64,000 nt of DNA from Alphaproteobacteria bacterium (GTDB lineage Bacteria; Pseudomonadota; Alphaproteobacteria; Micavibrionales; UBA2020): the NCBI GenBank assembly GCA_025934695.1, contig JAICWS010000004.1, positions 26,666-90,665 on the forward strand, read 5' to 3'. The notes below the pieces were generated by a model that was not told the DNA's origin, searched no databases, and was given only the letters and a program-made list of their open reading frames with translations. The position numbers and the translations under genes were made by a program. Each line of letters opens with the position of its first letter. The stretch's first letter is position 1. Positions 1-64,000 of the stretch are shown piece by piece.

Positions 1-66
1 TGGCGGCTGATGGAACGCATCCTGACGCGCAACAGCCTTGTCAAAACCATTTTCTGGGAGGAATAA
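1..66 (+). CDS. 3' end of an upstream gene (partial, unknown product)
   Basis: Frame 1 is open from base 1 (WRLMERILTRNSLVKTIFWEE) to TAA at 64-66, one base before the next ATG at 68. Confidence 0.5.
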   Translation, partial: WRLMERILTRNSLVKTIFWEE

Positions 67-67
67 G

Positions 68-1270
68 ATGCCCCTCAATCCCCTGACCGTCAAGCAGATG
101 AAAGACGGCACCCTGCGTTCGCTGCGCCTGCAAGGCCAGCCGCTGGACCAGCGCGACTGGAAGATCATCGGCAATTTCCTGCGCGTGACGACATCGCTGC
201 GCGACCTCGACCTGTCCTTCAGCCACGGCTCGCTCGAGCAACTGAGCGACGCGATCAAGCAGAACCGCTCGCTGACCAAGCTTGGCGCTTCGCAGCTCGT
301 GCAGGACCACAACATCACGACGCTGCTCGATATCGTAAAAGCCAATCCCGGCATCACGCAGCTGAACCTGAACAACTGCTATATGCAGGGGCAGGGCGTC
401 AATACGCTGGCGCGTTTCCTGAAGAGCCATCAGACGATGACCCATCTCTCGATGGACGGCATCAATTTCGAGGAACTCAACCCCGGTTTCGACCGCGGCA
501 TGGGGATCCCCAAGCTCTCGACGCTGAGCAAGGCGCTCACCGACAGCCCCAACCTGCTGGAATTCTCGCCCTCGACGCCTGAATTCGACAGCATCTGCAC
601 CGCCAACAAGCTGGCGGTCGACGGGCTGCTGAAAGCGGCGAAAGACGCGCCAGACCAGCTGACCGACAAGCAGGTCGAGTCCATCAAGACCCGCATGCCG
701 GCCTTCCTGCATATCGCGGAAACGCAGACGCGCAAGGCGGATGATATCGCACAGCTGCTCGTGAACATCGAGGACCGTGCGGCATCATTGGGCGTCGCCT
801 TCGAATTTCCCCAGCGCTACGCGGACCGCGCAACCGCATTGCCGCGTCCCTTTACGCCCTCGGCCGACAAGGTGGATTTCAGCACCCTCAAAGCCGCTGA
901 TCTCGCCAAACCCGAAGCAACGCCGCGCCTTTACAAGGCTGTGGAAGCGGGCCAGGTGGACGAGCTGCTGGCCTTCATGAAGCAGGAAGGCATCAAGATG
1001 AGCGCCGAAATCTGCCTCGTCAAAGCCGCCGGCAAGCGCGAGAATGTCATTCAGCTGATCGCCCGCCAGGGCAAGCTCGCGGCCGTGATGAACGTCGAGA
1101 CCTGGACCGGCGATCCGCGCGGCCTCAAGCAGGCGGTAGACGCCGTCCCGGCCCGCGAATGGCAGCGCCAGATGAAGGATATTCCGGCCGACCGGCTGAT
1201 CACGCAGGTCAACGCCGCCTCCTTCAAGGAGGCGAAGCGCCCGAAAGTTCAGCCCGCGGGACCGCGTTAA
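68..1270 (+). CDS. Ribonuclease-inhibitor-type leucine-rich-repeat protein with an unknown C-terminal domain
   Basis: LxxLxLxxN-type repeats (SLRDLDLSFS, GITQLNLNNC, TMTHLSMDGI). GGAGG at 57-61 favours ATG 68 over the ORF-track start at 38. Ends KRPKVQPAGPR. Confidence 0.75.
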   Translation: MPLNPLTVKQMKDGTLRSLRLQGQPLDQRDWKIIGNFLRVTTSLRDLDLSFSHGSLEQLSDAIKQNRSLTKLGASQLVQDHNITTLLDIVKANPGITQLNLNNCYMQGQGVNTLARFLKSHQTMTHLSMDGINFEELNPGFDRGMGIPKLSTLSKALTDSPNLLEFSPSTPEFDSICTANKLAVDGLLKAAKDAPDQLTDKQVESIKTRMPAFLHIAETQTRKADDIAQLLVNIEDRAASLGVAFEFPQRYADRATALPRPFTPSADKVDFSTLKAADLAKPEATPRLYKAVEAGQVDELLAFMKQEGIKMSAEICLVKAAGKRENVIQLIARQGKLAAVMNVETWTGDPRGLKQAVDAVPAREWQRQMKDIPADRLITQVNAASFKEAKRPKVQPAGPR

Positions 1271-1282
1271 GAAAGGCTTGCC

Positions 1283-1867
1283 GTGGCGTCCCTCCGGCGC
1301 ATCTTCAATCGGAAGCCCAGGCCGGCCCGGCCGGGCGAACTGCTGGCCGCCGTGCAGGCGGGCGACGTCAACGCTGCGCGCGCGCTGCTGGATCGTGGCG
1401 CCAAAGCCGGTGACAAGGACGGGGATGGCGCGACCTGCCTGATCCATGCCGCGCGCATCGGGAAGGTGGAGCTCGTCAAGTTGCTGCTCGACCATGGCGC
1501 GGACGTGGACGCGCAAGACCGGAACCGCGTTGCCGCGCTGAACCGCGCCGCAGAGAAGGGGCATGCTGATATCGTCGGGATGCTTATCGAGAGGGGCGCC
1601 GATGTGAATCTGCGAGACCGCTGGGGCTATACGTCCCTCATGTGGGCTGCCCATTACGGGCATGCCGACTGCGCCAAGCTGCTGCTCGCCCAGGGCGCGG
1701 ACACCTCGCCCAAAGACCGCCGTGGCTACACGGCGCTCGACCTCGCGGAGAAGCTCAAGCACCCCGAAGTAGCGATCCTGATCTGGGAGGCGCTTCCCGA
1801 CAAAGCGTCGCCGAAAGCAAAACCTCCGGCGCCGAAGGAAAAACCACCGGCTCCGCCGGGACCGTAA
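1283..1867 (+). CDS. Ankyrin-repeat protein
   Basis: About four ankyrin repeats (GATCLIHAA, GHADIVGMLIERGADVN, GYTSLMWAA, GYTALDLA); Pro/Lys-rich C-terminal tail. Confidence 0.92.
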   Translation: MASLRRIFNRKPRPARPGELLAAVQAGDVNAARALLDRGAKAGDKDGDGATCLIHAARIGKVELVKLLLDHGADVDAQDRNRVAALNRAAEKGHADIVGMLIERGADVNLRDRWGYTSLMWAAHYGHADCAKLLLAQGADTSPKDRRGYTALDLAEKLKHPEVAILIWEALPDKASPKAKPPAPKEKPPAPPGP

Positions 1868-1928
1868 ACCGCCTTGATAAATGCCGCGCCGGTGCTAGGG
1901 TGAAAGGCGGGTTCAGGGGAATTCCAGA

Positions 1929-2450
1929 ATGAACGAAAAAACATCCGATATCAGCATCGTCGCGACCACCGACGCCCATGCCGAAGGATTCAATCGCGTG
2001 CTGGGCATTCTCTGCCGCGAGAAAAAATTCCTCGCGGCGACCGAGCCGCCGCCGCTCGAAGGAACGCGCGCTTTCATCAAGACAATGCTCGAGCGCAAGG
2101 CCCCCACTTTCATGGTCATCAGCGGCGGCGAGGTCGTGGGCTGGTGCGATATCCAGCGCGGTAAGGGCGTGCACGAGCATGTCGGACTTCTGGGCATGGG
2201 GCTTCATCCGGATTTCCGCCACAAGGGTATCGGCTCGCGCCTGCTGCGGCACGCGCTCCAGGCGGCCTGGGGCTGCGGCATGACCCGTGTCGAGCTGATC
2301 GTGCGCGAGAAGAACGAAAACGCGGTCGCCATGTATAAAAAGGCCGGTTTCCAGCTCGAAGGGGTCAAGCGCAACTCGCACCGCATCGAGGGGAAGTACG
2401 AGAACGGATGCCTGATGGCCGTTCTTCATGGCGAAGCGGCTGGAGGCTGA
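1929..2450 (+). CDS. GNAT family N-acetyltransferase
   Basis: Acetyl-CoA motif A (HPDFRHKGIGSRLL) and NENAVAMYKKAGF. Confidence 0.92.
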   Translation: MNEKTSDISIVATTDAHAEGFNRVLGILCREKKFLAATEPPPLEGTRAFIKTMLERKAPTFMVISGGEVVGWCDIQRGKGVHEHVGLLGMGLHPDFRHKGIGSRLLRHALQAAWGCGMTRVELIVREKNENAVAMYKKAGFQLEGVKRNSHRIEGKYENGCLMAVLHGEAAGG

Positions 2451-2451
2451 C

Positions 2452-3027
2452 ATGCCCTGGCGGTCTCCATTCAAGCTCAATCTCGTCGCCTGCACCAAGG
2501 AAAAAGACTGGGCAAAGCTTGATCCTGCAACCGAGGCGATGCTGCCGCTGCCGCCGCATCCGGGCGCTTTCGGCGATGTGCGGCTGCGCCATGTCCATGA
2601 GGGCCTCGACCTTTATGCCGTGCCCGACACGCCGATTTACGCCATCGAGGACGGGCTGATCGTGGGCGTGACGCCCTTATCGGGCGGGGCCACGCGCGGC
2701 GGCTACTGGCACGATATGGAAGCGGTGCTGGTGCAGGGCAAAAGCGGACTGCTGGTTTATTGCGAATTCGCGCTGCTCAAGGGCCTTGCGCCCGCGCAGC
2801 AGGTGAAGGCGGGGGATCACCTGGGCAACATCTATCCCAAGGGATACCATTACAAGAACACGAACCGCAGCCAGGTGGACGAGGGGCACCGGTTTTTCCA
2901 CCTCGAGCTGCATCATCCCGAGATCCGCCTGCCGACGAAGTGGCCGGTCGGCCAGCCGAAGCCTTCCACGCTCCATGATCCGACGCCGTTCCTCATGGAA
3001 ATCATTTCGCGCAAGGTCAAGGGGTAA
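2452..3027 (+). CDS. M23 family peptidase-like protein
   Basis: HEGLDL (HxxxD), TPIYAIEDG, VKAGDHLG; the HxH motif is degenerate (FFHLELH). GGAGG RBS precedes ATG 2452. Confidence 0.75.
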   Translation: MPWRSPFKLNLVACTKEKDWAKLDPATEAMLPLPPHPGAFGDVRLRHVHEGLDLYAVPDTPIYAIEDGLIVGVTPLSGGATRGGYWHDMEAVLVQGKSGLLVYCEFALLKGLAPAQQVKAGDHLGNIYPKGYHYKNTNRSQVDEGHRFFHLELHHPEIRLPTKWPVGQPKPSTLHDPTPFLMEIISRKVKG

Positions 3028-3028
3028 G

Positions 3029-3075
3029 GAAAAACCCCGCTGTCCTTGCGGCCAGCGGGGTTGATCGGTCTTTTT
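3029..3075. terminator. Intrinsic terminator, probably bidirectional
   Basis: Stem AACCCCGCTG (3033-3042) / CAGCGGGGTT (3053-3062) with flanking A and T tracts, between convergent genes. Confidence 0.75.
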
Positions 3076-3095
3076 CAGTCTTCAGTTATGGTTCT

Positions 3096-4859
3096 TTACG
3101 AGTTCGAACCGCCAAAGCTGGGCGCCGACGGCGCGCTGTAGCGGTCGTCATCGTCGCGGCTGTTGCTGTTCGACGGCGTCTGCGGCGTGTCGAACAGGCT
3201 GCTGTCGCGCGACGGGCTGTAGCCGCGGTCGTTCGAGTAGGACGGAGACGGCTGGCTGGACGCATCGGAGATCGCCGTGTCGAACAGCACGTCCGCGCTG
3301 CTGGAAGCAGTGCGGTTGTCGTTCGAGGCGGAGTCGAAGGTGCTGCCGAGACCCGAGTTGCCGCTGGCGGCGGCCGGCGTATCGAACAGGAGATCGTTCG
3401 TCTGGTAATTGTCGACGCCGAGGTCGGACATCTGCTTCTGGACTTCCGGCGAGGTGTCGAACACCGATGCGGGAACGCCCAGCGTGGAGGCTTGGCTCTT
3501 GTCGACGCCCATGAGCTCGGTCGTGTAGGACGAAACCGGGTTCGGGGAATAGTCGTAGTGGTTGTGCACTTCGTAGGTGCGGTTCGAGTTGAGCATGTCG
3601 TTCAGGAGCATCAGTTCAAAGAAGTCCGGAGAACGATCCACATACACCACCGTCGAGGGCGGGTTGTAGGAACGCGTGCGGTTCCAGGACTGGTTCGCGG
3701 CGGTCGCGTAGTTGTCGTACTCCTGGATGCGCGCGCGGTTGCGGGCCTGCAGTTCGGCCATATCCACGTCGACCTTTTTGTAGGCGGGGACGCGGCTGAT
3801 CTTGGCGTACTGCTCGGCGGCCTTGGTGTAGTTGTCGTTGGCCGTCTGGATCTTCGTGTCGACGCCTTCCTCGAGCTTGTCGAGGGTGGCGACTTTCGCG
3901 ATCATCAGCGGAACGCTGGCCGGGAAGTCTTCGCCGTACTGGCCCTTGATGGCCGTGACGAAAGCCGGGGTCGCGAAGTAGGACGCAATCTTGTCCTGTG
4001 CGAGGGCGAGGATCTGGTCGTCGGTCTTGATCTGGCTTTCGACCTGGCCGAACTGGCGCACGAGGGTGCTGGCCGCCTGCTGGGTAGCGGCTGCGGTCTG
4101 CGCGGCGTTGTTAGCGGTGGCGACGGCTTGTTCAAAGCCTGCGTTCTCAGTCTTCGCGGCGGCGAGGTCGGAGAAGGCGTCCTTCGTGCCCTGCTTGTGG
4201 CCATAGTCTTTCATGGCCTTGCGCACTTCACGGTATTGTTCGCCCTTGGTCACGAACCACCAGGCTTTCTGGAAGAGGTTCTTGGGCTCGTAGAAGGCGC
4301 GGTTGTCGGAAGTGAGTTCAACGCCGCCCGACTTCTTGATTTTTTCGTCGAGCTGGACGAGTTCGTATTTGCCGGTCTGCTGCCAGGCGCTGAGGTCGCT
4401 GGAGGCTTTCGCGGCGGCCTGACGGGCGGTTTCGCCTGCGGTAGCTGCCGTCTGGACCGCTTCCTGCGCTTCCTGATAGCGCTTCTGGAAGCCATCGGCG
4501 TCGATGGTGTCGGTGAGGGATGCGTTGATCTGCTTCAGCGCGTCGTCGCGGTTGAGTTGCAGCTTCTTGACGTAGAAGGAAACGCTTTGCGCGCCCAGTT
4601 CGGGAACGTTCTGCGAGACGCGCGACAGATCGTCGATCTTGCCGTCGGTCAGGCTGGTGAAGGTGGTGCGGACGAAGGTCTTGACGGTGTCGTCGAGCTC
4701 TTCCTTGATTTCGGTTTTTGCTTTTTCGATGTTCGCTTTTTCATCCGCGAGTTTCTGTGCGGCGGAACGAAGCTGTTGGGTAAAGCTGCCCAGCTCAAGG
4801 GCGACTTCGCGCGCGGTTGCAGGCTGGTTCGACTGCGGAGCGGTATTTTCATTTGCCAT
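3096..4859 (-). CDS. Hypothetical coiled-coil protein with an acidic Ser-rich disordered C-terminus
   Basis: 587 aa with host-like codon usage; long Ala/Gln/Lys helical segments; five FD[TS] motifs near the C-terminus. Confidence 0.8.
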   Translation of the reverse strand: MANENTAPQSNQPATAREVALELGSFTQQLRSAAQKLADEKANIEKAKTEIKEELDDTVKTFVRTTFTSLTDGKIDDLSRVSQNVPELGAQSVSFYVKKLQLNRDDALKQINASLTDTIDADGFQKRYQEAQEAVQTAATAGETARQAAAKASSDLSAWQQTGKYELVQLDEKIKKSGGVELTSDNRAFYEPKNLFQKAWWFVTKGEQYREVRKAMKDYGHKQGTKDAFSDLAAAKTENAGFEQAVATANNAAQTAAATQQAASTLVRQFGQVESQIKTDDQILALAQDKIASYFATPAFVTAIKGQYGEDFPASVPLMIAKVATLDKLEEGVDTKIQTANDNYTKAAEQYAKISRVPAYKKVDVDMAELQARNRARIQEYDNYATAANQSWNRTRSYNPPSTVVYVDRSPDFFELMLLNDMLNSNRTYEVHNHYDYSPNPVSSYTTELMGVDKSQASTLGVPASVFDTSPEVQKQMSDLGVDNYQTNDLLFDTPAAASGNSGLGSTFDSASNDNRTASSSADVLFDTAISDASSQPSPSYSNDRGYSPSRDSSLFDTPQTPSNSNSRDDDDRYSAPSAPSFGGSNS

Positions 4860-4998
4860 GATTTTTACACCTTCTATGCGTCTCGTGGGAGAATTTGTTG
4901 TTACGTTTCGAATTCAAAAAGACCAATCAAAACAAGCTACTAGTTAAGAACAAGCCGGATTCGTTTAGTCGCCCATCCTTTTACCATATCATTTTCAA

Positions 4999-6390
4999 TT
5001 ATGTCAATTCTTTCTTGAAGAATCTCGCGAACGGATTTTTTTTCGGCAGCGAAAGCAATGGCGAAGCGCGCTTGGGGGCGGGAGGCGCGATGCCGATGCC
5101 TTTCTTTTCGAGCAGACCCGAGATCGTTGCGATCGTGTTCGCGGCGCCATCAAAGTTGAGTCGCGGCTTCGCGCTGTTGTCGGATGTCTGACGCGCGTAT
5201 TCCTTCGCGAGGATGTCGGCGAACTTGTCGCCCTTCATCACGTCGTTCGGATGCGCGTAGGTCGCATAGCCCTTTTCGCTCAGGCGCTCCAGGCGGTAAA
5301 TCTGTTCGGAATGGACTTTCATGCGGCCATTGTAGAAGGCGAAGTTCGGCACCAGCACGGCGGGCACGCCGGTCGCCAGCGTTTCGAGCGTCGTGTTGTA
5401 CCCCGCAAAAGACACCGAGAAAGCCGCATTCGCCAGCAGCGACGTGAAGTCCTTGCGGTAATGCTCGACCTCGATCGGATAGCCCGAGCGTTCGGAAACC
5501 TGCTTGGCCCAGTCCTCGATCTCGCGGTAGGAATTGGGCTCGAAACGCGGACCGGAAATGATCTTGACCGGGCGGTTGACGAGCTTTGCCGCCTCCGGGT
5601 CCTTTTCGCGGCGGTCGAGAAGCTTTTCCCAGGCGGTCAGGAACGAGAAGATCAGCTCGTGGCAGTCCGCCCCCGCGCCGCAGGAGACGATGACCGGCGC
5701 AGACGGATCGGTCGGCGATACCGTGCGCTTGGGCATTTCGTCGACGACATAGCCGGTATAGATGACGGGCACCTTCAGCTGGTCGACGGAATCGAAGGTT
5801 TCGCTTAAGGGGATGAAATCCGGATCGCCGTGGACGAGGACGGCGTCGAAGTTCTCGTTGATAGTTTTGACGGCGAAGGCTTCGCGCGCCTTGTATCTTG
5901 CTTCCATTTCCGGCGATTTGGTCTCCGATGGCGCGTCGAGCACGTCGCGCACCGAGGCGAGTTTCAGCATGCGGCCGTCGCCCTTCGTCGCGGCGAGGAT
6001 GGCGTTCATCTCATCGTCCACCTGCGGGCGGTTGAACGGCCAGAATTCGGAGATCAGCACGTCAGGTTGAACCTTTTCCAGGTTTTTGAGATGCGCCTTG
6101 GTGCGCTGTCCTTTCAGCGCGGCTTCGTTGTAGTCATGCTTGATGGTGCGCGTGCCATCCGCGTTCAGCGTGAAGAAGGAATCGCGTCCGCGGATGACGA
6201 GCTGCGGAATCTGTTTCAGGTTCGCGCCGGCGAAGAATCGCTCGGGATCGACGAAGGAGCCGCTCGCCACGGTGACCTCGAGGCCGGCCTTCACCATTTC
6301 GCGCACGAGTTTGCCGGTGCGATTCAAATGGCCGAGGCCCATCAGGCTTTCGACCGGGAAATAGACGTTTCCTTTTTCCGCCGGCTTCAT
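4999..6390 (-). CDS. GT-B glycosyltransferase (COG4671 / GT28 C-terminal-like), paralog 2
   Basis: ESLMGLGH, SVRDVLD, VLVHGD, SFAGYNTTLE, EQIYR motifs. Confidence 0.85.
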   Translation of the reverse strand: MKPAEKGNVYFPVESLMGLGHLNRTGKLVREMVKAGLEVTVASGSFVDPERFFAGANLKQIPQLVIRGRDSFFTLNADGTRTIKHDYNEAALKGQRTKAHLKNLEKVQPDVLISEFWPFNRPQVDDEMNAILAATKGDGRMLKLASVRDVLDAPSETKSPEMEARYKAREAFAVKTINENFDAVLVHGDPDFIPLSETFDSVDQLKVPVIYTGYVVDEMPKRTVSPTDPSAPVIVSCGAGADCHELIFSFLTAWEKLLDRREKDPEAAKLVNRPVKIISGPRFEPNSYREIEDWAKQVSERSGYPIEVEHYRKDFTSLLANAAFSVSFAGYNTTLETLATGVPAVLVPNFAFYNGRMKVHSEQIYRLERLSEKGYATYAHPNDVMKGDKFADILAKEYARQTSDNSAKPRLNFDGAANTIATISGLLEKKGIGIAPPAPKRASPLLSLPKKNPFARFFKKELT

Positions 6391-7751
6391 GCAGGCACCT
6401 GCGGCGTGATTTGCTTTGCGGCTGAAGAGGCCGGGGCGGGCGTGGCGGCGCGTTTCTTTTCGAGAAGCTCCCCGATTGCTGCGACCGTGTTTTTGGCGCC
6501 GTCGAAGTTCAGTTTCGGGCGTACTTTGCCGCTACGGGTCTGCTGCACGAATTCCTTCAGCAGGAGATTGCTGAACAGTTTCGGGTCCTGGACTTCCTTC
6601 GGGTGCGCGTAAGACGCCAGATCATTCTCGCTCAGCCGCTCGAGCCGGTAGAGCTGCTCGGTGCTCCAGCGCATGTGGCCCTGCACGTAGGAATATTTGG
6701 GAACCATGAGCGCGGGCACTTCCATCGCGAGCGTTTCGAGTGTCGTATTGTACCCCGCGAGCGAAACGGAAAATGCCGCGCCGGCCAGGACCTGCGTGAA
6801 GTCGTTCCGGTAGCCTTCGACCTTGATATCGATCCCGCGGTCATGGCCCAGCATTTTTGCCCATTCATTGACATCGCGCAAAGCGTCGGGATCGAAGCGG
6901 GGGCCGCAGATGATGTGCACGGGATGCTGGACGAGGTCGGCCGCGTCGGGGTCGCTGGGCTTGCGGTCGAGAAGGCGCTCCCAAGCGGTCAGAAAGGCGA
7001 AGACGAGCTCGTGCCCATCCACGCCGGAGCCGCAGGAGACGACGATGGGCGCCTTCTTGTCGTCGGGCGACACAGCGCGCTTCGGCAGGTCGTCGATGAC
7101 ATAGCCGGTGTAGATCACGGGCTTCTTGATCTCGTCGGCGACGGGGCAGGTTTCGCTCAAGGGGATGAATTTCGCGTCGCCATGGACGAGAACCGCGTCG
7201 TATTTTTCGTTGATTTCCTTCACCGCCCAGGCCTGGCGCTCGGCGCGCTGGCGATCGATGTCGGGATTTTTTTCGCGGTCCATGTCGTAGGGCGTGTCGA
7301 GCACATCGCGCACCGAAGCGATGCGCAGGCCTGTCGCGCTGCCTGCCGCAGTGGCGTTCAGCAGGGCCTCCATTTCCTGGTCGAGGAAGGGACGGTCAAA
7401 GGGCCAGAATTCGGTGAGGATGACATCGGGTTTGGCGGCTGTGGCCAAAGTCACATGCGTATCCGTGCGTTCCATGCGGCGCGCGGCTTCGTTGAAGTTG
7501 GGTTGCAGCTTGCGCTGCCCATCGGCGCCCAGAATGTACCAGTTGTTCTCCCGGCGCGAGGCGATGGGAGGAATCTGCTTGCAGTCTGCGCCCGCAAAGA
7601 ACCGCTCGGGATCGACGAAGGAACCGCTCGCGACGGTCACCTGCATGCCGGCCTTCACCATCTCCCGCACCAGCTTGCCGGTGCGGTTGAAGTGGCCAAG
7701 GCCAGTCAGACTTTCTACGGGAATATATGCCTTCTCGCCGTCGAGACTCAT
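6387..7751 (-). CDS. GT-B glycosyltransferase (COG4671-like), paralog 1
   Basis: Same motifs (ESLTGLGH, SVRDVLD, VLVHGD, SLAGYNTTLE); ATGA overlap with the downstream paralog. Confidence 0.85.
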   Translation of the reverse strand: MSLDGEKAYIPVESLTGLGHFNRTGKLVREMVKAGMQVTVASGSFVDPERFFAGADCKQIPPIASRRENNWYILGADGQRKLQPNFNEAARRMERTDTHVTLATAAKPDVILTEFWPFDRPFLDQEMEALLNATAAGSATGLRIASVRDVLDTPYDMDREKNPDIDRQRAERQAWAVKEINEKYDAVLVHGDAKFIPLSETCPVADEIKKPVIYTGYVIDDLPKRAVSPDDKKAPIVVSCGSGVDGHELVFAFLTAWERLLDRKPSDPDAADLVQHPVHIICGPRFDPDALRDVNEWAKMLGHDRGIDIKVEGYRNDFTQVLAGAAFSVSLAGYNTTLETLAMEVPALMVPKYSYVQGHMRWSTEQLYRLERLSENDLASYAHPKEVQDPKLFSNLLLKEFVQQTRSGKVRPKLNFDGAKNTVAAIGELLEKKRAATPAPASSAAKQITPQVPA

Positions 7752-7784
7752 GCCTGAATCATCCGTTTCTTATTTTGCACGGGG

Positions 7785-7813
7785 ATAGTAGCAATTTATA
7801 TTTGTTATGTCAA
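7785..7813 (-). promoter_or_regulatory. Sigma70-like promoter for the glycosyltransferase pair
   Basis: Minus strand TTGACA-N17-TACTAT. Confidence 0.6.
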
Positions 7814-7854
7814 ATATTTTTTACGACAAATAATAGATGCAACTAACTGAATTC

Positions 7855-7899
7855 AAATAAAAATCAGCCTCGCGGCCATTTTGGCGGCGAGGCTGATTT
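7855..7899 (-). terminator. Intrinsic terminator of the lipoprotein gene
   Basis: 13-bp stem AAATCAGCCTCGC / GCGAGGCTGATTT followed on the minus strand by a T-rich tract. Confidence 0.75.
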
Positions 7900-7922
7900 G
7901 GTCTCGATCCGAGCGCTGAAGA

Positions 7923-8378
7923 TTACTGCAGCTTGATCGGGTTGTGGATCGTCGGAACGAAGTTGTGGTGTTCGACCAGGACTTTCGCCTTGGTGACATG
8001 ATCGTTCAGGGTGATGGCATATTCGAAGGTGGTCGAGTTGCCATGCCATTTGCCGTCCACGAGGTCGGTGAAGTCGGCGTTCGCGGTGCCTTTGCCGATG
8101 TCGGCATTGACCGTGTAGCCCATGGCCTTCAGGCGCGCGATGTCGGTGCCTTCCATCTTGGCGATCTTTGCTGCTTTTTCATCCGGCGTATCGCCCTTGT
8201 GCTGGGCGGGTGCCGCTGCGGGAGCCGGCGTCGCCGCTTGCGTCGCGGTCTGCGTGACGTTCGTCTGCTGCGGCTGGCTGGCCGACTTGTGATTGTCGCA
8301 ACCGACAACACCGAGCGTAGCGGCGGCGGCGAAAACTGCGACGAGGGCTTTTTGTTTGAATTTCATCATCTGCTCCAT
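7923..8378 (-). CDS. Small lipoprotein of unknown function
   Basis: Basic N-terminus, hydrophobic stretch, lipobox VVG-C, Gln/Thr/Ala/Pro linker. The exact start Met is uncertain. Confidence 0.75.
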   Translation of the reverse strand: MEQMMKFKQKALVAVFAAAATLGVVGCDNHKSASQPQQTNVTQTATQAATPAPAAAPAQHKGDTPDEKAAKIAKMEGTDIARLKAMGYTVNADIGKGTANADFTDLVDGKWHGNSTTFEYAITLNDHVTKAKVLVEHHNFVPTIHNPIKLQ

Positions 8379-8473
8379 TTTTTGAGCCGGGGGATTGAAG
8401 GCCTGCCGGCATTAAACACACACTCTGACGTAAACATACCCTCGAGTGCCGGGGGTAATATTATGAATAACGC

Positions 8474-8502
8474 ACCATATACGCCGACCCCGATTCTGTC
8501 AA
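8474..8502 (-). promoter_or_regulatory. Sigma70-like promoter for the lipoprotein gene
   Basis: Minus strand TTGACA-N17-TATGGT. Confidence 0.5.
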
Positions 8503-8568
8503 TAGTCATAATCCGCGCGCTTGCTCAAAAACGCCGCATCCGTATGAGAAAAAATCCGCCTCTTTTTA

Positions 8569-8611
8569 TTTTCCGTAATCATAAAATGAAATTTCTATTT
8601 TTCCGTAATCA
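8569..8611 (+). repeat. 13-bp direct repeat TTTTCCGTAATCA x2 with a 30-bp period (possible operator)
   Basis: Exact copies at 8569-8581 and 8599-8611 in a divergent AT-rich intergenic region. Confidence 0.6.
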
Positions 8612-8704
8612 CACTTTCGGTTTGACTGAATATGAAAAAAGTGAGATGTTCTCCCGGCAATTCGCCGTCGACTCAAAGACTGGCGGGAAATTTCAGAAAA
8701 AAGG

Positions 8705-10951
8705 GTGTCGCTTATAATGTGTGCCTGGTTCTCGAATATGTTCAATAAAGACGCGCAAGTCCCGCCGCCGGCGGCATCGGCGCCGCATGTCGATGAAATT
8801 CCAGCGACTTATCATCCGCTGAAGGGCAGCTTCTTCCGCACGCAGGAATATCCGCAAGTCGACGCGAATAACCAGGCCACCGGCAAATGCTGGCTGGAAG
8901 CGGGCGTGGACCCGAAGACCGGCACCTGGGTGCTCTGGCAAAAAGACATCCGCACGACCGACGATCCGCTGACCGACAAAAAGGCCACGATCATGAGCTC
9001 GCGGATCCTGGCTGAAAAAAGCACCTTCGTGAATTGCTATGACCAGATGGTGACTTTCGAACAGTCGCAGCAGTCACTCGGCATGCAGCCGCTGCCAAAT
9101 AAATCTCCCGGCAAGATGGGCGGCGATTATTTCCGCCAGTTCGCCTGGCGCGAAGGGCTGATGAACAGCCGCTCGGGCCGCCTTTATCCGGTCCAGGGCG
9201 ACGATGTCAACATCAACACCAATAACTTTTTCGACGCGGCGGACATCGAGGCGCGCAAGGAATATCTCGAGCGCCTGCGCGCCGAGCAATATGTTCCGGT
9301 CGCCATCACGCTCCCCCAGACCGACTGGAAAAAAGCCTATGAAGCCAACAAGACGCAGGTCGACACGCGCCTGAATGGCCTCATCCACAAATTCGGCGAC
9401 AATAAGGAGAGCTTCGATCTCGCGCTGCAGGTCATCGGCCAAGAAACGCCCGAAGTGATCTATGCCTTCCTCCAGCGAGGCTTCAACCCGAAGATTTTCG
9501 AAGCCGAGCCCGACAAGCACTTCGCAATCGTGAAGGCGGCCATCGACCGCCAGGGCATCGACCCGCTCAACCTGATCTCGGAAGCCGGCATGAGCTTTCA
9601 GGTCTGCAGCCAGGGGCAGACGCCGCTGGAAGTGGCCTTGCAGGAACATCATTACTCGCACCTGCACGTCATGCTGTCGCGGGACGGCGCGCAGCTGGTG
9701 AAATTCGCCGACGAAACCGGCGTCATGCCGGCGGTCGCCGCGATGATGCTGCAGGACAACCAGGCCTTCCGCATGATGTATCTCGAGGGCATCGATTTCG
9801 ACGCCGCGGACAAGGCTGGCTGGTACGTCATCCACCATGCCGTTGCGCAGAACTTCATGCAGGGCATTTACGCCTGGCTGGACGAAGGATTGTCGGTCGA
9901 TGCTTCGGTAAAGGGCACGGAGTACACGCCCTTGTCGATCGCGAAGCACCAGCATAACCAGGCGATCGCCGACTTCCTGCTCAAGCACGGCGCCAATCCG
10001 AATGCGCCCGAGATCGCGGATGCGGCCGCAGTGGCTGCCCAGACATCGAAGGACGCGGTGGCGGCAGCTCCGGTTGCCGATTACAACATCGCGATGCTCA
10101 ACAGCGGCGCGACCAATGACGAGATACTGGCTTCCGCCAAGGCCTTTGTCGCCGCGGGCGGCAACCTGAACCAGGTGGACGCCAAAGGCAAATCGCTGTT
10201 CGAAATCTGCTGGACCAACCAGAAGCCGAAGGCCGACCTCAACCGCCGCCTGCTGATGCCCGAACTCGCCGGTCTCGGCGCGGATCCGGGCGCGCAGCTG
10301 CCCGACGGCTCGACGGCGCTGAACCGCGCGGTCGGCGGCGCGTCGCTTGACCTCGAATATGTCCGCGCCCTCGCGCCACTGACGGCGAACGCCAATGCGG
10401 CCGACGCCAAGGGCAATACCGTCCTCCACGCCATTCAGCTCAACAACAGCGAACAGGTGGGCCTCTCCGCGCAGGTGGACGCGCTTTTGAAATTATTTCC
10501 GACGCTCGACGTCAACGCGCAGAACAAGCAGGGCTTAAGTCCGCTCGGCCTCGCGATCCGTCTCGATCGTTCCCAGACCCTTAAACTGTTCCAGGCCGGC
10601 GAGCAGCAGCCCGACTGGACGCAATCGACCCAGGCCGGCTGGTCGTATCTCGACCTCGCCTTCACCAAGGCCTGCGCGAAAGAAAGAATTCCGGGCTGCC
10701 CCAAGGCGGACCGCGTTATGGCGGCCACCGACAAGACGCGCGGCCTCGTGCTCGACATGCTCGACCAGGCGCCGCCGGACCAGGGAGCGAACCTGAATGC
10801 GGTCATCAACCGTCCGCGGCCCGACGGCCAGACGCTGATCGACGCGATGACGTCGGAATCGGCGCCCGCGGACTCGATCGACCGGCTCAAGAAATTCAAC
10901 GTGCTCAAAGGGCCCGTTGCGAAACCAAAACTGACGATCTCACCACCTTAG
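8705..10951 (+). CDS. Large ankyrin-repeat protein with an unknown N-terminal domain
   Basis: Degenerate ankyrin repeats (GQTPLEVAL, GWYVIHHAV, YTPLSIA..IADFLLKHGANPN, GNTVLHA, GLSPLGLA). The start may be ATG 8717. Confidence 0.8.
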   Translation: MSLIMCAWFSNMFNKDAQVPPPAASAPHVDEIPATYHPLKGSFFRTQEYPQVDANNQATGKCWLEAGVDPKTGTWVLWQKDIRTTDDPLTDKKATIMSSRILAEKSTFVNCYDQMVTFEQSQQSLGMQPLPNKSPGKMGGDYFRQFAWREGLMNSRSGRLYPVQGDDVNINTNNFFDAADIEARKEYLERLRAEQYVPVAITLPQTDWKKAYEANKTQVDTRLNGLIHKFGDNKESFDLALQVIGQETPEVIYAFLQRGFNPKIFEAEPDKHFAIVKAAIDRQGIDPLNLISEAGMSFQVCSQGQTPLEVALQEHHYSHLHVMLSRDGAQLVKFADETGVMPAVAAMMLQDNQAFRMMYLEGIDFDAADKAGWYVIHHAVAQNFMQGIYAWLDEGLSVDASVKGTEYTPLSIAKHQHNQAIADFLLKHGANPNAPEIADAAAVAAQTSKDAVAAAPVADYNIAMLNSGATNDEILASAKAFVAAGGNLNQVDAKGKSLFEICWTNQKPKADLNRRLLMPELAGLGADPGAQLPDGSTALNRAVGGASLDLEYVRALAPLTANANAADAKGNTVLHAIQLNNSEQVGLSAQVDALLKLFPTLDVNAQNKQGLSPLGLAIRLDRSQTLKLFQAGEQQPDWTQSTQAGWSYLDLAFTKACAKERIPGCPKADRVMAATDKTRGLVLDMLDQAPPDQGANLNAVINRPRPDGQTLIDAMTSESAPADSIDRLKKFNVLKGPVAKPKLTISPP

Positions 10952-11013
10952 ATTGCACTTCGAACTATAGTTTAACCCTTTAACATTATAACAACGGTAA
11001 TAGGAGAATACAG

Positions 11014-12318
11014 ATGGCAGACCAACCCCAACCCGAAAAGCCCACCCTTACGGATGCGGCGAATTCCAGCTTCCAGATTACGGTCGGCACTCCCGCGAAC
11101 GGCAATACGGCGCTGACGCCCGCCGCCCCCACTAACGTGACGACCGCCGATGCTTCCGCAGGCGGCCTCAGCTACAAGACGGCCACCCCGGAAGAAAGGG
11201 CGAAAATCGACCAGATCATCGCCAGCATCGACCTGACGAAATCCGACAGCATCATCGCGCTCGGCGCACAGGAACGCGAAAAGCTTGCGACCCTGGCCGA
11301 CCAGGTCCTCGACAGCGTGCAGCCCAACGCGAAACTCGCGTTCGTGGAAGCGCTGAAAGAACTGATCGACTGCGTCAAGGCGAACTCGCTCGACGAGATC
11401 AAGAAGCGCATCCAGAGCGGCGGCATGAAAAACGCCCTGCACAAACTCGGCCAGGCGCTCCCCTTCGGTCACCACGATCCGCTCGCCGATTCGAAAGAGA
11501 TGATCGAGAAGTTCATGACCGACATCACCAACTCGCGCAAGGTCATCCATGAAATGACCGACAAGCTGATGGTGCAGAAGGACGAACTCGACAAAAACTT
11601 CGCGCGCATCAATGCTCTTGGCTACAACATCACCGAAGCAGCCCAGGACATGCGCATCGTCCGCGCCGCCTCAGCCGAGTTCATCGACCGTGTCAACGAC
11701 GGCCGTGTCACGACGCTGGCGGACCTGCAGAAGGCCGCCAACGCGACCGGCCGCAGCGACGATATGCAGAAGTACCAGGAAGCGCAAGCGAACTGGAACA
11801 ACCTGCGCGTCGTCGACGGCGACCTGCTCGGTTCCATCAACGTCTACGACATGAACGTCGCCAACCTGGCATTCACGAAGCAGGCGAACCTGCAGAACCG
11901 CATCCAGACGGCGACCACCCTGACCACCACAATCGCCGAGTGGAAGACGCAGCTCGCCATCTTCGCCGTCGTTGCGACCGAAAATACGGCCGCGGCGCTG
12001 CTGAACACCGCAGCTGACCTGACGTCGAAATCCGTCGCGCAGAACAAAGACCTGTTCGACACGCTCGTCGACATGGAAATCGGCCGCAGCGCGAAGGGCA
12101 CCTTCAACCTGCGTCAGATTATCGACACGCAAAGCGCGATGGCGGCCAAGCTCGAAGGCGTCGGCGAAAAGGTCGAAGCGCAGTTCGATCAGCTCGCGAA
12201 AGACAAGGTCGCGCTCGAACAGAGCTCGGCGGACTTCCGCAAGCGCGTCACGAACGTCTACAGCAAGGGCGCCGTCCTCGGCACGGCCACGCCCGCTCCC
12301 AAAGGACCCGGCGCTTAA
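11014..12318 (+). CDS. Toxic anion resistance protein (TelA/KlaB family)
   Basis: SIIALGAQEREKLATLADQVL N-terminal motif, coiled coils, TTIAEWKTQLAI (TelA TTIPxWKxQ-like); AGGAGA RBS. Confidence 0.75.
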   Translation: MADQPQPEKPTLTDAANSSFQITVGTPANGNTALTPAAPTNVTTADASAGGLSYKTATPEERAKIDQIIASIDLTKSDSIIALGAQEREKLATLADQVLDSVQPNAKLAFVEALKELIDCVKANSLDEIKKRIQSGGMKNALHKLGQALPFGHHDPLADSKEMIEKFMTDITNSRKVIHEMTDKLMVQKDELDKNFARINALGYNITEAAQDMRIVRAASAEFIDRVNDGRVTTLADLQKAANATGRSDDMQKYQEAQANWNNLRVVDGDLLGSINVYDMNVANLAFTKQANLQNRIQTATTLTTTIAEWKTQLAIFAVVATENTAAALLNTAADLTSKSVAQNKDLFDTLVDMEIGRSAKGTFNLRQIIDTQSAMAAKLEGVGEKVEAQFDQLAKDKVALEQSSADFRKRVTNVYSKGAVLGTATPAPKGPGA

Positions 12319-12345
12319 AGCCAGGCCCAGGAGGCACAGAAGAAG

Positions 12346-12380
12346 GCAGGCTGGTTCGCTCCAGCCTGCTTTTCTTTTTT
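12346..12380 (+). terminator. Intrinsic terminator after telA-like gene
   Basis: Stem GCAGGCTGG / CCAGCCTGC followed by a long T tract. Confidence 0.8.
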
Positions 12381-12385
12381 GGCAC

Positions 12386-12415
12386 AGTGCCACCCCGGCC
12401 TTCGCCGGGGTGGCA
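12386..12415. repeat. REP-like GC hairpin, family C, copy 1
   Basis: TGCCACCCCGGC-cttc-GCCGGGGTGGCA; near-identical copy at 33386-33410. Confidence 0.6.
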
Positions 12416-12443
12416 AGGGTTGTGAGATCGCTCAAGAACGGGA

Positions 12444-13994
12444 TTATTTTCTGCGCTTTTTCAGGCTGTCGACGGTCATCAGCACGACCGACTGCGACGG
12501 CGTCATGCGTTCGGCTTCCTCGAACAGCTGGTGGCAAATGTCTTCGTAGGAATAGCCCAGCACATTCTGGTGATGCAGCAGGTAGTCGACATAGCGGATT
12601 GCGCGGTCGATCAGTTTTTTGTTGCTGGGCTTGACCCAGGTCATGACGTTGCTTTCAAAGCGGCCGTGGCGGCCCATGACGAGCGTCGAATGCATGTTGA
12701 GCGCGGTTTTTAGGAACAGGTGCTCGAACAGCGGGTGCAGCCCGCGCACGTTCACCGCATGGCGCAGCTTGCCGAGATTAAAGACCATCTCGTCGCCCTG
12801 ACGCGTAATGCTGAAAATGTGGAGCTTCTTCGGCGCGACGAGCGCTTCGCGCTGGGCCAGGGCCTGCGCGGAAAAGTCGAAGCCCAGCAGCCGTTCGCGG
12901 CCGGCCACGGCTTTCAGATTGTCCCACTCGATCGCGAAGGGCTCGCGCAGCAAGATGGTCATCCAGGCTTCGTGCGGCGTCGCGGCTTTCGGGAAACGCA
13001 AATACGATAAGGACGGCACGCGGGCCGGATCGTTCTGGTTCTCGAAGGCGCGGAGCGAAAAAGTGGGCGAACGCTCGGTCGTATCGGTCAGGATGGTAAT
13101 GCCATATTCGTCGGTTTCGTAGAGGACGAAGTCGCCGTTGGCGTAATGACGCGACTCTTCCTCGATAAAGGGCGCCAAAAACGAAAAATCCGCCGCGCGC
13201 AGGAATTTTTGCAGATCGGCGATGTCGGGGGCGGCGACGCCCGTACTGGCGGCGCGCAAGAGCGCGGAACCCGCGCCGAGCATCAGCGCGGTGCTGGATT
13301 GCAGGCGCGTCGAGCCCGACAGCGACATGGGGCCGACGAAGAGGCAGATCTTTTCGATCTTCTTGTTCTCGAGGACGCGGCGCGATCGTTCGACCTGCTC
13401 GTGCAGCACGTGGTCGGGATTGGAATAGAGGAACCAGGGTTTGCGCGACGAAACCTTTGTCGCCTCTTCGGTAGCACCGATGACGGAAGGCGTTTCGCCG
13501 CCCTCGGTGCAACTGACCAGCAGGTCATGCGGGCCGAAGCCGATCTCGCGCAACTGCCGCGCGCCCCATTCGGGATGATCCTCGAAGTTTTCGATGGAAT
13601 GGACGAGGGCGAGATCGCCGCCGCTCATAAATCCTAAGACCCGGTCGGCCTCGGGCCGGCCGCGGTGCATGTGACGCCAGACATATTCGATCGACATCGA
13701 CAGACGGCCCGTCGCGCCGCAGCCGTAAAACAACACGCGGTTCCCGCCCTTGAACGTGTCGCGGATGGCCTCTTCGAGGCGCTTGAGCTCGCCCGCTTTC
13801 GCCGCGACGTCCGCAACCACGCCGACGTCGATGTCCTTGAGGATGGACAGGGCGGCGGGAATGTCGTTCCGCGACAACTCCGCCAGCTCGTAGGTGAGGG
13901 GATGGCGCTGTTCCGTCGGCAGGTTGCCGAGCTGGAAGTCGCCTGCCACCTTCAGGAATTCTTCGGCTTTCCGTCGCGCTTCGGATATCGTCAT
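12444..13994 (-). CDS. Double-SIS-domain MurQ / glucokinase-regulator-like sugar-phosphate etherase
   Basis: LPTEQRHP, GCGATGRL, SIENFED, TEGGETP, GSTRLQ, DTTERSPTF and NKKLIDRA resemble MurQ motifs; at 516 aa it is much longer than MurQ. Confidence 0.7.
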   Translation of the reverse strand: MTISEARRKAEEFLKVAGDFQLGNLPTEQRHPLTYELAELSRNDIPAALSILKDIDVGVVADVAAKAGELKRLEEAIRDTFKGGNRVLFYGCGATGRLSMSIEYVWRHMHRGRPEADRVLGFMSGGDLALVHSIENFEDHPEWGARQLREIGFGPHDLLVSCTEGGETPSVIGATEEATKVSSRKPWFLYSNPDHVLHEQVERSRRVLENKKIEKICLFVGPMSLSGSTRLQSSTALMLGAGSALLRAASTGVAAPDIADLQKFLRAADFSFLAPFIEEESRHYANGDFVLYETDEYGITILTDTTERSPTFSLRAFENQNDPARVPSLSYLRFPKAATPHEAWMTILLREPFAIEWDNLKAVAGRERLLGFDFSAQALAQREALVAPKKLHIFSITRQGDEMVFNLGKLRHAVNVRGLHPLFEHLFLKTALNMHSTLVMGRHGRFESNVMTWVKPSNKKLIDRAIRYVDYLLHHQNVLGYSYEDICHQLFEEAERMTPSQSVVLMTVDSLKKRRK

Positions 13995-16018
13995 GCGCGC
14001 TTCCGCTTTGTGCCGTCAACGATGCCCGCGCCGCGCAGCATGGCCGCAGGCGTCGCGTCGCGGCCGCGGTATTCGCGGTACAGATCCGAGGGATCGCCGC
14101 CCGCGCCGCGGCGGTACAGCTCCGCGAGACGCTTCGACCAGGTTTTGGCGTAAGGCGCTTTCTCGAACGGCTCGAACCCGTCGTCGGCATGTTCCTGTGC
14201 GATCAGGTAATTGACGTAGCCCGCCGCATAGGTGCTGTGCGCATCGCCGAACAGGTGGTCGAAGCGCGCGAGCGGGTAGGCGCGGATATGGTCGGCATAG
14301 GGGCTTTTCAGCGCGACCGATTTTTCCAGCGCCGCGTCGCCCTGGTATTTTTTCGGGTCGATGGAGTGGAAGGCAATGTCGCGCAGGCTGTTCTGCACCA
14401 GCTTCAGGATGTTCCGCGCCTCGAAATGCGCCTTGGAGCCGACGAGAGCGTCGATCAGTTCGCGCGGCGCGGGCCTGCCGGTATCGACATGGAGCGCATG
14501 GGCCTGCAGGTTTTTCTTCAGCAGCGCCCGGTGTTCGTTGACCGTCGAATGAAATTCCACATAGTCCTTGGGCGCTGCCGTCCCCAGGAGCGACGGGTAT
14601 TTCACGTTCGTGCCCAGGAGCCCATGCAGCGCATGGCCCATTTCATGATAGAAGGTGACATACTGCGAGACGCCGACGAGCGCGGGCTGGCCTTTTGTCG
14701 GCTTGGCGATATTCATGTTGAAGATCACGATGTTTGGTCGGTCTTCCGCCTTCGCCTGGATCTGGCCCATCCAGGCGCCGCCGCCCTTCACGCCGGGCCG
14801 CGCGAAGACATCGATATGCAGGATGCCGACCTCGCGCCCCTCGTTGTCGCGGACGTCGAAGGTCTGGATGTCGGGATGCATGGTGGGGTATTTTGCCGAC
14901 TTGCCAAATTTCAGTCCGAAGACATGGCCGGCCTCCGCGAACAACCCGTTCAGCACGTTGCCGAGCTCCAGATATTTGGAGAAGCCGTTGGCGTCGAAAT
15001 GGTACAGCGCCTGGCGCTGGCGCGTCGCCCAATGGGACACATCCCAGGGTTTCAGTTTCAAAGGACCGCCGTTGCGGGCGGAGAATATTTCCAGCGCGCG
15101 CATGTCGGCGTCGAATTTTTTCAGCGCCGGCGCGCCGACGCCGGACAGGAAGCGGCGAATTTCGCGCAAGTCCGTCTTCATCATGCGCGAGCGCGCGAAA
15201 TCGGCGTAATGTTTATAGCCCACGAGCTGCGCGTATTCGTGGCGCAGCTGTAGCATTTTCTTTATGACCGGCCGGTTGTCGTGCGGCGCTTTCGTGCCCA
15301 GTCCATTGAGCGCGTCGAAGATCTTCTTGCGGAAGGACGCGTTTTCAGCGCGTTCCAAAAGCTCGTCGACGAGCAGGCGTTCGGGCGTCACCAGCCAGCC
15401 TTTTTTTCCGCGCCTGCGGGCGTCGGCGGCGAAACTGTCGACTTGGCCCGGGGAAAGCCCGGCGAGTTCGCGCCGGTCAGTGATTAGGATGGCCTGCTTT
15501 TCGGGCGCGGCACGCATGTTGTCGGTGAACTTTTGCGCCAGCGAAATAAGCTGCTCGTCGATTTTGCGGATTTTCTTTTGGCCCGCCGGCGTCAGTAGGG
15601 CGCCGTTCTGCTCGAACGACTGGTGCAGGTGCTTCAAGATCGCCTTGTCGTCTTCGTCGAGTTTCAGCCGTCCGCGCGCGTCATAAACCTGCCGGAACAG
15701 CCGGCCCAGTTCCTTGTCCTGGAAGACCGTCTTTTTCATGGCGGCGACCCGGATGCTCGCTTTCTCGTCAATCTTGGCCAGTTCCTTCGTGTAGGCGTTC
15801 GCCGTCAGGTTGCCCAAAATCCGCATGATCGCGCCGACCTCCTCGAACAGGCTGTCGAGCGGCACGATGGTATTTTGAAAGCTCGCCGGCGCACGCTTGA
15901 TCCTGGCCACATGCGCCGTCACTTTAGCCAGCGCGGCGTCAAGGGCCGGCAGGAAATGCGCCACGCGGATCTTGCGAAAATCGGGAATGCGGCCGCGGGC
16001 GATCAGGGGGTTTTTCAT
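13991..16018 (-). CDS. M3 family metallopeptidase (oligopeptidase A / Dcp-like)
   Basis: FYHEMGHALHG, GKxGGAW-like motif (GVKGGGAW), DYVEFHS, YAAGY, YREYRGRD. Confidence 0.93.
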   Translation of the reverse strand: MKNPLIARGRIPDFRKIRVAHFLPALDAALAKVTAHVARIKRAPASFQNTIVPLDSLFEEVGAIMRILGNLTANAYTKELAKIDEKASIRVAAMKKTVFQDKELGRLFRQVYDARGRLKLDEDDKAILKHLHQSFEQNGALLTPAGQKKIRKIDEQLISLAQKFTDNMRAAPEKQAILITDRRELAGLSPGQVDSFAADARRRGKKGWLVTPERLLVDELLERAENASFRKKIFDALNGLGTKAPHDNRPVIKKMLQLRHEYAQLVGYKHYADFARSRMMKTDLREIRRFLSGVGAPALKKFDADMRALEIFSARNGGPLKLKPWDVSHWATRQRQALYHFDANGFSKYLELGNVLNGLFAEAGHVFGLKFGKSAKYPTMHPDIQTFDVRDNEGREVGILHIDVFARPGVKGGGAWMGQIQAKAEDRPNIVIFNMNIAKPTKGQPALVGVSQYVTFYHEMGHALHGLLGTNVKYPSLLGTAAPKDYVEFHSTVNEHRALLKKNLQAHALHVDTGRPAPRELIDALVGSKAHFEARNILKLVQNSLRDIAFHSIDPKKYQGDAALEKSVALKSPYADHIRAYPLARFDHLFGDAHSTYAAGYVNYLIAQEHADDGFEPFEKAPYAKTWSKRLAELYRRGAGGDPSDLYREYRGRDATPAAMLRGAGIVDGTKRKRA

Positions 16019-16258
16019 GGTTCAACTCGTTTGCGTCCTGGTTTTTCAAATCGTAGAACGTGCGGCCGGAAAACGCAAATTATAATAAAATCAAAAGCTT
16101 GCGTTTAATTCGTGCGGCGCCCCAAGAACGACCTCCTCCATTAAATTAATTTAATGCCAGCGCGCATGGTTAACGGACTTGTCGCGTAACATATATTATA
16201 ATGAAAACAGGGGAGGCGCCGCGGCAGGGGCGTGCTCAAGGGAAAAGGGTAAGAAGAA

Positions 16259-18295
16259 ATGACAACAACGACAACCCCGGGGGTTTTGCCGTCATACGTG
16301 GTTCCGGCACTCAACAGCGGTACATCCTGGATCCAGATTGATCCAAGCAACGTCAATCCGACCAACATCACCTATACCTACTGGAATGCCACGCCCGTCT
16401 ACGACACGGACCCGTCGGAAAATAGCCAATTCGAGGCCTTTACGCCGACGATGGTCGCGGCGGTCGAAGCCTGCCACACCTACCTTAGCAATATCGCCAA
16501 TGTCACTTTTAGCCAAGTGACGGATCCGGGACGGTCCGATGAGGCCGGGCAGGCGGCGATACAGGTCGGCTATGGCATGGCGAACATCGACCCGAGCGCC
16601 GAGGCCTATACCTATTATCCCGACCCAACCGATCCAAATGTCGGCGAAGGCGGCGACGTCTGGGCGAACGTAGTCTATTTCAACGAAAACGCCCAAGGCG
16701 TATCCGACGGAACCGCGCACGTCGTGCCTGACGATTACGACTGGATGACGCTGTGGCACGAAACCGGCCATGCGCTGGGCCTCAAGCACCCGTTCAACGA
16801 CGGCTCGGGCGATCCGCCGTTTTTCCTGCCGCGCTCCGTCAATAGCGACCAGTATTCGATCATGTCCTATACGCATTCGACGCATTACGAGTACAAGGAC
16901 CTGTCGGGCCACATCCATGACGTCTATCCCGAAACCTATATGCCGGACGATATCGCGGCGATCCAGGCGATCTACGGCGCCAACACCACCTACAATACGG
17001 GCGACGATACGTACGACCTCTCGCAGTACGCCGACCATGTCGAGACGATCTGGGACGCGGGCGGCAATGACACGCTGGACGGCTCGGGCCTCACGACGAA
17101 CGAAACCATCAACCTGACGCCGGGCGGCTACAGCACGATCAACAACGACGATCATCTCACGCAGCTGACCGAAATCAGCCAGAACTTCGCCATCGCCTAT
17201 GGTGCGGTGATCGAGAACGTCACCACCGGCTCGGGCAACGACACCGTCTACGACAACAGCGCGGACAATAACATTCAGACCGGCGCGGGCAACGACACCA
17301 TTTGGCTGAGCACCGGGAACGACACGGTCGGCGCGGGCGACGATAACGACATCATTCATGCCGGCGCCGGCAACGAGAGCATCGACGGCGGCAACGGCAC
17401 CGATACCGTGTTCTTCGCCGGCGCCTCGACGGGCTACGTGGGCGATGGAAGCGGGCAGAACCTGATGGACACCAGCGGCCATACCTATACGCTGCTGAAC
17501 GACGAAACCTTGAAGTTCACGGACGGCACCTTCAACGGTGCGACCGCGCTCGCAGACCAGACGCTGACCGGCGGCGTCCTGGCAGATAAACTCTACGGCG
17601 GTTTGGGCAACGATGTCATTTCCGGCGGCGCCGGCAACGACACGCTCTACGGCTATTCCGGCGACGACACGCTCGACGGCGGCCCGGGCAGCGATGTCAT
17701 GTATGGCGGCGCGGGCAACGACACCTATTTCGTCGATAGCACCAGCGACCATTGCATCGATATTTCCGGCGTCAATGGCGGCATCGACACGGTCATTTCC
17801 TCGGTTACCTATACGCTCGGGGCATATCTCGAGAATCTGACGCTGACGGGATCGGCCAACATCAACGGCACCGGCAATTCGCTGAACAACGTCATCATCG
17901 GCAACAGCGGCAACAACCTCCTCAACGGCTCCAGCGGCAATGACACGCTCGACGCCGGTACGGGGCTGGACACGCTGACCGGCGGGACGGGGGCGGATAC
18001 CTTCCACTTCCAGGCCGGACAGGCAGGCGTGGACAGTGTCAAGGACTTCCACCTCACCCAGGGCGACGTCATCGACATCAGCAACGTGCTGACGAACGAT
18101 GGTTACGCCGGCGGTTCGCTGGCGAATTGGGTGGAATTCACCGTGGGCGCGACGAGCACGACGACGGTCATGAGCATCGACGCGACCGGCACCGGCACCG
18201 CCTTCGCGGCCGTCGCGACGCTGACCGGCGTCACGGCCGCGACGCTGCCCAGCGCGGATGTCCTCGAGAATACCTATCACCAGCTTATCGCGTAG
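16259..18295 (+). CDS. Serralysin-like M10B metalloprotease with RTX Ca-binding repeats (type I secretion substrate)
   Basis: HETGHALGLKHP, SIMSY Met-turn, DDIAAIQAIYGAN, TIWDAGGNDT, many GGxGxD nonapeptides, C-terminal T1SS-target-like domain. Confidence 0.95.
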   Translation: MTTTTTPGVLPSYVVPALNSGTSWIQIDPSNVNPTNITYTYWNATPVYDTDPSENSQFEAFTPTMVAAVEACHTYLSNIANVTFSQVTDPGRSDEAGQAAIQVGYGMANIDPSAEAYTYYPDPTDPNVGEGGDVWANVVYFNENAQGVSDGTAHVVPDDYDWMTLWHETGHALGLKHPFNDGSGDPPFFLPRSVNSDQYSIMSYTHSTHYEYKDLSGHIHDVYPETYMPDDIAAIQAIYGANTTYNTGDDTYDLSQYADHVETIWDAGGNDTLDGSGLTTNETINLTPGGYSTINNDDHLTQLTEISQNFAIAYGAVIENVTTGSGNDTVYDNSADNNIQTGAGNDTIWLSTGNDTVGAGDDNDIIHAGAGNESIDGGNGTDTVFFAGASTGYVGDGSGQNLMDTSGHTYTLLNDETLKFTDGTFNGATALADQTLTGGVLADKLYGGLGNDVISGGAGNDTLYGYSGDDTLDGGPGSDVMYGGAGNDTYFVDSTSDHCIDISGVNGGIDTVISSVTYTLGAYLENLTLTGSANINGTGNSLNNVIIGNSGNNLLNGSSGNDTLDAGTGLDTLTGGTGADTFHFQAGQAGVDSVKDFHLTQGDVIDISNVLTNDGYAGGSLANWVEFTVGATSTTTVMSIDATGTGTAFAAVATLTGVTAATLPSADVLENTYHQLIA

Positions 18296-18309
18296 GAAAG
18301 CAGCTGCAA

Positions 18310-21300
18310 TTACCGCGACGCGGCTTTGACCGGCCCGGCGCTCGCCGTGGGTGCGGGCGCGGGCGTCGCCTCGTTATAGCGCGTCACCGTCTCCACCGCG
18401 CAATTGAACCCCATATCCGCCAGGCGGCGGCAGGCGAAAGCGCCCTGTTCCAGCGTGAAATGCTGGCGGGGTTTCAGCATCAGCGTCATTTCATGCGTCG
18501 TCGCATCGGGCTCCATCGATGACACCGGCGTGACCGGGTCGAACAGCCCCGACCAGCCGCTCTTGAGGCGGAATTCATACCAGGCAAAGGCAAGCGCCAG
18601 CCGCGAATGGAAATGGCCGAGGTCGATCAGCACCTCTTCCGCCGCGATGTCGGTGGGGCGGATGATGCGGGTGTTGCGGGTGCCGTAAGGGGCGGCGTTT
18701 ACGCTGCGGAAGTTGAAACCGATATTGTGGCCGCCGGTCAGGATGACGGGCTGGCCGTAGTAGGTCGAGCCTTCCGGCTTGAACTCATAAGCCTTCGGCG
18801 TCATGGCGCCTTCCGGCGCGCCGTCGGGCGGCGTCGCGACGAGGTTGTAGATGCCGGGACGGATCGAGCTGATCGACCAGTATCCGTCATAAGCCGCATC
18901 CGCCGTCTTTTCGACCTTGCCGTCGGGCGCGATGAGCGAAACCTTCACGTTGCGCCCCGGCTGGTGCTTGCCGTCGGCGTCGATGTAATCAGCCTGCCCG
19001 TCCATCTCGCCGCCCGCGACGATGGGGAATTCCAGCTGCGTCACACCGCCGGGGTGCGGGTTGATGGACACGCCGGCAAAGGTGCTCATGTCGAAGGAGT
19101 CTTTCAGGGTCGCCTGGTCGACGACGACGTCGGTCACGATGTTTTCTTCAAGGTCGGGAATAAAGGCGATGCCTTGCGCGTTTGTAGGGTCGCTCTTATG
19201 CGCCTGCAATGCTTTGACTTCGACCTCCGGGAGCAGCTCGTCGCCCGCGTCGTAGAGGCCATCGCCGTTTTTGTCGAAGAATACGCGCGCCGCCACGCCG
19301 CCCGCTTGGGCCAAGTAAGCATTGTAAATGTTGTATCTGTTCGAATAGGGATCGAATCCGGCGCCAAAGTGCACGTTGAGTCCCAGAGTCAGGTTTTTAT
19401 TCGTGTCGATCGAAATAAGTGGGCTGAAGGTCGCTTTGGGGGTTCGCCAGTTGAGGCTGAGTTCGGCCTGCGTCAGACTGGGGTTGGGGGTGTAAGTCAC
19501 CTGCGTCAGCGTGTCCACGTTGGGACCAACGGGATGATCATATTCAACAACATCTTTCGTTATCTGCGTGACGGGCTTGACCTGATATTCGGCTTCGACG
19601 CGCCAGTTGCCGCCCCAGGCGAAGCCGCGGGCTTGCAGGTCAGCGGTTGCGAGATCGCTGTAAGTCCCGGTGACATCGGTGGTGCGGGTGTAGTTCGTGG
19701 CTGCCGAAAGAAGCATGGTTTTATAGCGGCCGGTCAAGCTGGTCGTTACATCCGCTGTACTGCTGCCATCAAAGTTTTTGGTGTCCGTAACGCCAAGGTT
19801 ATAGTTAAGGTGGTCAAGAAGCAGGAAATGACCCCGCAGAGGGCCGCTCAAGGTCGAGCGCAAGGTGTCCTTTATCGTCGCGGGCGTTGCTGAGGCGATG
19901 TTATACCCAGAGGAGTTCAGCGTATACTGCAGCAAACCCGATTGTTTCCCAAAGTTACGCCTCGCCGTAATTGACGTGGCGTAGGCCGCGTTATCGAGGT
20001 CATACCCGACATCCGCATTCACAAAGGTGCCTAGGAATGACGACGCTATACCTGTTTCTCCAAAGTTTCGCGTCGTACCTTGGTCGTTACTGCTGCGGAC
20101 CCCAAAGTCAAGCGTGCCGAGGCCGCCAAGCCCATACTGGTAGCTGGCGACAAGCCTCGGGTCGCCAATACCTGGCGTGGTGGGCTTGCTGGAATTGTAG
20201 GTGACAATGCCCTCGCGGCTAAGGGAAGCGGCGTAATAACTTTTTCCTGCCGGGATTTCCGTTGGATTGACGTTAATGTGTCGATGCTGTTCATTAACTT
20301 CGCCTTTCGTGCCGTAGAACATCAGCTTGAAATCGTTGTCGCCGACGATCAGGTCGACGTTGCCGAAGTCATAGCGGCCCGACCCGTCGACATGGCGAAT
20401 ATCGATATAGACGTCGTTCCGATATAGCTCGACATCCCAACCAGGCTGTGCGTCGCCATTGATTGGGGCCGAAGTCTGTGTCGTAATCTGACTCGGCGGA
20501 AGATTTGTCACCATCATGCCCTGTTCTTGCGTGTTCGTGGTGATGAGCGGCAGGGGCACGGTATTGACATCGCCGAACTGATATGCCGTCGCATGCAGCG
20601 GTCCCAGAAGGTTTCCGTCGATGTCCTGCTTGCCCATAGTCATGCGGAAGTCTGTGAGGTAAGGATTCGTCAAGGTGCCGCTTGAAAAGGTCTGAAGGTT
20701 GAATCCGGCGAGATCGCTGGCCGTAATAATTCCCCAAGAGCCGCTCCTCGTCGATTGGCCCTGAACCGGACGTTCATACGTAGTGTTCAGAGTGGCATCG
20801 ACATAAGGCAAGGTCGCCATGCCATACGCCGTTTCCTGGCGCGGTAGTTTTGCCGGTTCATCTCCGTAGCCCTTGCTGGAAAGCAGCTGCGAGCGCCGAT
20901 ATGCATCTTCAGCAGGGAAAGGCTGAGCTCCGGTAACGAAGAGCGCAAGGTCGGCAAAGTTATAGTCGAAACTGATATTGAACCACTTCTCCATCACATC
21001 AGCTGAGACGAGAATGTCTTTACCGTCCGCCTCGATATCGCTTGGTGCAATGGCGATTGCTTGGCCGCTGATGACAGCTTCGTGTCTCGTCACGTCAAGA
21101 TGAAAAGTCTGGGGTTCCTTAAAGAACCATCCGTCCGCTGTGCCCTTTGCGGCATTGACTTTGATGGCGAGGTCCGAGGCGCTGCAGAAATCGCCGAGCG
21201 ATATCATCAGGCGGTGGTTGCGTTTGATCGCATAGATGTCCTGTTTGAGGTTAACGCGGTCCTTGCCAACTATACCGTGCATGATAAGTGGCTCGTCGTC

Positions 21301-21564
21301 TTGCAGCCTAGTATGCGATTTGTGCTCGGCCAGTTCCAGCTTGCCGGCGCCTTTCAGGTACAGGTCGGCCTGGCTGAAGTCGCCGCCGATTTCCTGCGCA
21401 AAATCCTGCCCCAGCTTCAGCAGCTGTGATTTGGGAATGCTACCCTGAGTCGCGGAGTCGGGCGGCGTATCCGCATAGGTTGCAAAGCTCCACAGACATG
21501 AAGCCAGTGCAGTGGCAAAGATACAACAATGCTTTTTCGATACCGGAATAGCCTGCAGCCGCAC
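18310..21564 (-). CDS. Usher-like outer-membrane pilus assembly protein with a C-terminal SPOR-like domain
   Basis: Signal peptide; GWDVELYRND...YDF..V.LIVGDNDFKLMFYG plug-like motif; beta-rich barrel; RVFFDKNGDG repeat; divergent from pilin and chaperone genes. Confidence 0.8.
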   Translation of the reverse strand: MRLQAIPVSKKHCCIFATALASCLWSFATYADTPPDSATQGSIPKSQLLKLGQDFAQEIGGDFSQADLYLKGAGKLELAEHKSHTRLQDDEPLIMHGIVGKDRVNLKQDIYAIKRNHRLMISLGDFCSASDLAIKVNAAKGTADGWFFKEPQTFHLDVTRHEAVISGQAIAIAPSDIEADGKDILVSADVMEKWFNISFDYNFADLALFVTGAQPFPAEDAYRRSQLLSSKGYGDEPAKLPRQETAYGMATLPYVDATLNTTYERPVQGQSTRSGSWGIITASDLAGFNLQTFSSGTLTNPYLTDFRMTMGKQDIDGNLLGPLHATAYQFGDVNTVPLPLITTNTQEQGMMVTNLPPSQITTQTSAPINGDAQPGWDVELYRNDVYIDIRHVDGSGRYDFGNVDLIVGDNDFKLMFYGTKGEVNEQHRHINVNPTEIPAGKSYYAASLSREGIVTYNSSKPTTPGIGDPRLVASYQYGLGGLGTLDFGVRSSNDQGTTRNFGETGIASSFLGTFVNADVGYDLDNAAYATSITARRNFGKQSGLLQYTLNSSGYNIASATPATIKDTLRSTLSGPLRGHFLLLDHLNYNLGVTDTKNFDGSSTADVTTSLTGRYKTMLLSAATNYTRTTDVTGTYSDLATADLQARGFAWGGNWRVEAEYQVKPVTQITKDVVEYDHPVGPNVDTLTQVTYTPNPSLTQAELSLNWRTPKATFSPLISIDTNKNLTLGLNVHFGAGFDPYSNRYNIYNAYLAQAGGVAARVFFDKNGDGLYDAGDELLPEVEVKALQAHKSDPTNAQGIAFIPDLEENIVTDVVVDQATLKDSFDMSTFAGVSINPHPGGVTQLEFPIVAGGEMDGQADYIDADGKHQPGRNVKVSLIAPDGKVEKTADAAYDGYWSISSIRPGIYNLVATPPDGAPEGAMTPKAYEFKPEGSTYYGQPVILTGGHNIGFNFRSVNAAPYGTRNTRIIRPTDIAAEEVLIDLGHFHSRLALAFAWYEFRLKSGWSGLFDPVTPVSSMEPDATTHEMTLMLKPRQHFTLEQGAFACRRLADMGFNCAVETVTRYNEATPAPAPTASAGPVKAASR

Positions 21565-21823
21565 CCGCCTTGCGTGGATGCGCCCCTGATTTTTCCCCTG
21601 TTAACAAGTATATATGGCGCAGCTGCAAGAATAGAATATTAAGTTTGCCTAGCGCGCTCCGCTTCAGTGACTGTGTTTATATGACAACGGTCAATCATCT
21701 TAACATTGCCTGCTAAATCCTTCAAATTTCTTCAAACTTTTTTAAGCATTTGCGACGATACTAATGGGTAGGGAGGGAGCTGGAACAGTTCCTTATCAAC
21801 CACTCAAGAATTGGGGGATTATC

Positions 21824-22486
21824 ATGAAAATCGGGAAGGTACTTCGTAATACTGCTTTGGCGTCCGCCGTCGCAGTAGTCGCTTTTGGCGCAGCATCTGC
21901 CTTTGCTTATTCGCCGGTGCTAACTAGTTCGTTGAACGGCGGCGTTTTTGCTGCTCACGTGGGGGCCAGTGTTTTGGGTACGACCGCGATGACTGAAAAT
22001 AATGCGGTCAGTTTCGGCAACATTGCTGTCTCAGGCCCCGGCACGATGACGATGGATACTGCTGGCGCGCGTGTCGCAGCCAGCGGCATTACCGCACTCG
22101 ACGGTGGCAATAACGGATCTACTCTGCTGGACGATACCTATTCAGCTGCGGCGCCCGGAACCTATACAATCACGGGACCTTCGGGTGCATCCGTGTATGT
22201 CACTTACTTTGTGACGGGCGGCGGGGGCAATAAGGTTGGTACCAGTCAGGCGACCAATTCGATTGACCTGACGAATGGTACCGACCATCTCTATGTTTAC
22301 AGCCTCGTTGATACTGGCACCGCGATTACTGCTGGTGATGAATACGCGCAAAATGCGAATTCCGTTGTCGATCTCACCGGGGGTACGGCAACCCTCAAGA
22401 TAGGTGGAACGATTGAAGCAATTAAGGTTGGCGGTGTAAGCGATGGCGCTTACAGGGGCACGTTTGATATCATGCTTCACTACTAA
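21824..22486 (+). CDS. DUF4402-type pilin-like subunit (probable major subunit)
   Basis: Sec signal; VSFGNI; LKIGGTI; C-terminal GAYRGTFDIMLHY. RBS supports ATG 21824. Confidence 0.75.
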   Translation: MKIGKVLRNTALASAVAVVAFGAASAFAYSPVLTSSLNGGVFAAHVGASVLGTTAMTENNAVSFGNIAVSGPGTMTMDTAGARVAASGITALDGGNNGSTLLDDTYSAAAPGTYTITGPSGASVYVTYFVTGGGGNKVGTSQATNSIDLTNGTDHLYVYSLVDTGTAITAGDEYAQNANSVVDLTGGTATLKIGGTIEAIKVGGVSDGAYRGTFDIMLHY

Positions 22487-22502
22487 AACGCGATGACATA
22501 TT

Positions 22503-22541
22503 TGAAAGCCTCCGGCAAAATGCTCGGAGGCTTTCACGTTT
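22503..22541 (+). terminator. Hairpin/attenuator after the first pilin
   Basis: 12-bp stem TGAAAGCCTCCG / CGGAGGCTTTCA with a weak T tail. Confidence 0.7.
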
Positions 22542-22589
22542 CTGGCGTATATTTGAAAAACCAGCCAAATGGGTTATGTTTGTCTTCAA

Positions 22590-23204
22590 ATGAGAAGATA
22601 TAAAATACCCGCTGTCCTAGTCGTTTCCATTTCGCTATTGTTTTGCGTGTTTTCCGCCCGCGCGAATTTCGTCGATAACAACCTTCACAGCAACGTCGCT
22701 ATCGTGAGCGCCGTTACCATTGTAGAAACCAATGCCGTGAGTTTTGGCAATCTTTCCGTCGGTTCGCCTGGAGGTGGTGATGCCGGCCTTGTTCTGACCC
22801 CGGCAGGCGGCCGCACGAGCTTTAATGGCGCATCAACAACAATCACGCCGCTGAGCGGAGGTTATGGCAATGGGATTTATAGTGTGGCCCAGGCAGGCAC
22901 CTATCAAATCAGTGGCGCGGAGAGCAGTTCGAATATATATGTCCAATTCGTCCAGACGCTAGGCGTACCAATCGATTCCAGCAACCCCGTTACGCTGACG
23001 GGCCCCGCCGGCGCCGACGAGTTTTTGGTCGATGCATTTACGTTTAACAAGGATGGCACCGACGGCACCGGTGACTACCTCGTTGCCGATAGCAGCGGGA
23101 ATGCGACCTTGAAGGTCGGTGCGACACTTCACACGAAGGCTGGCGCGGTCAGCTATCCGGATGGAGCTTACCGTGGAGTTTTCGGCATCGTGGCGAGTTA
23201 TTAG
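22590..23204 (+). CDS. DUF4402-type pilin-like subunit 2
   Basis: Signal peptide; VSFGNL; LKVGATL; C-terminal GAYRGVFGIVASY. Confidence 0.75.
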   Translation: MRRYKIPAVLVVSISLLFCVFSARANFVDNNLHSNVAIVSAVTIVETNAVSFGNLSVGSPGGGDAGLVLTPAGGRTSFNGASTTITPLSGGYGNGIYSVAQAGTYQISGAESSSNIYVQFVQTLGVPIDSSNPVTLTGPAGADEFLVDAFTFNKDGTDGTGDYLVADSSGNATLKVGATLHTKAGAVSYPDGAYRGVFGIVASY

Positions 23205-23214
23205 AGCATTCAGA

Positions 23215-23694
23215 ATGAAAAAGTCGATATTTCTAGTCTGTCTGCTGATACTGACGGTTTTGGCTTTACCATCGTTGGCGACCCAGTCCGGCGTCGAAAC
23301 CCAGCAGATAACGTTCGGACACATCATCATTACCGATAACTCGGCGACGCGCAATTGCGTGGTTGCGGCGACAGGGGGGGAAACGTGCGATGCTTCTGGC
23401 GTCCTACTTTTAATTTCAGGGGAGGCCGCCTTCTATCGCCTTTCGGGATTTGACCCGAATACAGCCGTAGGGGCGGTCATCGATAACGCCACGCCACTGA
23501 CCAATTCCGTGGACGCTTCAGCATTGGATATCGGAAGTTTCACGATCAATCCGCCTATCGACACGAGTCCGCAGACGCCAGACGCCAGCGGCAATATGAC
23601 GCTTAAAATCGGCGCGACGTTGAGCACGCGTGCGGGAACTACCTACGCGATTGCCCCTTATCATGGTACATATAGACTGACGATTACGTTCTAA
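23215..23694 (+). CDS. DUF4402-type pilin-like subunit 3
   Basis: Signal peptide MKKSIF...; ITFGHI; Cys pair; LKIGATL; C-terminal YHGTYRLTITF. Confidence 0.75.
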   Translation: MKKSIFLVCLLILTVLALPSLATQSGVETQQITFGHIIITDNSATRNCVVAATGGETCDASGVLLLISGEAAFYRLSGFDPNTAVGAVIDNATPLTNSVDASALDIGSFTINPPIDTSPQTPDASGNMTLKIGATLSTRAGTTYAIAPYHGTYRLTITF

Positions 23695-23714
23695 TGCTAC
23701 GAGGAACAGGACAA

Positions 23715-24539
23715 ATGACCAGAGCCGTAATTCTCGCCTTCATGCTTTCAATCGCATTGTTGGCTTTTCCGTCTGCCGCGAAGGCCGATCTTACGATCAC
23801 CCCGGTGCGCGTGGTGTTCCAGGGACGTGACCGCTCGATGAGCGTCGAGCTTCTGAACACCACAGACCATACGAACACCTATCGCATGGGCTGGATGGAA
23901 ATGAAGGCGAACGATAAGGGCGGCTATGACATGCTGCCTGCGGATGACAAAAATCCTGACGGTGTTCCTAATATGGTCATATTTTCGCCAAGGCAGGTGA
24001 CGATTGAGCCGCATGGTCATCAGATCATTCGCCTGTCATTGCGTCGCCCCGCCGACCTGCCGTCGGGGGAATACCGCGCGCATCTGTCGATGACGCGTAT
24101 CGCGAATGCGTTACCGCCGGTGGCCGACACTCACCAAAAGGGGGTGACAATGGCGCTTTACGCCAATCTCGGCTTTTCCATTCCGGTGATTGTTCGCAGC
24201 GGAGAAGACAAGGATTTGAAAGTGTCCCTCATCAATCCAAAACTTGCGATGAACCATAAGACGCCGCCCGCGCCCGTCCTCCTCATCGATCTGAATCGGG
24301 ATGCAGGGAAATTCAGCAGCTATGGATCTATAAAAGTTCTCTGGCAACCGCCCAAGGGGGAGGAACAGGAGATCGGTATTCTTAACAACGTCGCGCTCTA
24401 TCCCGAGATCCAGCAGCGCCACGTCGAGATCGCTCTCAATCAAAATCCAACAGTTGGCACCCTCAAAGTCGTCTATCTCGGCAAGCTTGAATCCGAAGGC
24501 ACCACCTGGGCCGAAACCTCTTTCCCCATCGGGAAGTAA
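23715..24539 (+). CDS. PapD-like periplasmic pilus chaperone
   Basis: Signal peptide; LTITPVRVVF; FSPRQVTIEP; GEYRAHL; SIPVIVR. Confidence 0.88.
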   Translation: MTRAVILAFMLSIALLAFPSAAKADLTITPVRVVFQGRDRSMSVELLNTTDHTNTYRMGWMEMKANDKGGYDMLPADDKNPDGVPNMVIFSPRQVTIEPHGHQIIRLSLRRPADLPSGEYRAHLSMTRIANALPPVADTHQKGVTMALYANLGFSIPVIVRSGEDKDLKVSLINPKLAMNHKTPPAPVLLIDLNRDAGKFSSYGSIKVLWQPPKGEEQEIGILNNVALYPEIQQRHVEIALNQNPTVGTLKVVYLGKLESEGTTWAETSFPIGK

Positions 24540-24556
24540 TTCCGGAAAACGAAAAA

Positions 24557-24572
24557 GTTAATCACCTGTTAA
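24557..24572 (-). promoter_or_regulatory. CtrA binding site
   Basis: Minus strand TTAA-CAGGTGA-TTAAC is an exact TTAA-N7-TTAAC match, upstream of the AMIN lipoprotein gene. Confidence 0.7.
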
Positions 24573-24658
24573 TGATCGCCCTTGTCCCCTGACTCCCCGC
24601 TGCTTATGATAAGTGTGGGGAAACTAAATGTACTATTATCAGGGGACTGTTCTTATCA

Positions 24659-25882
24659 ATGAGGTCCATTCGCCGTAGCCTTGCGAAACTATCGCAAGTT
24701 GCGCGCGGCGTTGCTTTGCCGCGTTGGGCGTGTATGTGCCTTATTTACGCCGCGCTAAGCCTTTGCGTCGTTTCCTGCACCGCCGAAGACCGCATCGACG
24801 TTCCGAAAGTATCGCAGATGGGCCCACCGCCCGCGGGCGGCGCCGTCGCTGCGGCGAAGCCGGTGCAGGCGGTCGCGCCGATCCCGACGCCGATGGATAC
24901 ATTCCGCGCGCTCGCGCCCGCGGAGGGCATGAAGGTCACGCCGCTGTTCGCCGAACCGATCAAGGATGAAGACGCGCGTTTCAAGCGCCTCGAAGACCAG
25001 GTGCAATCGCTGCGCAATGATTTCGACACGACGGTGCCCACACTCGTGCGGCTCGTGGCTGTCGAGAAGGACATGAAAAACCTCGTCGCGCAGCTGCAGA
25101 CGCTGACCGACGCGAACGCGCCGCCGATGCCGGCCGCCCCGCCGCCGCCCGTCACCGCGGCTTCGCCCGTGATGGCGGCGCCCGTCGCCGCCAAGCCCGT
25201 GGTGCCAGCCGCGACATCCGCGCCAAAACAGCAGCCTGCCAAAAAATCAACCAATGCCGCGTCTCCCGCCAAAAGCGGGAACGCCAACCAGTTGCCGGCG
25301 GGGGAGGCGAAAGCTTCCTCTCCGGCTTCCCCAGAAGCCGCGCCTAAAGGAAATCAGTCCCCTGAGGGCGCGGCTTCACTTCCTCTGCAACCCCTGCCGA
25401 TGAAGAACGAAAGCGTCTCGGCTCCTGCCGCGCCCGCGCCGCCGGCACCGCCCGCATCCGCATCGATAAAATCCGCGGCACCCGCTGCCGCTCCGCCAAC
25501 CGCGCCCGCCAGCGTCTCCATTGTGAAAGACGTGCGCGCGGGCGATCACGGCGGCATCACGCATCTCGTCATCGAAATGACGGCGAAGACCGGCTACACG
25601 GCCTTGCTTCTCGAAGGCAACAAGCAGGTCGTCATCCAGCTCCCCGACGCGTCCTGGAGCGCCAAGCCTGCCATGTCGCTCAAGGGCAGCGCGCTCGTCA
25701 CCGGCTACAAGTACGAGAAGGGCCAGGTCGTCGTCGATCTGTCATCACCGGCGGCACTCAAATCCAAGAAACTCCTAAAGCCCGATGGCAATCCGAATTA
25801 CCGGCTGGACATCGAGCTGACGAAGGCAGGGACGCCGGCTCCCGCTGCGACGCCGGCTCCGCCTTCCGCTCCCGCGAAATGA
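24659..25882 (+). CDS. Lipoprotein with coiled coil, Pro/Ala-rich linker and C-terminal AMIN-like domain
   Basis: Lipobox VVS-C; RFKRLEDQVQ coil; IVKDVRAGDHGGITHLVIE...YRLDIEL AMIN pattern. The start may be further downstream. Confidence 0.7.
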   Translation: MRSIRRSLAKLSQVARGVALPRWACMCLIYAALSLCVVSCTAEDRIDVPKVSQMGPPPAGGAVAAAKPVQAVAPIPTPMDTFRALAPAEGMKVTPLFAEPIKDEDARFKRLEDQVQSLRNDFDTTVPTLVRLVAVEKDMKNLVAQLQTLTDANAPPMPAAPPPPVTAASPVMAAPVAAKPVVPAATSAPKQQPAKKSTNAASPAKSGNANQLPAGEAKASSPASPEAAPKGNQSPEGAASLPLQPLPMKNESVSAPAAPAPPAPPASASIKSAAPAAAPPTAPASVSIVKDVRAGDHGGITHLVIEMTAKTGYTALLLEGNKQVVIQLPDASWSAKPAMSLKGSALVTGYKYEKGQVVVDLSSPAALKSKKLLKPDGNPNYRLDIELTKAGTPAPAATPAPPSAPAK

Positions 25883-25896
25883 GCAACGGCATGCTT

Positions 25897-26085
25897 CTCC
25901 TCCCCTTTGGAGGAGGAAGGGGCCCGCGCCGAAGGCGTGGGAAGGTGAGGGCACTTTGTGCAGCCAGTGCGCAGATTTTTTAATCAAAACTATTGTCCGA
26001 CGAAGTACCCTCACCTTCCCGTCGCACGCATGCTTCGCATGCGCATATAAAGCGACGGGCCCCTTCCTCTCCCAAAGGAGAGGAG
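25897..26085. repeat. Palindromic intergenic repeat (MITE/RIME-like), family A, copy 1
   Basis: Terminal inverted arms (CTCCTC..GGAAGGTGAGGG ... CCCTCACCTTCCC..GAGGAG) around a variable core; strongly similar to 29245-29415. Confidence 0.85.
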
Positions 26086-26122
26086 GAAAACGCCTTGATT
26101 TTGTGTGTGAAAATGCCTTTCA

Positions 26123-26151
26123 TTGACATAATCATTCGCCCCTGATATAAC
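26123..26151 (+). promoter_or_regulatory. Sigma70-like promoter
   Basis: TTGACA-N17-TATAAC about 45 bp upstream of ATG 26195. Confidence 0.7.
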
Positions 26152-26194
26152 TTCCCCACGCCAATCTGATGATATTTTTTCGTGGAGATATTCC

Positions 26195-27658
26195 ATGTCC
26201 TCGCGCAATGGGGGAAAGAAAAGTTTCGGCAGGACGCTCAAGCGTCTCACGCTCTGCGCCGCTTTCGCGGCGGCGGCGGGGGTCGGCTATAATGATTTCG
26301 GCACGCGGACGGATGTGACGGCGATGGTGACCTCGGTTGAGCAAACGCCGTCGGGCAATATCATCCACACCGACAAGGGCGTTTTCGACAACCGGACCGC
26401 TTTGCTCCTGCAGAAGGACGCGAAGGACGTGAGCGACATCGATGCGGCCTTGAAAGTCGGCGCGCAGGCAAAGCTGAATGTCTATGGCATTCACGGCGCT
26501 TTCGCGGGAATGTCGACGGACGATATCGGCCTGCGCCGCAATATCACCAGCGTCACCCTCTTCCAGACGCCCGCGCCGCCCGTCACCGCAACGCCGATGC
26601 AGCCATTCCCCGTGACCGCACCGGTGGCAGTAACGCCGCCGCAGCCCGTGGCGCCGAAGCCCGAAGCGAAATTGACCGTTCCGGCGAGCCTGATCAACGC
26701 CGAAGGCATCGATAAGGAAGACTATACGCTGCCCGAAACCTGCTCGATAAATGAGGATTTCAATTCCATCAGCGACCAGACGCCGCGCGTCGCGCGCGAT
26801 CTCGATATCATGCGCCGGCTGCCGATTACCGGCGTGCCGGTCTTCAACATGATGAAGGACCCTGCGAACCACATGCATTCCTGCGAATTCCCCGCCGACC
26901 CGAAGCAGTCGACCAGTTCCTATAAGGACAATTACGTGCATATCGCGCGGGGCACCGGCACCTCGACGACCTTCCATGAATATTTCCACGCCAAGCAGGA
27001 TTTCGACGAGGGCGACGTGAAAATGTTCTCGTTGACGCAAAAGGACGCGATTACCGCGAACCTGCTGAAGGAAGCGACTGCCGTTGCCTATGAACTAGCG
27101 ACGCGGCAGGAAGCCATCAACCACGGGCTGAAGATGTACGAACCTCCGGTTATCAAGAAGACCTGGAAGGAGGGCAACATCACCCATTGGCAGACCTTTA
27201 CCCAAGAGTCGCCCTCGACAAATCCCGACAACCGCAAGGCCTTCGACGACGCCTATCAGGCCGCTTTCGCCGCGAACGCCGGGCTCGATGCGCAGGCCCG
27301 CGAGACGGCAGCGTTGCAGGCGGGCGGCCAAGCCGTCGTGACGCGGCTGCTGCAGGGCAAGGACGCGCAGTGGAACGACGACAACGTCAAGCTTGTGATC
27401 GAAAACATCAACAACAACCCCCATGCGTTCCAGGCCGATCCTGCCGATCCCGGCTATGTCGCGACGCGCGACCATGTCTATGCCGCGCAGGGGCAATTGC
27501 CGGGCGGCCTGCAGTTCGTCCCAACCATCTATTTCGGCGCCGGCGCGGACAAGGCCATCGAGCAGGCCTTTAACCAGATGGGTTTCAAGCTCGAACCCAC
27601 GCAGCCCGCCGCCCCGCCTTCCGCGCCGCGCACCCAGCTGCCGGGGCCGGGGGTTTAA
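26195..27658 (+). CDS. Exported protein with an N-terminal OB-like domain and a zincin (HExxH) domain
   Basis: N-terminal hydrophobic segment; IHTDKGVFDN domain; Pro-rich linker; FHEYFHAKQ with downstream LLKEATA glutamate; ends LPGPGV. Confidence 0.7.
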   Translation: MSSRNGGKKSFGRTLKRLTLCAAFAAAAGVGYNDFGTRTDVTAMVTSVEQTPSGNIIHTDKGVFDNRTALLLQKDAKDVSDIDAALKVGAQAKLNVYGIHGAFAGMSTDDIGLRRNITSVTLFQTPAPPVTATPMQPFPVTAPVAVTPPQPVAPKPEAKLTVPASLINAEGIDKEDYTLPETCSINEDFNSISDQTPRVARDLDIMRRLPITGVPVFNMMKDPANHMHSCEFPADPKQSTSSYKDNYVHIARGTGTSTTFHEYFHAKQDFDEGDVKMFSLTQKDAITANLLKEATAVAYELATRQEAINHGLKMYEPPVIKKTWKEGNITHWQTFTQESPSTNPDNRKAFDDAYQAAFAANAGLDAQARETAALQAGGQAVVTRLLQGKDAQWNDDNVKLVIENINNNPHAFQADPADPGYVATRDHVYAAQGQLPGGLQFVPTIYFGAGADKAIEQAFNQMGFKLEPTQPAAPPSAPRTQLPGPGV

Positions 27659-27665
27659 TCTCCTT

Positions 27666-27772
27666 CCGTCATCCCCGCGAACGCGGGGATCCAGAAGCGT
27701 ATCCACGCGTCATGTGACTCATATACGCCGCGGACGCGGCGTGCCGGATCCCCGCCTTCGCGGGAATGACGG
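27666..27772. repeat. RPE/dRS3-like palindromic element, family B
   Basis: CCGTCATCCCCGCGAACGCGGGGATCC ... GGATCCCCGCCTTCGCGGGAATGACGG inverted arms; related sequences at 57686-57706 and 58470-58546. Confidence 0.85.
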
Positions 27773-27781
27773 GTAGGTGGA

Positions 27782-27810
27782 TTGACGTTGGGTACCCCAC
27801 TTGTTATAAC
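27782..27810 (+). promoter_or_regulatory. Sigma70-like promoter
   Basis: TTGACG-N17-TATAAC upstream of ATG 27855. Confidence 0.65.
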
Positions 27811-27854
27811 TCCCCCGTTTCAACAGTGCATTTTATAGACAAGGCAGGGCGCAG

Positions 27855-29201
27855 ATGGCGCATCCAAAACGTCGGTTTTTATCGGGTTTTCTCGCGGCCG
27901 CCTTCCTGACGGCCTCGGCTCCGGGTTTCGCGCAGGACGTGGCGGCGGCGCAGCAGCCGGCACCCATTACCGCGCCCGCGTTGGTCAAAAAGAACGTCGA
28001 TGTCGCGGCCATGACCGAATGGCGGCACGATATCCATGCCCATCCGGAAACCGCCTTCGAGGAAACGCGCACCGCGAAGAAAATCACCGACCTCTTGACC
28101 TCGTGGGGGCTCGAAGTCCATACGAACGTCGGAAAAACCGGCGTGGTCGGCATCTTGCGCGGGTCCAACACGGGCCCGACCAGCCCCTCGATCTGCATGC
28201 GCGCGGATATCGATGCGCTGCCCATCACCGAGACGGATGGCTTGCCCTATGCCTCGGCCGTGCCCGGCAAGTCGCATGCCTGCGGCCACGACGGCCACAC
28301 CGCCATGCTGCTGGGCGCGGCGAAGTATCTTTCCGAGACCAAAAATTTCACTGGCACCGTCTATTTCATCTTCCAGCCTGCCGAGGAAAGTGGCGGCGGC
28401 GCCAAGGCGATGGTCGACGACGGGTTGTTCCAGTGGGTGCATTGCGACGGCATCTATGGCATGCATGACTGGCCGGGTTTGCAGGCGGGCAAGATCGCTA
28501 TGTCGGAAGGCGCCATCACCTCGAACGCCGACGAGTTCAAGATCACGCTGACCGGAAAGGGCGGCCATGCGGCTTATCCCGCCGACAATATCGACGTTAT
28601 TCAACTCGGCTCCGACATCGTGACCGCCCTGCACCAGTTCAAGGACAAGAACACGCCGGTGGAGGAGGGCGCAGTGCTCGCCATCACCATGTTCAACGGC
28701 GGCGAGGCTTATAACGCGATGCCGACGACCGTCACACTCCAAGGCACGGTGCGCACATTCTCGGGCGCCACGCAGGACAAGATCGAGCAGGCGGTCAAGG
28801 ATATCCCGGCGCAGCTCGCCGCCAAGTACGGCGCCAAGGCGGAAGTCGAATACGACCGCGACGCGCCTGCTGTCATCAACAGCCACGACCAGATCGTGAA
28901 TGCGCGGCAAGCGGCCTCCGATGTCGTCGGCGCTTCCAACGTGACCGATTTCGGCCGCACCATGGGCGGCGAGGATTTCTCCTACTTTACCCAGCATGTG
29001 CCGGGCGCCTATGTCGCCCTGGGCCAGTGGGACGGGAAGAGCAAGATCATCCAGCTCCACAGCCCCAACTTCAATTTCAACGATGCGACGCTGGAAACCG
29101 GCGCGACCTATTGGGTCGACCTGGTCGAGCGGCAGCTGCCCTACAAAGCGCCGCCGCCTGCGCAGGCTTCAACAGTGAAGTCTGCCTCACCATCGAAATA
29201 G
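27855..29201 (+). CDS. M20D amidohydrolase (hippurate hydrolase-like) with a Tat signal peptide
   Basis: RADIDALP, HACGHDGH, FQPAEE, GKGGHAA, GGEDF, LHSPNF; N-terminal KRRFL plus hydrophobic region and GFA-Q cleavage site. Confidence 0.92.
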   Translation: MAHPKRRFLSGFLAAAFLTASAPGFAQDVAAAQQPAPITAPALVKKNVDVAAMTEWRHDIHAHPETAFEETRTAKKITDLLTSWGLEVHTNVGKTGVVGILRGSNTGPTSPSICMRADIDALPITETDGLPYASAVPGKSHACGHDGHTAMLLGAAKYLSETKNFTGTVYFIFQPAEESGGGAKAMVDDGLFQWVHCDGIYGMHDWPGLQAGKIAMSEGAITSNADEFKITLTGKGGHAAYPADNIDVIQLGSDIVTALHQFKDKNTPVEEGAVLAITMFNGGEAYNAMPTTVTLQGTVRTFSGATQDKIEQAVKDIPAQLAAKYGAKAEVEYDRDAPAVINSHDQIVNARQAASDVVGASNVTDFGRTMGGEDFSYFTQHVPGAYVALGQWDGKSKIIQLHSPNFNFNDATLETGATYWVDLVERQLPYKAPPPAQASTVKSASPSK

Positions 29202-29244
29202 AGCCTATAGGCGTTTTCACATTTAGCGGTATATTACCTTTCTG

Positions 29245-29415
29245 CTCCTCTCCTCTGGGAGAGGAAGGGGGCCCCGCGCCAAAGGCGTGGGAAGGTGAGG
29301 GTACTCCGGCCAACCCGCGTTTATGCGGGGCGAAGTACCCTCATCTTCCCATCGCCGCATGCTTCGCATGCGCATATAAAGCGATGGGCCCCTTCTTCTC
29401 CCTGAGGGAGAAGAG
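29245..29415. repeat. Palindromic intergenic repeat, family A, copy 2
   Basis: Shares GGCGTGGGAAGGTGAGGG, CGAAGTACCCTCA and CGCATGCTTCGCATGCGCATATAAAGCGA with 25897-26085. Confidence 0.85.
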
Positions 29416-29437
29416 ATTTTGACAAAACGGACAACCC

Positions 29438-30586
29438 ATGTTCTTCGCGGCGTTCCTCGCGCTTTTCAACTGGTATACCTTCAAGCACATCGCCGACCGG
29501 TGGGGGTGGGTGCAGGGGAATCTGCTGCTATTCTGGGCTGTCGCCCTTCTGTACTTTGCGATCGAAATGTACTGGCTGGCCTCGGCCCTGTGGCTGCCGC
29601 ATCACCGCGGGGCGCGCACCCCTTGGGGCCGCAAGCTGTTCGAGGCCGCGCATTACGCCTCGTTCCTGGCGCTCGGCGTCTTTTCGGTCCAGTTCATGTA
29701 TACTTTCGCGGGCGATTTCATCGGGACGGCGCTCAAGTTCATCGCGCCGCATGCGGCGCTGGTGTTCGATGCGTATAACCTGTCCGTCGTCTGTGCGCTG
29801 ACCGGCCTGACCGTGCTGATCGGCCTCGTGCAGGCCCATACGCATGTGTATGTGGAAAGCGTCGATGTGCCGCTGAAAAACCTGCCCGCGGCTTTCGACG
29901 GTTTTACCATCGTGCAGATTTCCGATCTGCATGTCAGCCCGATGCTCGGCCGCGATTACGTGGAAAAGGTCGTAGCGCTCGCCAATGGATTGACGCCGGA
30001 CATGATGGCGCTGACCGGCGATTTCATCGACGGCACGGTCGACGAGTTGCAGTCCGACGTCGCACCACTCAAAAACTTGTCCGCGCCTTCCGGCGTCTAT
30101 TTTGTCACCGGCAACCACGAATACTACTGGAACCCTTACGCCTGGATGGAGCATTTCAGCAGCCTTGGCCTGCGGGTGCTGGCGAACGAGCATGTTGTCA
30201 TCCGCAAAGGCAATGAGGGTATCGTGGTGGCGGGCGTGACCGATTACTCCACCGCGCGCTCGAACCGGCCCGACGCCTCCGACCCCGCCAAGGCGGTCGC
30301 GGGCGCGCCCGCGGGCCTCGTCAAAATCCTGCTCGCCCACCAGCCGGCCAGTTTCACGGCGGCGGAGGCGGCCGGCGTCGACCTGCAACTCTCGGGCCAT
30401 ACGCATGCGGGCCAGTATTTCCCCTTCACGCTGCTCATCCGTTTCTTTCAGCGCTATTACAAGGACCTCAACCGGCACGGGAACACGTGGCTCTACGTGA
30501 ATACCGGCACCGGTTTCTGGGGGCCGCCGCTGCGCGCCGGAGTCCCGCCCGAAATCACGCGCCTGCGCCTTGTAAAAACGCAGTAA
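29438..30586 (+). CDS. Membrane-anchored metallophosphoesterase (YkuE-like)
   Basis: N-terminal TM helices; SDLH, TGDFID, GNHEY, LAHQP, SGHTHAGQ. Confidence 0.92.
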   Translation: MFFAAFLALFNWYTFKHIADRWGWVQGNLLLFWAVALLYFAIEMYWLASALWLPHHRGARTPWGRKLFEAAHYASFLALGVFSVQFMYTFAGDFIGTALKFIAPHAALVFDAYNLSVVCALTGLTVLIGLVQAHTHVYVESVDVPLKNLPAAFDGFTIVQISDLHVSPMLGRDYVEKVVALANGLTPDMMALTGDFIDGTVDELQSDVAPLKNLSAPSGVYFVTGNHEYYWNPYAWMEHFSSLGLRVLANEHVVIRKGNEGIVVAGVTDYSTARSNRPDASDPAKAVAGAPAGLVKILLAHQPASFTAAEAAGVDLQLSGHTHAGQYFPFTLLIRFFQRYYKDLNRHGNTWLYVNTGTGFWGPPLRAGVPPEITRLRLVKTQ

Positions 30587-30666
30587 ATTTAAGGGCTTGT
30601 CGATTTCTGATAGACAAAACCCCGCCTGCTTTCGTATTATTCATAACGTAAATCATCAAAAGCAGC

Positions 30667-31509
30667 GTGAATGCCATGTTGCGAAACGCCTTTCGCAGAA
30701 TAGCCAATTTCTTCAAATCCCTGTGGCAGCGGATCCATCCGCTGGCCGAGGCTGCTCCCGCGACTTCCGGACCATTCGAAGACTATCTCGCCGGGAAGAT
30801 GAATCCCGACACCGCACGCAAAGTGGTGACAGATTTTAAAAAACTGCAGCTCCCCCTGCCGCAGGAGGGCGATTTCCTCAAAGGCACCGAGGGCGCGCTG
30901 GTCTTCCTCAACCGCTATGGCGTCGTGCTGCGCATCGAAAAGACCAAGCCTGAATTCACCGATAACATCGTGCGCCTGGGTCATAATCCGCTGGTCCTGC
31001 GCCCGATCGCCTCGATCAAGGCGCTCGACGCCATCATCGAAATCTGCCCCGGCACCCACAGCGACAACCGCGAGCGGGATTCGGCCAAGATCAAGGAATT
31101 ACTGGCGAAAGTGGGCGTGGATTTCTGGGACGACGGCGCGCATAACATTGGGCGGTTGCCCTTCAAGACGCCGCAGTTTCCCGATGGGCTTCCCATCGTC
31201 ATCGATCGCCTCGCGGTCTCGAAAATGTCCGAGCACCTCGCGCCGGTCAAAAAACTGCTCGAGATCATGAATCTCGACAAGGATCCGCAGCAGCATCTCT
31301 ACGGCAAGCTGTCGGAGGCGTTCCACGACGCCTGGCATTCGACGGACGGCGACGCGGCGAAAATCGCCGCCTTCTGGAATAAATGCGCGGCATCCGTCAA
31401 AGACGGCACCCTGATTGCGGGCTGGAACGAAAAACGCCGCGATACCTACAAAATCTCCGACGCGCGCCGCGAGGCGAAACACTACGAAAGATCTTTTGGC
31501 GCAGCCTGA
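30667..31509 (+). CDS. Hypothetical protein with a possible degenerate protein-kinase-like fold
   Basis: Clean ORF; FLKGTEG, VVLRIE, DDGAHNIG and IVIDRL fall in kinase motif order. Confidence 0.6.
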   Translation: MNAMLRNAFRRIANFFKSLWQRIHPLAEAAPATSGPFEDYLAGKMNPDTARKVVTDFKKLQLPLPQEGDFLKGTEGALVFLNRYGVVLRIEKTKPEFTDNIVRLGHNPLVLRPIASIKALDAIIEICPGTHSDNRERDSAKIKELLAKVGVDFWDDGAHNIGRLPFKTPQFPDGLPIVIDRLAVSKMSEHLAPVKKLLEIMNLDKDPQQHLYGKLSEAFHDAWHSTDGDAAKIAAFWNKCAASVKDGTLIAGWNEKRRDTYKISDARREAKHYERSFGAA

Positions 31510-31571
31510 CCGACACTGTTGACACTGCGGCAGGCTTGCTCCAGATTATAAATTCTTAAAGGAAACTCCCG

Positions 31572-33368
31572 ATGTCTTACCAGCCCAAGAAACGCAATCC
31601 GCCCACATTGGCGGAGGTCTTCAAATTCCTGAAGGATCACTTCGGCGCGCATCCCGGCAAGGTTTTTGGCGCGTTCCTGTGCATCTTCGTGGCCGCGATG
31701 ACCAGCGCGGTCATGCCGCAGGTCCATGGCTGGCTGGTCGACACGCTGGCGGCGGGGGTCAAGGACCACCGCGATTTCTCCAAGCTGCTCGCCCCCACCC
31801 TCGTCATGACGGCGCTGGGCATCGGCTATCACGTTTTCATGCGCGGGGCGCATTTCATCAACTGCTATACGAACACGGAGGTGCATGCGACGATTGCCGC
31901 GACCTCGCTGAACTATGTCCACAGCTTCGAGACCGAATGGCATACCAATACCTTCGCGGGCTCGATCGTGACGGCGATCAAGCGCGGACGCTCGGCCGCG
32001 CACCGGATCTTCGATACTACCTGCTATGATTTCTGGCCGGCGATCATCGTCGTGGTGGGCAGCATTTCCTTCGCCTGGGAGCGCTCGGTTCCCATCGCCC
32101 TGTCGCTGATCCTCTACGCCATCAGCTTCACGATCTTCAGCATGGTCGTCAGCCTCAAATATGTCGCGCCCAAGAACCGCATCTTTGCCGACGAAGACAG
32201 CCGTTTGGGCGGCACCATCGCCGACAGCGTCACGGGTTACGCCGCCGTCAAGGCCTCGGGCGCGGAAGCGCATGAGTTCGAGCGCATCACGCAGACTGCG
32301 AACCGTTTCGCGGTCGCCGCCCGCATCGCCTGGATACGCGCCAACATGTTGTCGATGATGCAGAACATCATCATCAACCTCGGCCGTTTCGCCGCCATGT
32401 ACATGGCCGCGGTCTACTGGGTGGACGGCAAATTCGGCGCGGGCGACGTCATGTTCGTCCTCATGACCCAGCGCGTGCTGGCCGACTATCTCGACGGCAT
32501 CGGCAACCGCTTGCGCGACATCATCGAATCCATCAACGATCTCGAGGAAGTCGTCGCCTGGCGCACGCGCAAGCCGCTCATCGCCAACAACGCGAAAGTG
32601 GCCGCCAACGACTTCACCCGCTTCGCGCTGAAGTTCGACAATGTGACGTTCCAGTACGCCGGGCAGGCCCGGCCCGCCATCGAAGGCTTCAACCTCGATA
32701 TCCAGCCGGGCGAAAAGGTCGCGCTCGTCGGCAAGACCGGCAGCGGCAAGACCACGCTGTTCAAGCTGCTGCATCGTTATTACGTGGCGCAAACCGGCGT
32801 CATCAGCCTCGACGGCCACGACATCCAGGACGCCGACCTGCCCAGCCTGCGCCGCAATCTGGCGCTCGTGTCGCAGGAACCCGTGCTGTTCCACCGCAGC
32901 CTGGCCGAGAACATCGCCTATTCGCGGCCGAATGCGACGATGGAAGAGATCAAGCTGGCCGCCCAGCGCGCGCAGATCGCCGACCTCATCGAAAGCCTGC
33001 CGCAGGGTTATGAGACGCTGGTGGGCGAGCGCGGCATCAAGCTGTCAGGCGGCGAACGCCAGCGCGTCGCCATCGCCCGCGCGCTGGTCGCCGACGCGCG
33101 CATTATTCTGCTCGATGAAGCCACCAGCTCCCTCGACAATGAAACCGAGCACTTGGTGAAGGAAGCGCTGGAGCAGCTGACCATCGGCCGCTCCGTCCTC
33201 GCTATCGCGCACCGCGTCTCGACCATCCAGGACTTCGACCGCATCATCGTCATGGATCACGGCAAAATCGTGGAGCAGGGAAAGCACGCCGAGCTGCTGG
33301 CCAAGGGCGGCCTGTACGCGCGGCTCTACCATCACAAGGGACCCGACGATACGATCCTCGCGGCGTAA
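31572..33368 (+). CDS. ABC exporter, fused permease/ATPase
   Basis: TMD plus GKTGSGKT, LSGGERQR, LLDEATS, IAHR. Confidence 0.95.
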   Translation: MSYQPKKRNPPTLAEVFKFLKDHFGAHPGKVFGAFLCIFVAAMTSAVMPQVHGWLVDTLAAGVKDHRDFSKLLAPTLVMTALGIGYHVFMRGAHFINCYTNTEVHATIAATSLNYVHSFETEWHTNTFAGSIVTAIKRGRSAAHRIFDTTCYDFWPAIIVVVGSISFAWERSVPIALSLILYAISFTIFSMVVSLKYVAPKNRIFADEDSRLGGTIADSVTGYAAVKASGAEAHEFERITQTANRFAVAARIAWIRANMLSMMQNIIINLGRFAAMYMAAVYWVDGKFGAGDVMFVLMTQRVLADYLDGIGNRLRDIIESINDLEEVVAWRTRKPLIANNAKVAANDFTRFALKFDNVTFQYAGQARPAIEGFNLDIQPGEKVALVGKTGSGKTTLFKLLHRYYVAQTGVISLDGHDIQDADLPSLRRNLALVSQEPVLFHRSLAENIAYSRPNATMEEIKLAAQRAQIADLIESLPQGYETLVGERGIKLSGGERQRVAIARALVADARIILLDEATSSLDNETEHLVKEALEQLTIGRSVLAIAHRVSTIQDFDRIIVMDHGKIVEQGKHAELLAKGGLYARLYHHKGPDDTILAA

Positions 33369-33385
33369 GCCCTCAAATCCCCCAT

Positions 33386-33410
33386 AGTGCCACCCCGGCC
33401 TGCGCCGGGG
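33386..33410. repeat. REP-like GC hairpin, family C, copy 2
   Basis: AGTGCCACCCCGGCCTGCGCCGGGG matches 12386-12410 with one mismatch. Confidence 0.55.
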
Positions 33411-33478
33411 CGACGCCAATGTTGTAATTAAAATGGCAGTCTCCTATTGTTTGCTGGAGACAACGTCAGGAGCAACCC

Positions 33479-34054
33479 ATGAAAATCTCCATCGTCGGCC
33501 GCGGCGTATTCGGCACTTTTCTCGCGCAGGAACTCAGCGCACATGCGCAAATCACCGACGACGCCGATATCGTCATCATCGCCGTGCCGTTTTCTGCCTT
33601 CGAGGACGTCGCGCAAAAACACGCCGGCAAGCACCTCGTCAACGTCTGCTCCGTTCAGCGCAAGCCGAACGAGATTTGCCTGAAACACTCCAAGCGCGTC
33701 ACCGGCATCCACCCGATGTTCGGCCCGCAGAGCCCCGTCACCAACCGCACCTGTGTCGTCACCCACACCTGCGCCGAAAGCGCGGCGGTGACTGACCTTT
33801 TCCGCAAGATCGGCTGCGAGATCGTGACGCATCACCAGGGAAAGCCGATCAGCGGCGCCGACCATGACGCGATGATGCGCAAGACGCACCTGCCGGTCCT
33901 CATGTTCGGCGAACTCGCCGCCCTCATCGTCGAGCAGGCGGGCGACGTGCCCGACAATTGTTTGCCCACCTCCTTCAAGCGCCTGAAGGCGCTGGCTGAA
34001 CAGATGAAGGACATGTCGCCGGGGACGGTCGAAAGCATCCGCAGCAATCTTTAG
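33479..34054 (+). CDS. Short prephenate/arogenate dehydrogenase-like protein (TyrA family)
   Basis: GRGVFG Rossmann motif, IIAVP, NVCSVQ, HPMFGP, DHDAMM; AGGAG RBS. Confidence 0.8.
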   Translation: MKISIVGRGVFGTFLAQELSAHAQITDDADIVIIAVPFSAFEDVAQKHAGKHLVNVCSVQRKPNEICLKHSKRVTGIHPMFGPQSPVTNRTCVVTHTCAESAAVTDLFRKIGCEIVTHHQGKPISGADHDAMMRKTHLPVLMFGELAALIVEQAGDVPDNCLPTSFKRLKALAEQMKDMSPGTVESIRSNL

Positions 34055-34060
34055 GGATAT

Positions 34061-34291
34061 TCAGGCTTTCGCGAGGAAGACGGCTGCGAGATCGGCCGCC
34101 GTCTTGACGTCGCGCAGGTCGTCCTGCACGAGCCGCACCTTGAAGTGCTCCTGCATCTCAATCACCATTTCGACCAGCCGGAACGAGTCCGCAACGAGAT
34201 CGCGGAGAATGGCGTCATCTGTCACGCGCGCGGCCGGAACATTGAGGAAGGAAGCTATCTTCAGCTTGATGTCCTGCACGGTGAAACTCAT
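34061..34291 (-). CDS. Acyl carrier protein (ACP2)
   Basis: 76 aa; LVADSFRLVEMVIEMQE phosphopantetheine Ser motif. Confidence 0.85.
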   Translation of the reverse strand: MSFTVQDIKLKIASFLNVPAARVTDDAILRDLVADSFRLVEMVIEMQEHFKVRLVQDDLRDVKTAADLAAVFLAKA

Positions 34292-34854
34292 TTTGTGGCT
34301 CCGTAAGAGGCGAGGATGTTTTGCAGGCGGTGGGCGTTTTCCTTCATGGCCTTGTCGTACACGCGTTCGTCTGCGTCATGAAACCGCTTGAGCGTCGCCA
34401 TGATGTTGTCGCGCCCGTATTCCGTTTCCATTTCCTTCAGCTCGCCGCGGATCCATTTGATGTGCCATTCCTCATCCTTCATGATCCGCTCGAGGTACTC
34501 CCGGATGACGGGATTGAGGTTCGGGATCTGTTTGTGCATGTTGTACTGGCGCAGGACGCGTTGCTCGAAGACCTGCGTGATGGCCAGGACCTCCATCACG
34601 TTCACGGGCATACCCGCCTCGGTGATATACTGGTCTTGATAGGCTTCTTCGACCTTGAGCGGCTCGAGCGACAGCTTGCCCAGGCATTCCGTCCAGAGCC
34701 AGGCGTGCTGAGCCTCGTCGGCGAAATGCTTGGTCATGTCGACCTGGATGCGTCCCGGCTTCATGCCACGCGCGAGTCGGCCGAAAAACAGCGAGCCGCT
34801 GATTTCCGACACGCGGTAAAAGCTCAAAAGCCAGTGTTCGTCGCTGCAGATCAT
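34288..34854 (-). CDS. Ferritin-like diiron protein
   Basis: SEISG...DEAQH...VFE...DEEWH gives two ExxH pairs. Confidence 0.85.
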   Translation of the reverse strand: MICSDEHWLLSFYRVSEISGSLFFGRLARGMKPGRIQVDMTKHFADEAQHAWLWTECLGKLSLEPLKVEEAYQDQYITEAGMPVNVMEVLAITQVFEQRVLRQYNMHKQIPNLNPVIREYLERIMKDEEWHIKWIRGELKEMETEYGRDNIMATLKRFHDADERVYDKAMKENAHRLQNILASYGATK

Positions 34855-35171
34855 TTGCCAACCTCTTCACAAAGGGCGAAAGTCAGAATCGAATTGTCCA
34901 TTTTCCGGCTCGTATAGCGGAAGACGAGCCGGTCGTTGCCCGCCAGGCGCGCCGTGCCTTCGCCGGCGCGGGTATCATCGACTTCGAAGTCGGTCAGCAG
35001 CAGCCGCGCATTGTCCGGGCAGGCTTTGTAAAGCGACTCCTTGACCGTCCAGAGGCGAAGCCATTCGCTGGGCGGCGCGGATTGCTCCGACGGCGACAGG
35101 AAGAATCGTAGCATATCGCCGCGAATATCGCGCTCGCCCTCGATGTCGATGCCGACGCCGACGACCGTCAT
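34851..35171 (-). CDS. 4'-phosphopantetheinyl transferase (short)
   Basis: GVGIDIE and WTVKESLYKA motifs. True start ATG 35171 overlaps the upstream stop (ATGA). Confidence 0.85.
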   Translation of the reverse strand: MTVVGVGIDIEGERDIRGDMLRFFLSPSEQSAPPSEWLRLWTVKESLYKACPDNARLLLTDFEVDDTRAGEGTARLAGNDRLVFRYTSRKMDNSILTFALCEEVGK

Positions 35172-36220
35172 GTCCGCCCCCATCTTGTCCTGACGAGATC
35201 GCCGCAGGTGCGCCGGATCAGGCCTTCGATATCGGGCGGCGCGTACCAGGGGCAATGCGCGCGCATGCGCTCGTTCAGGAACTCTTTGTCTATGAAGAGT
35301 TGGCTTGCGAAGGGAGCGACGCTGCGGATGGACTGGTTGACGATGTCGCCCGCGAAACTGTCGAGGCCTTCGACAAGCGTGTCGAAAGACTGCTTGTCGG
35401 AATAAAGGGGTTTCAGGATGCGGCGCGCCTTGAAGTCGGTGTCTTCCCTGAATATCTCGAAGGCGATATCGACCATCCGGCCGAGCGTAATGGCCTTGTC
35501 CCGTTCGTCGCACAGGTGGAATACGCCCGTCTGGTCCAGCAGCGACAGGATCGCGCGCGCCACGAAGTCGCCGCGGACGAAATATACCGGCGTCGAAGGA
35601 TTTCCGGGCAGAAGCGAAATCAGCCCGTAGAACACGAGTTTCAGTGTGTTGTGAAAGGCATTGTACTGCGTAACATGGCCCGTGTCGTCATCGGCGATGA
35701 CGGTCGCTACCCGGACGATATTCCATGGAATGCCGGCCGACGTTACGGCCTGCTCGGCCTCGTATTTCGACTGTTCATAGAAATTCGAGAATTTCGGCCG
35801 GTCGCGAACGGTTTCCTCGGGGATTTTTCCGCAGGCGAGGCCGCTGGCATAGACGGTGCCGACAAAGGAAAATTTTTCCAGCTTCGGGCAGGTTTGCGCG
35901 AAAGCGACGGCCTTCGCCGTGCCTTCGGTATTCACCTTCCGGGCGAGATCTTCTTCGACGTTGAACCGCGTCACGGCGGCGGTGTGAATGACTTTCGTGA
36001 TCCGGCTGCGATCCACGTGCGAGAAAGGGTTTGGTGACCGCAAGTCGCCCCAGGCATAGTTCACTGCGCCGCCTTTCGGCATTGCGGCGATCTTCTGGGC
36101 AGCCTCGGCATCGTTGGCGGCGTGCAGCCACAGGATAAGGTCGTCACCTCCGGCGGCGAGCAGCCCCGCAGCGACGCTGCGGCCGACATAACCGTTCGCG
36201 CCTGTGACGAGAATGCTCAT
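35168..36220 (-). CDS. Extended SDR / thioester-reductase-like oxidoreductase
   Basis: TGANGYVG, HTAA, VNTEGT, YEQSK. Confidence 0.88.
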   Translation of the reverse strand: MSILVTGANGYVGRSVAAGLLAAGGDDLILWLHAANDAEAAQKIAAMPKGGAVNYAWGDLRSPNPFSHVDRSRITKVIHTAAVTRFNVEEDLARKVNTEGTAKAVAFAQTCPKLEKFSFVGTVYASGLACGKIPEETVRDRPKFSNFYEQSKYEAEQAVTSAGIPWNIVRVATVIADDDTGHVTQYNAFHNTLKLVFYGLISLLPGNPSTPVYFVRGDFVARAILSLLDQTGVFHLCDERDKAITLGRMVDIAFEIFREDTDFKARRILKPLYSDKQSFDTLVEGLDSFAGDIVNQSIRSVAPFASQLFIDKEFLNERMRAHCPWYAPPDIEGLIRRTCGDLVRTRWGRT

Positions 36221-37053
36221 GCGAAGTCCGGCCAGTCTTTAGGGTATTCGCCGAATGTCTTTATGACCGCGTGCATCCAGCGTTCCAGTCCGAAGGCGAC
36301 GCAGCCCGAATAGGCGGCCTCGCCGTTCGCGGTGATGTGGAATGCTTCGCCGAAATAATTTCGGTGAAAATTGACGGAGCCGATGGCAAGCCCGTCGCCG
36401 AAGATCATCTCCTTTTTCACCGGGTCGAGGCGCTGGGCGAGATGCTTCGGATTCTGCGCCGGCTTGAAGAAGGGATCGGTCGCATCCTGCCAGGTGATGG
36501 CGATGCCGTATTTCTTCGCCAGCGCCGAGACCTTTTCTTCGTGTTCCGCCAGGAAGGATTTGACAGTATCCGCCGCGCCAATGCAGACGATTTCGCGCAT
36601 GTTGAAATTCCACTGCCTCTGCAGCGGCTCATAATAATCCTCGCAGCGGTTGCAGGTGGCGGCGGTCGTCAGATACAGCGGCCCCTCAAGGCTGCTGCCG
36701 TCAAAAAACTGGTAAAAGTGATAGCAGGCGGCCGGCGTCAGCACGTGGCGGATCGGCGCGATCCTGGTCAGGGAAATCGCGCCGTCGTGGAGAGCGCGAT
36801 TACCGCGGAAATTCTCGAGATTTTCCTCCGACCGCTCCAGCGTCACCGGCATCGTGATCAGATGGGGAAAGCTGTTGAAGTAGTCAAGCTTTTCCAAGGT
36901 GACGGCCGGCAGGTGGCTGGGGAATTTGAATTCCCGCGCCTGGCAGCCTTGGGCCAGGCGGACGAAGCATTGGTCGAGCCGCTGATACAGCCCCAGCAGC
37001 GCGCCGCCGAAGGAAGCCTGCCCCTGCGGCTGCCATTTGAAATCCTTAAGCAT
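36217..37053 (-). CDS. Amino acid:[carrier protein] ligase (atypical SerRS-like class II aaRS paralog)
   Basis: YFNSFPH, LTPAACYH, CNRCE, FNMREIV, ATDPFF, FHRNYFG, SGCVAFGLERW; no tRNA-binding domain; adjacent ACP. Confidence 0.88.
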   Translation of the reverse strand: MLKDFKWQPQGQASFGGALLGLYQRLDQCFVRLAQGCQAREFKFPSHLPAVTLEKLDYFNSFPHLITMPVTLERSEENLENFRGNRALHDGAISLTRIAPIRHVLTPAACYHFYQFFDGSSLEGPLYLTTAATCNRCEDYYEPLQRQWNFNMREIVCIGAADTVKSFLAEHEEKVSALAKKYGIAITWQDATDPFFKPAQNPKHLAQRLDPVKKEMIFGDGLAIGSVNFHRNYFGEAFHITANGEAAYSGCVAFGLERWMHAVIKTFGEYPKDWPDFA

Positions 37054-37285
37054 GGAAGAAATTTTCGTAGATGGTGTTGACGTCGCGGAAAACGCCTTTT
37101 TTCAGCTTGCCGGCATCGACCGGGCGTCCCGAGAGCTTCTCGATGAACAGGATAAGGTCCATGACCTGCATCGAAGTGATGACGCGCTGTTCCATGAGCG
37201 GCGTGTCGTCATTGACGGGCTTGCCGGCCTTGCTTTTCGAAGCGACCCAGTCGCGCAGCTGCTTTTTGACGTCCTGTTCGCTCAT
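37046..37285 (-). CDS. Carrier protein (ACP1, probable aminoacyl carrier)
   Basis: 79 aa from ATG 37285 (ATGA overlap); DDTPLMEQRVITSMQVMDLILFIE. Confidence 0.8.
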   Translation of the reverse strand: MSEQDVKKQLRDWVASKSKAGKPVNDDTPLMEQRVITSMQVMDLILFIEKLSGRPVDAGKLKKGVFRDVNTIYENFFHA

Positions 37286-38157
37286 TGTAACGGCGGCTCC
37301 TTCTCCAGCATTTTGTTTTCCAGCAGGTATTTGAACAGGCCTGCCGACACCTCGCGCCGGTGCGCGACGCAGGCGGGATCGTTCCAAGCCTCTTCGCGCA
37401 GATCATGCGGCGACGGCAGGCCGGCATCCCGATAGACATCCGGGTTGTAATATTCGCGCCATGTCGAGAGGATAAAATTGCTCAGGTTCTCGCGCACGCC
37501 CGCCAGCACCTCCTGCGTCCACTGCGGCGCATGGGCCTGGAACAGGTGTTTCGTCAGCTTGCGGCCGAAAACGAGGTGCCTTGCCTCGTCGCGGTGATGG
37601 AGGAGGTTGATCGCCCGCGCGGTCGGTTCCAGCGCCGGGTCTTTCGACATTTTGACGTTATAAAACTCGACAATTTCCTCGAAGATCAGCGTGTGGGCGA
37701 AGAACAGGAAATCCTCCTCCCCGTCAGCGAAGTCGCGCGGAAAGGCGAGGTGCCTGTCGGGATATATCTTGCCCGCATATTTCTCGCAGAAAGTCGCGAA
37801 GTAGATCATGTGGTTGTTTTCTTCGGCCAGGAAATGGTGCAGGTAGGGCGAGACATCCCGGTGTTCCGGCCGGTAAAGGCGCTCGGCGATGCCCTTGCAT
37901 AGCGGGCGCTCGCCATGGATGTTCAGGCTGTAAAAATTGACGGCTTCGAAAAAGCTCAGTTCCTTGCGTTTTTCCTCCGTCAGCGCCTCATAGGCGGGCG
38001 TGCCGTTCAGGGAAATGAAGCGCGGGCTGGTGAACCACTGGGCGCGGTCCATTTTCTCCGGCCAATCGATGGCAGCGTAAGGATTCCTGAAGTCGCCGAT
38101 GGAAACATCGTGCAGTTTCTTGACGGTGTCCCGCAGGTCTGGGGGAATGGCGTTCAT
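37282..38157 (-). CDS. AurF/CmlI-like diiron oxygenase
   Basis: NPYAAIDW, HGE, EENNH, IFEE, HHRDEARH. Confidence 0.88.
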   Translation of the reverse strand: MNAIPPDLRDTVKKLHDVSIGDFRNPYAAIDWPEKMDRAQWFTSPRFISLNGTPAYEALTEEKRKELSFFEAVNFYSLNIHGERPLCKGIAERLYRPEHRDVSPYLHHFLAEENNHMIYFATFCEKYAGKIYPDRHLAFPRDFADGEEDFLFFAHTLIFEEIVEFYNVKMSKDPALEPTARAINLLHHRDEARHLVFGRKLTKHLFQAHAPQWTQEVLAGVRENLSNFILSTWREYYNPDVYRDAGLPSPHDLREEAWNDPACVAHRREVSAGLFKYLLENKMLEKEPPLQ

Positions 38158-39101
38158 GTCTTCTCCAGTATCAGACCCTGCCAGTTCAGACCGAAGCCCG
38201 CCATGGTCAGCATCAGCCTGTCGCCGGCTTTGAGCTTTCCGCTGTCGAGCAGGTGTTTGAGGTTGATGATGTTGTCGGCGCTGATGACATGACCGATATC
38301 CGCGATCGTCGGGTAATAGATTTTTTCGGAATTTATGCCGGCCAGGCGCGATAGCACCTGCCAGGCCTTGACGTTGGTGTTCTGCGACACGACATAGGCG
38401 AGGGCGGCGGCGTTCATGGACGCCTTCGCCAGCAGTTCGGAAATCATCTTGTGCATGTAGCTAAAGAAGACGCCGACAGTTTCATCGTCCTTGGCCTGCG
38501 CCAGTGCGCCGTTCGTGATCTGGTGCGCGGCCACGAGCCGGAAAGGGCCCGGCTGCGTCGATACCGTACAGGCGGCGGCACCGTCGGAAATCAGGTTGTA
38601 GGATTGCTCGTAGACCGCCCCCGCCGGGAAGCGGTCGGCGGAGACGCAAAGGATCGTTTCCAGCTCCGGCTCGCTGCGCAGCATCGTTCCCGCGAAGCGG
38701 ATCGAGCCCAGCATGCTCGTGCAGGCCTGCTGGTTGAGGCCGACGACAAAGGCTTTATCGAGACCGAAATCGCTTTGCAGGTGGCTGCCCGGGTAATCCA
38801 TGAGATATTTGACGTCGCGCGTCCGGGCGTAGTCTTCATTCTTCCCGATGTTGCCGTTGCAGGTCAGGCAGGTAGCGTAAATGATCGCGCCGGCATTCGC
38901 AAGGTGCGCGGCGATGGGCCGGACGGCGCCCGCCGCGAGGTCGTAGGGCGTCTGGTTTTCCGCGCACATGTGATGGCGGCGAAACCCCGCTTCTTGCAGG
39001 CTGCGGACGTCGGTGATCGTGCGCCCGGCGGCGGCGCTGTCTTCCAGCGGCACGCGGTTGTCGCCGAGCGAATAACTGAGATGGTCGATAAAAATGTCCA
39101 T
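38154..39101 (-). CDS. KAS III (FabH)-fold acyltransferase, CerJ/ChlB6-like
   Basis: QQACTS catalytic Cys; SDGAAA; HQAN replaced by QNTN and GN replaced by GHVISAD; GFGLNW. Confidence 0.85.
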   Translation of the reverse strand: MDIFIDHLSYSLGDNRVPLEDSAAAGRTITDVRSLQEAGFRRHHMCAENQTPYDLAAGAVRPIAAHLANAGAIIYATCLTCNGNIGKNEDYARTRDVKYLMDYPGSHLQSDFGLDKAFVVGLNQQACTSMLGSIRFAGTMLRSEPELETILCVSADRFPAGAVYEQSYNLISDGAAACTVSTQPGPFRLVAAHQITNGALAQAKDDETVGVFFSYMHKMISELLAKASMNAAALAYVVSQNTNVKAWQVLSRLAGINSEKIYYPTIADIGHVISADNIINLKHLLDSGKLKAGDRLMLTMAGFGLNWQGLILEKT

Positions 39102-39650
39102 TCACACACCCGGAAAGAAGCGCCCGGTCGTCGTCATATATTTCTTATAATCTTCGCCGAATGCAGACGCGGACAGGAAGCGTTCCTCGCGCGCGGCGGT
39201 GACATTCAGGATACCGATGCCCAGCGCCAGCGCGGCCAGTGTGCCGACATGCGGGCAATAGAAAACCGCGCCGATCAACATCAGCAGGAACGACGTGTAG
39301 AACGGATGGCGGATTCTCTTATAGGCGCCGTAGGTGACAATGCTTTTCGGCGCGTCGTTGCTCTGGTGCCACAATGCGAGCGGCGTCTGGTGCGTTCCGA
39401 CGGTGTAAAGCATGAGGCTGATGGACGCGACGCTGAACGGCACGGAGAGGACTTCGAACGGCGGGTACGAGAAGAACGGCGGAAAGACGTGGAAGTAGGC
39501 AAGCAGCAGCGTCAGCGTCATGAGGCCGAAGGGCGATCCCGTGACCCACCACATGAGATTGAATTTTCCATCCGACTTGAAGAACACGAACGGGAGCGAC
39601 GCCAGCCAGCCCCAGTTGAGTAAATACAATACAAGTATGCCCCGATCCAT
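39102..39650 (-). CDS. Isoprenylcysteine carboxyl methyltransferase (ICMT/PEMT)-family membrane methyltransferase
   Basis: TM helices; IVTYGAYKRIRHPFY; EERFL..FGEDYKKY..TGRFFP. Confidence 0.88.
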   Translation of the reverse strand: MDRGILVLYLLNWGWLASLPFVFFKSDGKFNLMWWVTGSPFGLMTLTLLLAYFHVFPPFFSYPPFEVLSVPFSVASISLMLYTVGTHQTPLALWHQSNDAPKSIVTYGAYKRIRHPFYTSFLLMLIGAVFYCPHVGTLAALALGIGILNVTAAREERFLSASAFGEDYKKYMTTTGRFFPGV

Positions 39651-39690
39651 TGCCGCCCCACCTATGAAAAAATCATACCGCAATAGCCAT

Positions 39691-41190
39691 TCATGGTACT
39701 GGTATCAAATCCTGCGTTTCAAGCCATTTCTCCACGAGGAAGCGTCGCGTCTTGAGGGAATTCGTCTTTGCCAGCGGCTCCTTGCTGACGGCGATCCATC
39801 GCGGGCGCTTGTAGGAATCCAGCGCCTTTGAAAAAGCGGAGATTTCATCGGCTAGTTTTCCCGTCTCCGTCGCATATTTGTCAGATAGATGCAGGACGAG
39901 GCACAGGCCTTCGCCCGCGACGCCGTCTGGAACATGGACGATGCAGGCTTCCTTGACGGCGGGCAGCCGCAGAAAATATTCCGCCAGTTGTTCCGGATAC
40001 ACATTCTTGCCGCAGGACAGGATGATCAGGTCTTTCTTGCGGCCCTGCAGGTAGAGATATCCCTCGGCGTCGAAGCTGCCAAGATCGCCGGTGCGCAGCC
40101 AGTCGCCGTCGAAGGCGGCGCGCGTCTGCTCTTCGTCGCGGAAATAGCCCTTCATTACGTTCGAGCCGCGGACAAGGATCTCGCCGTCAGGCGCAATCCG
40201 GACTTCCATGCCCGGATAAACGCGGCCGACCGAGCCGGGCCGGTTGTGGGCGGGCGTGTTCGATGCGATTACGGGGCTTGTTTCCGTCATGCCATAGCCT
40301 TGGCACACGGTCACGCCGGCGGAACGGAAGAAATCGATATGCTCCGCCGCCAGCGGCGCACCGCCGCAAAGGATCGCCTTGAAACGCGGCCCGAAGGGCG
40401 CCTTGTCGCCCGGCTGCATCGCGCGCTGCGTCAGCGTCAGCAGCCGTGGCACCATAACCATGAAGGCGACGCCATGCTGTTTTGCGGCCGCCATGACGTC
40501 ATGCGGGTAGATGCTGTCGCAGAAATGCGCGTGAAGCCCCGCCGACAGCGGGCACAGGAAGCCCAGGGCCAGCTCCATCATGTAATTCAGGGGCAAAATC
40601 GACAAGATGGAATCATCCGGCGCGGCGCCCATGAAATCGATAGAGGGCATGACCTGCGACAGCATGTTCCTATACGTCGCCATGATGCCTTTGGGCGCGC
40701 CGGTGGTGCCCGAGGTATAGATGATGACCATGACATCATCCATGCGGCGGGTGGAGATGTCAGGCTTTGCTTCCGCGCCGCCCGGGAAGGGCCGCCCCAG
40801 CACCTGGCAGGGAACATTGCTGGCCTGCGAGACGGTTTTTTCGAATTCCGGCCCGCAAATGACCAGCGACGGATCCGCATGCGCGATGACCGCCCGCAGG
40901 TCGGCGGGCGTCATCATGATGTCCAGCGGAATGATGGTCGCGCCACTGAACAGGATTCCGAAGAAAGCCATGCCCCAGTCCGTCCCCGGCCGGGCCAGGA
41001 GGCAAACGCGATTGCCGGGGCGGATGCCGAGAGATGCGATATGCCGCGAAAATTCCTCCGCCTGCGCCAGCAACTGGCTGTATGACAATGTTCCCTTGCG
41101 GTCGGACAGGGCGCGCTTGTCGCCGTGCCCCGCGAAGGCATCGGACAGGATCGCCAGGTTCGGCGCCAGTAAGTCAGGATGAAGGTCCAT
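39691..41190 (-). CDS. AMP-dependent acyl ligase (long-chain fatty acid CoA/ACP ligase)
   Basis: IYTSGTTGAPKG, GGAPL, QGYGMTE, TGDLG, GRKKD, GKNVYPE. Start taken as ATG 41190 (ORF track gives 41229). Confidence 0.92.
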   Translation of the reverse strand: MDLHPDLLAPNLAILSDAFAGHGDKRALSDRKGTLSYSQLLAQAEEFSRHIASLGIRPGNRVCLLARPGTDWGMAFFGILFSGATIIPLDIMMTPADLRAVIAHADPSLVICGPEFEKTVSQASNVPCQVLGRPFPGGAEAKPDISTRRMDDVMVIIYTSGTTGAPKGIMATYRNMLSQVMPSIDFMGAAPDDSILSILPLNYMMELALGFLCPLSAGLHAHFCDSIYPHDVMAAAKQHGVAFMVMVPRLLTLTQRAMQPGDKAPFGPRFKAILCGGAPLAAEHIDFFRSAGVTVCQGYGMTETSPVIASNTPAHNRPGSVGRVYPGMEVRIAPDGEILVRGSNVMKGYFRDEEQTRAAFDGDWLRTGDLGSFDAEGYLYLQGRKKDLIILSCGKNVYPEQLAEYFLRLPAVKEACIVHVPDGVAGEGLCLVLHLSDKYATETGKLADEISAFSKALDSYKRPRWIAVSKEPLAKTNSLKTRRFLVEKWLETQDLIPVP

Positions 41191-41392
41191 GTCGAGCAGC
41201 GCCCCCAAAGCCGCTATTCCCCGCAACAATGCCAGAGCAATATAGTAGCCGGGGACCGCCGAAAGTATCCGCAGTAATTTTGGAAGATTGAGTTGTAATT
41301 AAACTTCATTATTATGTCATTACTTGACCTTGCCATAAAAGCCGTCTATCGTCCTGCCATCCACATAACCGACACAACCAGAGCAGGGCCAA

Positions 41393-42853
41393 ATGACCGA
41401 CAAGCCGTTGCCGACGGATCCGTTTTTCAAGCATACGGACCTGACGCCTGAATCCGCGCGCGAGATCGTGAAACAGGGATTGAAGGGCGCCGATTACGGC
41501 GAGTTCTACCAGGAAGTCGTCGAGCGGGAGTCCATCGTCAAGGACAAGGGCGAATTCACCAGCGTGTCGGTCGGCGACAGCAAGTCGGGCTTCGGCTTCC
41601 GCGTGGGGCAGGAAGAGCGCGTCGGCTATTCCTTTTCCGACGTGTTCAACGAAGCCGCGCTGAAAGACGCCGTCGGCCGCGCGCGCCAGGTTTTGAAAGA
41701 CAAGCCGCAGGCGGAAGAAAAACAATCGCCGCCGAAAGTGGCGACGGAGCTTTATCCGCAACAGAACCCCATGCAGAACATGGAACTGGCGGAGAAGATC
41801 GCGAAGATCGACGAGATCGAAGCCTATGTGAAGCAGCTCGACCCGCGCATCACCAACGTGACGCTGCAATATGCGTCGACCTCGAAGAACGTTCACATCA
41901 TCACGGCGGAAGGCGACAGCCTGGTCGACCAGCGTCCCAACACGGCCTTGTACATCCGCGTCACCCTGACCGACAAGGACGGCAAGAGCGAAACCGGCAT
42001 GGCGCTGACAGGCGGCCCGGTCGATTGCACCGCCGTGTTCGATGAATCCTCGTGGAAAAAGGGCGCCGCCAAGGCGCTGCACCAAGCCGAAATGCTGCTG
42101 ATCGCCGAAGAGGCGCCGGCGGGCGTGATGGACGTGGTGCTGAATCACGGCTGGCCCGCCGTCATCCTGCATGAAGCGATCGGCCACGGTCTCGAGGGCG
42201 ATTTCAACCGCCGCGGCATCTCCGTGTACAGCGGAAAGATCGGCCAGCAGATCGCGGGGCCCGAAGTGACCGTCGTGGACCAGGGGAATTTGCCCGGCGA
42301 GCGCGGCAGCCTGCACTTCGACGACGAAGGCACGCCGACGCAGGAAAACGTGCTGATCGAAAACGGCGTCCTGAAAAACTACATGCAGGACCGCCAGAAC
42401 GCGCAGCTGATGGGCGTCGAGCCCACGGGCAACGGGCGCCGCCAGAGCTACGCCCATACGCCGATGCCGCGCATGACCAACACCTATTTCCGCAACGGCA
42501 CGCATGACCCGGCCGACATTATCAAGTCGGTCAAGGACGGCCTCTACATCGAGGACATGGGCGGCGGTCAGGTGGATATCACCTCGGGCAAGTTCAACAT
42601 GAACTGCACGCTCGCCTACAGGATCCGTGATGGAAAGCTGTGCGAGCCCGTGAAGGGTGCGACGCTGGTGGGCGACGGCCTTACCGTCATCAAGTCCATC
42701 ACCATGGTCGGCAACGACCTGTCGATCGAAAAGAGCGCCGGCATGTGCGGCAAGAACGGCCAGAGCGTGGTCGTCAGCTGCGGCCAGCCGACCGTACGCG
42801 TGTCGAACATGACCGTCGGCGGCAGCAAAAAACAAGCGCCCAAGGCGCCGTAA
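41393..42853 (+). CDS. tldD: Metalloprotease TldD
   Basis: LHEAIGHGLEGD, GNGRRQSYAH, PRMTNT, GGGQVD, CGKNGQ, GQPT. Confidence 0.96.
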   Translation: MTDKPLPTDPFFKHTDLTPESAREIVKQGLKGADYGEFYQEVVERESIVKDKGEFTSVSVGDSKSGFGFRVGQEERVGYSFSDVFNEAALKDAVGRARQVLKDKPQAEEKQSPPKVATELYPQQNPMQNMELAEKIAKIDEIEAYVKQLDPRITNVTLQYASTSKNVHIITAEGDSLVDQRPNTALYIRVTLTDKDGKSETGMALTGGPVDCTAVFDESSWKKGAAKALHQAEMLLIAEEAPAGVMDVVLNHGWPAVILHEAIGHGLEGDFNRRGISVYSGKIGQQIAGPEVTVVDQGNLPGERGSLHFDDEGTPTQENVLIENGVLKNYMQDRQNAQLMGVEPTGNGRRQSYAHTPMPRMTNTYFRNGTHDPADIIKSVKDGLYIEDMGGGQVDITSGKFNMNCTLAYRIRDGKLCEPVKGATLVGDGLTVIKSITMVGNDLSIEKSAGMCGKNGQSVVVSCGQPTVRVSNMTVGGSKKQAPKAP

Positions 42854-42866
42854 GAGGAGAGAAGCA

Positions 42867-44225
42867 ATGTCCAGATCCAAGCAAGATTTCCTCGACGAGG
42901 CGCATCCGCTGGCCGAAAGCCTGCTCGACTACGCTAAATCAGGTACTACGTATGGCGTCACCGACGCGAAGGTCGTCATTTCCTCCAACGATAAGCAGGA
43001 AATCAGCGTCGAGAAGGGCGAAGTCGCCAAATCCGTCTCGGGCGTCACCTATTCCGTCTCGATCACGCTCTATGCCGGCGACCGCACCATTTCCTTCAGC
43101 CGCAACACGATGGACGAGGCCGAGCTCAAAGAGGCGATGCTGAAGAACATGAAGGCCCTCAGCGTCGTGCCCGCCAACCCCAACAAGCGCCTGCTGGAAT
43201 CCGGCAAAGTGTTCAAGGGTTCGGATATAGACCTGAATCTCGTCGATCCTCATCCCCCTTCGTCGGAAGACCTGCTCGATTACGCGAAGCAGGTCGAGGC
43301 GGCGGCGCTGGCCGAGCCCGGCGTCAAGGGCACGCGTTCCGTCGGCGTGTCGAAACTGGACAGCCATTTCCTCGTCCTCGCCACCAACGGCCTCGATCAC
43401 CACGAAAGCAAGACGCGCTACTCCGCGAGCGCGCAGGTCGTCGCCGAGGACGCGAGCGGCATGCAGATCGACGGCGATTCAAGCGTCGCGCGCCACTTCA
43501 ATGACATGTCGAAGCCCGAAGCTTTGGGGAAATCATCCGCTAAGAGCGCGCTTGCGAAGCTCAGCGCCACGCTGCCCACGACCGGCGAAATGCCCATCGT
43601 GCTCGACCATGATGCGGCGGAAGATTTCTTCAGCGCCGTCTACGCGGCCGTCGACGGCACTGCGCTGCATCGCGGCGCTACCTACATGAAGGACAAGCTC
43701 GGCCAGCAGGTGATGAGCTCAGAAGTCACGCTGGTGGACGATCCGTCCATTCCGAAGGGCCTCGGCTCCGGCCTGGCCGACACGGCGGGGATCGAAAGCA
43801 AGCCCGTCACCTTCATTGAAAATGGCATGCTGAAAGCCTTCAACGCGAGCCTGATGGAATCGCGCCAGCTCGGCATCGCGCCGACGGGCCGCGAAAACGG
43901 CCCCACCAACGGCATCATCAAGCCCGGCGCCGTGACGCCCGATGAACTGATATCCGACATCAAGGAAGGCATTTATATCCGCGGCTTCAACGGCGGCACG
44001 GTCGACGTCAACAACGGCCTCTATTCGCGCCAGGCCTATGGCAACCTGATCGAGAACGGCAAGATCACCGATACCGCGGTCGCCGGTTTCGTCGTCTCGG
44101 GCAACCTAAAGGACATGTTCATGAATGTCGTCCTCGCCGACGACACGCCCGACATGCCGAGCACCCGCCACCAGCTGGCCGCGCCGACGACGCGCATCAA
44201 CGGCGTGACGATAGCCGGGAAATAA
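42867..44225 (+). CDS. pmbA: TldE/PmbA family protein
   Basis: Follows tldD; PmbA-like C-terminal motifs (VTLVDDP, IENG, GNLKDMF, PTTRI..VTIAG); no HExxxH. Confidence 0.9.
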   Translation: MSRSKQDFLDEAHPLAESLLDYAKSGTTYGVTDAKVVISSNDKQEISVEKGEVAKSVSGVTYSVSITLYAGDRTISFSRNTMDEAELKEAMLKNMKALSVVPANPNKRLLESGKVFKGSDIDLNLVDPHPPSSEDLLDYAKQVEAAALAEPGVKGTRSVGVSKLDSHFLVLATNGLDHHESKTRYSASAQVVAEDASGMQIDGDSSVARHFNDMSKPEALGKSSAKSALAKLSATLPTTGEMPIVLDHDAAEDFFSAVYAAVDGTALHRGATYMKDKLGQQVMSSEVTLVDDPSIPKGLGSGLADTAGIESKPVTFIENGMLKAFNASLMESRQLGIAPTGRENGPTNGIIKPGAVTPDELISDIKEGIYIRGFNGGTVDVNNGLYSRQAYGNLIENGKITDTAVAGFVVSGNLKDMFMNVVLADDTPDMPSTRHQLAAPTTRINGVTIAGK

Positions 44226-44870
44226 TCAGTTCCTGAAAGGCAGGCTGAATATCTTCGCCGCGCCGAGCACATGGATGCGCGGCGACTGAAATAGTTTTCT
44301 GATGGCCGGGTCGCTGACCGCGAGGCCGCCGGTGTAGGCGCCGAAGGCGGGAAGGATGAACTTGCGCCCGTCCTCGATAAAGCACGGGCGTTCGAACTGG
44401 CCGCCCTTGTGCGTGATCTGCGCCTTGGGATGAAAGTGGCCGCTCATTTCATTCTCCGCGCCGGGCGCGGCTTCATGCCGGAAGGTGATGCCCGCATGTT
44501 CGAAGATGTCAAAGGCCGTAAAGCCGGGCGGCACGAATTCTCCGTCGTGATTGCCCTTGATCCAGATGGGATCGAAGCGGCGCAGCGCATCGAAAAGTTC
44601 GCGCGCGGGCGGGTCGAGGCGCGAGAAGCCTTCTTCGTCATGAAAGCAGTCGCCGAGGACAATGACCTGCCTGACACGCTGTTCATGGAAGATTTTGAGC
44701 ATTTTCACCAGCGTGGCATGACTGTCATAGGGCGGCAGGAAGTAACCGCGGCCGGCGAAGTGCGAGCCTTTTTCAAGGTGCAGGTCGGAGACGATGGCAA
44801 TGCCGCCCGGCAGGAAAGCCATGCCGGAATGATGCAGGATGATATCCTGGCCCCCGAATTTGATCTTCAT
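44226..44870 (-). CDS. pdeM: Ligase-associated DNA damage response endonuclease (metallophosphoesterase)
   Basis: SDLHLEKGS, LPPYDS, LGDCFHD, GNHD, GHFHPK, LPAFGAYTGGL. Confidence 0.93.
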   Translation of the reverse strand: MKIKFGGQDIILHHSGMAFLPGGIAIVSDLHLEKGSHFAGRGYFLPPYDSHATLVKMLKIFHEQRVRQVIVLGDCFHDEEGFSRLDPPARELFDALRRFDPIWIKGNHDGEFVPPGFTAFDIFEHAGITFRHEAAPGAENEMSGHFHPKAQITHKGGQFERPCFIEDGRKFILPAFGAYTGGLAVSDPAIRKLFQSPRIHVLGAAKIFSLPFRN

Positions 44871-47305
44871 GTGGCGGTCCCGCAACCGGCTTCCTCGAGC
44901 AACTGCTGCTGCAGGTCTTCGAGGTAATATTCGCCGGCCTCGCGGCGCGACACGCTTTCGCGCGCGATCTCGAGGATCATCGGTACGGCAAGCGGCGAGA
45001 CGCTGTCGAGTTCGCGCACCTGGATTTTTCCCTGCATGTCAATCAGCATGTCTGACAGGCGCCCGGTGTCGATCAGCCCGCTCGTCGCGTCCTGCCGTGC
45101 GGCGCGGAGCAGGATATGCCCGCGTTCGTATTTGTACAGCACGTCATAGATCAGGTCGGAGCTGAAAGTCATCTGGCGGCCGGTCTTCTTCTGGCCCGGA
45201 TGGCGGCGCTCGACAAGGCCCGCCACGACCGCGACCTCGCGGAACGTGCGCTTGAGCAGCGGCGTATCTTCCAGCCAATCGTTCAGTTCTTCGCCCAGCA
45301 GATCGACGCAGAGCAGGCCTTCGATATGGGTGGGCTTTTTCAGCGACCAGATGGCAATGGCATAATCCGTCGCCACGAAGCCGAGCGGACGTTCGCCGCG
45401 CCGTTTCATGCGCCGCATCAGCAGGAAACCCAGCGTCTGGTGCGCGCTGCGTCCCGCGAAGGGGTAAATGATCGTGTAATATTTCCCGCTGCGCGGAAAG
45501 ATTTCGACGGCGAGGCGGTCTTTTGAGGGAAGGATCGAGCGCTTGGCCTGCAGCGACAGCCAGTTGCCCACATTCTCCGGCAGATTTTTCCATTCCTTCG
45601 GTTTCTCCAGAAGCTCGCGCACGCGCAGCGAGAGGTGCGTCGTCAGGGGCAGTTTGCCGCCGTCGTAACTGGGGATTTTCGGCGCGTCCGCCTTGGTGCG
45701 CCGGACCATTACTGTGGCGTCGCGCAGGGCCAGGAACTCCATGACTTCGCCCGCGAACAGGAAAGTATCGCCGGGCGACAGGTGATTGATGAAATATTCC
45801 TCGATGACGCCGAGGTATTGGCGGCCGCGCTTCACCTTCAGCATCGGCGCCTCGACAATGGTGCCGATATTCATGCGGTACTGGCGCGACAGTCGCGGAT
45901 GGGCCAGCTTGTAGGAACCATCGGCGTCAATGACGAGGCGCTTGAACCGTTCGTAAGCTTTCAGCACATATCCGCCGTCGATAACGAATTGCAGGGTTTC
46001 GTCGAACTGCTTGCGCTCGAGATCGCGATACGGCCACGCGCGGCGCACCTCGTCATACAGCGCGTCGGCTTTGAACGGGCCACTGCAGGCCGTGCCGAAA
46101 ATATGCTGGGCCAACACGTCGAAGCCGCCTTTGCGCGAATCCGTGCCATCCAGTTCCTTATGGGCGATGGCGTCGAGAGCGGCCTGGCATTCGATGCATT
46201 CAAAACGGTTGGTTGGGACGAGCAGAGCGCGGCTGGGCTCGTTCAGCCGGTGGTTGGAGCGGCCGATGCGCTGCAGCAGGCGGCTGACGCCTTTAGGCGC
46301 GCCGATCTGCACCACGAGGTCCACTTCCGCCCAGTCGAGGCCAAGATCCAAAGAAGACGTGGCGACGACGCAATCCAGCAGTCCCTTCGCCATATGCTCT
46401 TCAACCCGGCGGCGCAGTTCGGGCTCCAGCGAGCCATGGTGGAGGCCGATTTTGAGGTCTTTTTCGTTGAGCTTCCAGAGCTGCTGGAAAATCAGTTCCG
46501 CCTGTGCGCGCGTATTGACGAAGACGATGCTCATGCGGCTCTTCGCGATCTCGGCGTAAACTTCCTCCATCGCGTAGATCGCCATATGGCCTGACCAGGG
46601 AATGCGCTTGGCCGATTGCAGGATGCGGATATTGGGCTGGGTGCGGGCGGGCGCCTGGATGATGGCGCCCTCGGATCCGCACAGCCAGTCGCGCGCCAGT
46701 TCAGGATCGGGAATGGTCGCGGAGAGGCCGATAAACTGCGCCTGCGGCGCGAGCGCCTTCAGCCGCGCGATTGCGAGCGATAGCAAATCACCGCGCTTCG
46801 ATGACATTAGCGCATGGAGTTCGTCCACGATCACAAAGCGCAGGCTTTTGAAGTACTCGGCGGCATTATCATAGGAAATCAGCAGCGACAGGGACTCCGG
46901 CGTCGTCATCAGCATATCCGGCGGCTTACGCTTCTGCCGCGCGCGCTTGGAAGAAGGAGTATCACCGGTGCGCGTCTCATAGGTTATCGGCAGGCCCTGC
47001 TCCTCGATCGGCTTGCCGATATTGCGGTGCACGTCGACGGTGAGCGCCTTCAAGGGCGAAATGTAAAGCGTGTGCAGCCCGCTGCGCTCGTTCACCGACA
47101 AAAGCGCGCCGAAGGCCGGCAGGAAGCCCGCCAAAGTCTTGCCCGCGCCCGTGGGCGCACAGAGCAGGACGTTCTTCCCGGCCTGCGCGGCCTCGAAGAC
47201 TTCGAGCTGGTGCGGAAACCATTGCCAGCCCTTGTCGGCCATCCATTGGGAGAGCGGCAAATCGATGGATTTGCGCTTACTCCTGCCCTTGATTTTCAAA
47301 GGCAT
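44867..47305 (-). CDS. Ligase-associated DEXH-box (Lhr-core) helicase
   Basis: APTGAGKT, TTPESL, DELH, HHGSL, QRIGRSNH. Real start near 47305/47314, not 48373. Confidence 0.94.
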   Translation of the reverse strand: MPLKIKGRSKRKSIDLPLSQWMADKGWQWFPHQLEVFEAAQAGKNVLLCAPTGAGKTLAGFLPAFGALLSVNERSGLHTLYISPLKALTVDVHRNIGKPIEEQGLPITYETRTGDTPSSKRARQKRKPPDMLMTTPESLSLLISYDNAAEYFKSLRFVIVDELHALMSSKRGDLLSLAIARLKALAPQAQFIGLSATIPDPELARDWLCGSEGAIIQAPARTQPNIRILQSAKRIPWSGHMAIYAMEEVYAEIAKSRMSIVFVNTRAQAELIFQQLWKLNEKDLKIGLHHGSLEPELRRRVEEHMAKGLLDCVVATSSLDLGLDWAEVDLVVQIGAPKGVSRLLQRIGRSNHRLNEPSRALLVPTNRFECIECQAALDAIAHKELDGTDSRKGGFDVLAQHIFGTACSGPFKADALYDEVRRAWPYRDLERKQFDETLQFVIDGGYVLKAYERFKRLVIDADGSYKLAHPRLSRQYRMNIGTIVEAPMLKVKRGRQYLGVIEEYFINHLSPGDTFLFAGEVMEFLALRDATVMVRRTKADAPKIPSYDGGKLPLTTHLSLRVRELLEKPKEWKNLPENVGNWLSLQAKRSILPSKDRLAVEIFPRSGKYYTIIYPFAGRSAHQTLGFLLMRRMKRRGERPLGFVATDYAIAIWSLKKPTHIEGLLCVDLLGEELNDWLEDTPLLKRTFREVAVVAGLVERRHPGQKKTGRQMTFSSDLIYDVLYKYERGHILLRAARQDATSGLIDTGRLSDMLIDMQGKIQVRELDSVSPLAVPMILEIARESVSRREAGEYYLEDLQQQLLEEAGCGTAT

Positions 47306-47323
47306 AGACGCCATTTCTGTAAT

Positions 47324-48316
47324 ATGGATATTCTCAGACATGACCTTTATATAGGTCCCGCTGGCGCCTATATCGACCCGCATTTCCCGGTGGAAAAAGC
47401 GCTTATCACGCATGCCCATGGCGACCATGCCATCCGGGGGCATAAGCACGTATTGGCGACGCAGGACACCATCGGTATCATGAAGCAACGCTATGGCGAG
47501 GACGCTGCGAAAAGCTGGCAGCCGGTGGCTTATGGCGAGAAAACAAAGCTCGGTTCGCTGACCGTTTCCTTCCATCCCGCAGGGCACATTCTGGGCAGTG
47601 CGCAGATCCTTCTCGAATCCCCAAAACAGCGCATCGTCGTCTCGGGAGACTACAAGCGCGGGTTTGATGCCGGCATCGCGGCTTTTGAGCCCGTGCCGTG
47701 CGACATTTTCGTGACGGAGGCGACCTTCGGCCTGCCGGTGTTCCAGCACCCGGACCCGCTGGCGGAAGCGCAGAAGCTTGCCCATTCGTTGGCGAAGTTT
47801 CAGCAGCAAAGCCACCTGATCGCGGTTTACGCGCTCGGCAAGGCGCAGCGGCTGATTTCGCTCTTGCGCGCCGCGGGCTATGACGCGCCCATCTATCTCC
47901 ACGGCGCGATGGTCGGCATGTGCAATTATTACCAGCAGCGGGGCGTCGAGCTGGGAGACTTGCGCCGGCCGGTCGACGCATCGAAAGAGGAACTCAAGGG
48001 CGCGCTGGTCCTGGCGCCGCCATCGGCGCTGAAAGAAGTCTGGTCGCGGCGGTTTTCCGACCCGATCACGGGCATGGCCTCGGGATGGATGACCGTCAAG
48101 CAGCGCGTGCGCCAGCGCGGGATCGAGCTGCCGCTGGTCATTTCCGACCATGCCGACTGGAACGAGCTGACGCAGACGATCCGCGACACGGACGCTGCGG
48201 AAGTATGGGTGACGCATGGACGGGAAGACGCTCTGGTGCATTGGTGCCGCAAGAGCGGCCTTGCCGCCAAGCCCCTGCGCCTGCAGGGTCGAGACGAAGA
48301 GGAGGAGGCGGCTTAA
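47324..48316 (+). CDS. Ligase-associated MBL-fold (beta-CASP) exonuclease
   Basis: ITHAHGDH, PAGHILGSAQ, SGDYKR, TEATFGLP, SGWM, SDHADW. Confidence 0.94.
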   Translation: MDILRHDLYIGPAGAYIDPHFPVEKALITHAHGDHAIRGHKHVLATQDTIGIMKQRYGEDAAKSWQPVAYGEKTKLGSLTVSFHPAGHILGSAQILLESPKQRIVVSGDYKRGFDAGIAAFEPVPCDIFVTEATFGLPVFQHPDPLAEAQKLAHSLAKFQQQSHLIAVYALGKAQRLISLLRAAGYDAPIYLHGAMVGMCNYYQQRGVELGDLRRPVDASKEELKGALVLAPPSALKEVWSRRFSDPITGMASGWMTVKQRVRQRGIELPLVISDHADWNELTQTIRDTDAAEVWVTHGREDALVHWCRKSGLAAKPLRLQGRDEEEEAA

Positions 48317-48320
48317 AGCC

Positions 48321-49892
48321 ATGAAAACTTTTGCCCTGTTCCTCGAAAAGCTTTTGCTGACCCCGTCGCGCAACCAGAAAATCGCCTATATGGTACAGTA
48401 TTTCCGCGAAGCGCCCGACCCGGACCGTGGCTATGCGCTGGCGGTGCTCACCGGCGGCCTGTCGCTGCAGAACGTCAAGCCAAAGCTGTTGAAGGACATC
48501 GTCCTCGAAAAGATAGACGAAGAACTGTTCCAGATGTCCTACGATTACGTGGGCGACCTGGCCGAAACCATCGCGCTGATCTGGCCGGACCATGGCGGAA
48601 AAGCTCTGCCGACGCTCTCTGGGCTGATCGATGAGCTGGCGAGCGTCGCGCCGGACAAATTGCCGACTATCATCGCGGGCCATTTGTCGGGCGCGACCGC
48701 AACCGAGCGCTGGGCGATCATCAAGCTCGCGACCGGAAACTTAAGGATCGGCGTTTCGGCGCGGCTGGCCAAGACGGCGCTGGCCGAATTCGGCGGCAAG
48801 ACGCTGGACGAGATCGAGCATCTGTGGCACGGCATGGAATGCCCCTATCTCGATCTTTTCGCCTGGCTCGATGGGCGCGCGGAAGCGCCGCAGGTCCACC
48901 GCCACCGCATGTTCCATCCGCTGATGCTGGCCCATGCGCTGGATGAGGAGAAGGACCTGGGCGGCATGAACCCGGCCGACTGGCAGGCCGAATGGAAGTG
49001 GGACGGCATCCGCGTCCAGCTGGGCCTGGGCGAGGGTGAAAAGGCAATGTATTCCCGCACCGGCGACAATATCGCGCATAGTTTCCCCGATCTCATGAAA
49101 ACCTTGAACGGCCGTGCGGTGCTGGACGGCGAGCTACTGGCGGGCCGCGGCTTCGAGCCCATGTCCTTCAACGCGCTGCAGCAGCGCCTGAACCGCAAGA
49201 AGCCGGGCCAGCAGATGCAGCGCGATTATCCGGTCTTTGTGCGTCTCTATGACATGCTGTTCGACGGCGACGAGGATATCCGCGGTCTTCCGCTGCATGA
49301 GCGGCGCGTAAGGCTAGAAAGATGGCTCGCTGCCAATCCCAATCCACAGATGGATATTTCGTCCATCCTGTCGTTCCATAGCTGGCAGGAGCTGGCGGAA
49401 ATCCGCGTTCGCGGCGCGGAGGAGCAGGGGCACGAGGGCCTGATGCTCAAGCGCAGAGACAGTGTCTACAAGCAAGGCCGGCCCAAAGGCCTCTGGTTCA
49501 AGTGGAAACGCGACGCCTTACTCATCGACGCCATCCTGATGTACGCGCAGCGCGGCCATGGCAAGCGCTCATCCTACTATTCCGACTATACTTTCGGCGT
49601 GTGGAAGGGGAATGATATCGTTCCGGTCGGAAAAGCCTATTTCGGCTTCACCGACGAAGAGCTGCGCGAGCTGGACCGCTGGGTGCGCAACCACACCGTC
49701 GAGCGCTTCGGGCCGGTGCGAGAAGTGGAAAAGCAGCTGGTGTTCGAAGTCGCTTTCGATTCCGTACAGCCCTCGACCCGTCACAAGGCCGGCCTCGCCT
49801 TACGCTTTCCGCGCATCAACCGCATCCGCTGGGACAAGCCGGCGCAGCAGGCGGATACGCTGGAGAATGTGGGAAAGTTCGTCAGGCAGTAG
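48321..49892 (+). CDS. ATP-dependent DNA ligase (damage-response type)
   Basis: EWKWDGIR, LDGE, EGLMLKR, WFKWK, ALRFPR. Confidence 0.95.
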   Translation: MKTFALFLEKLLLTPSRNQKIAYMVQYFREAPDPDRGYALAVLTGGLSLQNVKPKLLKDIVLEKIDEELFQMSYDYVGDLAETIALIWPDHGGKALPTLSGLIDELASVAPDKLPTIIAGHLSGATATERWAIIKLATGNLRIGVSARLAKTALAEFGGKTLDEIEHLWHGMECPYLDLFAWLDGRAEAPQVHRHRMFHPLMLAHALDEEKDLGGMNPADWQAEWKWDGIRVQLGLGEGEKAMYSRTGDNIAHSFPDLMKTLNGRAVLDGELLAGRGFEPMSFNALQQRLNRKKPGQQMQRDYPVFVRLYDMLFDGDEDIRGLPLHERRVRLERWLAANPNPQMDISSILSFHSWQELAEIRVRGAEEQGHEGLMLKRRDSVYKQGRPKGLWFKWKRDALLIDAILMYAQRGHGKRSSYYSDYTFGVWKGNDIVPVGKAYFGFTDEELRELDRWVRNHTVERFGPVREVEKQLVFEVAFDSVQPSTRHKAGLALRFPRINRIRWDKPAQQADTLENVGKFVRQ

Positions 49893-51465
49893 TACCGGCC
49901 GCCTTCAGCGTGATCCTGAACTGCGCACCGGATTTGGCGGCGATGCATTCGATGTCGCCGCCGTGCGCTTTCAGTAGCGAGCGCGTAATGACAAGGCCGA
50001 GGCCGGTGCCGCCGGTGTCGCGCCGGGTGGTGAAGAAGGGCGTGAAGACCTTGGCGATATTGCCTTCGGTGATGCCTTCGCCGTCGTCCGTCACGTCGAT
50101 TTCGATGTGGCCTGCCTTGGGAAAGGCGGCGATAGCGACGTGTTTCGCGCCGTGCTGGAGGCTGTTGTCGACCAGGTTGGACAGCACGTTTTCCAGCGCG
50201 TCGGCGCCGATGGCGGCGGTGGCAATCCCGCCGGTATAATCGATGGAGACGCGCTGCGCATAGCGCCGGCGCAGTTCCTGCGCCACCGCCGCAACATCCG
50301 CCGTCTCGTTCCCCGCCTGCAACATGTCGGCGCGCGCCAGTTCCAGCAGGCGCGTCACGAGCGCCCGCATGCGGTCGGTGTCCTTGGTGATGTTTTCCAT
50401 GAACCGCGCGCGCTGCTCGGGCGCCATGTCGTTGGCGTGGTCATGCATGAGTTCGATGGCGCCCTGGATGGCGGTGAGCGGCGTCTTGAACTCATGCGCC
50501 AGATGCATGGCGAAGCTGCGGATATATTCCGAGCGCGACTGGATCGTCGTCGACATGCGCTCGAAACTGTCGTTGAGCGAGGCGATTTCCTCGATGGGCG
50601 AGGAGGACAGCCGATGCGGCGTCCAGTCGCCCAGCGCCAGCTGCTGCGCATGACGACGCAGGGCGCCCAAGGGGCGGCCGATCACATAGCTGAGGAATGC
50701 CGTGATGGCCGCCGCGAAGATCAGCACGAAAAAGCCTGCGGAAATGACGCTGTCCTTTTCCTCGTACATCGCCTTCAGCACGTTACGCGGCGAGCGCGAC
50801 AGGTGGACGGCGCCGATGACGCGGTCCTTCTCGACGATGGGAATGGCCACGAAGACCCTGATGACGGTGCCGCGGCTGATCGAGGCAAGCGCCGGACGCG
50901 GCTCATCGGAAATGCGCTGGCGGATGACGCTCACGTATCTGCCCGTCAATACCGTCGAGACTTCCTCGACGTTCGCGAGCGACAGTCCCACCTCGCTCGT
51001 CCCGGCGACGACCACGCCATTGGGATCGAGCACGCGCATGCTGGCGAGCGTGCTGATCTTCGCCTCCTGCAGCACGGGCTGAATTTTCTTGCCCAGTTCC
51101 AGCGCAATCGGATCGGCAGGTTTGGGGGGCGTCACCGGATCGGGCCGCGGCGGATAGAAATCGGCCGTGCGGAGGTCCAGCTGCGGCGGGAAGGGACGAT
51201 ACCTGCCGTCGCCCGGCGTTTCGGGCGCGGTCAGCGGGTCGCCGTAATCTTTTGGCGCGTTCAGCCGCCGGAAGTCATGCTTGTACATCGAGGAAATGAA
51301 AACTCCTTGGGCGATCAGCTCGCTCTCCGTCTGGCGCACGAGCTCGCTTTCATAGATGCGAAAGAAATACATACCGCTGACGGGCAGCAGCATCACGACA
51401 AGGAAGACGGCCGCGAAGACGTTATGCAGGCGAAAGACGAAGGGCGATTTCCGGGCTACAGGCAT
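49882..51465 (-). CDS. Sensor histidine kinase, CreC-like
   Basis: Two TMs, HAMP domain, AHEFKTPL H-box, NLVDNS, DDGEG, FTPFFTT, GTGLGL. Confidence 0.92.
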   Translation of the reverse strand: MPVARKSPFVFRLHNVFAAVFLVVMLLPVSGMYFFRIYESELVRQTESELIAQGVFISSMYKHDFRRLNAPKDYGDPLTAPETPGDGRYRPFPPQLDLRTADFYPPRPDPVTPPKPADPIALELGKKIQPVLQEAKISTLASMRVLDPNGVVVAGTSEVGLSLANVEEVSTVLTGRYVSVIRQRISDEPRPALASISRGTVIRVFVAIPIVEKDRVIGAVHLSRSPRNVLKAMYEEKDSVISAGFFVLIFAAAITAFLSYVIGRPLGALRRHAQQLALGDWTPHRLSSSPIEEIASLNDSFERMSTTIQSRSEYIRSFAMHLAHEFKTPLTAIQGAIELMHDHANDMAPEQRARFMENITKDTDRMRALVTRLLELARADMLQAGNETADVAAVAQELRRRYAQRVSIDYTGGIATAAIGADALENVLSNLVDNSLQHGAKHVAIAAFPKAGHIEIDVTDDGEGITEGNIAKVFTPFFTTRRDTGGTGLGLVITRSLLKAHGGDIECIAAKSGAQFRITLKAAGTTA

Positions 51466-52142
51466 GATCCCAGCTTGTATCCGATGCCATGGTTGGTGGC
51501 AATCACGTCGTTGGCACCGCAGGAGGCGAACTTGCTGCGGATGCGGCGGATATGGCTGTCGATGGTGCGGTCGCTGACGGTGATGTTCACGTCATAGGCC
51601 TGGTCCATCAGCTCATCGCGGGTGAAGACCTTGTTCGGGTGGCGGAACAGGGCCAGCAGCAGCATGAACTCGGTCGCGGTCAGCGGCACCGTCTTTCCCG
51701 CGCAGGAAGCGGTATAGCTGACCGTGTCGATGCTGACGTTGCCGTGGGCGAGCACCGGCTGTTTCGCGGGCGCGGCGCCGCCGGTGCGGCGCTTGAGGAT
51801 CGCGTTGATACGGGCGATCAGCTCGCGCGGGCTGAAAGGCTTGGTCACATAATCGTCACCGCCGAGCTCGAGGCCGACGATGCGGTCGATTTCTTCATCT
51901 CTCGACGACAAGAACAGGATCGGCACGTCGCTGGTCTTGCGCAGGCGGCGGCAGACTTCGAGCCCATCGAGTTCGGGCATCGAGATGTCGAGGACGATAA
52001 GATCGGGCGATTGCGCCGCGCGCTCGAGAGCCTGGGCGCCGTCCGCGGCCGCGACGCCCTGCATGCCCGCCTTTTCCAGCGCAAACATCACGACTTCGCG
52101 GATATGCGGATCGTCATCGACGACGAGAATGCGTTTTGTCAT
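51456..52142 (-). CDS. OmpR-family response regulator, CreB-like
   Basis: ILVVDDD, LDISMP, KPFSPREL, winged helix DRTIDSHIRRIR. Confidence 0.94.
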   Translation of the reverse strand: MTKRILVVDDDPHIREVVMFALEKAGMQGVAAADGAQALERAAQSPDLIVLDISMPELDGLEVCRRLRKTSDVPILFLSSRDEEIDRIVGLELGGDDYVTKPFSPRELIARINAILKRRTGGAAPAKQPVLAHGNVSIDTVSYTASCAGKTVPLTATEFMLLLALFRHPNKVFTRDELMDQAYDVNITVSDRTIDSHIRRIRSKFASCGANDVIATNHGIGYKLGSCL

Positions 52143-52201
52143 ATACTGCCGTTTTCCCAAGTTCTCCCCCATATTCGGTGAGATTCGGATGCGGGTCAAC
52201 G

Positions 52202-53677
52202 TCATGGCCAGCCGCTTCCGGTCCTGCGGGTCTGGATATCCTCAAGCCGCGCCTGGCTGCGCATCGTCCAGGCACGCCAGTCGCTGCGCAGAATAAGGGC
52301 GAGGCTGGTTTCTTCCGCGTCGGCCAAGTCTTCCGCCTGCAGCGCTTTCGCCGGGTTGAAGCGCGCATGGTCCTGGAACCAGCGCAGGGCCGGAATGGCC
52401 TCGGGCCCGAGCTCGCGCATATAGTCGAGATCGAGATCCGTGCCGATGCCCGTCACTTCGCGCGCATGGCGCACGTTGTAATCGGCGATGATGCGGTCGA
52501 AGTCAACGAAGCAGCAGCCGTAGAGCGTGGCGATCGCCGCCAGCAGGTTCGTGTTGATCAGCCACATATTTCCCCGCCCTGCGGCGATTTTGATGACGGT
52601 GAGCGCGAGGCCGCCAGCGACAAGCCCCATCCAGATCATCGCGGAAAGCCGCCAGTAGGTGAGAGAGTAGACTTCGATATAATGAAAGTTCCGGTCGATG
52701 GCGGAGGCGACGAGGAAGATATTCTGCGCGATCCAGAAGTAAACGAGCGCGACCGACAGGCGCGTCTGGTAACGGCGGTCGCCGAAGGTAATCAGAATAT
52801 AGACGCCGGCCAGCAGCGCCGTGACGATAAGCGGATAGGCGCCCGCATGCGCATAGGACGCATAGCTGACGCCCTTGGGCAGTGCCTGCGCGCTCCACAG
52901 GAAAGCGATATCGAGCGCATTTTCGCCCGCGAACATCGCGTTAAACAAAATCAGCGACAGCGCGATGGAGGCGGGGCTGAACCAGCGGCTCAAATCGCGC
53001 GGCGTGCCCGTGCCCGTCTTCGCCGCCGCGGTATGAAACCGCGGGCGCAGCAGCGCCCAGATAACGACAGCCGCGCAGAGCCAGAAAGCGCCGCGCCAGG
53101 GCGATAGTATTTCTTCGATAAAGTCCCAGTCGATCTCGTCCACGATGCGGGCAATCACGGGATTGGCCTGCGTGAACAAAAGCGCAAAAACGATGGCAAG
53201 CGCGACCGGAACCAGCATGTAGCACAGACGCGCCAGCACGCGAAGATCGGGCAGCTTTTTTTTCCACCGCAGGCGCCGCATCCGGCTGGCGTCCTCTTCC
53301 CATTGCATGAGTCCGTGGAACATAAAACGCATGAAATCCCTGATCCACGTGCCGGCATCCTGTGCGCCGGCGCGTTTGTGCAGGATCAGCAACGCCACGA
53401 TGCCTGCCGCGAACAGGGAAAGGGGCAGCAACTGCGGCGCATTGATCAGCGCGGCGCAGAGCGCGATCAGCATTGCCGTGATAATCTGGCTGGTCATTTG
53501 CCGCAGAAGGCCACCGTGAAGGAGAGCGAGGGTGCCCAAGAGCGCCGCCCCGTAAATCCCCGCCGCCCAGCCCAGCGGATGGTTGTAGAAAAAGACGTCG
53601 GCAAGCGCGACCAGGGACGCGCCTGCCGACAGTTTTACGGGGATCGAACGGAGGAACCGGTACGCGTCAGCCCGCAT
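52202..53677 (-). CDS. DUF4173/DUF4153 polytopic membrane protein
   Basis: Multiple TMs; LF..ANP, YAHAGAYPL, YSLTYWR, IIADYNV. Start taken as ATG 53677 (alternative 53692). Confidence 0.85.
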   Translation of the reverse strand: MRADAYRFLRSIPVKLSAGASLVALADVFFYNHPLGWAAGIYGAALLGTLALLHGGLLRQMTSQIITAMLIALCAALINAPQLLPLSLFAAGIVALLILHKRAGAQDAGTWIRDFMRFMFHGLMQWEEDASRMRRLRWKKKLPDLRVLARLCYMLVPVALAIVFALLFTQANPVIARIVDEIDWDFIEEILSPWRGAFWLCAAVVIWALLRPRFHTAAAKTGTGTPRDLSRWFSPASIALSLILFNAMFAGENALDIAFLWSAQALPKGVSYASYAHAGAYPLIVTALLAGVYILITFGDRRYQTRLSVALVYFWIAQNIFLVASAIDRNFHYIEVYSLTYWRLSAMIWMGLVAGGLALTVIKIAAGRGNMWLINTNLLAAIATLYGCCFVDFDRIIADYNVRHAREVTGIGTDLDLDYMRELGPEAIPALRWFQDHARFNPAKALQAEDLADAEETSLALILRSDWRAWTMRSQARLEDIQTRRTGSGWP

Positions 53678-53825
53678 GGCGCTCGCCTTCATGGTTGCAG
53701 GAGGCCAGCCAGGCGTTTGCCGCCATGACGTATAGCAGGGCGTGGAATTTTTTCTGCTGCCGCCAGCGGTAAAGGGCGGTCAGGCCCATGAAAGCGATGA
53801 GGGAAAGGTTCACGAGTTTCTGCAT
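53667..53825 (-). CDS. 52-aa small hydrophobic protein (not in the ORF track)
   Basis: AGGAGA-N5-ATG; MQKLVNLSLIAFMGLTALYRWRQQKKFHALLYVMAANAWLASCNHEGERHAG; its stop overlaps the DUF4173 start. Confidence 0.55.
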   Translation of the reverse strand: MQKLVNLSLIAFMGLTALYRWRQQKKFHALLYVMAANAWLASCNHEGERHAG

Positions 53826-53927
53826 GGGCGTCTCCTGGCGTCGAGAATGGCTGGTCGGTATAAGCCCATACTGCCCCTTGAATGTGCAGGGAGAAGGGCA
53901 GGCTTATGGCGTTATGAGGGAATGTTT

Positions 53928-53946
53928 GTGCAGAATTCGTGCAGAA
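53928..53946 (-). promoter_or_regulatory. cre-tag-like OmpR-family operator
   Basis: Minus strand TTCTGCAC-gaa-TTCTGCAC with an 11-bp period (TGCAC-N6-TGCAC versus cre-tag TTCAC-N6-TTCAC). Confidence 0.55.
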
Positions 53947-53948
53947 AT

Positions 53949-54677
53949 TTAGAACGGGCGGATCAGGCCCATGCGGATGGCTTTGGCCACGGCCAGCGGC
54001 ACGTTGTTGACGTCGAGCTTTTGGAAAATGCTTTCGCAATGGCGCTTGATGCTGGATTCACTGACGCTGAGGATGTCGGCCACATCCGGCTTGGTCTTGC
54101 CGCGCGCCAGCCAAAGTAAAACCTCGCATTCGCGGTTGGTGAGGCGAATATTGCCGGGGTCGAGCGTATTGTATTTCGTCAGGTCGGCATAGCACACGAA
54201 GAAGTGGTTCGCCGCCGCATAAATCAGGCTCAGCGCGTCCTTGTCGCAGCGGGCGTCTTTTTCCGAGCCTGCGAAACCCATGCCAATGATGCCGCCGAGC
54301 GGCTGGTGGATCGAGAGGCCCACGCCGCTGTAAAGCTTGTGCTCGCGGCCTTCCTGTAACACCCGCAGGGATTCTTTTGAGATGTTTTTTTGCGTTTCGA
54401 CTTCCGACCAGGTGAAAGGCTTTCTGGCAGTCAGCGCCGCGTGGTAAATGGGGTCGTGGTCGACGTAATGGTTGGCGACATAGTGCTGCATCCACTCTTG
54501 CGGATAATTCACCAGCAGGCCGAGATATTTTTCCTTCTGCGACGTGGAGTCATGGGAAATTTCGCCCATGATGAAACGATCCATGCCAAAGCCGCCTAGG
54601 AATTTGAGGAATTGGTTCTTCAACTCCTCTACCGAGGTGATCCGGTTCGTTTCGCAGATGAATTCTGTAAGGTCCAT
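53949..54677 (-). CDS. LuxR-family quorum-sensing regulator (no adjacent luxI)
   Basis: YPQEWMQHY, DPI, FTW and G of the autoinducer-binding domain; HTH LTNRECEVL..LARGKT. Confidence 0.93.
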   Translation of the reverse strand: MDLTEFICETNRITSVEELKNQFLKFLGGFGMDRFIMGEISHDSTSQKEKYLGLLVNYPQEWMQHYVANHYVDHDPIYHAALTARKPFTWSEVETQKNISKESLRVLQEGREHKLYSGVGLSIHQPLGGIIGMGFAGSEKDARCDKDALSLIYAAANHFFVCYADLTKYNTLDPGNIRLTNRECEVLLWLARGKTKPDVADILSVSESSIKRHCESIFQKLDVNNVPLAVAKAIRMGLIRPF

Positions 54678-54938
54678 TTTTTATTATAAGTCGGGAATGC
54701 CAACATATTAGATAACTTTGAATGCAATTTTAGTCAAAATCGATGGGATGGTGGCTATTCAAGCCCTTTCCTGCGAACAGGCTCCCCACGATGCTTACCT
54801 AAGTATCTGTTATGACAAGATTAAACTTGGTTTGGCCGAATGGCCAAGTTACACCGGCGTAACCGCGCGCGACCATGCATCACCATTTTAAGGGAAGCTT
54901 GCCAACGCAAAATCGCAACGTAGAAAGGGAAAAGTTCA

Positions 54939-55868
54939 ATGGCCCAGGTTCAAAGATTTAAGGCATCCGCGCCGGTCGCAGAAATCAATCTCGCACTGGA
55001 GGACGACGGCTGCGTCGTCATCGAAGGGCTGCTCGAGGAGCGGCAGGTGCGCCAGTTGCAGGCGGAGATGCGAAAGAATTTCAATTCCATTCCCGTCTGC
55101 CAGGGAAATTTCTTTGGGTTCGCTACGAAGCGCATGAGCGGCATCATCGCGAAATCCGAAGTATCGCATGATATGGCGGTCAATCCGGCAATTCTAGGCG
55201 TAATGGATCATTTTCTGCTCAAATCCTGCCGCGAATATCAGCTGAATTTGACGCAGGCGATCCAGATATGGCCCGGTGAACCCGCGCAAATCATTCATAC
55301 GGACGAACTGCTGTTTCCGTTCGATCATCCTGGCGTGCAGGCCATGATCAACTGCATGTGGGCCGTGGATGACTTTACTGCCGATAACGGCGCCACACAT
55401 GTCGTGCCAGGTAGCCACAAGTGGCCCAAGGATCGCCAGCCCGAACCGCACGAAATTTGCCAAGGTGAAATGCCGGCAGGTTCGGTGCTGATTTATTTCG
55501 GCGGCCTTCTGCATGGCGGCGGTGCGAACACGACCGCCAGCACGCCGCGGACCGGCCTCGTCATCAGCTATAGCCTGGGGTGGCTGCGTCAGGCGGAAAA
55601 CCATTATCTCGCCGTGCCACGCGAGATTGCGCGCCAGCTGCCGAACCGGCTGCAGCGCCTGCTCGGCTATTTTGTGCATGAACCGAACGTCGGTTGCGTC
55701 GAAGGAAAGAACCCGATCAAGCTGCTGGAAGGCGAGAACATCGTCAACGGCCGCTTCGAGGAATTCATTCCCGCCGAAATCCAGCCGCTGCTGGAGGAGT
55801 ATCGCCAGAAGGCGACCTCCAGCCAGTTGCTAAACACGCGCGAACTTTACGAGAAGAAATCGGCGTAA
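54939..55868 (+). CDS. PhyH-family Fe(II)/2-oxoglutarate dioxygenase
   Basis: QIIHTD, NGATHVVPGSH, LHGGGAN, GWLRQAEN. Confidence 0.92.
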   Translation: MAQVQRFKASAPVAEINLALEDDGCVVIEGLLEERQVRQLQAEMRKNFNSIPVCQGNFFGFATKRMSGIIAKSEVSHDMAVNPAILGVMDHFLLKSCREYQLNLTQAIQIWPGEPAQIIHTDELLFPFDHPGVQAMINCMWAVDDFTADNGATHVVPGSHKWPKDRQPEPHEICQGEMPAGSVLIYFGGLLHGGGANTTASTPRTGLVISYSLGWLRQAENHYLAVPREIARQLPNRLQRLLGYFVHEPNVGCVEGKNPIKLLEGENIVNGRFEEFIPAEIQPLLEEYRQKATSSQLLNTRELYEKKSA

Positions 55869-55894
55869 CAGAGGCGCGGATTTTAATGAAGGTT

Positions 55895-55938
55895 AATGCG
55901 GCCGGCAGCCGAAAGACTGCCGGTCGCGTTCATTTTAT
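55895..55938 (+). terminator. Hairpin terminator after phyH-like gene
   Basis: Stem AATGCGGCCGGCAG / CTGCCGGTCGCGTT (with G-U pairs) followed by CATTTTAT. Confidence 0.65.
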
Positions 55939-55983
55939 ATACCTGAACTCAAAGACGAATTTGATGCGGACAGGCGCCCAAAT

Positions 55984-56012
55984 TTGACATAATTGAGGTT
56001 GTTTGATATTCT
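55984..56012 (+). promoter_or_regulatory. Sigma70-like promoter for cpaF
   Basis: TTGACA-N17-TATTCT. Confidence 0.6.
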
Positions 56013-56130
56013 GAGAGGGTAAGCGAAAAGCGCAATTTCAATCGAAAAATCAAAGAGTCACAGGAGAAGCCGTCAAATTAATCTTTCTTAATGCCGGAAA
56101 CACCGTCCAAAACCAAGAAAGAGCACCAAT

Positions 56131-57669
56131 ATGACGCCCGCCGAAGTCCAGACCGCCCCTAAGGAAAAAGCCTCGACCTCTTCCGCCGCGCCGACCTTTG
56201 GCCGTCGCAAAGCCATCGCACCACCCGCGTCGAAACCCGAAACGCCGCTGCCGTCGGTGCCGGAAAAACGCGACATCCAGAGCCTCATCGCCGCAACCAT
56301 GAATTATGCCGAAGCTTACGCGGGCAAGAACCCGACGCCGCACCTGACCAACGGCGAGCCGCGCATCGCCACGCTGGACGCCGACACGATGCTGTCGCCC
56401 CACCTTGAAATGGGCCTGTCGATCGCGTTGCAGGCCTTCAAAAACACTGTCGACGCCCGTCAGTTCGCGCGCCTGGGCCGCAAGGAGGCGCTCGCCGAAA
56501 TACAGCTCGTCGTTGAGCAGGTGGCCAAGCACCGCGACCTGGCGCTGTCCGTGGGCGAGATTGCGCGCCTGTCCAAGGCGCTCTCTGACGAAGTCCTGGG
56601 TCTCGGCCCCTTGGAGCCGCTGCTGGCCCGCGACGATATTTCCGAGATCATGGTGAACGGGCCCGACACCGTTTACATCGAAATCGACGGCATCGTCGAA
56701 AAATCGCAACTCTCGTTCCGCGACGAAGAACAGCTGGTGCAGATCTGCCAGCGCATCGCGCAGCGCGTCGGCCGCCACGTGGATGAGGCCATGCCGATGT
56801 GCGATGCCCGCCTGCATGACGGCAGCCGCGTGAATATCATCCTGCCGCCGCTGTCGCTGGGCGGCGCGACGCTGACCATCCGCAAGTTCAAGCGCGACAA
56901 GCTGACGCTCGACAAGCTGCTGGAGTTCGGCTCCATCGACCAGCTGGGCGCGGACCTGATCCGCCTGATCGCCGGCTGCCGCGTGAACACGATTGTTTCC
57001 GGCGGCACCGGCAGCGGCAAGACCACGATGCTGAACTGCCTGACCCGCTACATCCACCCGCGCGAGCGCATCGTCACTTGCGAAGACTCGGCCGAGCTGC
57101 AATTGCAGCAGCCGCATGTCGTGCGCCTCGAAACCCGCATGGCAAACCTGGAGGGCGCGGGCGAGGTCACCATGCGCGACCTAGTGCGCAACTGCCTGCG
57201 CATGCGCCCCGAGCGCATTATTGTCGGAGAGGTGCGCGGCCAGGAAGCCTTCGATCTCTTGCAGGCGATGAACACCGGCCATGACGGCTCCATGGGCACC
57301 GTGCATGCCAATACACCGCGCGACGCGCTCGACCGCATCGAAAGCATGGTCGCGATGAACCGCCTGAACATTCCCGCCGAAACCATCCGCCGCCAGATCG
57401 CCTCGTCGATCAACATCATCATCCAGGTTCAGCGCCTGCGCGACGGTTCGCGCAAGGTCATGAGCATCTCGGAAGTCACCGGCCTGGAAGGCGACATGAT
57501 CTCGATGCACGACCTGCTGACCTACGAGATCGACGGCGAGGACGAAAACGGCATGGTCACCGGCCGTTTCGTCGCCTCGGGCCTGCGCCCGCGCTTCTAT
57601 CCGAAGCTTAAGGAATTCGGCATGCAGCACCTGTATGACGCCATCATTGAGCAGTATCTGAAGAAGTGA
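56131..57669 (+). CDS. cpaF: Tad/Flp pilus assembly ATPase CpaF/TadA
   Basis: [65 protein letters not shown]. Confidence 0.95.
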
Positions 57670-57685
57670 CGGGGCCTCATATCGC

Positions 57686-57706
57686 CCGTCATCCCTGCGA
57701 AAGCGG
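57686..57706. repeat. Left fragment of a family B palindromic element
   Basis: CCGTCATCCCTGCGAAAGCGG, truncated abruptly into AT-rich sequence. Confidence 0.6.
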
Positions 57707-57749
57707 TAAATTTCGCGCCGTTGTTATAGAAACGCGTCTCTGGCGTTAA

Positions 57750-58448
57750 ATGCTGGATGTAATTTGGAATTCACTATGCTGCGACAAAGGATTGCTGCGG
57801 CGACGAAGGTTGTGGGATAATTCTGTCGATATGAATCTTAGAAATCTCCGCGACGAAGATGTGACGATTGAAAAGCTGTTACCAAAAGCAGCGTATGGAG
57901 ATTTTTTTGCTCTCCTTAATCTCGCAGCGCTCCACAATATTGCTCGAAATTGGGAGCAGGCTTATTTCTGGGGAGGTCTATACCATCGCGAAAAATATCC
58001 CGAAACGAAAGAATATAATCTCGATTATCTGGGCGCTACCCATTTGACCACCGAGCAAAAAGTCGTTTTGGACAAAAAAATCGAAGAGTGGGAGCCAGCG
58101 CCGATCCCTGACGACGTCAAGCAAGCGCTTTCGGATTTGCAGGCCCATGCGGCGCGGGGGGATCCTAAAGCCCTGTTCGACCTAGGTATGGAAATGACGT
58201 GGCCGGATGAATACTGGTCAGGCTGGGGGATCGAGAGGAATACAACCGAAGCTATCAAATTGTGGGAACGCGCCGCGACACAGGGTTATATCGAAGCGCA
58301 GTTTGAATTGGGTGAAGTTTACTCCAAGGGGCTGGGGGCGAGACCTGATATCCTAACGGCGATAAAATGGTACCGCATGGCCGCCGCGCAGGGGCATGAA
58401 GAGGCACAGACCAATCTCGACCTCTTGAAGCGAAATGGCTACGAATGA
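57750..58448 (+). CDS. Sel1-like repeat protein
   Basis: ALFDLG, AIKLWERAATQG, AQFELGEVYSKGLG, AIKWYRMAAAQGHEEAQ; visibly more AT-rich than its neighbours. Start may be ATG 57831. Confidence 0.8.
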   Translation: MLDVIWNSLCCDKGLLRRRRLWDNSVDMNLRNLRDEDVTIEKLLPKAAYGDFFALLNLAALHNIARNWEQAYFWGGLYHREKYPETKEYNLDYLGATHLTTEQKVVLDKKIEEWEPAPIPDDVKQALSDLQAHAARGDPKALFDLGMEMTWPDEYWSGWGIERNTTEAIKLWERAATQGYIEAQFELGEVYSKGLGARPDILTAIKWYRMAAAQGHEEAQTNLDLLKRNGYE

Positions 58449-58469
58449 CCGCAGCCCCGGCGACGGGCC

Positions 58470-58546
58470 CCCTGCGAAGGCGGGAATCTCGAGCCTCAGG
58501 ACCGTACTCGTCCTTCACGGGATCCCCGCTTCCGCGGGGATGACGG
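58470..58546. repeat. Right part of a family B palindromic element
   Basis: CCCTGCGAAGGCGGGAATCTC ... GGGATCCCCGCTTCCGCGGGGATGACGG; lacks the left GTCAT terminus. Confidence 0.75.
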
Positions 58547-58647
58547 CTTGTGTTGAGCTGGCAACCCCTTGTTTTTCCGCACTAAATTTGTTATGACAAT
58601 GGACGCTTTTTTCTGCTATTGATGGACGGTCAACGGCAGCAGGCGGC

Positions 58648-60033
58648 ATGAAAGTCAAAGTCATCAATCCCCCGAACGATCCGTTCAGTTCGCGCGGCAT
58701 CCTGATCGAGCCGATCGATGCGCTCAATGTCGCGTCCTTCATCGCGGGGCTGGGGCACGAGGTGGAGCTCGTCGACATGGATATCCGCCGCATGCCGGCG
58801 AACGATTACACGCGGGCGCTGCGCGGCGGCGCGGCCTATGATCTTGCCGTCATCGTCCACGATTATCACATTCCGCTGCACCAGGATGGCGCGCTCGCGT
58901 CCGTGAAGGAAATCGCGCGGCAGGCAAAGGCGCACGGCGCGGCGGTCGTCGCGGGCGGCAAGGCCGCGACTTACCGGCCCGAAAAATTGCTGGACGACGG
59001 CTGCATTCGTGCCGCCATCCAGCACGAAATGGAACCGGCGCTGGAATCATTGTTGCTGGCGGACGACTGGACTGACGCGGGGCTTCGCGATGTTTCCGGT
59101 ATCGCGTTCCGGTCGGCGGACGGGAACATCGTTTCTTCTTCGCGCGACAAAACCGCCTTCGACCTTGCGCGGCTGCCGATCCCCGACCGCGGGCTGGTGG
59201 CGCTGGGCGAATATATCGACGTGCGCACGATATTGTCGAGCCGCGGCTGTCATATGACCTGCGGTTTCTGCCACGTGCCCGGCTTCTGGGGCGGCTGGCG
59301 GGGGCGCAGCGCCGCATCGGTGGTCCATGAAATAGAAACGCTCCTCGCACAGCATGGGGCGAAGAAAATCTTGTTCCTAGACGACAATGCGACGGTGAGC
59401 AAGAAACGTATGAAGGAAATCTGCCGCGGCGTGCGCGAGCGTGGCATCCGCGTGGCGATGGGTTGTCTTGGCTCCCTGTCGCTGTACGACCGCGGCATGA
59501 TGGAAGACATGTACGCCGCCGGCTTCCGCTGGATCCATTACGGCGTCGAAAGTGGCGACGACGGACAGCTCGGCGCTATTCACAAGAAAATCTCTGCCTC
59601 GGAGGCGCGGCGGATCGTCGCGGAAACGCGCGGCATCGGCTTCCGCGTGCGCACGAGCTGGATCATGGACCTGCCCGACGCCACGGAGGATCAACTGAAG
59701 CGCACGGCGGATATGATCCTCGAGACGCGGACGGAAGAAATCCGCCTTCACCATCTGGCGCTGCGCATGGGCAGCCGGTTTTACGACGATTACCCGGCGC
59801 AGCCGTCCAGCCAATATATCCACCACGGACGCCAGAACCAGAACCTGTCGCGCATGGAAGACGGCAGGGTCGCCGACATCGTGTCGGCATTGACGCGCGA
59901 ACTGGCGTCGTCCCACGCCGTGGTCACAAATCCGGATGAATTTATCGACATGGATGCGCTGCAAAGCCGCAGCCGCAACCTTCAGATCGCATCTTTGTGC
60001 CCCCTGCGCTACGGGCTGGGGTGGCAGGCATGA
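58648..60033 (+). CDS. Cobalamin-binding radical SAM enzyme
   Basis: N-terminal B12-binding domain (VINPP, VDMD, VVAGG); SRGCHMTCGFC; FLDDN; GVESG. Confidence 0.92.
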   Translation: MKVKVINPPNDPFSSRGILIEPIDALNVASFIAGLGHEVELVDMDIRRMPANDYTRALRGGAAYDLAVIVHDYHIPLHQDGALASVKEIARQAKAHGAAVVAGGKAATYRPEKLLDDGCIRAAIQHEMEPALESLLLADDWTDAGLRDVSGIAFRSADGNIVSSSRDKTAFDLARLPIPDRGLVALGEYIDVRTILSSRGCHMTCGFCHVPGFWGGWRGRSAASVVHEIETLLAQHGAKKILFLDDNATVSKKRMKEICRGVRERGIRVAMGCLGSLSLYDRGMMEDMYAAGFRWIHYGVESGDDGQLGAIHKKISASEARRIVAETRGIGFRVRTSWIMDLPDATEDQLKRTADMILETRTEEIRLHHLALRMGSRFYDDYPAQPSSQYIHHGRQNQNLSRMEDGRVADIVSALTRELASSHAVVTNPDEFIDMDALQSRSRNLQIASLCPLRYGLGWQA

Positions 60034-60653
60034 CGCTCGCGCTTGGCATCACCGGGCAGATGGGCACCGGCAAGACCTGGCTGGTGAACGCTTTTGCGTC
60101 TTACCTGAAGCAGAAAGACACGCCGGTGAAGATCGTTTCGGTCGACGAGATCCGCCGCCGCCTGATGACCACCTCGCCGCGCCATGCGGATTTGCGCGCC
60201 CAGGTGTCGAAACATTTCGGTTTGCCGCTGGGTGCTGAAGGCGGCTTCGACCTGCAAAAGCTGGCGGCCGCTATTTTCGGGCTCCCGCAGGGGCGCGAGG
60301 AATTCTGGGCGATTGCCGGCACCGGCATCCTGGCGGCGGCGCGCGGCGAAATGGTGGGCACCGGCGTGCGCCTGCTGGAATGGGCGCGGCTGATTGAGGA
60401 CGGGTTTCTGCCGCTGGTCGACCGCGTGATCGTCACAAGCTGCAGCGCGGACACGCAGCGGAAAAGGCTGGACGGCGGCGACCTGCCGCCGGAGCAGGTG
60501 CAAAAGCGCCTGCTGCTGCAAATGAAGGCCGATGACATGGCGGAGGCCTTGTCCATCCACGGCATGAAATTCCGCCTGTTCGACACGACGGCGTGCCCTG
60601 CCGCCGAGGCTTATCACCGGCTCTGCGACGAGGCGCTGCATGAAACCGCGTGA
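60030..60653 (+). CDS. Dephospho-CoA-kinase-like P-loop kinase
   Basis: GITGQMGTGKT, KLAAAIFG, VDRVIV, QRKRL..QKRLLLQ; ATGA overlap with the upstream gene. Confidence 0.8.
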   Translation: MTLALGITGQMGTGKTWLVNAFASYLKQKDTPVKIVSVDEIRRRLMTTSPRHADLRAQVSKHFGLPLGAEGGFDLQKLAAAIFGLPQGREEFWAIAGTGILAAARGEMVGTGVRLLEWARLIEDGFLPLVDRVIVTSCSADTQRKRLDGGDLPPEQVQKRLLLQMKADDMAEALSIHGMKFRLFDTTACPAAEAYHRLCDEALHETA

Positions 60654-62568
60654 ATTCGCGGCGCCTGTTGCGCCCGTTTCTGAATTCGACCCCGACGTGT
60701 CGTTCTGCCTGTTCCGTATCCCCAAACAGGGTGGCCGCGTGATCTGGGAGGTGACGAACACCTGCAATTACGGTTGCCGCTATTGCATCTTCAGCTCCAC
60801 GCCGCGCCAGCAGAAGGACGAGCTGGACAGCGCCAAGGTCTTCGACACGATCACGGCGCTGCGCGACAATGGTTTCACGCATGTGAAGATCACTGGCGGC
60901 GAGCCCTTTACCCGTCCTGACATCATGGACATCTTGCGCGCCTGCCGTACTGCGGGGCTGAAGACCGATATTTCCACCAATGCCTCGATGATCAGCCGCG
61001 AGACGGCTGCGGAGCTTGCGGCCCTCGATCTTGAAATGGTGCATGTCAGCATCGACGGCAGCACGAAAGAAATGCATGAGGCGGTGCGCGGCAAGCGGAC
61101 GTGGGAGCCGACGCTGGACGGGCTGCGGCATCTGGCCGCCGCCAATATCCGTTTGCGTGCGGGCTGCGTTGTCTATATGGGCAATGAAAACGATTTAACC
61201 GCTATCGCGTCATTCTGTGCCGATGAGGGCTGCGACCAGGTGATTTTCTCGCGTATGGAGCCGGTCGGGCGCATGCGCGGAAGGGAAGAGCTTGTTTCCA
61301 CCCTGTCGAATGCAGAAATGCAGGAGCGTGTGACGCAGGCGGCGCAGGCCATGGCCGGGCGCATCAGGGTCAGCGGCAGCTTTGCCGAACCCACCGCGGG
61401 CGGCTGCGCCGCTTGTCCGGGCGGTGAGCGGTTCCTGTTCATTGACCACAAAGGCCGCGTGTCGCCCTGCACCTGGGTCGCCGAGCGCAAGCCCGAATAC
61501 AGGGCTGCGAAGACACTGCATGATTGCAGCCTTTCCGACATTCTCTGCGGCAAAGAGAACCAGCACTTTCGCGGACTGGTGACGGGCTTACGCGATGCCG
61601 GCCTCAACCGCTGCCCGATGCGGGCAGTGCCGGATGTCGAGGAGGCCAAGCGGGCGCAGAAGCTATTCAGCGGCGACTTGGACGCGAATCTCTCGGCGGG
61701 TGGAAAATTCTCGCCGATCAGCCCTGTCTATGCCTTCGCGACCGAAAATATCGGCGGGTATTTTCCCAACATCGATTTCCGCGACAAGGCCGTCCTAACG
61801 GTGGCGAGTTCCGGCGACCATGCGATCAATGCCTTTGCCGCAGGAGCCGCCGAGGTAACCTGTTTCGATCTCGACCACCTCAGCCGTCCCATGGTGGAAC
61901 TGAAATTAGCGATGCTTCAGGCCCTGGAGCTGGAAAACTATTGCCGCTTTTTTCTGCAAGGGCCGGAGGCTTTCGACTTTGAGGTTTATAAGGACTTGCG
62001 GAAACGGCTTCCGCTGGCGGCGCGCTATTTCTGGGACCGGGCCTATGACTATTTCAACGGAGACGGCGCTGCATTGCGCGCCTCATCCCTGTTCCGGGAC
62101 CGCCACGACCCGCGCGATGCGGCAGACCTGTCGGCAAATGCGCTGAAGAATAATCCCTATCTTACTTTTGTCGAGACATTCGCTGGCGCACAGGCGGCAT
62201 GCCGGGGCAGGCATGTTCGCTTTATCCAGTCGGATGTGACAATGCTGGCGGAGAAGCTGACGGCGCCCTACGATATCATTCTTCTCTCGAACCTGTCGGA
62301 TTACGCACATAAGATGTTCGAAGGCGACTGCCTCACGGAATATCAGAAGCAAATCGTCGAGCCGTTGGCCAAACGCCTCGCGCCAGGTGGGATGATAGCC
62401 TTTGGCTATGTCTATGACGTGCTCGACCTGCATGGTTCGAAAGCGCGCAGCCCGGTCAACGATCCGGCCGCGCGGCGGCAGGCCTTTGGCGACCACATCG
62501 AAATAGAAATTCCCAGCACCATCGACGCAGGCAACCACGATACGGTGCTGTTCCGGAGGTCCGCGTGA
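60640..62568 (+). CDS. Radical SAM (twitch/SPASM) enzyme fused to a BtaA/DUF3419-like SAM-dependent domain
   Basis: CNYGCRYC, TGGEP, STN, VSIDG, CPGG..FIDHKGRVSPC; then VLTVASSGDHA, FDL, ELKLA, LLSNLSDY. Confidence 0.88.
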   Translation: MKPREFAAPVAPVSEFDPDVSFCLFRIPKQGGRVIWEVTNTCNYGCRYCIFSSTPRQQKDELDSAKVFDTITALRDNGFTHVKITGGEPFTRPDIMDILRACRTAGLKTDISTNASMISRETAAELAALDLEMVHVSIDGSTKEMHEAVRGKRTWEPTLDGLRHLAAANIRLRAGCVVYMGNENDLTAIASFCADEGCDQVIFSRMEPVGRMRGREELVSTLSNAEMQERVTQAAQAMAGRIRVSGSFAEPTAGGCAACPGGERFLFIDHKGRVSPCTWVAERKPEYRAAKTLHDCSLSDILCGKENQHFRGLVTGLRDAGLNRCPMRAVPDVEEAKRAQKLFSGDLDANLSAGGKFSPISPVYAFATENIGGYFPNIDFRDKAVLTVASSGDHAINAFAAGAAEVTCFDLDHLSRPMVELKLAMLQALELENYCRFFLQGPEAFDFEVYKDLRKRLPLAARYFWDRAYDYFNGDGAALRASSLFRDRHDPRDAADLSANALKNNPYLTFVETFAGAQAACRGRHVRFIQSDVTMLAEKLTAPYDIILLSNLSDYAHKMFEGDCLTEYQKQIVEPLAKRLAPGGMIAFGYVYDVLDLHGSKARSPVNDPAARRQAFGDHIEIEIPSTIDAGNHDTVLFRRSA

Positions 62569-63245
62569 AGAACCTCCAGGAAAAATCCCCGATCTATTAC
62601 GCGGAGGCGGATATATATGACGCTTTCGCGCAGGCCGAGGATGCGGAAGGACTGGTCCTGCAGGCTCTGCAGCCGCTTGTCGCCGGGAAGCGGGTGCTCG
62701 ACCTCGGCTGCGGCACGGGAAAGTATGTCGAATTGCTCGCACCGCATGCAGCGCATATCATCGGTCTCGACGCCGCGCCCGCGCAGCTGGCCATCGCGAG
62801 GCGCCGGGCGGACGGCTTGCGCAACGTCGACTTCGCCCTGGGCGATGCGCTGGATGCATCGCTGCCGAAAGAGAAATATGATATCGTCCTTGCCTGCTGG
62901 ATGCTGGGCACCGTTGCCGATAAAGCAAAGCGCGCCGCAATCCTGCGCCGCATGGAAAAGCTCGCCCCGCATATCGTGCTGGTCGAAAATGCTGAAGGCA
63001 GCGAATTCGAGGCCGTTCGCGGACGCGTGAACGATCCGCGGCGACGCACGCGGCGTTACAATGAATGGCTAATCGGACAGGGATTTCGTGAAACCGACCG
63101 GCTCGAGGCACTGTTTGAATTCAGAACAGTCGATGAGGCGCGGAATATCTTCGCCGCCATCTGGGGCGAGGATAAACGCCCGCTTTTGACCGCCAGGCAT
63201 ATCGGTCATAAAATCGCGATATATCAGAAGAGGATAGGCATTTGA
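62565..63245 (+). CDS. Class I SAM-dependent methyltransferase
   Basis: VLDLGCGTG, IGLD, GDA, YDIVL; GTGA overlap with the upstream gene. Confidence 0.92.
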   Translation: MKNLQEKSPIYYAEADIYDAFAQAEDAEGLVLQALQPLVAGKRVLDLGCGTGKYVELLAPHAAHIIGLDAAPAQLAIARRRADGLRNVDFALGDALDASLPKEKYDIVLACWMLGTVADKAKRAAILRRMEKLAPHIVLVENAEGSEFEAVRGRVNDPRRRTRRYNEWLIGQGFRETDRLEALFEFRTVDEARNIFAAIWGEDKRPLLTARHIGHKIAIYQKRIGI

Positions 63246-63275
63246 TTGACGGCGCTTGCCGCGATTGAATACAAT
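63246..63275 (+). promoter_or_regulatory. Sigma70-like promoter
   Basis: TTGACG-N18-TACAAT upstream of the 77-aa ORF. Confidence 0.5.
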
Positions 63276-63312
63276 AAAAGAACACTAAACACGGCAAAGG
63301 GCGAGGATTTCC

Positions 63313-63546
63313 ATGTCAGAGAATTTATCCAGCGGATCGAGCGGCAGCGAAAATCTTGTCTCTCCGCCGCCGCGCCAGGCGCGGCCACCGGCGCAACCCG
63401 CGCCGCGCCGGAACCTTTCCGTGGCTCGCCCTGCGGATACCCCGAAGCAATCTGGCTCTTCGATGGCCGATGAGAAGGCGAAGCTGCTGAAGAAGATGAA
63501 GGCCAGCAAGCCGGCGGGCCTCAAGGACAATAAGAAACAAGATTGA
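63313..63546 (+). CDS. 77-aa low-complexity peptide (Ser/Pro/Lys-rich), possible ATP-grasp substrate
   Basis: GAGG RBS; SENL twice; stop TGA overlaps the TTG start of the ATP-grasp gene. Confidence 0.6.
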   Translation: MSENLSSGSSGSENLVSPPPRQARPPAQPAPRRNLSVARPADTPKQSGSSMADEKAKLLKKMKASKPAGLKDNKKQD

Positions 63547-64000
63547 CCGTTCCCGATCTTCACCACCTGCACACCAACCAGCGCCTGCTGCTGGAAGAGC
63601 TTCTGTCGCGCGGCGCGGAGGTTGAGATCATTGACGCGCAGCGCGAGATCGTCCGCGTCATTTACAGGGGCCGCGCCCGCTACCTGATCGACCGCACGAC
63701 CAGCGAAGTCGCTCATGTACCTGCGGTCCTGGCCGCGGACAAGTTCATGACCAAGCGCATCCTGCGCGAAGCGGGCATCCGCGCGCCGGACGGCGAAATC
63801 TTTTCCGAAGACACGCTGCATGAAGCCGTCGAATTTGCGCGGCAGCGCGGCTTCCGGGTTGTGTTCAAGCCCAACCACGGCTCTCACGGCAGGCACGTCG
63901 AAACCGACATTCGCGGCGAAGAGGATATCGAGCGCGCGGTCGAGCGCTATCTGTCCGACAGCAGCGGGTCGGGTGAATTCCTGATCGAAGATTTGGTCGA
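63543..64000 (+). CDS. ATP-grasp ligase (cyanophycin synthetase / GshAB-like ATP-grasp domain), partial
   Basis: Hand translation from TTG 63543 gives LAADKFMTKRILREAGIRAPDG...VVFKPNHGSHG...FLIED, open to the window end. Confidence 0.85.
   Translation, partial: MTVPDLHHLHTNQRLLLEELLSRGAEVEIIDAQREIVRVIYRGRARYLIDRTTSEVAHVPAVLAADKFMTKRILREAGIRAPDGEIFSEDTLHEAVEFARQRGFRVVFKPNHGSHGRHVETDIRGEEDIERAVERYLSDSSGSGEFLIEDLV

Follow-up and report, generated by a model that had tools for sequence, protein, structure and literature searches.

The four overlapping genes at positions 58648-63245 of the analysed window, a stretch of 64,000 nucleotides of DNA, are the upstream part of a six-gene cassette comprising seven modules: a B12-binding-like radical SAM enzyme, a CoaE-like kinase, a Twitch-type radical SAM enzyme, a DUF3419 domain, a methyltransferase, a small repeat-motif protein and an ATP-grasp enzyme. 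Because the cassette pairs the repeat-motif protein with a cyanophycin-synthetase-like ATP-grasp, a peptide or protein substrate would be expected, and, judging from sequence, this small Glu-motif protein is probably that substrate. On balance, we lean towards an undescribed RiPP-like or protein-modification pathway acting on Glu motifs, rather than a pathway to a nucleoside or a betaine lipid.

All four genes lie on the plus strand, exactly where the original prediction had placed them, and ORF and Pfam analyses recover the four SAM-type domains and the P-loop kinase that it described. Gene 1 (58648-60033, 461 aa) encodes the B12-binding-like radical SAM enzyme, gene 2 (59997-60653, 218 aa from GTG 59997) the CoaE-like P-loop kinase, gene 3 (60640-62568, 642 aa) a radical SAM/DUF3419 fusion, and gene 4 (62565-63245, 226 aa) a class I SAM-dependent methyltransferase. 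Genes 1 and 2 overlap by 37 nt, genes 2 and 3 by 14 nt, and genes 3 and 4 by 4 nt (GTGA). The likely start of gene 2 is, however, not the GTG at 59997 but the in-frame ATG at 60030, which gives a 207-aa product and a 4-nt ATGA overlap with the gene 1 stop. None of the four proteins reaches a curated NCBIfam cut-off.

The proposed four-gene extent of the operon proved too short, as two more genes follow on the same strand past 63245, partly beyond the end of the window. One is a small ORF (63313-63546, plus strand), encoding the candidate substrate or scaffold, a protein of 77 aa that begins MSENLSSGSSGSENL... and ends in a Lys-rich tail; GAGGA, a Shine-Dalgarno sequence, lies 5 nt 5′ of its ATG, and its stop overlaps the TTG start of the next gene by 4 nt (TTGA). 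This next gene encodes the ATP-grasp ligase (plus strand, 63543-64000 in the window and up to 64544 in full, 333 aa; G000:C7:90208-91209 or L002:1209-2210 in other numbering) and was found by tblastn with the ATP-grasp proteins of loci L006, L008, L009 and L022 (70-40% identity). Directly before the small ORF, a consensus scan of the plus strand picked out a putative sigma-70-like promoter (TTGACG-18-TACAAT, 63246-63275; L002 912-941), a pattern match with 10 of 12 consensus positions. A 464-aa ORF on the minus strand opposite the ATP-grasp gene (L002:951-2345), with no Pfam match, was considered as a convergent gene closing the operon and was rejected as a shadow ORF, because tblastn had put the conserved ATP-grasp there on the plus strand.

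The cassette recurs across a wide range of organisms. A genome-contig scan retained 80 related loci, of which 68 are family members that show the cassette in the same order, the 12 others (L017-L019, L032, L074, L075, L079-L081 and L083-L085) being fragmentary, situated at contig ends or distant radical SAM relatives. Of the 52 members whose flanks reach 2.3 kb or more upstream and 2.8 kb or more downstream of the anchor (the flank-complete loci), 51 have the B12-like radical SAM enzyme, 50 the kinase, 49 the ATP-grasp and 45 the methyltransferase. In addition, natural fusions following the gene order, kinase-radical SAM-DUF3419(-methyltransferase), occur in P0012, P0031, P0039, P0051 and L016: the kinase precedes the radical SAM enzyme in a single chain in P0012, P0031 and others, the methyltransferase forms the C-terminal end of the radical SAM-DUF3419 protein in P0031, P0039, P0051 and L016, and all four modules can be joined in one polypeptide. 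The hosts are Micavibrio-like and Bdellovibrionales MAGs, CPR bacteria, DPANN archaea, Melainabacteria, and gut Clostridia and Bacilli, and the distribution is patchy, with the cassette present in two of 14 other genomes of the genus and in none of 186 others of the order. A quick tree built from 62 rows of the B12-like radical SAM enzyme (LG+G4, SH-aLRT only) recovers archaeal, CPR/proteobacterial, Clostridia and Bacilli groups; as it is unrooted, we claim no direction of transfer. Plasmid Mob_Pre genes adjoin the cassette in six Firmicutes loci (five from Clostridia, and L062 from a Bacilli MAG), and no full-length member was found among 50,697 phage or 72,556 plasmid records, since none of the 275 matching plasmid records and none of the nine matching phage records covered at least 80% of P0003. 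A metagenome contig scan with P0003 returned only L086 and L087, distant radical SAM loci at 28% identity, which were left out.

The genes flanking the cassette behave differently from its members. In this genome a PIG-L family amidase/deacetylase gene starts 10 nt past the ATP-grasp stop. This PIG-L, an S9 prolyl oligopeptidase, Sel1 and T2SSE were weighed as possible parts of the cassette and rejected; none of them has a homologue in any related locus, and the cassette is therefore self-contained. Nor is any protease, exporter, membrane or lipid-handling gene, or release hydrolase conserved with the cassette among the related loci. An undescribed, co-conserved pathway had been predicted, and the cassette genes are indeed kept together in 45-51 of the 52 flank-complete loci. 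The three findings named beforehand as fatal to that prediction were lack of co-conservation, a kinase serving as the sole coaE, and identity with a characterised pathway; what emerged instead is that the genes are co-conserved, that other coaE copies exist (see below), and that no characterised pathway matches in NCBIfam, PADLOC or the literature searched. Matches to the PADLOC defence models were limited to generic ones (radical SAM, P-loop or methyltransferase), with no system matched. The enzyme combination likewise matched no published system in the main texts searched, and the supplementary ATP-grasp tables of the graspetide survey PMC8939145 might list the family.

The small protein of this genome starts MSENL...GSENL, so that SENL appears twice. 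Its orthologues in L006 and L007 share 56-58% identity, keep the reading frame through indels and retain MSENL, SG.SSG and ENL invariantly; no paralogue was found in the genome. Across phyla, small proteins that are otherwise unrelated, but carry 2 to ~25 copies of a [G/S]-E-[S/N/T] motif (written GESR in Firmicutes and DPANN), almost always adjoin the ATP-grasp gene. A motif-bearing ORF lies directly upstream of that gene in 46 of the 52 flank-complete loci (41 picked automatically, and L006, L026, L027, L030 and L063 added by eye), the other six having no motif protein. The two genes stay together even where the pair is placed elsewhere in the cassette, as in L016 and between the alphaproteobacterial and Firmicutes orders. 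What characterises a RiPP locus, a precursor gene with a conserved core motif beside modifying enzymes, is thus seen in these 46 loci. None of the small proteins has a Pfam or NCBIfam match or a recognisable LysW-like domain. In the ESM Atlas, a clostridial representative led only to a 'hypothetical protein' cluster at 0.87, which we regard as a lead only.

Motif statistics were computed for 53 small proteins, from 52 loci and this genome, with ORFs of at least 260 aa upstream of the ATP-grasp (L010, L011, L013, L030) left out, along with L029, whose pick was a fragment of an ATP-grasp, and with a 66-aa ORF used for L006 in place of a longer alternative-frame pick. ESR is by far the commonest tripeptide (198 occurrences). 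The count of [GST]E[STND] exceeds that of composition-preserving shuffles in 32 of the 53 proteins (no more than 10 of 1000 shuffles equal the real count), while in the other 21 the enrichment is not strong by this test; the protein of this genome has two motif copies only, a count reached by 10 of 1000 shuffles. When L026 is added (54 proteins), Ser follows Glu in 188 of 197 Firmicutes cases, in 42 of 44 DPANN cases and in all 12 CPR cases; in the proteobacterial group, Asn takes this place in 10 of 20. The motif often stands at the very C-terminus (...GES, ...SGE, ...GGE or ...GESR), and two loci from Peribacteria have a protein of 486-488 aa upstream of the ATP-grasp that bears the motif only at its C-terminal end (...SGE).

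The ATP-grasp protein is closest to peptide-carboxylate ligases in both NCBIfam and PDB. It scores 223 bits against cyanophycin synthetase (profile positions 188-473 of 862, cut-off 850), 174 bits against GshAB and 152 bits against N-acetylglutaminylglutamine (NAGGN) synthetase, and it matches the cyanophycin synthetase structure 7wac at E 1e-46. A predicted complex of the ATP-grasp with the small protein scored 0.07 against a mark of 0.32, with alignments of 25 and three rows, respectively, and is given no weight in either direction.

Of the label B12-radical SAM enzyme proposed for gene 1, the radical SAM part stands: Pfam Radical_SAM scores 64 bits, and the CxxxCxxC cluster motif (C201/C205/C208) is invariant across 20 orthologues. 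The N-terminal B12-binding match (PF02310), however, reaches 28.0 bits against a cut-off of 32.1. The AF2 model (pLDDT 90.9) matches AprD4, OxsB, TsrM and MgmA over its full length in Foldseek, with AprD4 best (TM 0.71-0.72), followed by OxsB, MgmA, TsrM, CysS and TokK. AprD4 is cobalamin-independent. The NCBIfam neighbours include MgmA and ApyD (85 bits each), class B radical SAM enzymes whose substrates are protein or peptide residues. In this 99% complete genome no other PF02310 protein, RF00174 riboswitch, PF02572 (CobA/BtuR) or PF02654 (CobS) was found, and the predicted cobalamin dependence of gene 1 is therefore doubtful.

The assignment of gene 2 as a CoaE-like kinase holds at the level of the Pfam CoaE superfamily (35.4 bits, cut-off 27), and the protein matches PDB dephospho-CoA kinases at E 6e-6, but with 36.4 bits against the TIGR00152 cut-off of 65.55 it is not a dephospho-CoA kinase equivalog. 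The proposed check for a separate housekeeping coaE found two better PF01121 copies (139-141 bits) adjoining aroE on contig C2 of the same genome, so that gene 2 is not the sole coaE.

Gene 3, for which ~90 full-length homologues were found, combines a radical SAM domain with a Twitch-like (partial SPASM) extension at residues ~1-330 and a DUF3419/class I SAM-dependent transferase domain at ~355-642. Radical_SAM scores 95 bits, and SPASM (PF13186) falls short of its cut-off (20.5 against 21.5 bits). Besides C42/C46/C49, only three Cys are invariant across 26 family members, arranged as C259-x12-G272-x4-C277 plus C325. The Twitch half-motif is CX9-15GX4C plus one further Cys, and a full SPASM domain has a seven-Cys motif; by its cysteine pattern, the extension is predicted to be Twitch-like and not a full SPASM. 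The best NCBIfam matches, StsB (112 bits), MftC (106 bits) and NirJ (100 bits), are all far under their cut-offs, and the radical SAM part matches PqqE in PDB at E 1.8e-13. As for the second domain, which had been called BtaA, DUF3419 (PF11899), the Pfam family of BtaA, is matched over threshold (49.7 bits, cut-off 28.2), but only at profile positions 31-130 of 385. The model of this domain (pLDDT 88.8) resembles NNMT, PNMT and spermidine synthase at TM ~0.4; since Foldseek yields only such generic class I methyltransferases, acp and methyl transfer are not separable for this domain. Gene 4 is a Methyltransf_25 protein (65 bits) of no specific family, its best NCBIfam match being CpaM (55 bits, cut-off 180).

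In the protein-modification pathway that we favour, the cassette enzymes would modify the small protein encoded within the cassette post-translationally, the Glu-centred motif being the presumed modification site. The two radical SAM enzymes may functionalise unactivated carbons; AprD4 and C-methylases of peptides or proteins, such as MgmA, have the folds closest to that of the B12-like one. A hydroxyl and a carboxylate would be activated with ATP by the kinase and the ATP-grasp, respectively, the latter being of the type that extends a peptide carboxylate, like the CphA G domain or GshB, while the DUF3419 domain and the methyltransferase might add SAM-derived groups. By analogy, a possible logic is 3-amino-3-carboxypropyl transfer, followed by N-methylation and ATP-dependent ligation. 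The product may stay on the protein or be excised as many small-molecule copies. The lack of a conserved protease or exporter, and of an RRE/PqqD leader-binding domain in any cassette protein by Pfam, would make the system atypical for exported RiPPs.

In favour of a protein substrate count the nearest NCBIfam neighbours of the Twitch radical SAM enzyme, the peptide maturases StsB, MftC and PqqE; against it counts the likeness of the same core to small-molecule enzymes (NirJ/AhbD, MoaA, BlsE and viperin), together with the fact that nucleotides are the normal substrates of CoaE-type kinases. One of the two products originally proposed was a modified nucleoside or nucleotide with antibiotic or antiviral action; such a pathway, comparable to viperin plus kinase or to OxsB, would leave the small protein as an unrelated or regulatory passenger. 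The fusion of the kinase to a radical SAM core with a PADLOC pVip score of 73 bits (core only) is in keeping with it, as are MoaA and BlsE among the relatives, OxsB among the structural neighbours of gene 1, the patchy distribution and the adjoining Mob_Pre genes. Nevertheless, we consider such a product unlikely: prokaryotic viperin (NF038283) scores 61.7 bits against a cut-off of 180, peptide-maturase models score higher, no PADLOC system matched, no full-length member was found in the phage and plasmid records scanned, and it would go unexplained why 46 of 52 loci, from several phyla, keep a repeat-motif protein with the ATP-grasp. That same pair is left unexplained by the other product originally proposed, a radical-modified betaine-type lipid made by analogy with BtaA/BtaB. 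Its starting point is a DUF3419 match over the Pfam cut-off with a methyltransferase next to it; given that the match spans only 100 of 385 profile positions and a generic class I SAM fold, that no membrane or lipid-handling gene is conserved, and that many hosts are CPR and DPANN, a lipid product is highly improbable. Neither product finds specific support.

The Glu motif and its adjoining ligase could also be accommodated by a pathway of the LysW/LysX type, a system whose operon encodes a kinase and, next to each other, an ATP-grasp ligase and a small protein bearing a functional Glu. The small protein would then be a multivalent amino-group carrier rather than the final product: the ATP-grasp would tether an amine-bearing small molecule to each motif Glu carboxylate, the product would be assembled on this carrier by the remaining enzymes (kinase, both radical SAM enzymes, DUF3419 domain, methyltransferase) and then set free by a hydrolase. 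The cassette shares the small Glu protein, the always adjacent ATP-grasp and the kinase with that system; the motif is centred on an invariant Glu, often at the very C-terminus, and the PIG-L amidase/deacetylase gene just past the ATP-grasp stop would suit release. Yet the score with the LysX model is 33 bits (cut-off 275.6), the small proteins lack a LysW-like domain in Pfam and NCBIfam, and PIG-L is found in no related locus. The cassette also differs in its many-fold repeated motif and its radical SAM enzymes, and we regard a carrier role as improbable.

If the small protein is the substrate of the favoured protein-modification pathway, the cassette would represent new RiPP-like or protein-modification chemistry, and may provide the first function for a DUF3419 branch outside betaine lipids and for a CoaE-like kinase outside CoA synthesis. 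More tentatively, the cassette could define a new cross-domain class of ribosomal products: with its two radical SAM enzymes, P-loop kinase, acp-type SAM transferase, methyltransferase and CphA-like ATP-grasp, it would turn a multi-copy Glu-Ser/Asn motif protein into a Glu-derived residue of a new kind or into numerous copies of one small molecule. On this reading, predatory, episymbiotic and reduced-genome organisms (Micavibrio-like bacteria, Bdellovibrionales, CPR, DPANN and gut Mollicutes-like Bacilli) would be its preferred hosts, which suggests a role in how they deal with hosts or prey; as a costly six- or seven-gene SAM-dependent pathway retained in very small genomes and in bacterial predators, it likely has an important role. 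Homologues rich in repeats (up to ~25 GESR copies) offer an unusually easy mass-spectrometry handle on the chemistry.

Several known systems resemble parts of the cassette. Gene 1 shares a two-domain architecture with class B radical SAM enzymes (AprD4, OxsB, MgmA, TsrM, CysS and TokK; TM 0.63-0.72), differing in a host genome with no other B12-binding domain, riboswitch, CobA/BtuR or CobS. The SPASM/Twitch peptide maturases (PqqE, MftC, StsB, SkfB), the nearest NCBIfam and PDB sequence neighbours of gene 3, likewise combine a CxxxCxxC core with a C-terminal Cys-bearing auxiliary-cluster extension and have a small ribosomal protein encoded in the cluster; gene 3, however, scores far below their family cut-offs, has three conserved auxiliary Cys only and is fused to DUF3419, and in relatives also to the kinase and the methyltransferase. 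The ATP-grasp domain aligns over its whole length with the CphA G domain, the GshB-type domain of GshAB and NAGGN synthetase, enzymes that join an amino acid to a peptide carboxylate, but it scores far under their equivalog cut-offs, is paired with a small repeat protein, unlike any of them, and stands alone at 333 aa, without the M and N domains of CphA1 (N-G-M, about 870-900 aa). BtaA/BtaB and diphthamide synthesis (Dph2/Dph5/Dph6) suggest a possible logic in which a 3-amino-3-carboxypropyl group is transferred from SAM and N-methylated before an ATP-dependent carboxylate step. The cassette may share this logic, as an analogy that claims no homology to Dph proteins; with regard to BtaA/BtaB, the DUF3419 match covers the SAM-binding part only, lipid context is absent and the acceptor would be the Glu-motif protein. 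The multi-core precursors of cyanobactins and fungal dikaritins come with a different enzyme set, and the cassette has no conserved protease, exporter or leader-recognition domain; the likeness lies in the precursor itself, where a short core motif is repeated a variable number of times within an otherwise variable protein.

The original prediction of four overlapping genes on the plus strand was borne out at every position: a B12-binding-like radical SAM enzyme (gene 1, 58648-60033; Pfam Radical_SAM), a CoaE-like kinase (gene 2, 59997-60653), a radical SAM–DUF3419 fusion (gene 3, 60640-62568, with an additional sub-threshold SPASM match) and a class I methyltransferase (gene 4, 62565-63245), with overlaps of 37, 14 and 4 nt, the first of which would be only 4 nt should gene 2 actually begin at the in-frame ATG at 60030. 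The operon extends further than the four genes predicted, continuing on the same strand with a small ORF of 77 aa (63313-63546) and an ATP-grasp gene (63543-64544) that runs 544 nt beyond the window end. The part of the latter lying inside the window is an open-ended ORF in the window's ORF listing, and it was first recognised as a cassette gene from the neighbourhoods of homologues; tblastn with the relatives' ATP-grasps located it on the plus strand of contig C7 (of which the window spans 26666-90665) at 90214-91203, with 70% identity to the protein of the closest relative (locus L006). A downstream 464-aa minus-strand ORF, considered as a convergent gene, was dropped because tblastn places the ATP-grasp on the plus strand there. 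A GAGGA precedes the ATG of the small ORF by 5 nt, and the TTG at which the ATP-grasp gene starts overlaps the small ORF's stop codon. A sigma-70-like pattern at 63246-63275 is a consensus match only.

These genes form a real and conserved cassette. A word-indexed protein search returned about 90 full-length homologues of the gene-3 fusion, nearly all metagenomic and none informatively named. We scanned one genome per species across 185,579 species, in which 224 stretches encode a relative; ORFs were called in the best 80 of the 224 loci and searched with the window's proteins. Family members accounted for 68 of these 80, and 52 of the 68 had sufficient flank to be judged. In agreement with the co-conservation that the original prediction requires, the modules travel together: the B12-like radical SAM enzyme is present in 51 of the 52 flank-complete loci, the kinase in 50, the ATP-grasp in 49 and the methyltransferase in 45. 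The conserved order is B12-like radical SAM, kinase, radical SAM, DUF3419, small ORF, ATP-grasp and methyltransferase, with the methyltransferase ahead of the small ORF instead in proteobacterial, Bdellovibrionales and some CPR loci. Natural fusions mirror this order, joining kinase, radical SAM and DUF3419 (P0012), these three with the methyltransferase (P0031, and P0039, whose kinase is a weak, sub-cut-off CoaE match), radical SAM, DUF3419 and methyltransferase behind a roughly 190-aa N-terminal segment without assignment (1010 aa, locus L016), or radical SAM and methyltransferase with no DUF3419 match within the E-value limit used (P0051). In Firmicutes and DPANN, radical SAM and DUF3419 are encoded by separate genes.

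The cassette is self-contained: no related locus holds homologues of the flanking Sel1, T2SSE, PIG-L and S9 peptidase genes of this genome, and otherwise only NUDIX and ABC-type genes recur nearby, together with Mob_Pre in six Firmicutes loci. In the window, the upstream flank comprises a LuxR-type autoinducer-binding regulator (53949-54677, minus strand), a PhyH-family dioxygenase (54939-55868), a T2SSE/T4P-type secretion ATPase (56131-57669) and a Sel1-repeat protein (57750-58448); GC content is 0.51 at 54000-55500 vs about 0.60 elsewhere. Past the window end, a PIG-L family deacetylase/amidase begins 10 nt after the ATP-grasp stop and is followed on the same strand by an S9 prolyl oligopeptidase (window 64554-67587; 2220-5253 of L002, the extension of this region). 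Both may have been added in this lineage, for instance for release or processing, or may have nothing to do with the cassette. Where this genome has PIG-L, the closest relative has a serralysin-type M10 metalloprotease with RTX repeats (L006:11938-13851).

The distribution is patchy. Hosts include an Alphaproteobacteria MAG and an 'uncultured Micavibrio sp.' MAG, Bdellovibrionales, Gastranaerophilales, CPR bacteria (Peribacteria, Peregrinibacteria, Patescibacteria), DPANN archaea (Woese-, Pace- and Nanoarchaeota) and many gut Clostridia, Bacilli, Tenericutes and Mollicutes MAGs. Of 14 other genomes in the window's genus, two have the gene, as against none of the 186 others searched from the rest of the order. 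In a quick, unrooted tree of the B12-like enzyme, the window clusters with its two congeners and next with Bdellovibrionales (100% SH-aLRT). Plasmid and phage collections held no full-length members. The plasmid recombination/mobilisation gene Mob_Pre (PF01076) precedes the cassette by a few kb in five Clostridia loci (L025:196-1374, L033, L034, L036 and L047) and in a Bacilli MAG (L062), a proximity that hints at carriage on mobilisable elements. In the Peribacteria MAGs L017, L018, L019 and L032, the anchor gene shows up under table 11 solely as numerous short ORF pieces, for which a different genetic code or a poor assembly may be responsible.

The small ORF, 51-215 aa long, lies nearly always immediately upstream of the ATP-grasp gene. 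The window's protein begins MSENLSSGSSGSENL and has no paralogue in the genome; two congeneric genomes encode versions 56-58% identical to it, in which MSENL, SG.SSG and ENL are invariant and indels keep the reading frame. Across phyla the small proteins do not align and have no Pfam or NCBIfam match, and their common feature is a repeated short motif: GESR or SESR in Clostridia, Bacilli and DPANN (e.g. MSESR...GESR...GESR..., many terminating in GESRW or GESR), GES-x in CPR, GESP, ETP, SEN or SED in Proteobacteria and Melainabacteria, and SENL and GENL in the window's genus. A nanoarchaeotal version (L026:9428-10153) carries about 25 tandem GES[R/K/N] units behind an N-terminal domain of roughly 100 aa (LKxxYGSxDIxxLVxF...) that is common to DPANN versions. 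The 53 proteins compared contain ESR 198 times, more often than any other tripeptide, and in 32 of them [GST]E[STND] is enriched over composition-preserving shuffles, no more than 10 of 1000 attaining the count seen; the window's protein has two copies, a count reached by 10 of 1000 shuffles. Glu is the sole invariant motif position, followed by Ser in 188 of 197 instances in Firmicutes, 42 of 44 in DPANN and 12 of 12 in CPR, and by Asn in 10 of 20 in the proteobacterial group, where the others are Ser, Asp or Thr. Of 54 small proteins, 30 start with M(S)E[S/N/D] and 28 have a motif at their C-terminal end. Of the 52 flank-complete loci, 41 have a motif protein by automatic picking, and ORFs read by eye add L006, L026, L027, L030 and L063, giving 46; in L030 and L011 it lies elsewhere within the cassette, and two Peribacteria loci have a 486-488-aa repeat protein ending ...SGE instead. 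A short core of variable copy number, set in unrelated scaffolds and tied to a cassette of modifying enzymes, is the signature of a ribosomal substrate.

Considering this co-conservation, the fusions, the motif and its adjacency to the ATP-grasp, we lean towards a RiPP-like or protein-modification pathway whose substrate is the Glu-motif protein, the candidate encoded in the cassette itself, and towards it the earlier guess of nucleoside or lipid substrates should be redirected. A classical exported RiPP is disfavoured, as Pfam showed no RRE domain with the radical SAM half of gene 3 or elsewhere in the cassette, no protease or exporter is conserved with it in the related loci, and some 'precursors' are long. 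Alternatively, the small protein might be a LysW-like carrier, which we consider improbable. It is similarly unlikely that the cassette serves the nucleotide pathway originally envisaged, with the small protein as a passenger. The kinase passes the Pfam CoaE cut-off (35.4 bits vs 27) and, judged by its sequence, is a divergent CoaE-superfamily member; the suggested search for a separate housekeeping coaE revealed two genuine tandem copies (PF01121, 139 and 141 bits) outside the window, on contig C2 (G000:C2:390078-391267; about 900-2112 of region L003), where they immediately follow an aroE-like shikimate dehydrogenase gene. The first of the two is enclosed in a 372-aa ORF whose Arg-rich N-terminal extension is probably non-coding.

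A betaine lipid pathway, the other product envisaged, is very improbable. While Pfam upheld the radical SAM, CoaE, DUF3419 and methyltransferase labels, 'BtaA' and 'B12' proved weaker than written. The DUF3419 match of gene 3 (49.7 bits vs 28.2) covers only profile positions 31-130 of 385, and the model of this half (pLDDT 88.8) predicts a class I SAM-dependent transferase fold with a helical insert, its nearest solved folds (NNMT, PNMT and spermidine synthase, TM about 0.4) leaving methyl and aminocarboxypropyl transfer indistinguishable. The B12-binding match of gene 1 stays below the cut-off (28.0 bits vs 32.1), and its predicted structure (pLDDT 90.9) best matches AprD4 (TM 0.71-0.72), then OxsB, MgmA, TsrM, CysS and TokK, with MiaB and RimO more distant. 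An independent B12 economy seems to be lacking in this organism: the 99% complete genome yielded no other B12-binding-domain protein, cobalamin riboswitch, CobA/BtuR or CobS, making cobalamin use by gene 1 doubtful, or dependent on scavenging.

The cassette is apparently undescribed. No match to a characterised pathway emerged, none of the four proteins reaching a curated NCBIfam cut-off (all models searched) and no description appearing in the main texts of the openly available papers searched. Those papers include nothing pairing DUF3419 with radical SAM, nothing joining radical SAM, ATP-grasp, dephospho-CoA kinase and a precursor peptide, and nothing joining an amino-group carrier protein, ATP-grasp and radical SAM. 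Among the matches listed, DUF3419 papers, judged by title and the opening of the abstract, concerned algal/plant betaine lipids and other unrelated topics, those on 3-amino-3-carboxypropyl, radical SAM and RiPPs were reviews, and those on B12, ATP-grasp and Patescibacteria were unrelated, as were, by title, those for a BtaA–radical SAM fusion. Cyanophycin, B12, dephospho and CoaE are all absent from the text of a graspetide survey (PMC8939145), the only paper found on radical SAM, ATP-grasp, RiPPs and DPANN together, and 'btaa' matches in excerpts of PMC11459464 are DOI strings.

In the radical SAM half of gene 3, the canonical cluster motif is accompanied by just three other invariant Cys (C259-x12-G-x4-C277 and C325), a pattern consistent with a Twitch-like extension rather than a full SPASM domain; the best neighbours of this half are the peptide maturases StsB, MftC and PqqE, and others include NirJ/AhbD, MoaA, BlsE and viperin. 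Under the protein-modification reading, the motif Glu or its neighbour would be the modified site, and the enzyme roles we infer might comprise acp transfer, N-methylation and ATP-dependent ligation, by analogy with BtaA/BtaB or diphthamide. The ATP-grasp is nearest to cyanophycin synthetase, in its G domain (223 bits; PDB 7wac, E 1e-46), to GshAB, in its GshB-type half, and to N-acetylglutaminylglutamine synthetase. These enzymes extend the carboxylate of a peptide or amino acid by one amino acid. The ATP-grasp of the cassette is a stand-alone domain outside all three families.
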